A stretch of DNA of 37,366 nucleotides, taken from the NCBI RefSeq assembly GCF_006345805.1, contig NW_021834095.1, positions 1 to 37,366 on the forward strand, in the 5' to 3' direction. The translations under genes and the position numbers were made by a program. Position 1 is the stretch's first letter. Every line of letters starts with the position of its first letter. Below, piece by piece: positions 1-37,366 of the stretch. The notes below the pieces were generated by a model that made no database searches, was not told the origin of the DNA, and worked only from the letters and a program-made list of their open reading frames with translations. Source of the stretch: Octopus sinensis (lineage: Eukaryota).

Positions 1-373
1 CACATGGTTCCGGTTCAGTCCCACTGCGTGGCATCTGGGCAAGTGTCTTCTGCTATAGCCCCGGGCCGACAATGCCTTGTGAGTGGATTTGGTAGACGGA
101 AACTGAAAGAAGCCTGTCGTATATATGTATATATATATATATGCGTGTGTATATGTTTGTGTGTCTGTGTTTTTGTCCCCTAGCATGCTTGACAACCGAT
201 TGCTTGTGTGTTTTACGTCGCCGTTACTTAGCGGTTCGGCAAACAGACCGATAGAATAAGTACTGGGCTTACAAAGAATAAGTCCCGGGGTCGATTTGCT
301 CGACTAAAGGCGGTGCTCCAGCATGGCCGCAGTCAAATGACTGAAACAAGTAAAAGAGTAAAAGAGTAAAGAG
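1..373 (+). mobile_element. tRNA-derived SINE, family A (5' end cut by the window edge)
   Basis: Near-identical to 17077-17451. B-box-like GGTTCAGTCCC, internal (TA)/(TG) tract, tail GGCGGTGCTCCAGCATGGCCGCAGTC..GACTGAAAC followed by (AAAGAGT)n-like repeats. Confidence 0.85.
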
Positions 374-399
374 TTTATATGTATAAGCCACGTTTTATA

Positions 400-1544
400 T
401 AGTTACCTTGAAGTTGAGTATTAAATGTAACGTTCAATATTCTTTGTATGGGTAACTAACAATTATTTTCATAGGATTTTGCTATCCCTGAATGTAGCTT
501 GTAACCTGTGTTTTATTTGAACAACAAAAAGAAAAGAATGTAGTTGAGAAAGATCCTTCAATTAAACAAATGTTTAAGATTGTAGCAGAAAAGATCATTC
601 TTCTTTGGCAGGCATCAATCCCTTGTGTTACGATTAAGTCAGTTAAACCGAAAATCTTTAACTTTTATCTAAAGTACCAACCATTACAAAAACCTGTGAA
701 AATACAAATAACTGTGCCATTGTTTCAAACAAGGTGTAATGTGTTTGAAAACAATGCAACAAAAGATATATTTGACATTTCCAGTTGCAAGTGCAAATCC
801 TTTAAAAACTACAGTTGTAGTAGAGACAAAAAAGTACCAGAGAGAGAAAAAGATTTTTTACAGGATCAAGAGGCAAATCGAAAAATGGTCGTTGGCGGAA
901 TAGATCAAGCAGTCTCTAAATAGAACGTTAAGAGGTTGATAAGAAAGGATCAACCTTCACCACAGTCGCCCTTCAACGTCAGCAAAGGAAAGTTTAAGAT
1001 TTTGTTTTAACTGACTCGTTCGTGTCACAAGGGATTAACGACTTTCTCCAAAGAATAATCTTTTCTGTTACAATCTTGAAAATTTGCTTAATTAATTTTA
1101 ATGCGTGTGCAATCTAGACCTCATAAAACACATATATTCGGTGACTTAGTATTAAAAATAATAAAGACTTCGTATTAAAAGTAATAACGAAAACAAAGTC
1201 GAAAAGTCTACTTATAATTTCAAAATTTCAAGTGCGTTGCGGAGCCTTAAGATATACATTTCAGAGACTGAGATTTTCTCGCTTTTGTTTTTAAAGAATT
1301 TCGCAAAAGAAAATTGACTTGTAACAATGAATGTAAAAATTAAAATGAGGAGCGTCAAAGGTGTTATAAATTGATTTTTCGCTCATTATTCAAAATTTCA
1401 AGTGGGCGACGGAGCCCGAAGATGTCAATTTAAGAACTTCAGATTTTAACACACTTGTTTTTAAAGGATTTCCCCAATGACAAATACAATCTTTAAAATG
1501 TTTTGAAAATCTGTGTAAAAAGTACTCTTTTCGCTACACCCTAA
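400..1544 (+). mobile_element. Decayed hAT-superfamily (hATm-like) DNA transposon remnant
   Basis: ORF 570-923 has LW.QASIP and DIFDISSCKCK..C....KVP..E.DFL.DQ...RKM.VGGID motifs, recalled from hATm-type transposase N-termini. Two ~90 bp subterminal direct repeats (~1218-1308, ~1389-1478). Terminus CACCCTAA (revcomp TTAGGGTG) at 1537-1544. Left boundary approximate. Confidence 0.5.
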
Positions 1545-1888
1545 TATATATTATTGATTTGGATTGTTGGTATGGCTGTGGAATCGTATTATAACACATC
1601 CTTTTGATATATATATATATATATACATATAAACTAAAAAGCTAATTCAAAAATGTCTTTAAAATCGAAAGGATTTGACAGCGATTTCTTAAACCCAAGA
1701 GGACATCACTTCCAGCTGGTTAACGATACACTGCTGCATCCGATATATTGCGAGCAAGGAAAAGATATCCTACCATCATCTAGTGACGAGACCAGCTTTC
1801 CAGTCTGGCTTAGGGCTATTTCTGCCTCTCTTCAGTACCGGATACCTCGTCTGCTAGAGAAGTCAGTAGCTCACTTCTGCTCGTAATA

Positions 1889-1934
<46 letters not shown>

Positions 1935-1987
1935 ATATATATATTATTATATATATATATATAAATTCAAGCGACACACGAGCGGTG

Positions 1988-2117
1988 ATTATTATTATTA
2001 TTATTATTATTGTTATTATTATTATTATATTATTATTATTATTATTATTATTTTATTATTATTATTATTATTATTATATTATTATTATCATATTATTATT
2101 ATTATTATTATTTATTA

Positions 2118-2152
<35 letters not shown>
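1988..2152. repeat. (ATT)n microsatellite
   Basis: Seen directly. Confidence 0.95.
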
Positions 2153-2154
<2 letters not shown>

Positions 2155-2602
2155 TAGTAGTTTTATTTTTATAGCGTGCTTTCACTTCTCTACCGAGCGC
2201 AGCTCTGTGTGCCTTGGTATGTGCTGTGATTTGTTGTGATGCTCTGATGGTTATTGTAAGGAAAGTGTTCTACGTAGGATGTGTGCAGTACCTAGTAGTG
2301 CAATTTTCTGTATGTTATATGTGTTTGTAAGTCCTGGTGTCTTTGTTATGTATTTGTCTGAATATCTTTTTATCATGCCTAATGCACCTACAATGATAGG
2401 GATTGTTTCGGTTTTTAGATTCCACATTCTTTGTATTCTTTCCAGGTCTTTGTATTTTGAAAGTTTCTCCATTTCTTTTAGAGACATCTGCCGGTATTGA
2501 TGCATCAATTAGAAAGCATTTTTTTTCTTCATGATTTCTGACAACTATATCTGGTATGTTGGCCTTAAATTCTCTATCTGTGTGTATCGGCTTATTTCAG
2601 AG

Positions 2603-2604
<2 letters not shown>
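2155..2604 (-). mobile_element. R4/Dong-like non-LTR retrotransposon 3' fragment (restriction-like endonuclease domain plus 3' UTR)
   Basis: Minus-strand translation PIHTDREFKANIPDIVV..KKCFLIDASIP..KEMEKLSKYKDL..IQRMWNLKTETIPIIVGALG..IQKIALLGTAHILRRTL (one frameshift) matches the PD..D RLE C-terminus. Flanked by (ATT)n on both sides. Confidence 0.85.
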
Positions 2605-2673
<69 letters not shown>

Positions 2674-2702
2674 GTTATTATTATTATTCAGGGCACTGCC
2701 TG

Positions 2703-2752
<50 letters not shown>

Positions 2753-2878
2753 TAATAATATAATAATAATAATAATGATGATGATGATGATGATGATGAT
2801 GATATGATGATGATAATGATGATGATGATGATGATGAGATGATGGTGGTGGTGGTGGTGGTGGTGGTGGTGGTGGTGG

Positions 2879-2936
<58 letters not shown>

Positions 2937-3055
2937 GGTGGTGGTGGTGGTGGTGGTGGTGGTGGTGATGATGATGATGATGATGATGATGATGCTGATG
3001 ATGATATAATAATAATAATAATAATAATAATAAAATAATAATAATAATAATAATG
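2605..3055. repeat. Compound trinucleotide microsatellite (ATT, AAT, GAT, GGT)
   Basis: Seen directly. It explains the poly-I/T/Y/L ORFs. Confidence 0.95.
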
Positions 3056-3114
3056 GTATTGTCTTATGGTATCGTCCTGTCACTCCATAGCGCCCAAATA
3101 GAAATTATAAGAAA

Positions 3115-3492
3115 TTAGCAGTACCGCCCGGCTTTGCTCGGGTTTGTTTCGACCCTTTAGAATTGTTATTTTTGAAAAGTAAAAAGTTTGCATTATGTAG
3201 CTTGTTATTCTCTTTAAGTGAACATTTTTCTGGTTGAAATACACTGAAAAATCGTGACACAGCATTCAAAAAATCGTAAAAAATAGGGATTTTCATAGAA
3301 AAAAAAGCACCTTTTGATGTAAATAACTTTTGGAGTTAACCTGGTCCGATTTGAATTTTTTCTTCTACGGAAAGAAGAGCAAGCCTTCTTCTATCATACT
3401 CTCAATTTTGGTCAACTTGCGCGGCAGGGTCTCGGAGGAGATAGTGTTAGTTGAAGGCTACCAAACCTGCCATACGCAGACAACTTCAGCTT
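3115..3492 (-). mobile_element. Non-autonomous Helitron, copy 1 (5' end clipped)
   Basis: Minus-strand 3' end CCCGAGCAAAGCCGGG hairpin + CGGTACTG + CTAA (CTRR). Highly similar to 6644-6996. Confidence 0.7.
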
Positions 3493-4572
3493 CATATCAG
3501 CCGAAACGTTGCGTTAACAACAAGCAAGATGAGGACTCATATCCGTCAAATGTAAGGAATGTAAATAATGTAAACACACGCACACACACATATATACATG
3601 CATATATGCATATGTATGCATACATACATACATTTATGGCTGCCCCATTGTTATCGAGTATGGCCATTGCACGAAGCTTAACTGTTACTGGTGCTGTGAT
3701 CGAACGTGACTTTTTAGCCCAGCTAAAGATCTACAACGTCTTCTACAAAATTGGCAACTAAAACCTTTATATATGCATGTGTGTGTGTGTGTGTGTGTGC
3801 CTATGTCTGTGTGTATGTGTGTGTGTGTGAGAGAGAGAGTGTGTGTGTGTGCGTGTATCTGAGACTCTTATGTGAATAGATGCACACCCTTGGGTGTATG
3901 CAACGACCGTCAAACTAACATACCAATTCAACTAGATATTTACAAACGCCGCGAACTCTCATATCTTAAAAAGCCTTCTCGCTTTGTTAGTGACTGGTTC
4001 GAAATCTCCGAAGAAGAACATAAATAAAACCAAAAACATATCATTCATAATAATTAAACTTTTAGAACACTCCGTTCTATGAGAAATCCCGCAATCACAA
4101 TGAACTTTTAAGTAACATATATGTGTGTGTATAAAAATAATAATATAATGAAGGCACTATTTTTACAGTACAGTTCATTAATTTCCAAGTTAAATGTTAC
4201 AGAATAGTATATGTTTTCAGAAACAAATTATCGCTACCAAATTATTCTAGAATATACTATTACATATTCTAAAATATCTTATCTTATTCAAAATACATTA
4301 CTACAAAAGTACACATTAACCAAGACTACGCATTTCAAAGTACATTTTTTTTTTACATTCATATCATTTGAAGATACATTGTTAAGCATCCCAAAGCCCT
4401 TAATTCCAAAATTACGTAATAAAATATTCACTGTTCATGGCATATTTTCATTGAAATGTATGTGCTCAATGTCTTACAACTATATATATATGTATGTATG
4501 TCCGAGTCAGACGACATGAGAGATCGTTAGCCACTACACACATTTTTTTCTCTCCTTGTTTTTTCTGTGTCC

Positions 4573-4608
4573 CTTTCTGTAGAAGAGCGTAGGCTCGAAA
4601 CGTAAAAG
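4573..4608 (+). ncRNA. Minimal hammerhead-like motif (variant core)
   Basis: CTTT-CTGTAGA-A-GAGC-gtag-GCTC-GAAA-CG-TA-AAAG: stems I and II pair; core has T at the A6 position. Confidence 0.5.
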
Positions 4609-4696
4609 ACTTATTCTATTTTTGAGCGTTATACTAATACATCTGTTTGTTTTCTACACCACCTGTCTTCGTCTTTTGTTATTTTTCGTAAACTCT

Positions 4697-4737
<41 letters not shown>

Positions 4738-4782
4738 CTGACAGGTATATGACCCTCACATGAGTATCTCTATCATCTCTAG

Positions 4783-4824
4783 ACTAAACTAGTTTCGCCT
4801 ATCAGTTGTAGGCTCGTCATTAGT
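4783..4824 (-). ncRNA. Minimal hammerhead-like motif (C3>A)
   Basis: Revcomp ACTA-ATGACGA-GCCTA-caactga-TAGGC-GAAA-CTAG-TT-TAGT: stems I and II pair; palindromic stem III ACTAGT. Confidence 0.6.
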
Positions 4825-4957
4825 GACTAATCAAATGTACGGTGGTTTCGCTTAATCTGTTTGTTAGTATATATTTTTTTATCATATAAATTGATCACTG
4901 ATTTAGCGAATTGCTAATGCGCATATTAAAGATTAATATAAACAACTAGGAAAATAT

Positions 4958-5238
4958 TACATAGGCACAATATAATGCTATAGAGGGAAAATGTTATTGT
5001 CATTAATTGTGACTGAGAGCGCTGAAGCACCTACATGGCAAAAAACAACAGTTAAAAACTCTTAATGCTGCATAAATATATACTAACAAAAGAGCACAAG
5101 ATAGTGTATATATTTCTTGCGCACTTCTTACACCATTAAGCGTTTTTAACTCTTATTTCTTGCAATCTAACTGCTTCCTCAGTCACAATTAATTACGATA
5201 AAAATTTTCCTTTATGGTACTATATTGCGCCTAGATGT
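4958..5238. repeat. Diverged fold-back (inverted repeat) element
   Basis: 4958-5017 is an imperfect reverse complement of 5177-5238 (shared TTAATTGTGACTGAG). Inner pair GTTAAAAACTCTTAATG / CATTAAGCGTTTTTAAC. Confidence 0.7.
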
Positions 5239-5254
5239 TTATATATTTATATAT

Positions 5255-5299
<45 letters not shown>

Positions 5300-5957
5300 T
5301 ATATATACATAGATAGAAGAGAGAGAGAGACACAAAAACACTCACACACACACATGTGCTTGGATTGACGTGTGAGTACATTTGAAATAACTGTTTAACG
5401 CTTGACACAAAGTGTGTCTCAACAGACAGATTTCATTATCTTTCACCTGCCTTACCACGGAAATATTACCAAAATACAGTAACAACAAAGTAAATAGCAA
5501 AAAATAAATATTAAATAAATTAATATATTGTCCAAGAAAACATTGGTGACCTTTGTCTAAAATCTTTTAGTAAACGTCCTAGTCAGTACGATGACAGAAA
5601 CCGTAACGTTTCGGTTAAATTTCCATCATCAAGTTGATATTTGTGAGATTTCGAGAAACGCTTTTCTTGGGAGACTGCCTGTATTCTTTTAAATGCTTAC
5701 TGTAGCACTGATTATATAGGTTTGCAGTTTGGACGTTTATACGGTATTGTTTCATTAATTTTAATGGATTAATCAAACGAATATTGTATTTACTGTGCTC
5801 ATTCAATTAAAAATAAAGTTTCGTTCATATTCAAATGTAAAGAAAATGATGATTATGATGATCATGATGTTGTTGGTGGTGGTGGTGGTGATAGTGGTGG
5901 TGGTGGTGGTGGTGGTGGTGGTGGTGGCTGTGGTGATGATGATGGTGGTGGTGGTGG

Positions 5958-6623
5958 GTCGCGTCCAAAGTCTCCCCAGGAACGTAGTCGCATTTCACTG
6001 TCACCTATCCTCTATAAATTTCTAAAGCGGAACATCCACCGATTCCATTGCCCGACTGGTAAAGAGCTGTGAGAGCCTGACGATATTCTAGATACCAGGT
6101 TCCAGTCTCCGTTTTTTCTTCACTCAGATCTACAGCTCCTTCAAGGAGACGAGTTGCAGAAAGATGGGTTTCACAAACGGAGCCCACAGATGCTTACCGT
6201 AGTTGCAGGTGGCATAAGCTAAGAGCGTGTCTGCGGATTAGGAGCCACGGCATACCTAATCCGCCACTCAGAGCATGCTGGACAGAGTGACCGTCTGACA
6301 ATTGGAACGCGTCTCTTTCACAAGAATTTAAATAAGAGACGCTGCCACTGATCAAGCAGTAACCGGAACAAGGCACGACGGTCAGACGATAAATGGTAAC
6401 GGAGGTGACGTAAGCATTCGCCACTTCTGCCTGAACTTTCTGGGACAGCTTCCTCTCAGCCTATTTCTAGGTAAGACTGTCCACTCTGTTCACCACCTTG
6501 TCCCAGTTCTTATCAACCTGGAGATGGGGACCAAATCAGACCCATGGCAGTTTAACTGGTTCGTCGATCCAGCGTCCGACGACGCCGTCTGATGGTATCG
6601 TCCTGTCACTCCATAGCGCCCAA
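5958..6623 (-). mobile_element. Tx1/L1-clade LINE ORF2 fragment (post-RT region), decayed
   Basis: Translation with stops and frameshifts: GRWIDEPVKLPWV*FGPHLQVDKNWDKV..ERKLSQKVQAEVANAY..YRLTVVPC..RLLFKFL*K..GGLGMPWL, resembling the L1/Tx1 pattern LS..GR....N...LF.FLW...GGLG.P. Confidence 0.7.
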
Positions 6624-6643
6624 ATAATAGAAATTATAAGGAA

Positions 6644-6996
6644 TTAGCAGTACCGCCCGGCGTTGCTCGGGTTCGATTGGACCCTTTAGAATTAGAATTT
6701 TTGAAAAGTAAAAATTTTGCATTATGTAGCTTGTTATTCTCTTTAAGTGAACATTTTTCTGGTTGAAATACACTGAAAAATCGTGACACAGCATTCAAAA
6801 AATCGTAAAAAATAGGGATTTCCATAGAGAAAAAAGCTCGATTTGAATTTTTTCTTCTACGGAAGGAAGAGCAAGACTTCTTCTATCATACTTTCAATTT
6901 TGGTCAACTTGCACAGCAGGGTCTCGGAGGAGATAGTGTTAGTTGAAGGCTACCAAACCTGCCATTCACATACAACTTCAGCCTTATATATATAGA
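6644..6996 (-). mobile_element. Non-autonomous Helitron, copy 2
   Basis: Minus-strand 5' TCTATATATATAAGG and 3' CCCGAGCAACGCCGGG hairpin + CTAA. Has a ~35 bp internal deletion relative to copy 1. Confidence 0.75.
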
Positions 6997-7290
6997 CACT
7001 ATAACTATTTTAAATACTTTATCTGATAATACATCGAAAATCTTTCTTTTGCTTTTTTTGGTGTCCATCGAATTCTTCAGTTTGAAAATTCTTCATATCC
7101 ATAAGCTTTATTCAGGTTATTCTGTAACTCTCATATTTTGACTCGCGCAGACACACACACTCACATAAGCACGCACATATAATCATATACCATCATACAG
7201 ACATATACTCACATATACTCAGACACACATATACTCACGTATGCACAAATGTACTTATATATGCATATATACTTACACACATAAACACAA

Positions 7291-7354
<64 letters not shown>

Positions 7355-7543
7355 TACGGATATATATAAGCATGCACGTATGTATGTATTTATGTATGAA
7401 TAAATACCTCTCTATATATACATAAATAAGGTAACTATACACGAATAGGTAGATAGATATATAGGTGAATAGCTAGCTAGATAGATAGACAGATAGATAG
7501 ATATAAACAGACACACATACATATTCTAGACAGCTCAATTGTG

Positions 7544-7574
7544 ACCGGCTTTGACCGGTTTACGGCACACCTAG
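7544..7574 (+). mobile_element. Possible isolated Helitron 3' terminus
   Basis: ACCGG-ctttga-CCGGT hairpin, ~11 nt spacer, CTAG followed by T. Confidence 0.35.
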
Positions 7575-7770
7575 TTTAACACACACACACACATATATAT
7601 TTACACATATATATGCGAGTGTATACGTACATATGTGAGTGCCAGTGTGTGTGTGTGTGTGTCCACAGATGTACACCCTATGACTTGTTTACGTCTGGGG
7701 AAATTCAATACACTTCACAAGATACGAAAAGACACCATTGTTTGAACGGATTTGCTTTTGATGCTTGCAC

Positions 7771-7772
<2 letters not shown>

Positions 7773-7839
<67 letters not shown>

Positions 7840-7878
7840 CATTATTATTATTATTATTATTAATATTAATATTAATAT
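7773..7878. repeat. (ATT)n microsatellite
   Basis: Seen directly. Confidence 0.95.
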
Positions 7879-7954
7879 TACTGTTTGATAATTTTACTTA
7901 GCTTTTCTTCCTTTTTTTCCTGTATTTTGCTCATGTTCCTTGCGTTCTTTTATG

Positions 7955-7988
<34 letters not shown>

Positions 7989-8538
7989 TATATGTATGTG
8001 TGTGTGTGTGTGTGTGTGCGTATGTGTGTGTGCGCGCGCGTGTGTGAGTGTCTGTGTATATATATCTCTGTGTGTGTTAGTGTGTGTATGTAAATATATG
8101 TACATATTTATGTATGGATGTATGTGTATACATGCATACATACATTCAAACATATATACATACATTGAGATGGAATTTATCGTTTAGAGTTTAATGGTCC
8201 GAGTATTTATTGTTGACTGACATCCACACTATTCTTGTATTTTTATTTATACATATATTTTAGCTTCAACAATTTGTAAAAAAAAAAATTTCTTCACACT
8301 TTTTTGTTTATTATGTAAGACAGACAGCAGCGTAAAAAAAACATAAATTTTAAAAAATACCTAAAATATTGAATATGAAATAGAAAAATATGAAGATATA
8401 AAAAATAAAGGGTGCGGTGCAGTGTGTGCACCAAAGTCTTTTATTCGCACTTGAAGTTTGCTTTTAAATTATACACCGAACGAAATACAATTATTTTAAA
8501 ATCCAATATTAGTGCAAAGACACACGCATTACGTGTAC

Positions 8539-8591
<53 letters not shown>

Positions 8592-8995
8592 CCATACATA
8601 CCATACACATGTGTATTTGTGACGTACATACATACGTACAAAAGTGCACATACGTATATATACATTATGTGCATAGATAGATATACAAAAATGACGATTA
8701 GATACGGGAAAATTCAGATGTCTAGTAACGTACGGTCCCGGTGATGCTTGATAGAAGAGATACAACTTTATCAAGATTAGATCACAAAATAGAAGGATTA
8801 ACGGAGACTCATGCCTCTAACAATATACGTGGATGCATTCGAGTAACGGCCATTACTTTCGTCAGCTGATAACTGTCGAATCAAATTACGTTCAATGTTA
8901 AAATGATAATAGTTCATACTTTAAATGAAATATTGCAATAATTGCTTGTATTAATATTGCTATCAATACTGCATTAATAATTATTAATCGGCACA

Positions 8996-9210
8996 AGGCA
9001 GCAAGATGGCAAAATCGTTAGCACGCCACGCGAAATGGCTAACGGCATTTCGTCTGTCTTTACGTTCTCTGTTCAAATTTCCCCGAGGTCAAATCTGCCG
9101 TACATTCTTTTGGGGTCGATAAAATATGAACTTAGCTGAGCAGAGGCACCCGATGTAATCGACTTCACCCGCTTCTCGGAGATTGCTGGCCATGAGCCAA
9201 AATTTGAAAC
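8996..9210 (+). mobile_element. tRNA-derived SINE, family B, older variant with alternative tail
   Basis: Head GGCAAAATCGTTAGCACGCC..GTTCAAATTTCC and body GGGGTCGATAAA; tail TTGCTGGCC..CCAAAATTTGAAAC shared with 34621-34826. Confidence 0.75.
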
Positions 9211-9289
9211 TTATTATTTTACTTGTTTCACTTATCAGACTGTGGCCATGCTGGAGTACCGATTAGAAATGTTTTAATAAGCGAGAATT

Positions 9290-10030
9290 TGTCAGAAGGT
9301 CTCTAGGAAAGCGAAATGACCCACGTTACATGACGAAAACAGTGAAGTTTGGCGGGTAAGAGTCTGATGCTTTGGGGATATATAAAAAGTGGTGGTTCGA
9401 AGAAGTTGGTTAAATTTGATTGTAACTTGCATAGTACCAAATACATGCAGTGGATGAAGGACAATTTGATACTAGGCTTGTATAAGGTAAGATTTTTCAG
9501 CATGACAGAACTCCATGTCACAGATCGCATGCAACACAACATAGTTTGACTGATAAAGGTGCTAGCGTATTGACTGATTGGCCAGCTCAGAGCCCTGGCT
9601 TAAATACCTATTTCTTTACTACCAACAAGGGGCTAAACACAGACAGGACAACCAAAGACAGACAAACGGATTATATCGACCCCAGTGCGTAACTGGTACT
9701 TATTTAATCGACCCCGAAAGGATGAAAAGCAAAGTCGACCTCGGCGGAATTTGAACTCAGAGCGTAGTGGCAGACGAAATACTGCTAAGCATTTCGTCCA
9801 GCGTGCTAACGTTTCTGCCAGCTCGCCACCTTTAATTACCCTGGCTTGAATAACATCGAGCAAATGTAGACAGAATTAAAGAGAAGAGTTCGTCTGAAGA
9901 ATTTCACGCAATCTTGAAGGGCTGTAGGAGCTCAGCCATAAAGAATGTGAAGATGTTGAAAGATTTGTACGCATCTCTTCCCAGGGCGCATTGAAGCAAT
10001 TATTCAAGGTAAGGGAAGCCACACGAAATA
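9290..10030 (+). mobile_element. Tc1-type transposase pseudogene fragment interrupted by a SINE
   Basis: TVKFGG/SLMLWG..IFQHDRTPCH..DWPAQSPGLN|NIEQM motifs across frameshifts. Boundaries approximate. Confidence 0.8.
9607..9830 (-). mobile_element. SINE family B inserted in the Tc1 fragment, with ~14 bp TSD
   Basis: Full head GGCGAGCTGGCAGAAACGTTAGC..GAGTTCAAATTCC on minus. Duplication CCCTGGCTTAAATA (9593) / CCCTGGCTTGAATA (9839). Confidence 0.85.
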
Positions 10031-10356
10031 TTAACAATGTATAGTAACTTCTTGAAATGAACATTACGTAATAAATTTTCATTATAGACATTTTTCTGTT
10101 TTGAAACAGCGTATCTTGATTGGTTTATGTGATGTGGCCGAGAACGTTTTCACGGCCATTTTTGGTGGTCGTCTCGCATCTTCCCCTCTCATTCAGAACC
10201 CCTACTATTAAATATAACGATTAGGCTTGGAAATGACTCCAACAAGACCAATGTTTCATCTGCAAAAAACGCAATATGAAGCATCCACTTATAAGTTGGC
10301 AATTAATAGAAATTTATAATAGTTTAAAGTGCCCGACGACTTTTGCACGGTACTGT

Positions 10357-10525
10357 ATTTATACGACGGGTTTCTTTCAGTTTCTGTCTACCAAATCCAC
10401 TAATAAGGCTGTGGTCTGCCCGAGGCTTTACTAGAAGACACTTGCTCAAATTGCACGCTGTAGAACTGAATCTGGAACCATGTAGTTGGGAAAGCAAGCT
10501 CCTTACCGAAGAGCCACGCATACGC
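10357..10525 (-). mobile_element. SINE family A, diverged 5' half
   Basis: Reverse complement resembles 17040-17200 (GGATTTGGTAGAC.GAAACTGAAAGAA.CC.GTCGTATA). Confidence 0.75.
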
Positions 10526-11133
10526 CTATTAATTCTAGTTCGATAATCTATCGATATCTATTTTATTTCATCATCCTAAGATTGGTGTTGTTGCAGAAGT
10601 GCATAAACATATCGTTATAACCGCTATAGAGAATTGTGTCTAAGTTGAAAGGAGCTTTTCGTGTCCTAGCTCCTGAAAAGGGATGCCCAAGGATTTGTGC
10701 TCACCTTGCAGCGGCCATCTTCAATAAAAATTGTGTTTATTCTGATTATCCTCGGTTAGACCAGCTGTGACATATTATTGAAAGAATGGACTGGTTGATT
10801 CAATATTTATAGATGAAAAATTGAAATATAATCTTTGAAATTTTGAACAGCGGGCGACTGATGTACTACAATGCAAGTTAATCGCAGTTATAACATTGAG
10901 TAAAAGTTGTGTGATCTTTGGTTGATCGTAGCTCATAAAATAAAGTTCTGGGTTGAATACTGAAATCCATGTTAGCCAAATATACCGAGCAAACTCAGTC
11001 GTGAGTTACGGAAAATCTGGTTGATTGGTAAGCAATTAAGACATTGTAAACTCTAAATATGAGGAGATGTGCACATGTATACATACACATAAACGAACAC
11101 ACACGCACGTATATACATATATATATATATATC

Positions 11134-11169
<36 letters not shown>

Positions 11170-11184
11170 TATATATATATATAT

Positions 11185-11500
11185 ATTAGAAAGTTTGGAG
11201 ATGATGCACATGTATTTTATATTAGAAGAAATGAGGTACTCAGAAATTCGGATGGTTTTATATTTACAGATATTTATTTGTATATTATATGTTTTTATAC
11301 ATCATATAACTTATATTAGCGCGTTCGTCCATTCTGGTGGATTTTTCAGTTTCATTTGAAAAATCGACCAGAATGGACGAAAGCGCTAATATATGATATA
11401 TGATATAAGTTATATGATGTATAAAAACATGAAATATACAAATAAATATCTGTAAATATAAAACCATCCGAATTTCTGAGTACCTCATTTCTTCTAATAT
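11185..11500. mobile_element. Palindromic non-coding element with an HHR-like motif in each arm (Penelope pLTR-like)
   Basis: 11219 to ~11348 is the reverse complement of ~11355-11500. Each arm has (C/T)TGAAAA-ATC(C/G)-accagaat-GGAC-GAA(A/C)-GCGC-TA. One-sided ~34 nt extension; sits in (TA)n. Confidence 0.7.
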
Positions 11501-11749
11501 ATTTATATATATATATTTTTTTTCTCTAGTTTCAGCTCAGAGCTGCGGCCATGCTGATGCACCGCCTTTTTGTGCTACACTGTTATTACGAAGATCCTCG
11601 TCTAATATGTAGCACTTGGTGAAGAATGGAGTTTGATATAGCTACTCTCATTTGCACCTCTTGCCGTCAGGTAGGTTCATCTGGGACTCTCGACAGGAAG
11701 ATGTCCAGCTTTGATTTAAAAACCGCTACATCTACTTTGTGCAAGTTCC

Positions 11750-13423
11750 TCAGACTCTTTGGGAGAATATTAAAAAGCTGTGGGCCTTTGAAACCCAGGC
11801 TGTTGCAGAAGCTGGTCTTCTCTCCAGGGAGTAGAGTCTTAGCTGTTTCAACCTTTCCCAGTAGCTGAGATGTTGCAAAGAAACGATCTTCTTTGTGAAT
11901 TTTCTCTGGATTGCTTCAAGGTCCGCTGTTAATTTTACACTGGTGGGTGACCATAGCTGTGAGCAGTAATTCAGGCGGCTGAGGACGAATGTCCGCCAGA
12001 GGACCATCATGGTTTCCTTATCTCTGGTTCTGAATGTTCTTAGGATCCACCCAGCCAGTCGTCTGCACTTTGTCGCCATCCTGGTAATGTGCACTTGGAA
12101 AGAGGTATCATCACTCATGTCGATACCCAGGTCCCACACAGACTTAGGCTTTGGGATTGAAATTCCCTGTGGACCGGTGTATCCTGTAAGTTTAATATTC
12201 AGTTTTGGATGCTGGTAGCGCAGGGCCTGGAATTTTTCAGCATTAAACTGCATATTATTATCCTCAGCCCATCTGTAGATTGAGTCCAACTCCTGCTGCA
12301 GGTGTGCAACATCGCTGGGGTTCTGTATTTTCTGCGAGACTTTCGTATCGTCTGAATAGCTGGCCAGAGTGGCTATCCGGGCATTTGAGGGCATATCTGA
12401 GAGGACCACTATAAAAAGCAGTGGTCCCAAAACAGTGCTCTGTGGAACACCGCTCACTATTTGTGTGTTCATAGAGGTGGCTCCATTAACCACTACTGCC
12501 TGACTCATATCTTTCAGGAAGTCATGTAACCACACTCCAAATTTTCCAGCTATGCCGAGTCACGCAGTTTGTGGCATATCATACCATGATCCACCTTGTC
12601 AAAAGCTTTTGCAAAATCAATGTAGATTACGTCTACATTTGATTTGTTGAGTAACTGCCTCAGCATCCAGTCATAATGTTGTAAGAGCTGGGTCAAGCAG
12701 CTCCTACCTGGTCGAAAAGCATGCTGGGTATCACTCAGCAAGTTATTTTCCTCAAGGAATGCGATTAGTTTTTTATCTGACTATCCGTTCCATGACTTTG
12801 CTGATGTGTGAAGTCAGAGAGATAGGCCTATAGCTTTTGGCATCTGCTTTACTTCCCCCTTTATGTATTGGGCATATTATTCCCTCCTTCAGCTTGCTTG
12901 GCAGTTTGCCATTCGCAAGAAAGCTCTGGAAGAGAATCTTGAGGGGTTTTGCCAGGGCATGCTTACACGCTTGGAGGAGGATGGCCGGGAAACCATCTGG
13001 ACCAGCAGCTGAGTTTGTGTCCACTTCATCTATGGGTAGTAGGACATCTTTTTCGCTAATGTCAATACATTCTGTTGTAACCGCCTCGCTGGTTATAGGT
13101 GAGGCGGCAAAGAAGTCCACTGGTTCGTTCACTTGTCTGTGTTCCAACGGGGTGGTAAAGACACTTTTGAACTGGTCATTCAGCATCTCACTGATCTTAG
13201 TTGGACTGTCTGTGAGGGAGCCATCCTTTTGGAGGAGGAGTCCTATCTTGTAGTGCACTGAGACTGTTTCTTTCGCGTAATGAAAGAAGGCCTTTGGGTT
13301 TGATTTAATGTTTTTTATAACCCAGGCTTCTTTGTCTGCTTTCTCCTTCACATAGGATTGTTGCAGCCTTTTTTCGATCTCCATCAGTGTTGTTTTTGGG
13401 TTGTTGGTTGAGACGAATTGCAA
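11750..13423 (-). pseudogene. LINE ORF2 reverse transcriptase (split into ORFs 12773-13423, 12550-12741, 11750-12535)
   Basis: AAGPDGFP, SYRPISLTSHISKVMER, QHAFRPGRSCLTQL, YIDFAKAFDKVDH, SGVPQSTVLGPLLF, YSDDTK (YADD variant), NYCSQLWSP, SLERR. Confidence 0.93.
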
Positions 13424-13619
13424 CCTTCATCCGTCGTCTCATGAGAATCTTCCTGTCTCTTGGAATCTTGCTCCTATTTGATTTGGCCTTGTGCTCTGGG
13501 ACATATTTCTGGCATACAGCTTGCACAGAAGACATGAAGCATTCTAGTTTCATGACAATGTCTGGTGTGGAGAGACATTCCGGCCAGTCCTCTCTGAGGA
13601 TCTCTTTTTGGATTGATTT

Positions 13620-14400
13620 TCAATCTGCTTTGTGGAAGTTCAGATTGGAGAGATTTCGGGTGCTTCCTTTAGGCTGTATGTCTCTTGTTACTTTTGGCCC
13701 TAACATAGACAGCTCTATTATGTTGTGATCCGAAACTGATGTCGGTGTCACTTTCACATCATGAATGATGTCCATATTGTTCGTTAAGCAGAGATCCAGA
13801 ATGTTATTCCCCCTAGTTGGCTTGAGTACAACTTGCTCCATGAATAATGCATTGGTGAGGTTGAGCAGGGACTCCACCTGTACTTGCTTGCAATGATTCA
13901 TTCCTGAGAGTATGTGACCTTCGGGCCATTTGACGTTGGGGAAGTTGAAATCACCCATAAGAAATATGGTCACGTGGTGTTCCAGATTCATGAGGATTTC
14001 TTTAATTCTTGTGAGGCAATCTTCAAACTTGCCTATGGGATTTGGGGCATCGGGTGGGAAATATGTATTGCATATGACTATATTATGTTGTCTTATGTAT
14101 ACAATTAAAGTGTCACATACCGAATTTGAGTATGTCATTAAGACCTGTGGTGTAAGGTCATCTCGGATGTATACAGCAACTCCACCATGGCTCCCTTCCC
14201 TTCTGTCTGTTCGCAGTATGGCATAGTTTGGTATGTGTACTTCTGCGTCCTCTATATCAGGGTTGAGGCGAGTTTCCACAAGTGCTATGCATAGGGCTTG
14301 ATTGCATGCAGTAAGATCTCTCAGGAAAGAAATTTTGTTTCTATTTTGATGCAACAGGCCCCCAATATTTAGTAAAAGTATTGGGGTGACGGCTGTGCAG
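13620..14400 (-). pseudogene. LINE ORF2 APE-type endonuclease
   Basis: LNIGGL, IALVETRL, RTDR..HGGVAVY, MGDFNFP, PTRGNNILDL, SDHN. Confidence 0.92.
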
Positions 14401-15019
14401 GCGTTAGGGGAGGGCATCCCGTGTCTGTTGACTGTGGTGGTCTTGCATAGTGGTGGGCAGGGTTCCTTCTCTGTGTTTGGTGTAGCCAGGTTAGCTGCCG
14501 GACAATTCTTTGCGCCATGCATAAAAAAGACTCTTTTTCAGCTGCTGCGTTGCGCAGAACATCTGAGGAGCGCACTTCGTTTTTGAAAGTTTTCCTGGGA
14601 GACTTTTCTTGTGTTCCCTCGGTAAAGCTTTTCTCTTTGAGTCCCCTGAAGTTCTGGCGGGGTGTCGGGTGGGCGAACCGGCAGTTTTTGCCGTCCTCAC
14701 CATGCCAACATTTGTCCCGCAGGTACAATTTACAGGTTCTTCGGTGCCTTCCAGATTTCTTCTTTCCTGAAGTGTACTGGGTGGCATTGGATCCTCCATG
14801 GGGTTCTCTGCTGTTTGTGTGGTGGGTTGGGGTTTCAGCTTTGGTTGTTTTGCCTTTTCCTTCTTTTCCCTCCTTATTTTTTTTTCGGTCCTTCCCTTTT
14901 TCTTCTGTTTTTCTAATTTTTCATTTCTTTGTACGACCATTGGTACAAGGGATCTTCCGGTTTCTGCTCCTTTGGCACCCCTATCCTTCACTACCTGGTC
15001 GTTCACCGGGGTAGGTGAT

Positions 15020-15071
<52 letters not shown>

Positions 15072-15101
15072 ATTACAGTTGAAACACTCCTGTCACAACC
15101 T

Positions 15102-15145
15102 GGGACCTTGAAGACTGCTATAATGCAAGAAAGTATACTAGTCCC
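15102..15145 (+). ncRNA. Minimal type-I hammerhead-like motif
   Basis: GGGAC-c-TTGAAGA-cTGC-tataat-GCAa-GAAA-GTATAC-TA-GTCCC: 5 bp stem I, palindromic stem III. Confidence 0.6.
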
Positions 15146-15301
15146 TTAATATTTGATATTCAGTATTTCATCTATTGAATAAGACAATCAATACTTCATT
15201 TTATTTTTACCTATAATATACTATTTAACTATATATTCTATATTCTACATTAATATTATAAAGAATATAAATAAAACATAAAAAACAGAGTTGGAATTTC
15301 T

Positions 15302-15354
<53 letters not shown>

Positions 15355-15479
15355 TATATATATATATACATATTTGTGTGTATTTGTGTGTGCGTGTGTG
15401 TGCCCGTATATCTGTGCAAAGTCGACTTGCTCCTTCCCCGATACATCAGGCTTCATGCTCATAGTAGAAAGGATTATTT

Positions 15480-16048
15480 TAATTTTTGGGGTTTGTCTCA
15501 CTTTTGGTCATATTCTTGGTAGGACTTTTGTGGGTAGAGGATTACTACCTATAACCTTAGGTATCCACAAGTTCTCATTAGTCTTTCAAGTGCTTAGAAC
15601 ACTCCTGATAAACCTTGCTGTCTCTAAGAGACGAACTTTCTGTAGAAGCTCTACCGATCATTCTATTCCATTTTCCTTCAGTCATTTCTCTATATTTTGG
15701 TTTACTGTTCCCCACGCACTAATTATTATAGGCACGACCTTTACTGTTCTTATGCTCCATATTCTTCTTATTTCAAATTTTAAGGGACTGCATTTTTTCC
15801 GTCCTCTACCATTACGATCCTGGAATCAAACGGGCATCATGTCTCGATTAGTAGGCATCTTCGCTTTTCCTCATCTATAATTCTTATGTCCAGTCTATTT
15901 TTTTCTAATTTCTTGTCCGTTTGAATAGAACAATCCCACAAATCTTACATTTCTTCGACTGTAGTACTGTTTCGACTCGGTGACTGTACCATGTATTTTT
16001 CAAGTCCTCATTTCTGGCACAGGTCGTGCCTCCATTTTTTATATTCTT
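15480..16048 (-). mobile_element. R4/Dong-like LINE 3' fragment (RLE domain), decayed
   Basis: KWRHD..LWDCSIQTDKKLEKNRLDIRIIDEEKRRCLLI..IRRIWSIRTVKVVPIIISAWG..LLQKVRLLETARFIRSVL, with stops and frameshifts. Confidence 0.8.
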
Positions 16049-16059
16049 CCAAATATATA

Positions 16060-16531
16060 CGGTTCTATATTTTGAGACGAGGAATTATGTACTTCATTTA
16101 CATTTGACTGATATTTGTTCTCATCTTATTTGTTGTTATCACAATGTTTCGGCTTATATACCCTACAGCCGTCTTCAGGTGTCCTGGAGAAATTTCGAAC
16201 CTGGGTTCTCACTCCTAAGGTATTTTTTAATGTTGTTATTATTATTATTCAGGTCACTGCCTACAATTGAACTCGGAATCTTGAGGTTACAAGCCTGCTT
16301 TCTTAACCACTACACCACGGGCATATGCGGGCTTCTAACACCAAGATTCCGAGTTCAATTCCAGGCAGTGCCCTGAATAATAATGATGATAATAATAATA
16401 ACATTAAAAATAACCTTAGGATTGGGAAATCAGGTTCGAAATTTCCCCAGGACACCTGAAGAAGTTTTGAGAAACGTTGTGTTAACAACAAACAAGATGA
16501 GGACAAATATCAGTCAAATGTAAATAAAGTA
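16060..16531. mobile_element. Palindromic tRNA-head + hammerhead element, copy A
   Basis: Arms 16089 to ~16315 and ~16320-16532 are reverse complements. B-box GAGTTCAATT in both arms; HHR cores at 16139-16183 (-) and 16451-16484 (+); TSD CCAAATATATA at 16049 and 16532. Confidence 0.8.
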
Positions 16532-16771
16532 CCAAATATATAGTGCGTGTGTTTTTATTGGCTAAACTAGCAGCATCCCTAAAAACATCAAAATCTGAGT
16601 CAACACACGAATTCAAATCATGAATCTTGCAAAACGTATATATATATATATGCATATAATATACATGTGTATGTATGTATGTATTTATGTATTAATGTAT
16701 GTATATATATATATATGTACATATGTATATGCATATACATGTGTGTCTCTCTCTATATATAGATATGTACA

Positions 16772-16992
16772 TATTTCTTTACTACCCACAAGGGGTTATA
16801 CACAGAGAGGACAAACAAGGACAGACAAACAGAGTAAGTCGATTATATCGACTCCAGTGCGTATCTGGTACTTAATTTATCGACACCGAAAGGATGAAAG
16901 GCAAAGTTGACCTCGGTGGAATTTGAACTCAGAACGCAACGGCAGACGAAATACCGCTGAGCATTTCGCCCGGCGTGCTAACGATTCTACCA
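16772..16992 (-). mobile_element. SINE family B
   Basis: Matches 9607-9830 and 36971-37208. Confidence 0.85.
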
Positions 16993-17037
16993 TTTATATA
17001 TATATATAAATGGATGAATGAATTATCCTTTGTTTAT

Positions 17038-17451
17038 GCAGGAGTGGCTGTGTGGTAAGTAGCTTGCTAACCAACCACATGGTTCCGGGTTCAGTCCCAC
17101 TGCGTGGCATCCTGGGCAAGTGTCTTCTGCTATAGCCCCGGGCCGACCAATGCCTTGTGAGTGGATTTGGTAGACGGAAACTGAAAGAAGCCTGTCGTAT
17201 ATATGTAAATATATATATATGTATGTGTGTGTGTGTTTGTGTGTCTGTGTTTGTCTCCCTAGCATTGCTTGACAACCGATGCTGGTGTGTTTACCTCCCC
17301 GTCACTTAGCGGTTCGGCAAAAGAGACCGATAGAATAAGTACTGGGCTTACAAAGAATAAGTCCCGGGGTCGATTTGCTCGACTAAAGGCGGTGCTCCAG
17401 CATGGCCGCAGTCAATGACTGAAACAAGTAAAAGAGTAAAATAGTAAAGAG
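17038..17451 (+). mobile_element. tRNA-derived SINE family A, full length
   Basis: A-box TGGCTGTGTGGTAAG and B-box GGGTTCAGTCCC; body and tail as 1-373. Confidence 0.9.
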
Positions 17452-17521
<70 letters not shown>

Positions 17522-17886
17522 TCTTAATTGATATTCTGTCTAACAGGTTCTCTCCCGTTTTCTTCCATGAATTGTATGTCTACCAATTTAAACATAGACA
17601 TAGGCATACATATATAATATATATATATATATTATATACACAACACATATACTCACAGATGCAGACATATATATTTTTCCCAGTTCTTGTTTTATGTCAT
17701 ACTTTATTTACTTTTTCTTTTTTTTCTTTCTGTGCTTCTTGTCGGTTTAGTCTTCACACGTTTATCCTTGATAATTATCTAGACGAGTGGCCATATTTCA
17801 CACACAGACTCCGCCAGTCAGATTGCACCTGCCTTAGAACGTGGTGGCCTGCCTCTATTTGTAGTATGTATCTATGTGCGCAAATG

Positions 17887-17925
<39 letters not shown>

Positions 17926-18039
17926 TGAGAGAGGGGAGAGAGTGAACTTTGCTGTAAAAATACAAATCCATTTGTCTGTATGTCGGTCTGTCTGTTTGTA
18001 TGCATGTATGCTGGTGTGTGTGTGTGTGTGTGTGGATGT

Positions 18040-18150
18040 GGATGTGTGGTAAGAAGTTTGCTTCCCACCCACATGGTTCCGGGTTCAGTCCCACTGCATG
18101 TCCCGTTTGGGGAAACAGATGTCTTCTACAATAGACTCGGGCTGACCAAG
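18040..18150 (+). mobile_element. SINE family A head fragment
   Basis: TGTGTGGTAAG..CCACATGGTTCCGGGTTCAGTCCCACTGC. Confidence 0.7.
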
Positions 18151-18169
18151 ACCGCCCTACCTTTATAAC

Positions 18170-20160
18170 CACATTGGTATCTAGAAGGCAGCTGATTTCT
18201 ACAATAGAGCATAATATCTTTTCTTTGTGATCTCATGCAAGAATTATCTGGCCGGTTTGTTTCACTTGGCAGCCATTTAACATCTAAATTCCACCAATAT
18301 TCTTTCGACAGTTCGGTCTCAGTATAGTCAAATTCGTTTGTAGGTGTTTTCTTTTTTTTTTGTCTCCCTGTTCCAGACTGTTCTAGCCATTACATAAATA
18401 CCTCCTGGAAAAAATATCTGGAAGACATTTGCATTTGGAAATCATGTGGTTAATTAATGTTATCTGTCTTGGTTTACATTTGTTTGTCTACCAATGTCTT
18501 CTGTCTTTAATTCTCTAAGTACTCTGTGCGAATCTCATGTTCTTGAATTGCATGAAGGTAGTCCTTGAAGTGGGGTGTCATAAATTTGTCCGTATTTGAC
18601 GCCAAGCTTTTGATATGATTAGTCCCTTCCGTGGTTTGTGCTTTTAGTACCTAGTACACATCTACTATCGTATCAGTGAAATAGTTCACTTCTTTTTTAT
18701 TTTGTTCTCCCGATAAATATATTTTACCAATACTCTTTGATGAGAGATTTGTATCAGCTATTATCGCGTACCTCTCCTCAAGTTCATTAGCTATCCAAAT
18801 TATGTTATTGATTTCACGTTCACAAACTTGGTTGAGATTGTTACAGGGTCACTTTCCTTTGCTGCAGATGATGGTTCGGTGTCGCAGTACTTGCTTCATA
18901 TGAAGTTAATGCAAATCCGAGACGACGGCCACCCTCCTTGCTTGGAAAGTATAGCCTGTCTACATTTCTATTGATGTTGAAGTTTCCTGCCACATTGAGC
19001 AGCTTGCAACTTCGAAAGTCTATCTCAATGTGTTCTTATAGTAACCAGTTCAGAAGGCCAAATGTAGGCGCAAGGACAGGCATTGCAAATGTGTTGTGGG
19101 CACTTTGCTTGTTGCAAGCTCGGAGTTCTGATGAAAAGTATTCTCTTTATTCTCCTGGGGAGTTTATTCCCGATCTTCACTTATTTCTGGGCCCATAATA
19201 ACTTACATCCTCTCATCTTGTCCAACATATCTATAGTTTCCACCTGACTATAGAAGTTCTGTTCGTCTCAAGCCGTTCAATTTTAGCTCTTCAGAAGAGG
19301 CACAACTTTTCAAGTTCTATTTTCAAAAATACACACCTTGGCTCATCGAATTTCATTCCCAATGTCTGTAAAATATTGAGTAATGAGGTCCAATTGGTAT
19401 TGTTTCTTTTTTTTATGCGGCTGATGTTCGTTTGGTACTTACAGTTTCAGGTCGTATACAAAGAAAAGATGGGGAGAATTTTATGATCCATTTCTATGGC
19501 CATTTATATTGGAGCAGTATGGGTTTGGTCTAAGGAAGGCGAAATGATGGGCTATATGACATCATGTTAGAGGTGACCGAATTATCAGTTCTAAGGAACA
19601 CCGTGGTGTACCAAGTCTTGACCAGACGTTCACTAATACTCATTAATTTTTGTGTGATTTCGGTGAACTGTTAATCCTTCATAATCCAATCATATGGTAT
19701 ACTAACAAATGCTTTCTGGTACCCCAGCCTACTACGGTTAAATTTCTCCGATTTATTATTTGTTTTTGCTTTGTTTTCCGGAGTCATTAGCTATTGTATG
19801 CAGCCCCACATTTCCTTCTTTCCTCCAACTTACTCAGGTGTTATAATGTTGGTAAAATATGAACCTGCAAGAACAGCGTGTTATTTCTACACGATGTTTG
19901 GCTGGCAATTGGGCAGTAATTTTTATCAAGTTTGGTGTGGCTATTTCAGGGTAAAGTAACTGCTGTTGATAAATATTGGGGCAGTTCTCGTATGTCTTTG
20001 ATACGTCCTCCATACAACTGTGTGAGATCTCGCCAATAAAAGGAAACATTCTTCAACCAGTAAACTGTTAAAAGATCGAGGCTTGGGTATTACCTGTTTG
20101 ATATTTTCTGTAGAACTGCCTCCAATATTTGGCCACGTATATCATATTGCATTTATCTAT
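18170..20160 (-). mobile_element. R4/Dong-like LINE, heavily decayed RT to RLE region
   Basis: Frameshifted motifs NYCPIA, GGKKEMWGCIQQL, YQKAFVSIPYDWI near 19680-19920, and WWNLDV..NRPD near 18245-18300. Confidence 0.7.
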
Positions 20161-20387
20161 GAACCGATAGATGTATATATATATATATATATTAGAAAAA
20201 ATGAGGTAATCAGATCAGATGGTTCATATTTGTAGATATTGTAGATATATCTATATATATATATATATATTATTAATATATATAATGTATATATATACGT
20301 GGTATGTATGTATATATGTATGTATGTATATATATATATATATATATAGATATATTATATATATATATATTTATAATATATATATAT

Positions 20388-20440
<53 letters not shown>

Positions 20441-20442
<2 letters not shown>

Positions 20443-20827
20443 TCTATCGGTTCAACAGGTAATACCCAAGCCTCGATCTTTTAACAGTTTACTGGTTGAA
20501 GAATGTTTCCTTTTATTGGCGAGATCTCACACAGTTGTATGGAGGACGTATCAAAGACATACGAGAACTGCCCCAATATTTATCAACAGCAGTTACTTTA
20601 CCCTGAAATAGCCACACCAAACTTGATAAAAATTACTGCCCAATTGCCAGCCAAACATCGTGTAGAAATAACACGCTGTTCTTGCAGGTTCATATTTTAC
20701 CAACATTATAACACCTGAGTAAGTTGGGGGAAAGAAGGAAATGTGGGGCTGCATACAATAGCTAATGACTCCGGAAAACAAAGCAAAAACAAATAATAAA
20801 TCGGAGAAATTTAACCGTAGTAGGGCT
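20441..20827 (+). repeat. Near-identical inverted duplicate of 19726-20097 plus 20161-20173
   Basis: Identical 71 aa and 62 aa ORFs on opposite strands. One substitution noticed (T at 19824 vs its counterpart G at ~20728). About 63 bp (20098-20160) is absent from the right arm. Confidence 0.95.
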
Positions 20828-20932
20828 ATAGCGATATATTATATGTGTGGTGTGTGTAAATATATATTATATATATATATATATATATATCTATATATAG
20901 ATATATATATATATATATATATGTATGTATAG

Positions 20933-20971
<39 letters not shown>

Positions 20972-21989
20972 TTAATATATATAATATATATATATATATA
21001 GATATATAATACATATACATATTTAGTGGTTTTTTAGCCCTTAAAATTCACCTATAGTGGTTTTTTAGCCCGCAAAATTATATAGTTATAGCCCAATTTT
21101 CGTCTGGAGAGTTTGTCTCTTCTCTGAGTTTCAATTTTCTATGCTAGGCTACTGGTTTTAAATTGATGTTAATTAAATTAATATTCAATTTATCTCCCTC
21201 ATTACTTAAATGTTATATATATATATATGTATACATATATACATACAGTCATGTAAATATATATGAGTGTTTTTGTGGGGAATATACAGACCTAAATAAA
21301 GACATACGCAGATACCCACACTTGTTTGTAGAAATAATATATATATATATATATTATTATATATATTTAATAGACAAGTGTGCGTATCTTCGTCCGTCTG
21401 TATTTAGGTGTGTATATTTCCCACTAAGACACTCATATATATTTATATATATATATATACACGCACAAACACACAAAATTCAATTAGCAGATATATAAGT
21501 AACCAGACCGAAACCAACCCCCAAATGAGACGCAAGCTAGACTCAAGCGACCAAACAAAACATCTTTACTCCAAATAAGCCCTCATTTATTTGCACTGAC
21601 AAGCAGCTAATGACGCAGAGGAAACCAATTTGAAACAATGTGCTTCATTACTAATAAATAATAAAGGAACTCAGCAATACAGGACAACAATAAGTACGAC
21701 GATAACGACAAAATAGAACTGACCAGCGATGGAGTCACTCTGTAAACTTCCGACATCCTAGAAATAACAGCTAAATCACTTTTAAACCTGGTCCAATTCT
21801 TTGTCGAAATGTAGGATGCTAAATGGAATGAGGCTGAAACGTAAAATGAAGAGAAAAGAAAACTGTGAATTACAGAAGATGGAATTGTTAGTTATTTGCC
21901 TTTCATAACTTCGGGATTATGAATGACACGGGGTTGAACAAGAGCCACTGCAATAAGGGGGCCCCAAAAGCGAAAGTAGGTCTCAATGC

Positions 21990-22107
21990 TCATCACCACT
22001 TATTATCATCATCGTTATCACTAACACCATCACTAATACCAACACCAGCACCAACATCATCATCATCAGCAGCAGCAGCATCATCACCATCATCATCGTC
22101 GTCGTCG

Positions 22108-22162
<55 letters not shown>

Positions 22163-22210
22163 CATCATTATCACCATCATCATCATCATCATCACCATCA
22201 TCATATCATC

Positions 22211-22244
<34 letters not shown>

Positions 22245-22333
22245 TACCGTCATCAAGTTCATCAGCATCATCATCATCATTATTATCGCTGTAGCCGTCA
22301 TCATTATCATCACACGCCATCATCTTCATTATC

Positions 22334-22384
<51 letters not shown>

Positions 22385-22480
22385 TCAACACCTTCACATC
22401 GTCATCAACACTACCACCACCACCAACAACCCACCATCACGATCGTAATTATCTAATTAACGCGTCATCATCATCATCAT

Positions 22481-22516
<36 letters not shown>

Positions 22517-22526
22517 AATCACCATC
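21990..22526. repeat. (CAT)n/(AAT)n/(CAC)n low-complexity tract
   Basis: Seen directly. Confidence 0.95.
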
Positions 22527-22697
22527 GTTTTTGGCACCCTCGTCGCTGTCATCTGCTGTTGAGGCCTATCTATGTCATTTACCTTCATCGCCGTATGTGG
22601 TTGCACATTATAAATACCCTCGTTAACAAGGGATCAGGTCAATTCAGTACAATGTAGTCATTATGTTATAATCAGGACATTGGTAATTATATGTAGC

Positions 22698-22755
22698 TTT
22701 GTTGTTGTTGTTGTTGTTGTTGTTATTGCTGTTGTGCTTATTATTATTATTATTA

Positions 22756-22795
<40 letters not shown>

Positions 22796-22821
22796 CATTA
22801 CAATTATTATTATTATTATTA

Positions 22822-22856
<35 letters not shown>

Positions 22857-22886
22857 TCATCATTATTATTATATTCATCATTATTA

Positions 22887-22924
<38 letters not shown>

Positions 22925-23020
22925 ATTATCATCATTATTATTATTATTATTAATAGTATCATCATTATCATCAAAATTATTATTATTATTATTGTTGATG
23001 TTGTTGTTGTTGTTGTTGCT
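22698..23020. repeat. (GTT)n/(ATT)n microsatellite
   Basis: Seen directly. Confidence 0.95.
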
Positions 23021-23470
23021 TTGTTTTCTTTGTTAATGTTTTTATTATTAATATTTCATTGAAAGAGATTTTCTTGATAGAATGTGTGTCTGTGTGTGCA
23101 TTCATGCATACAAACATACATATAAATAGTCAATGTAAGTATCTGTGCTTCCTTGTACGTACCTGTGTATGTATGTTTGCACATACGTATATATGCATAT
23201 AGGTGTATACACCTCTATGTATGCATGCATGCATGCATGTATGTATGTATGTATGCATTTGTGTATGTTTGTATGAATGGATGGATGGATGGATGGATGG
23301 ATGTACGAGTTATGTACGTATGTATGAATATATATATATATATATGTATGCATTTATACATGTAATGCATCTATGTATGTAATGCATGTATGAATGTATA
23401 TATGCATCAATGAATGTATATATGCATCAATACTAACACAGTAATTACACCACTAACTAAGAAAGGTAAA

Positions 23471-23774
23471 GGCGCGTGGCTTAGTGGTTAGGGGCATTCG
23501 GCTCATGATCGTAAGGTCGTGAGTTCAATATCCTTGAGTAAGACACTTGATTTCACGTTGCTCCAGTCCACTCAGCTGGCAAAAATGAGTAGTACCTGTA
23601 TTTCAAAGGGCCAGATTTGTCACACTCTGTGTCACGCTGAATCTCCCTGAGAACTACGTTAAGGCTACACGTGTTTGTGGAGTGCTCAGCCACTTACACG
23701 TTAATTTCACGAGCAAGCTGTTCTGTTGATCGTATCAGCTGGGACCCTCGTCGTCGCAACTGACGGAGTGCTCC
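23471..23774 (+). mobile_element. tRNA-derived SINE family C (CORE/Nin-domain-like body)
   Basis: A-box GTGGCTTAGTGGTTAG, B-box GAGTTCAATA, then CCTTGAGTAAGACACTT..CTCCAGTCCACTCAGCTG..AAATGAGTA, typical of conserved-domain SINEs. Domain identity is from memory. Confidence 0.75.
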
Positions 23775-24238
23775 TTTTTAACATAGTACTTTGTATTACA
23801 TTATTGTCGCATAACGAAATAAATACGTTGTCCCTACAAGTCATTAAAAATAAGTATGTATTTACATATGTTTGCATGTATGTGTATCTGACTGCATACA
23901 TGTCTATATATATTGTATACGCCTGTATATGCACTAACAATCCGATTGCTGAATACTTCGTGTTTCAAAGTAGATAAATTGCATTAATATTTCTGCTTTC
24001 TATGTTAGGTATCCAACTTTCGTCTAGGGCAATTTTACTTCTTATTTATCAGGTACTGAAAAATGTCCCAAAACCAATAAACAACGAATCGAGAGTTAAC
24101 CAACGTCAATTGAGGACCTAAAAATATATACACACACACATACATACAATGTTATATAATATATAATCATATATATATATATATATATATAATATATATA
24201 TATAATATATATCTATACTTATATATATATATATATAT

Positions 24239-24282
<44 letters not shown>

Positions 24283-24310
24283 TATATATATATAATATTA
24301 TATTTATATT

Positions 24311-24451
24311 AAATTAGAGATGAAACCACTATTAGGCAAATCAAACAATGAAAAAACATAAGCCATAATAAAAATTAATTCATTTATATTATTTTAAATA
24401 TATCGCAAAAGTATTAACAGTATGACCTAATAGTGGTTTTATCTCTAATTT
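24311..24451. repeat. Short fold-back element in (TA)n
   Basis: AAATTAGAGATGAAACCACTATTAGG vs CCTAATAGTGGTTTTATCTCTAATTT: 26 bp inverted repeat, 1 mismatch. Confidence 0.8.
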
Positions 24452-24557
24452 AGTATAATATAATATAAGATATTTATACTATAAAATTGGATTTAATCCT
24501 AAATCTGATTTTTCCCTGTAAGTTTGGATTTATCCCTAATATTTTATATAATATTAT

Positions 24558-24610
<53 letters not shown>

Positions 24611-24642
24611 ATATATATATATATAAATAAATAAATAATATA

Positions 24643-24689
<47 letters not shown>

Positions 24690-24700
24690 TTATTATATAT

Positions 24701-25045
24701 ATACAAGGGGTACCAAAATTAACCGGAAACGTTCTCTCTGGAACAAAAACTCGTTGCAGTTCGGGCTTCCTTCGTTAGAAGCTACTTGATGCAACCCTCA
24801 GGAATCAGTATGCCGATCGGCATCATCAGTTAAGATCGTTCTGCCACGTTGTGCGTCTTTACTTTGCAGTGCTTCTCCCCTGTTCGTCAATTTTTGCGAT
24901 GGCTGAAACAATAAAACAGCGTGCTTCTGTGAAATTCTGTTTCCCGCTGGAACACACGGCGGCCGAAACAGTTGTCATGCTTCAAAGACGCTGCCATGAA
25001 CAAAACCCAAGTTTCCGAGTGGCTTTCACGCTTTAGAAATGGTCT
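24701..25045 (+). mobile_element. mariner 5' end with transposase N-terminal remnant
   Basis: TA-CAAGGGGTACCAAAATTAACCGGAA terminus; MAETIKQRASVKFCF....TAAETVVMLQ resembles the mariner HTH start. Confidence 0.7.
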
Positions 25046-26170
25046 CAAACAAAATGTATGTTTCCGCTGACAAAATAAATGAATAAAATTTTTAAACGGA
25101 ATTTACCGAACGCTGTAACATAACAGCTGAGCCGCACGCGCACGCCTTCGAGTTAAGACGAAAGATTGCCAAAATATTTAAATTATATTTAAATTTTTTT
25201 CATTTTTATGACATAATTGCATTAATTAATACAGATGACGTAATTAAACTAATTGCAAATTAGCAGTGTTGTTGATAATTTTTTCTTACCTCAATGATGC
25301 CGGTGACAAATATTAAAAGTTACTTAAACAATTATATTCATAGAAACGTGCAGAACTATATTATCTCCCTCAAGTTAGAGAAACAAACACTCATAACATT
25401 TTTTTAAACTTCATTCCATGAAATTCCTCGAACTGACCTCTATCATTTAAGTTTAATTAAAATATAGTTTGTTTTTAAAATCAAAAAAAGGTTATACTTA
25501 AATCCAATTTTTTGCCTTATATTTTTTTCATGATATTTTACTTCATAACTTTTTTTATACAAAGTTTTGTTGCATGGGATCAAAACTATGAAATTATTCA
25601 TGATTTCTTCTATCATTGAAGCTAAGATAAATATATAACGTTGCTACAAATTTTGAGGTAAACATTTCTACTGCACCAAATCTCAATTTAGTATGGCAAA
25701 ATGTAGCTCGGAAACAACCCTCTTCAAAAATGTAAACAGTTCTCAATCTGGTTATGAAATGAATTAGCGACAAAGCTCTGAAGATGCCGAATGTGAGTAA
25801 ATTGCGGCCTTAAGAATATTATTCAACTACTACCGTAGCTGAATGATAAATATATATACATATATGTGTATATATATGTGTGTGTGTGTAAATATATGTA
25901 CGAGCAAAAATATACACCGACACACAGACACACACACACGCATACTCGTGAATATGATTTTCCCATACCTCCTCCTCTGGTGCACCTAGACATATCAGTG
26001 ATATTTCCTGGGTGGGTGTTTTGTGTTTTCAGAAACGCCGACTAATACACCCACCGAAACATATATGTGTGTGTGTAATGTCTGTTTGTACGTCTGTATT
26101 TGTGTGAGAGTGAGAAAGATAGCGTGTGTGCGTGTGTGCGTGTGTATAAACACGGAAACTCACACACATA

Positions 26171-27889
26171 TAGGGGGGTTGGACAAAATAATGGAAGTCA
26201 CCTTAAAATTTCAAACAAATCTATTTCAATATGGGGTAGGACCGCCTTTGGCAGTAAGTACAGCTTGAATTCTACGAGGTATGGACTCGTACAAAGTTTG
26301 AATTATTTCCAAATGAATTTTTGTTCATTCTTCAGCTAAAACAGTCTCCACTTCTTATAGTGATGGTGGTGGAGGATATCGACTTCTTACTTGTTTTTCA
26401 AAAATGCACCATAAATGTTCAATAATATTGAGATCTGAGGACTGTGGTGGCCAGATAAGATGTTCGACTTCACTAGAATGTTCCTCGTACCATTCAGTAA
26501 TAACTTTAGCTCTGTGAATTGGTGCACTATCATCCTGAAAGATTGAGTTTCTCTCCGGAAACAGTTCCACACCCATAGGCTGAATTTGAGCAGATAGAAT
26601 GCTTAAATAGTCTTGACTATTAATTCTGTCATGAAGGAAAACCATTAGGCCGGCAGTTTTCCAAGATATAGCACCCCACTCGCCAGATCATCACAGATCC
26701 TTCTCCATGCTTAACAGTTGGTAGGAGGCAGTCTGGGTCAAATGATTCTTTTGGCTGTCTCCACATGTCTACTCGGCCGGTGGTCAGAAATAAGGTAAAG
26801 GATGATCCATCCGAGAAAATAACATTCTTCCAATGCTCTAGGGACCAATTCTGTAGCTTTTTACCCCACTCTGAACGCTTTCCAACGTTTGGTTTTGAAA
26901 TTAATGGTTTTCTCATAGCAGCCCTTCCGTGAAATCTGGGTTTGTCCCAGCCAACAGTTTTTGTTGAAACTGGGTTCTCGAGGTTATCATTAAGCTCTGC
27001 AGTAATTTTGGGTGCTGTACATTAGTGAGCCTTTCTAACAATTCGCGCAAGAGTCCGATGGTTCCTATCTGAAAGTTTTTGTCTTCTTCCGGAGTTCTGT
27101 TTCGACGAGGAGACTTTTCCTTCTTTCTCAAAGGCTGACATCACTTTCGAGACAGTACTTCTTGATACACGAAATATCTCGGCTGTTTTTCGTTACAGTA
27201 GTGCCTGCCATACGAGCACCAACAATTTGATGTCTTTGAACATCCGATAACTCTGTCATTTTAATGAATTTTAATTACATTTTTCCGATGATAACTGAAA
27301 TGAAACAGCAATTTTAGCAAAACATGTTAAACAACACTAATAACAAATAAAAAACATAAGAATAAAGAAGCTTTTGACGGTTTTATAGATAATATAATTC
27401 TATATTTAAGAGAAGAGGAATTATGCACATTATTTACATTATTTACAATTGACGGATACTTGTCCTCATCTTTGTTGATAACACAATGTTGCGGCTGATA
27501 TACCCTCCAGCCTTCATCTTAACCACTACGCCATATGCCCGTAGGCATAAGGCATAGTGGTTAAGAGCGCGGGCCACTAACACCAAAATTCCGAGTTCGA
27601 TTCCAGGTACTAATAATTATTATTATTTTAATAATAATAATAATAACAATAATAACAACAACAACAACAACAACAACGAATAATACATTAGGAATGAGAA
27701 CCCAGGTTCGAGATTTCCCCAACACATGATGGCGGCTGGAGGGTATATCAGCCGAAACATTGTGTTAACAACAAAAAAGATGAGGACAAATATCCGTCAA
27801 TTGTAAATAATGTAAATAATGGTTTTATAAATATTTGAAAATTATGATGCTATGATGCGAGGTTTTCCCATTATTTTGTCCAAACCCTG
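26171..27889 (-). mobile_element. Tc1-family DNA transposon, both TIRs present, transposase pseudogenised
   Basis: TIRs AGGGGGGTTGGACAAAATAATGGAA / TTCCCATTATTTTGTCCAAACCCTG. Motifs RKPLIS, WKNVIFSDGSSF, PTVKHGEGSVMIW, FQDDSAPIH, WPPQSSDLNIIEHLW across frameshifted ORFs 26355-27131. Confidence 0.92.
27392..27820. mobile_element. Palindromic tRNA-head + hammerhead element, copy B, nested in Tc1
   Basis: Central palindrome TTAACCACTACGCCATATGCC-cgta-GGCATAAGGCATAGTGGTTAA, B-box GAGTTCGATTCC, HHR-like stem II GGCTG/CAGCC in both arms, TSD GGTTTTATA(G/A)ATA at 27379 and 27821. Confidence 0.8.
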
Positions 27890-27949
27890 CATATGAATAC
27901 ACACACACACAGATATATATGTACATATATATATATACGTGTGTGTATA

Positions 27950-27990
<41 letters not shown>

Positions 27991-28756
27991 TATATAGAAA
28001 GAGAGAGAGAAGAGAGAGAGAGAGAAAAGGAGAGACTGGACAGACAGAAAGAAAAAACACGGCGAGAAGGATAGATATGACATTTTCATGTCTTATATAT
28101 CCGCACACAACCACAAAAAAAATTATTGTATATAGTGATACAGTATCGATGTATTAAATTGTTCATTACTTTTTGTCACACTTGGACAGAGGGTGGCACC
28201 CTAACCACTTGAAAGAGTTCTGTGACAACCTAGAAGAAATGCGCTGAGGGACTACGTGACTATTGCTCTCTCCAAAACGGTTGCACCAGATTCGAGTTCA
28301 CATTAATAAGCAACGATCCCAAAGTTAGATTGATATATTTTGTGCAAGAACAAAATGGCGTTTTCAGTGATCAGTGAAGCGAAGTTTACACATTATTTAT
28401 GTGTATTAGTTTTACTTTCGGTTATAATTTATTTGTTGTTTTGTTCGATTGTTTCTTTTTTTTTCTGAATCATTAACTTACTAATTAAAGTACCAATCCT
28501 TGTTTATACTATCCTTAATGGATTACTTGGAATTAGAGATAGGAATAAAGAAAAGGATGCCAAAAACCAATGAAGCATCTAATATGAATCAGTGTCTTCA
28601 CAACACGTGGTGGTATTTGAATAGATTTGCAGCGTCCTATAATGGACTTATCTTTACACTGAAATGTTAGAGTTTCTTATCTAAAACTATAAATGTGCGC
28701 ACACACACACACACACAAACATCTATCTATTTATCTCTCTATCTATTTATCTACTT

Positions 28757-28868
<112 letters not shown>

Positions 28869-28914
28869 AATCAATATGTGGTGGGTGGGGGTTGGCCGCA
28901 CGTGGGGAAATGAT

Positions 28915-29040
28915 AGGCAAGGAAAAATTGAAGGTAAATTTAATGAAAACGGGTGTATGGAAAATAAGGATTTTTTTTTTTTAAATATTCCATACACCCA
29001 TTTTTCAGTAAAATTTTACTTTTAATTTAACATTCTGCCT
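28915..29040. repeat. Short fold-back element in (TA)n
   Basis: GGGTGTATGGAA / TTCCATACACCC core with imperfect pairing outward to AGGCA / TGCCT. Confidence 0.7.
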
Positions 29041-29043
29041 TTA

Positions 29044-29105
<62 letters not shown>

Positions 29106-29173
29106 TATATATGTATGTATATATAATATATATAATATATATATTATATATATATAATATATATATAGATATA

Positions 29174-29211
<38 letters not shown>

Positions 29212-29227
29212 GTATATATATATATAA

Positions 29228-29272
<45 letters not shown>

Positions 29273-29345
29273 TAATATATATATATTAGATATATATATA
29301 GATATATATTATATATAATGTGTGTGTGGGTGTGTGTATATATAT

Positions 29346-29380
<35 letters not shown>

Positions 29381-29382
29381 AC

Positions 29383-29596
29383 ACGACGGGGTACTGGAAA
29401 GTTCCTTGCTTTAAGTAAAAGAAAATACATAAGAATCAGTGATGCTTTTAGTCAGCATGTTCCCCTCTCGGATTCACACACTTATTGCAGCGGTCCTTTC
29501 TTCAGTTTTTCTTAGCCCCCGGGAACTGGGAACCTGGGGCCTCGACTAGGCATTTCGCAATACCCTTAACGCCAAGAACTTTACAGCATCTCACGC
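29383..29596. mobile_element. mariner-derived MITE
   Basis: Imperfect TIRs ACGACGGGGTACTGGAAAGTTCCTTGCTTTAAG / CTTAACGCCAAGAACTTTACAGCATCTCACGC in a TA context. Confidence 0.6.
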
Positions 29597-29626
29597 ATAC
29601 ACATCCATATCTATATACACACATAC

Positions 29627-29675
<49 letters not shown>

Positions 29676-30417
29676 CAGCAAAACAAGTTAGATTCAAATG
29701 AATATGGTACTTAACTCAGATGCACCAGAATTTTTTTTATGGTATTACCCATAAAATTACGTGGGTTGATTAAAACCCAAAAATAAGCACCAAGAAAGGA
29801 TCGGTAGTTTAGTACAATTGTTTCATACTATAAATATTTTATTAAAGCTGCAAAACTCACAGCAAATATAATGTCAAGTAATCTTCAGCTAAACTTCATA
29901 TAGGTTTTTCAAACATCTTAGAGAGTGTAAATATACTTATAAAGATATAGTTGTGAGTTCCAGGAACTTGAAGTAAGACTCCAAGCAGACCATATATGTT
30001 TTCCAACAATACAAAGTTCTGAAATTAATTATTGACATCCCAGAGAAGGTAAATATACTCAAAAAGATGTGGATATAAATTTCAAGAAACATAAGGAAAG
30101 ATGCCGATCAGACCACGATTAAGTTCGCATCTAACTGTTGCAAACAAAATTCTATAGTAGTAAGAATAGCGAGGTAGGTCAAGGAAGCTGACTAGCTAGA
30201 GTAAAAGAAGAGAATGAAAAATATATATATGGGGGTGTAAAAAAAATAAAGATACTAAAAAAAAAGGTCAGTCTATTTCAATAGTGACAGAAAATCTAAT
30301 TCAGTGTGGAAGGAATCTTAAATTCTTAAAAGAACTGTAAGTTTGACCACCCTAACTTTCAACTAAAAGCTATCATAAATAGTAGGATTTAAAAAAAAAA
30401 AAATTTTTAATATATAT

Positions 30418-30451
<34 letters not shown>

Positions 30452-30454
30452 ATA

Positions 30455-30780
30455 TCTCTTATTATAAAAGGCAGATTTTATCTGCCTCCCTTTGGGAGTT
30501 ATACAAATCTACAATATAGGATTTCTTCAATTACAATTTACCTAGCATTTTTAAGAGTACAATGCATCGCGTCATGCCAGGTCCAGTTTTTAAAATTTAA
30601 ACTCCAATTAAGCAAAATTTACAGAAAACTCACATTCTGGTGTGTGTGTCAAATGCTTTTCTTAGTCTGGTTTACACCACACGCAAACGCACACACACAG
30701 TGGGCAACGAATAAATGAAAGTAAATAGCGACAGAGTGATTTGAGGAAGACTAAAGTGAAAAGTATTTGTCTTGACGCTG
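30455..30780 (+). mobile_element. Probable Helitron 5' fragment
   Basis: A|TCTCTTATTATAAAAGGCAGA start with a subterminal AGGCAGAT/ATCTGCCT hairpin. No 3' end found; right boundary approximate. Confidence 0.4.
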
Positions 30781-31214
30781 ATTGATAGATACATGAGTAA
30801 AATGTATGGGAAGCTAAGAGCTAAGAGTGAGTGAAAATGTTCTTGGAAGAGAGTAATTAGTAATAAAGTAAACATACACTCATACATACATACATACATA
30901 CACACACACACATACACACACACATACATACACACACACATACATACATACACACATACATACATACATATACATACATACATACATATACATACATACA
31001 TACACACACCACACATACACACACACACAGTATTGAAGCTTGAGAACAATCAGATACATTTGCAACACATCTGTTGAAAATATTATTGTTTACACACATA
31101 CATATACATATATTCAGACAGACAGACATATAGACACACACACACACACACACACACACATGATCCAGCATGGCCACAACCTCAAGGCTGAAATATATAA
31201 AAGAATAACAGAAT

Positions 31215-31580
31215 ATAAATGTGTGCAAAGTACAAGAAATATTAATGCAGTATATGGGGATTGGACAATAAGCGTAAGGCAGTGTCAATGGTGGTTCCAG
31301 AAATTCCGAGCCATAAACTACAGCCTAGAAGACGAGCCTCATCCTGAAAGATCTGTAGAACTCGACAAGGACATCCTGAAAACCCTGGTAGAACAAAATA
31401 TCATCGTAACTGTTGAGGAACTAGCAGAGAAGCTTGGATTTGGTCATTCAACCATCATTGACACCTGTGTGCTATCGGAAAAGTCAGCAAAATTGGGTCA
31501 ATGGGTTCCTCACGACTTTCCGAGTCTAATTGCATGCAGAGAGTGAATGTATGCTTTTTCTTTGCTGTCATATCTCACCA
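31215..31580 (+). pseudogene. mariner (Mos1/Hsmar-like) transposase HTH fragment
   Basis: RNINAVYG..ISVRQCQWWFQKFR....LEDEPH..R....TVEELAEKLG..HSTI..KLGQWVPH. Confidence 0.85.
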
Positions 31581-31597
31581 CTACTGCGCTATGTATA

Positions 31598-32230
31598 TCT
31601 ATATATATAAAATGTAGTGTGTGAGTGTCTGTCCCCTTCGATTTAGATTCCTAAACTACTCCCACATTTTGCGGTACAGTTTAACCAAATTCGGGTAGCT
31701 TATAGTCGTGATTCATATCGAGCCCGTCTGAGTATTAGCGCGCATCTACGATGAGTCTACGATTTTAAAAATAATTTAACATCATTTTTTATTCCATTTT
31801 AATGCATAATTTTTCGTGTGTCGATGGCGGCGGAGGTTGGCGTCCACGCTCACACCTGCACCTGTGGGGAAGGGAGTGTAAGGAAATCAACGTCGTAATG
31901 CGTTGTCAGGAGACCAGCGTTCTTTTAGAACAACGACTTCATGGCTTGAAGACACCAAAACAGAAATGGCTAAGAAAGCGTCTACATGAGTCTACGATTT
32001 AAAAAAAAATTTACCATCGTTTTTTTTCCATTTTAATGCATTTTTTCGCTATTATATAAGGGAAGTAACTCTCTAAAAATGTCTACGATGAGTCAACGAT
32101 TTAAAAAAAAAAATTACCATTATTTTTTTCCATTTTTAATGCATTTTTGCTATTTTTTGGCTATGACTCTCTAAAATGCTATATATTTATTTCCCTTACA
32201 AACCCGAGCAACGCCGGGCGATACTGCTAG
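31598..32230 (+). mobile_element. Non-autonomous Helitron, complete
   Basis: A|TC 5' end; 3' CCCGAGCAACGCCGGG hairpin + CGATACTG + CTAG|T; three internal ~60 bp repeats (~31746, ~31981, ~32082). Confidence 0.85.
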
Positions 32231-32275
32231 TATATATATATTATATAATATATATATATATTATTTTATAGAAGA

Positions 32276-32324
32276 GCTTCTACAGGACTAGAACTGTTTC
32301 ATTCAAAAGAAATCATCAGGAAGC
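32276..32324 (-). ncRNA. Hammerhead-like motif with intact CTGATGA/GAAA core
   Basis: Revcomp GCTTC-CTGATGA-tTTC-tttt-GAAt-GAAA-CAGTTCTAG-TC-ctgta-GAAGC. Confidence 0.5.
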
Positions 32325-32378
32325 GTATTGAGTACCTTATTTACTGTGGTTAACCCCGACTCAACCGGGACCTACATA

Positions 32379-32440
<62 letters not shown>

Positions 32441-32717
32441 ATAAGATGTGAATTTGGAGGGATATATCATCTGGGCGGGTACTGTGTCGGCTCTCAGTTA
32501 TGTTCCAAGTTACGGCTAATCGCATCGATCGGTATTTAACATCTGCTGCACCGAAAATCGTGCCAGGTTGCATCTGCTACTATTCGTAATCTGAGCAGCA
32601 GAAATGAGTGTAGATCATAAATACCTTAAAAATATGCTGTATAAAACTGTAAAATAAGTGGAAATATTTCTAGAACGAATAAAATCTCCGTGTTGTATAT
32701 CATTATAATGATTGCTA

Positions 32718-32818
<101 letters not shown>

Positions 32819-33781
32819 GAATTATATATAAAAACAAACATACATACATTCAAAATAATAATAGTAATACCATGGTAAATTATATGAACAGTTGCTACCT
32901 TCAGAGGTCAAGCAGTTTCACTCTCCTGCCTATCAACATATCGTAGTAATCGCTACTTAAATCAGTCACAAACTATTTAGCTGCTTTGGATCGATTGATA
33001 TATATATCATGAAACATTCTGCGATATCTTTAAATAAGTTGTGAATAATTTTAAGCACAAACGACGTGTATAGGAAAATCAAACTAATATTTCGTGTAGT
33101 TCAATTAATTATTTACCTGTTATTCTGCGGATAGTAAATATATTTGCTTACAGTCATTATGCTCTTTACCACAAAACGGTAAGGAGATTGGCATGGTGTG
33201 TTTTGTGGCAGGCTGGCTCCTCTTCAGGTCAAAGAAAGAAAGGTTAGCAAACTCTATAAACTGATTTACTAATATAACACATTGTTAGCAGTGACTTCAA
33301 CGTAATCTGTAATTCAAATCTATAACTTGTCTCTCCTCCCACTTCTCTTTCTCTCTTTCTCTGTCTCTTACACACAAGCCCGTGCACCCACACACGCACA
33401 CACTTATTCTCAATCTGACACACGCACCTAGAAACCCGGATATAAATTGCAGTGTACGTTTGTGTACGTGTCTATGTGTACATGTTTGTATGTGCGTGTA
33501 TATATGTATATATGCGTGTGTGCGTCTATGTATATACATATATATATAGTTATGTACAGGCACACACACACATACACACACACATACAAACACACATAAA
33601 GAAGGTATTCGGACTACATTTCACAATCTGTTCATCAGACACATGCGATAATTCTAAAAGTAAGACTAAGTTTGAAAAAGGCTTTACGCGAAAAAAAAAA
33701 ACAGAAGTCTACTCTACCTTTGGTATTCAAGTACTATTTTCCCGACTTTTTTCACACATATTTGTTCAATGTGCATATAAG

Positions 33782-33846
<65 letters not shown>

Positions 33847-33900
33847 TATATAAAATATATATAATATATAGTATGTATATATATGTATATATATATATTA

Positions 33901-33965
<65 letters not shown>

Positions 33966-34009
33966 TATCTATATATATATACATATATACAATATATATA
34001 TATACAATA

Positions 34010-34128
34010 TATCACCTTGGCCGACCAGTCCGCCGGGCGTCCATTTGAAACCGGTGGTCACAGCACGCTGTCTACTCCTCTCTGGATCGCGCCTTTCTCA
34101 TCCACGTGATTCTAAACGTCCTCCTATA
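34010..34128 (-). mobile_element. Possible RTE-like LINE 3' terminal fragment
   Basis: GC-rich island in (TA)n; minus strand reads TWMRKARSREE*, resembling RTE C-termini (W...A..R..W). Weak. Confidence 0.3.
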
Positions 34129-34225
34129 CGTACATACATATATATATATATGAGTTTGTGTATGTATATATGTATATGTTTGTATGTATACATGAATGTA
34201 TGTATGTATAGATAGATAGATAGAT

Positions 34226-34288
<63 letters not shown>

Positions 34289-34510
34289 GTTTCTTTATTG
34301 GCCACACAGGGCTGCCACACAGATGGGACAAGTTACACAGGTAGAGCTTTTCTTTTGAGGGATGAAGAGAACAAAAACAAAAGAAAAAAAAAGGGGGTGG
34401 CGTAGGTTTCGATCAAGAGGATCGTAAAAGGGAAGAAAAGAACAAAAAACAAAAAAAATTTTGAATAAAATAAAAAGGATAAAAAAAAAAAAAAGAAAAG
34501 GAAAAGGAAC

Positions 34511-34512
<2 letters not shown>
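34289..34512 (-). mobile_element. Retroposon 3' UTR fragment embedded in (GATA)n
   Basis: Minus strand ends GGCCAATAAAGAAACTT then (ATCT)n; T-rich UTR; (GATA)n on both sides. Confidence 0.5.
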
Positions 34513-34603
<91 letters not shown>

Positions 34604-34620
34604 GTATATATACATAAGAC

Positions 34621-34826
34621 GGCGAGTTAGCAGAATCGTTAGCACGCCCAATAAATTAGCAGGATTTCGTCTATCTATATGTTCTGAGTTCAAATTCCGC
34701 CGAGGTCGATTTTGCTTTCCATCATTTTGGGGGTCGATAAAAGAAGTACCAGTCGATCAATGAGATCGATGTAATCGATTAACTCACGCCCCCTGAAATT
34801 GCTGGCTTTCTGCCAAAATTTGAAAC
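34621..34826 (+). mobile_element. SINE family B, alternative-tail variant
   Basis: GGCGAGTTAGCAGAATCGTTAGCACGCC..GAGTTCAAATTCCGCCGAGGTCGA; tail TTGCTGGC..GCCAAAATTTGAAAC. Confidence 0.8.
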
Positions 34827-34915
34827 TAATATGTATACATACTCGTATATATGTTTGCGCGTGTGTTTGTGTAGTCATATGTTAAGGTTTATGCTTGCGT
34901 GTATTTAACGGCAAA

Positions 34916-34946
<31 letters not shown>

Positions 34947-35294
34947 TGTGTGCGTGTGTGTGTGTGTGTGTGGTGTGTGTGTGTGTGTTGTATTTTAAGT
35001 TCTCTGTTACGGCGCATATTTTCTGTAGAACCAGAATTATAAGCAGATTGCAATGTGGGAAATTAAGTAGGAGTGAAATAGCAAACCAAACTGGATTTTC
35101 CTGTAGCAAACTGAGAATCGAATAACGTCTTTGAGAATTTATGGCCCAGCCTTCGCGAGTTTATATTTTGAAAGCCTACTCCAAAATCTAGTTAAAAGCC
35201 CTGTTTCAAGGAAATGACATGCATTCTAGTGTTACCAATAACGTGATTTATGCGTTTTCTAGCTGTCACATTATACGCGAATATATATACACAC

Positions 35295-35341
<47 letters not shown>

Positions 35342-35438
35342 CATATGTATATGTATACATATATATACATACATATATATATATATACACATATAAACAC
35401 GTACGAATAAATATACAATATATAGATATCTATACATG

Positions 35439-35479
<41 letters not shown>

Positions 35480-35583
35480 AATTTGCATATTTATATATAC
35501 TTATTTATTACATATACATACGTATATATATATATGCATATATGTATATATATACATGTATATATATATATATTAATATGTAT

Positions 35584-35614
<31 letters not shown>

Positions 35615-35666
35615 GTATGTACATATATTATATACATATATATGTATATATATATGATACATATAC

Positions 35667-35733
<67 letters not shown>

Positions 35734-36435
35734 GTATGTAATATATATATATGGAAAAGCAGGTGGAAGCATTGACACGGCTCACTTACAATCCAATGAT
35801 TTTTTCATATTCTAGCATTCTAGCGTATACAGCTAATGTCAGAATGAAGTTACCAATATACATACATAATTACATGATTTCTCTTCTAGTCTGTTACGAG
35901 ATTAAGCCACTCGGCATTGGCCATGCTTCGTCGCCGACACATATACATTGATATTTGTAGATATGTATGTGTGTATGTGTGCGTGTGTATGTGCATGTGT
36001 GTGTGTACAAATGTTCAGTTTTGTGTGTATATGTATCCTTAAATATATGTACATGTGAGTGAGTGAGTGAGTGTATATGTATGTGTGTTTGTACATGTGC
36101 ATAAATATATTAATCGGTTCTGTGTTAGAAACCCTTGCACCCACTCCACAGAAAGGAACCGCTAAAAACCTTTTAGAAGACTTTCTTCACCTGTGTTTTC
36201 CAAGACATACCAACATCGTTTAAGTTCTTCAAAGTTATTATTTTTTGTGTATTAAAGATTTTTATAGATTAACCACACTAAGCCTAGCTCCGTACTTTCA
36301 CATGTAGATTAGTGTTTCTCGACCACTTTTTATCTAGGGATCCCTTTGATTCCTATAATACTCAAATGGACCCGCCTGGCCATTCGATGTGTAAAAATAT
36401 CCTATTATATTTTTATGACTAAATATTCTTTTTTA

Positions 36436-37208
36436 CACTTTGGCACAAAACTCGAGATTTGTGGGGGGGGGGTGCAGTCTATTATATCGACCCCTGTACG
36501 CAACTGGTACTTAATTTATCGACTCCGAAAGGATGAAAGGCGGAGTCGCCCCCGGTGGAATTTGATCACAGAACGTAAAGACAGACGAAATACTTATTTC
36601 TTTACTACCCACAAGGGGCTAAACACAGAGAGGACAAACAAGGACAGACAAACGGATTAAGTCGATTATATCGATCTCAGTGCGTAACTGGTACTTATTT
36701 AATCGACCCCGAAAGGATGAAAAGCAAAGTCGACCTCGGCGGAATTTGAACTCAGAACGTAACGGGAGACAAAATGCCTATTTCTATTTCTTTACTACCC
36801 ACAAGGAGCTAAACACAGAGGGGACAAACAAGGACAGACAAACGGATTAGTCGATTATATCGACCCTAGTGCGTGACTGGTACTTATTTAATCAACCCCG
36901 AAAGGATGAAAGGCAAAGTCGACCTCGGCGGAATTTGAACTCAGAAAGTAACGACAGAAGAAATACCTATTTCTTTACTACCCACAAGGGGCTAAACACA
37001 GAGTGGACAAACAAGGACAGACAAGGACAGACAAACGGATTAAGTCGATTATATCGACCCCAGTGCGTAACTGGTACTTAATTTATCGACCCCGAAAGGA
37101 TGAAAGGCAAAGTCAACCTCGGCGGAATTTGAACTCAGAACGTAACAGCAGACGAAATACTGCTAAGCATTTTGCCCGGCGTGCTAACGATTCTGCCAGC
37201 TCACCGCC
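36436..37208 (-). mobile_element. Head-to-tail array of four SINE family B units
   Basis: Tail ends TTCTTTACTACCCACAAGG at ~36598, ~36788 and ~36971 (~185-190 bp period). Only the rightmost unit has the A-box head. Confidence 0.9.
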
Positions 37209-37242
37209 TTTTTATGACTAAATAACATTAGGAACTGTATCC

Positions 37243-37330
37243 TTTTATTCTTTTACTTGTTTCGGTCATTTAACTGCGGGCATGCTGGAGCACCGCCTTG
37301 AAATTTTTTAGTCGAACAGATGGACTTATT
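37243..37330 (-). mobile_element. SINE family A-type 3' tail fragment
   Basis: TTTTACTTGTTTCGGTCATTTAACTGCGGGCATGCTGGAGCACCGCCTT is the reverse complement of the family A tail. Confidence 0.7.
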
Positions 37331-37366
37331 TTTTAAGCCTAGTATTTTTTCTACATGCATACATAT

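What the first reader, a model, noticed from the sequence alone, without database searches (positions are those of the whole stretch)
16049..16542. Palindromic 'ribozyme-SINE': head-to-head tRNA-like Pol III heads, each followed by a hammerhead, with TSD and one-sided tail
Seen: a ~450 bp fold-back. Reading outward from the centre, each arm has a tRNA-like head (left arm on minus: GTGGTGTAGTGGTTAAG A-box ... GAGTTCAATT B-box; right arm has lost its A-box), an (AAT)n spacer, then an HHR motif. The left motif on minus is GACAC-CTGAAGA-c-GGCTG-tagggtatat-AAGCC-GAAA-CA-TT-GTGA. The right motif is GACAC-CTGAAGA..GAAA-CG-TT-GTGTT with stem II deleted. A ~29 nt extension (16060-16088) lies on one side only, and CCAAATATATA is duplicated at 16049 and 16532. 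Established: minimal type-I HHRs with a tiny palindromic stem III, inverted pseudo-LTRs and a short tail characterise Penelope-like elements; tRNA+HHR repeats are known from schistosome Sm-alpha. Inference: a non-autonomous, Pol III-driven, self-cleaving retroelement mobilised by a Penelope RT/GIY-YIG enzyme. The head-to-head layout could drive divergent transcription. I do not know whether this family is already described.
Basis: partly seen in the sequence, partly recalled or inferred. Interest (0 to 1): 0.82.

Follow-up and report, generated by a model that had tools for sequence, protein, structure and literature searches.

The report
Penelope retrotransposon with tRNA-like head
This fold-back is two back-to-back end pieces of an abundant Penelope-type jumping gene, whose end repeat begins with a tRNA-like segment that likely acts as an RNA polymerase III promoter, a feature not found in the papers searched for this group.

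Summary
The fold-back, both tRNA-like heads, both minimal hammerheads, the one-sided tail and the 11-bp TSD are real. It is not a stand-alone SINE with a fixed layout. Each arm is the pseudo-LTR (pLTR) of an autonomous Penelope/Poseidon-type element in this genome: the arm follows the GIY-YIG stop codon in 29 of 30 loci, and the ORF starts inside the arm and reads through hammerhead and tail. The window copy is an ORF-less inverted pair of 5'-truncated units, the known PLE insertion product. Of 36 resolved pairs, 30 have one tail end and one short end. Junctions vary and single arms exist. Roughly 30,000 arms, about 5% diverged; this copy's ribozymes and start codons are decayed. What looks new is the tRNA-like head. 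It belongs to the autonomous element, 50 of 140 arms start at it, and an older sister family (about 72% ORF identity) keeps the A and B boxes while the spacer diverges. Pol III transcription is inferred, not shown. Verdict: new variant of a known kind.

The parts
16049..16059 (.). left target-site duplication CCAAATATATA
   Evidence: family TSDs of 10-16 nt in 24 of 30 resolved inverted pairs
16060..16088 (-). PLE 'tail' (distal end type), on the left arm only; in the autonomous element it is part of the ORF 5' region
16060..16317 (-). left pLTR unit, 5'-truncated at the A box: head, (AAT)n, ORF start (ATG mutated), hammerhead, tail
16138..16183 (-). minimal type-I hammerhead motif, decayed (stem I and II mismatches, loop III CG to CA); predicted cut between 16143 and 16142
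   Evidence: sequence; family columns
16265..16275 (-). B box of the left tRNA-like head
16307..16317 (-). A box of the left tRNA-like head
16317..16531 (+). right pLTR unit: starts at the family's usual 5' end, A box deleted, ends at the short (tail-less) end
16351..16361 (+). B box of the right head
16451..16483 (+). hammerhead motif with stem II lost
16532..16542 (.). right target-site duplication
27397..27820 (.). second inverted pair of the same family (tail on the left, imperfect TSD of about 12 nt)
3494..3569 (+). 5'-truncated single fragment of the same pLTR

Best explanation
The fold-back is an ORF-less, head-to-head pair of pseudo-LTRs of an autonomous Penelope/Poseidon-type retrotransposon whose unit begins with a tRNA-like segment that likely serves as an internal RNA polymerase III promoter. 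Shown: unit order is tRNA-like head, (AAT)n, ATG, hammerhead, tail, rest of the ORF (RT, GIY-YIG), stop, about 25 nt, next head. Inferred mechanism: the element's RT/endonuclease nicks both target strands 10-16 bp apart. Each nick primes reverse transcription inside the pLTR RNA at one of two start sites about 30 nt apart, which gives one tail end and one short end. The two cDNAs are joined by microhomology, often at the small palindrome at the head's 5' end. Many arms stop at the head because RNAs probably start there, so solo pLTRs would carry promoter and RT start site together and could be recopied in trans like SINEs. The hammerhead would cut only as a dimer or with protein help and is probably not needed for insertion.
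For: Arm directly after the GIY-YIG stop in 29 of 30 loci, 27 with the head; 4 of these are one duplicated insertion. Arm runs into the ORF 5' region in 21 of 30 loci, with an open frame from the ATG through hammerhead and tail in L257. Near-full units in L327 and L329; RT by Pfam PF00078, E 1e-9; C-terminal part resembles HTH_animal/GIY-YIG clusters. Unbiased sample: 30 of 36 pairs have one tail and one short end, 0 tail+tail, 0 short+short; TSD in 25 of 56 against 0.37 in shuffled pairings. The two arms of a pair agree at hammerhead position N7 (TT 43, AA 13, 6 other; p 8e-9). Same layout is described for PLEs (PMC8557442), opposite-strand hammerhead pairs in Schistosoma (PMC4209133), and both-strand priming with two RT start sites (PMC11167929). 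For Pol III: 50 of 140 arms start at head position 9 or less, 16 within the next 72 nt, 12 run on into the ORF. Sister family keeps the boxes, 17 of 20 identical against 17 of 32 between them (p 0.034). No T4 site is shared by more than 4 of 40-49 ORF copies, against 9-13 T4 runs in each of three Neptune ORFs with the same T content; 0 T4 in 2354 aligned bp of the sister ORF.
Against: No direct transcription evidence. T4 scarcity is not significant against dinucleotide shuffles (P 0.16-0.23 per copy), and two other PLE fragments are also T4-poor. The pile-up of 5' ends coincides with a conserved palindrome, which could cause it without a start site. 27 of 140 arm starts were unresolved at the microsatellite. 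The head does not fold as a tRNA (ARAGORN 0 of 108 at default, 28 of 108 relaxed). The box comparison rests on one pair of families and an ambiguous 2-nt gap at the A box. Read-through from ORF into head and on into the next ORF (L260, L278, L344, L345) shows that longer RNAs were also templates. Hammerhead conservation overlaps coding constraint and no compensatory pair was found.
Confidence: 0.8

Rival explanations
1. Same PLE identity, but the head is a fossil tRNA or SINE fragment captured in the pLTR. Transcription is by Pol II (internal or read-through), and arms stop at the head because the palindrome there promotes cDNA snap-back or annealing. Short copies are then dead-on-arrival truncations.
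For: The palindrome is conserved in both families and centres show both loop orientations (GT 5, AC 5, other 4 of 14). The Drosophila Penelope promoter is described as LINE-like and TATA-less (PMC2377424 abstract). Tandem read-through junctions exist. The T4 test is not significant.
Against: Arms start at the same place when joined to unrelated flank or to a truncated partner, where no second palindrome is available (e.g. L134, L162, L181, L230, L266). Boxes are kept better than the spacer between families.
Confidence: 0.4
2. One reading: an independent non-autonomous tRNA-hammerhead SINE with a fixed head-to-head master, mobilised by a separate PLE.
For: ORF-less copies outnumber ORF-linked ones about 10 to 1 (12 of 140 arms run into the ORF). 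Arms of a pair share variants more than shuffled pairs (65 against 21). A fixed-junction ORF-deleted unit exists in the sister family.
Against: The head is part of the autonomous unit. Centre junctions differ from copy to copy and single arms occur. No sequence specific to the short form was seen in this family.
Confidence: 0.08
3. A MITE or fold-back DNA transposon with long terminal inverted repeats.
For: Palindromic shape, high copy number, no ORF.
Against: Asymmetric ends (30 of 36 one tail), variable 10-16 nt TSDs, variable 5' truncation, and contiguity with an RT/GIY-YIG ORF.
Confidence: 0.01

Closest known systems
Penelope/Poseidon clade PLEs (D. virilis Penelope; Anolis Poseidon PAc, PMC11167929)
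   Same: Single ORF with RT and C-terminal GIY-YIG; pLTR with minimal hammerhead overlapping the ORF start; optional 30-nt tail; inverted 5'-truncated copy; variable TSD.
   Different: The pLTR here starts with a tRNA-like A/B-box segment and an (AAT)n spacer. Penelope has a LINE-like internal promoter with an intron.
Opposite-strand min-HHR pairs of Schistosoma mansoni Cercyon PLEs (PMC4209133)
   Same: Two minimal hammerheads 100-700 bp apart on opposite strands, read as truncated PLEs; extra unpaired nucleotide before stem II.
   Different: No tRNA head mentioned (0 hits for 'tRNA' in the text).
Non-LTR retrozymes (PMC7229834; bioRxiv 10.64898/2026.07.22.740005)
   Same: Short non-coding type-I hammerhead repeats proposed to derive from PLE pLTRs. 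The sister family's ORF-deleted tandem unit fits this.
   Different: Retrozymes are head-to-tail tandem repeats. The window element is an inverted pair with a TSD and a tRNA-like head.
Schistosome Sm-alpha repeat (recalled; paper not held)
   Same: Recalled as a tRNA-related repeat with a hammerhead.
   Different: Recalled as having a canonical active hammerhead and no shown autonomous parent; not checked here.
tRNA-derived SINEs
   Same: A and B boxes at the 5' end, no T4 in the sense strand of most arms (4 of 48 bodies sense against 47 antisense), high copy number.
   Different: The head is part of the autonomous element, and the 3' end is a PLE tail, not a LINE-type poly(A) or repeat.

Membership tests
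Penelope-like element (EN+) | RT plus GIY-YIG in one ORF | tested here: met
   PF00078 hit; C-terminal GIY-YIG-like translation. Pfam gave no family for the C-terminal piece; Atlas hits carry HTH_animal/GIY-YIG. No intact full ORF copy was seen.
Penelope-like element (EN+) | pLTR from tandem or partial-tandem units, direct or inverted | tested here: met
   same arm at both ends of the ORF (L327, L329); tandem junctions; inverted copies
Penelope-like element (EN+) | 30-40 bp tail at one end only | tested here: met
   30 of 36 pairs one tail plus one short end
Penelope-like element (EN+) | variable-length TSD | tested here: met
   25 of 56 against a shuffled mean of 0.37
Penelope/Poseidon clade | CCHH motif in the EN, no CX2-5CxxC linker finger (PMC8557442) | tested here: met
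   read by eye from translations: two Cys between GIY and YIG and no linker finger, unlike the Neptune-type families here
Penelope/Poseidon clade | RT phylogeny with reference clades | not tested
   no reference PLE proteins were fetched
Minimal type-I hammerhead | core CUGANGA / GAAA / UH, stem II, stem I, palindromic loop III | tested here: met
   family columns (inflated by pattern-selected copies); N7 is the main variable non-CpG site (23% A). The window copies are decayed. Rfam models do not detect it.
Minimal type-I hammerhead | covariation in stems | tested here: inconclusive
   the sister family keeps core and stem II unchanged, varies loop II and H17, and has only 3 bp of stem I; no compensatory pair
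Minimal type-I hammerhead | self-cleavage | not testable with these tools
   needs in vitro assay
tRNA-derived SINE | tRNA-related head with A and B boxes | tested here: met
   aligns over its length to genuine tRNA genes of this genome (scores 27-48 against about 20 shuffled; isotype unresolved, only some isotypes sampled); ARAGORN 28 of 108 only when relaxed
tRNA-derived SINE | head independent of the autonomous partner | tested here: not met
   the head is part of the autonomous pLTR
tRNA-derived SINE | Pol III transcription | not testable with these tools
   indirect signs only
MITE | symmetric TIRs and fixed short TSD | tested here: not met
Non-LTR retrozyme | head-to-tail tandem repeats each with a hammerhead | tested here: not met
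   window element is inverted; only the sister family's ORF-deleted unit shows tandem junctions

The most novel reading that the evidence does not exclude
An octopus lineage of autonomous Penelope-like retrotransposons has adopted a tRNA-derived Pol III promoter and keeps its whole 2.3-kb ORF free of Pol III terminators. Every solo pseudo-LTR it sheds is a ready-made SINE, carrying promoter, hammerhead and RT start site: a SINE born from inside its own autonomous parent.
Probability: 0.3. Interest if true: 0.78.

Novelty: new variant of a known kind. Interest (0 to 1): 0.52.

Why it matters
The palindrome, hammerheads and tail are explained by known PLE biology. The tRNA-like head is the interesting part. 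If it is a working Pol III promoter, this is a protein-coding retrotransposon driven like a SINE, and a direct route from PLE to SINE or retrozyme; the sister family already shows an ORF-deleted derivative. The family also gives about 30,000 natural insertion products that test the PLE mechanism: the strict one-tail, one-short rule matches the two RT start sites and both-strand priming seen in vitro. Practically, automated pipelines would probably label these copies as SINE or MITE.

Tried and rejected
Rfam scans of the window, the element and a cleaner copy gave no hammerhead or tRNA hit. The 30 best GIY-YIG (PF01541) loci were mostly Neptune-type families with a different U3-A8 hammerhead and no match to this arm; the partner was found by chance between two inverted arms. 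No RNA holder on record was listed for the stretch. Raw RNA reads of three runs from one study of a related organism lay on it in both orientations about equally (9037, 6996 and 6312 reads at 82% likeness), with no pile of starts or ends; this fits passenger transcription and says nothing on Pol III or cleavage. The PDB search found only weak general RT hits. MFE folding does not give the hammerhead or a cloverleaf (my third input there missed the hammerhead). Copy density check: 0 arms in 270 kb of unrelated loci against about 3 expected, and 5 in the 37-kb window, so the copy estimate is rough. Snap-back from one RNA versus two cDNAs could not be separated. Earlier scan findings: none. Literature searches listed no paper on a tRNA-headed PLE. 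Repbase, Dfam, the O. vulgaris library deposited with PMC13282606 and all supplements were not seen, so the family may already be catalogued.

Full report
OBSERVATION. Two arms diverge from about 16317, each with a tRNA-like segment, an (AAT)n spacer and a hammerhead-like motif. The tail 16060-16088 is on the left only, and the 11-bp duplication flanks the whole. Rfam and ARAGORN do not detect these parts at standard settings. The host is a 2.72-Gb genome. I read it as an octopus from recalled SINE motifs and genome size; no call names it.

FAMILY. A DNA search returned 89 matches from 40 scored of 7314 candidates. The exact hammerhead core occurs 4123 times, control 0. Only 8 of 63 independently fetched arms match that pattern exactly, which gives about 32,000 arms (95% range 18,000-73,000). 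Over 220 distinct arms the mean divergence from the column majority is 5.4% (sample biased to intact copies). At the rate quoted in PMC13282606 this is roughly 15 million years (inference).

LAYOUT. I took 90 loci from the first 100 pattern hits on contig C1, giving 93 insertions: 36 resolved inverted pairs, 11 with an inverted partner whose body is not adjacent, and 46 apparent singles, some of them unresolved at long microsatellites. Of the 36 pairs, 30 have one tail end and one short end, none has two tails or two short ends, and 6 have an atypical end. A duplication scoring 9 or more flanks 25 of 56 testable insertions (24 of 30 pairs; 10-16 nt; one lies in a microsatellite), against 0.37 for shuffled pairings. 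Of 140 arm 5' ends, 50 lie at head position 9 or less, 16 in the rest of the head, 34 in the body, 12 run on into ORF sequence, 27 are unresolved and 1 is other. The centre is therefore variable, not a fixed master palindrome.

THE PARENT. One locus held a GIY-YIG fragment between two inverted arms (L133). Searching with it, 29 of 30 loci continue from the stop codon through about 25 nt into the arm: 27 with the head, 2 with the head deleted; four are one duplicated insertion. Walking 5' gave RT (PF00078) and the N-terminal region. In 21 of 30 loci the tail runs straight into the ORF, and L257 has an open frame from an ATG before the hammerhead through hammerhead and tail. L327 and L329 hold near-complete units with the arm at both ends. 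The endonuclease has two cysteines inside GIY-YIG and no linker zinc finger, which by PMC8557442 (passages) marks Penelope/Poseidon; no tree was built. The arm is thus the pLTR, and the window element is an ORF-less inverted pLTR pair.

KNOWN PART. PMC8557442 (passages) describes an inverted 5'-truncated copy and a 30-40 bp tail at one end as typical of PLEs. PMC4209133 (first part and passages) reports minimal hammerheads in pLTRs, pairs 100-700 bp apart on opposite strands, and low activity only as dimers. PMC11167929 (main text) shows that a Poseidon protein nicks and extends both strands, starts RT at two internal sites that bound the tail, has an ORF overlapping the hammerhead, and does not need cleavage for insertion. 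These account for the palindrome, tail, TSD and hammerheads. The arms of a pair share subfamily variants (N7: TT 43, AA 13, 6 other; shared derived sites 65 against 21 shuffled), so both came from the same source RNA or source locus. Snap-back and two-cDNA annealing are not separated; both loop orientations occur.

UNUSUAL PART. The head aligns to genuine tRNA genes of this genome with A and B boxes in register (isotype unresolved) but does not fold as a tRNA. An older sister family (about 72% ORF identity, about 14% copy divergence) has a homologous head at the same place: boxes 17 of 20 identical, spacer 17 of 32 plus a 10-nt gap (p 0.034). Its 5' ends also appear to cluster at the head (not counted on an unbiased sample). 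It has produced an ORF-deleted unit with one fixed junction at 8 of the loci fetched. The ORF sense strand is poor in T4 runs: 0.37 per kb over 87.5 kb of copies with no site shared by more than 4 copies, against 3.9-4.9 per kb in three Neptune ORFs of equal T content. This is not significant against dinucleotide shuffles, and two other PLE fragments are also low. Together this suggests an internal Pol III promoter but does not show one. I put about 55% on a working Pol III promoter at the head and about 30% on the full novel case. Against it: a palindrome at the same spot could cause the pile-up, read-through templates existed, and RNA reads were uninformative.

LITERATURE SCOPE. Ten searches listed nothing on a tRNA-headed PLE. 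Also seen: bioRxiv 10.64898/2026.07.22.740005 (parts 1-3 of 5; retrozymes as pLTR derivatives), PMC13282606 (parts 1-2 of 3), PMC2377424 (abstract), and passages of PMC6962438, PMC7229834, PMC8967140 and PMC7761336. Sm-alpha is recalled only. No supplements, Repbase or Dfam were seen.

VERDICT. Real, and mostly explained: a decayed inverted pLTR pair of a Poseidon-type PLE. The tRNA-like head in the autonomous element is a new variant worth testing. Interest 0.52.

Noticed in passing
L372, L379, L382, L383, L384, L388, L393, L398 (G000): ORF-deleted tandem derivative of the sister family: tail plus about 45 nt of ORF start joined to the ORF stop and the next tRNA-like head, with the same junction in 8 loci. 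A retrozyme-like non-autonomous unit with a tRNA head.
   Followed up: partly
L038, L047, L051-L053, L092: Abundant Neptune-type PLE family with several intact 780-aa ORFs and a U3-A8 variant hammerhead about 570 nt after the stop; probably younger than the family studied.
   Followed up: partly
L033, L048: A further PLE-type family with a distinct linker and endonuclease (Hydra- or Nematis-like by recalled motifs); no hammerhead found downstream.
   Followed up: no
window 11750-15000 (minus): Decayed LINE with AP endonuclease and RT frames; clade not tested.
   Followed up: no
window 26629-27021 (minus) and 31037-31546 (plus): Tc1/mariner-like transposase fragments (naming recalled).
   Followed up: no
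window 17031-17106 and 18025-18100: Two copies of another tRNA-like SINE head, resembling a recalled octopus SINE.
   Followed up: no
L083: Tandem repeat of about 640 bp, three units, each holding a truncated arm plus a mariner-like fragment; likely a local duplication.
   Followed up: no
L254, L256, L261, L264, L269, L274, L346, L353, L354, L358, L362, L363: Tandem junctions in which an upstream unit ends about 190-250 nt into the ORF and jumps to a new arm; may mark template jumps, but the queries selected for this length.
   Followed up: no
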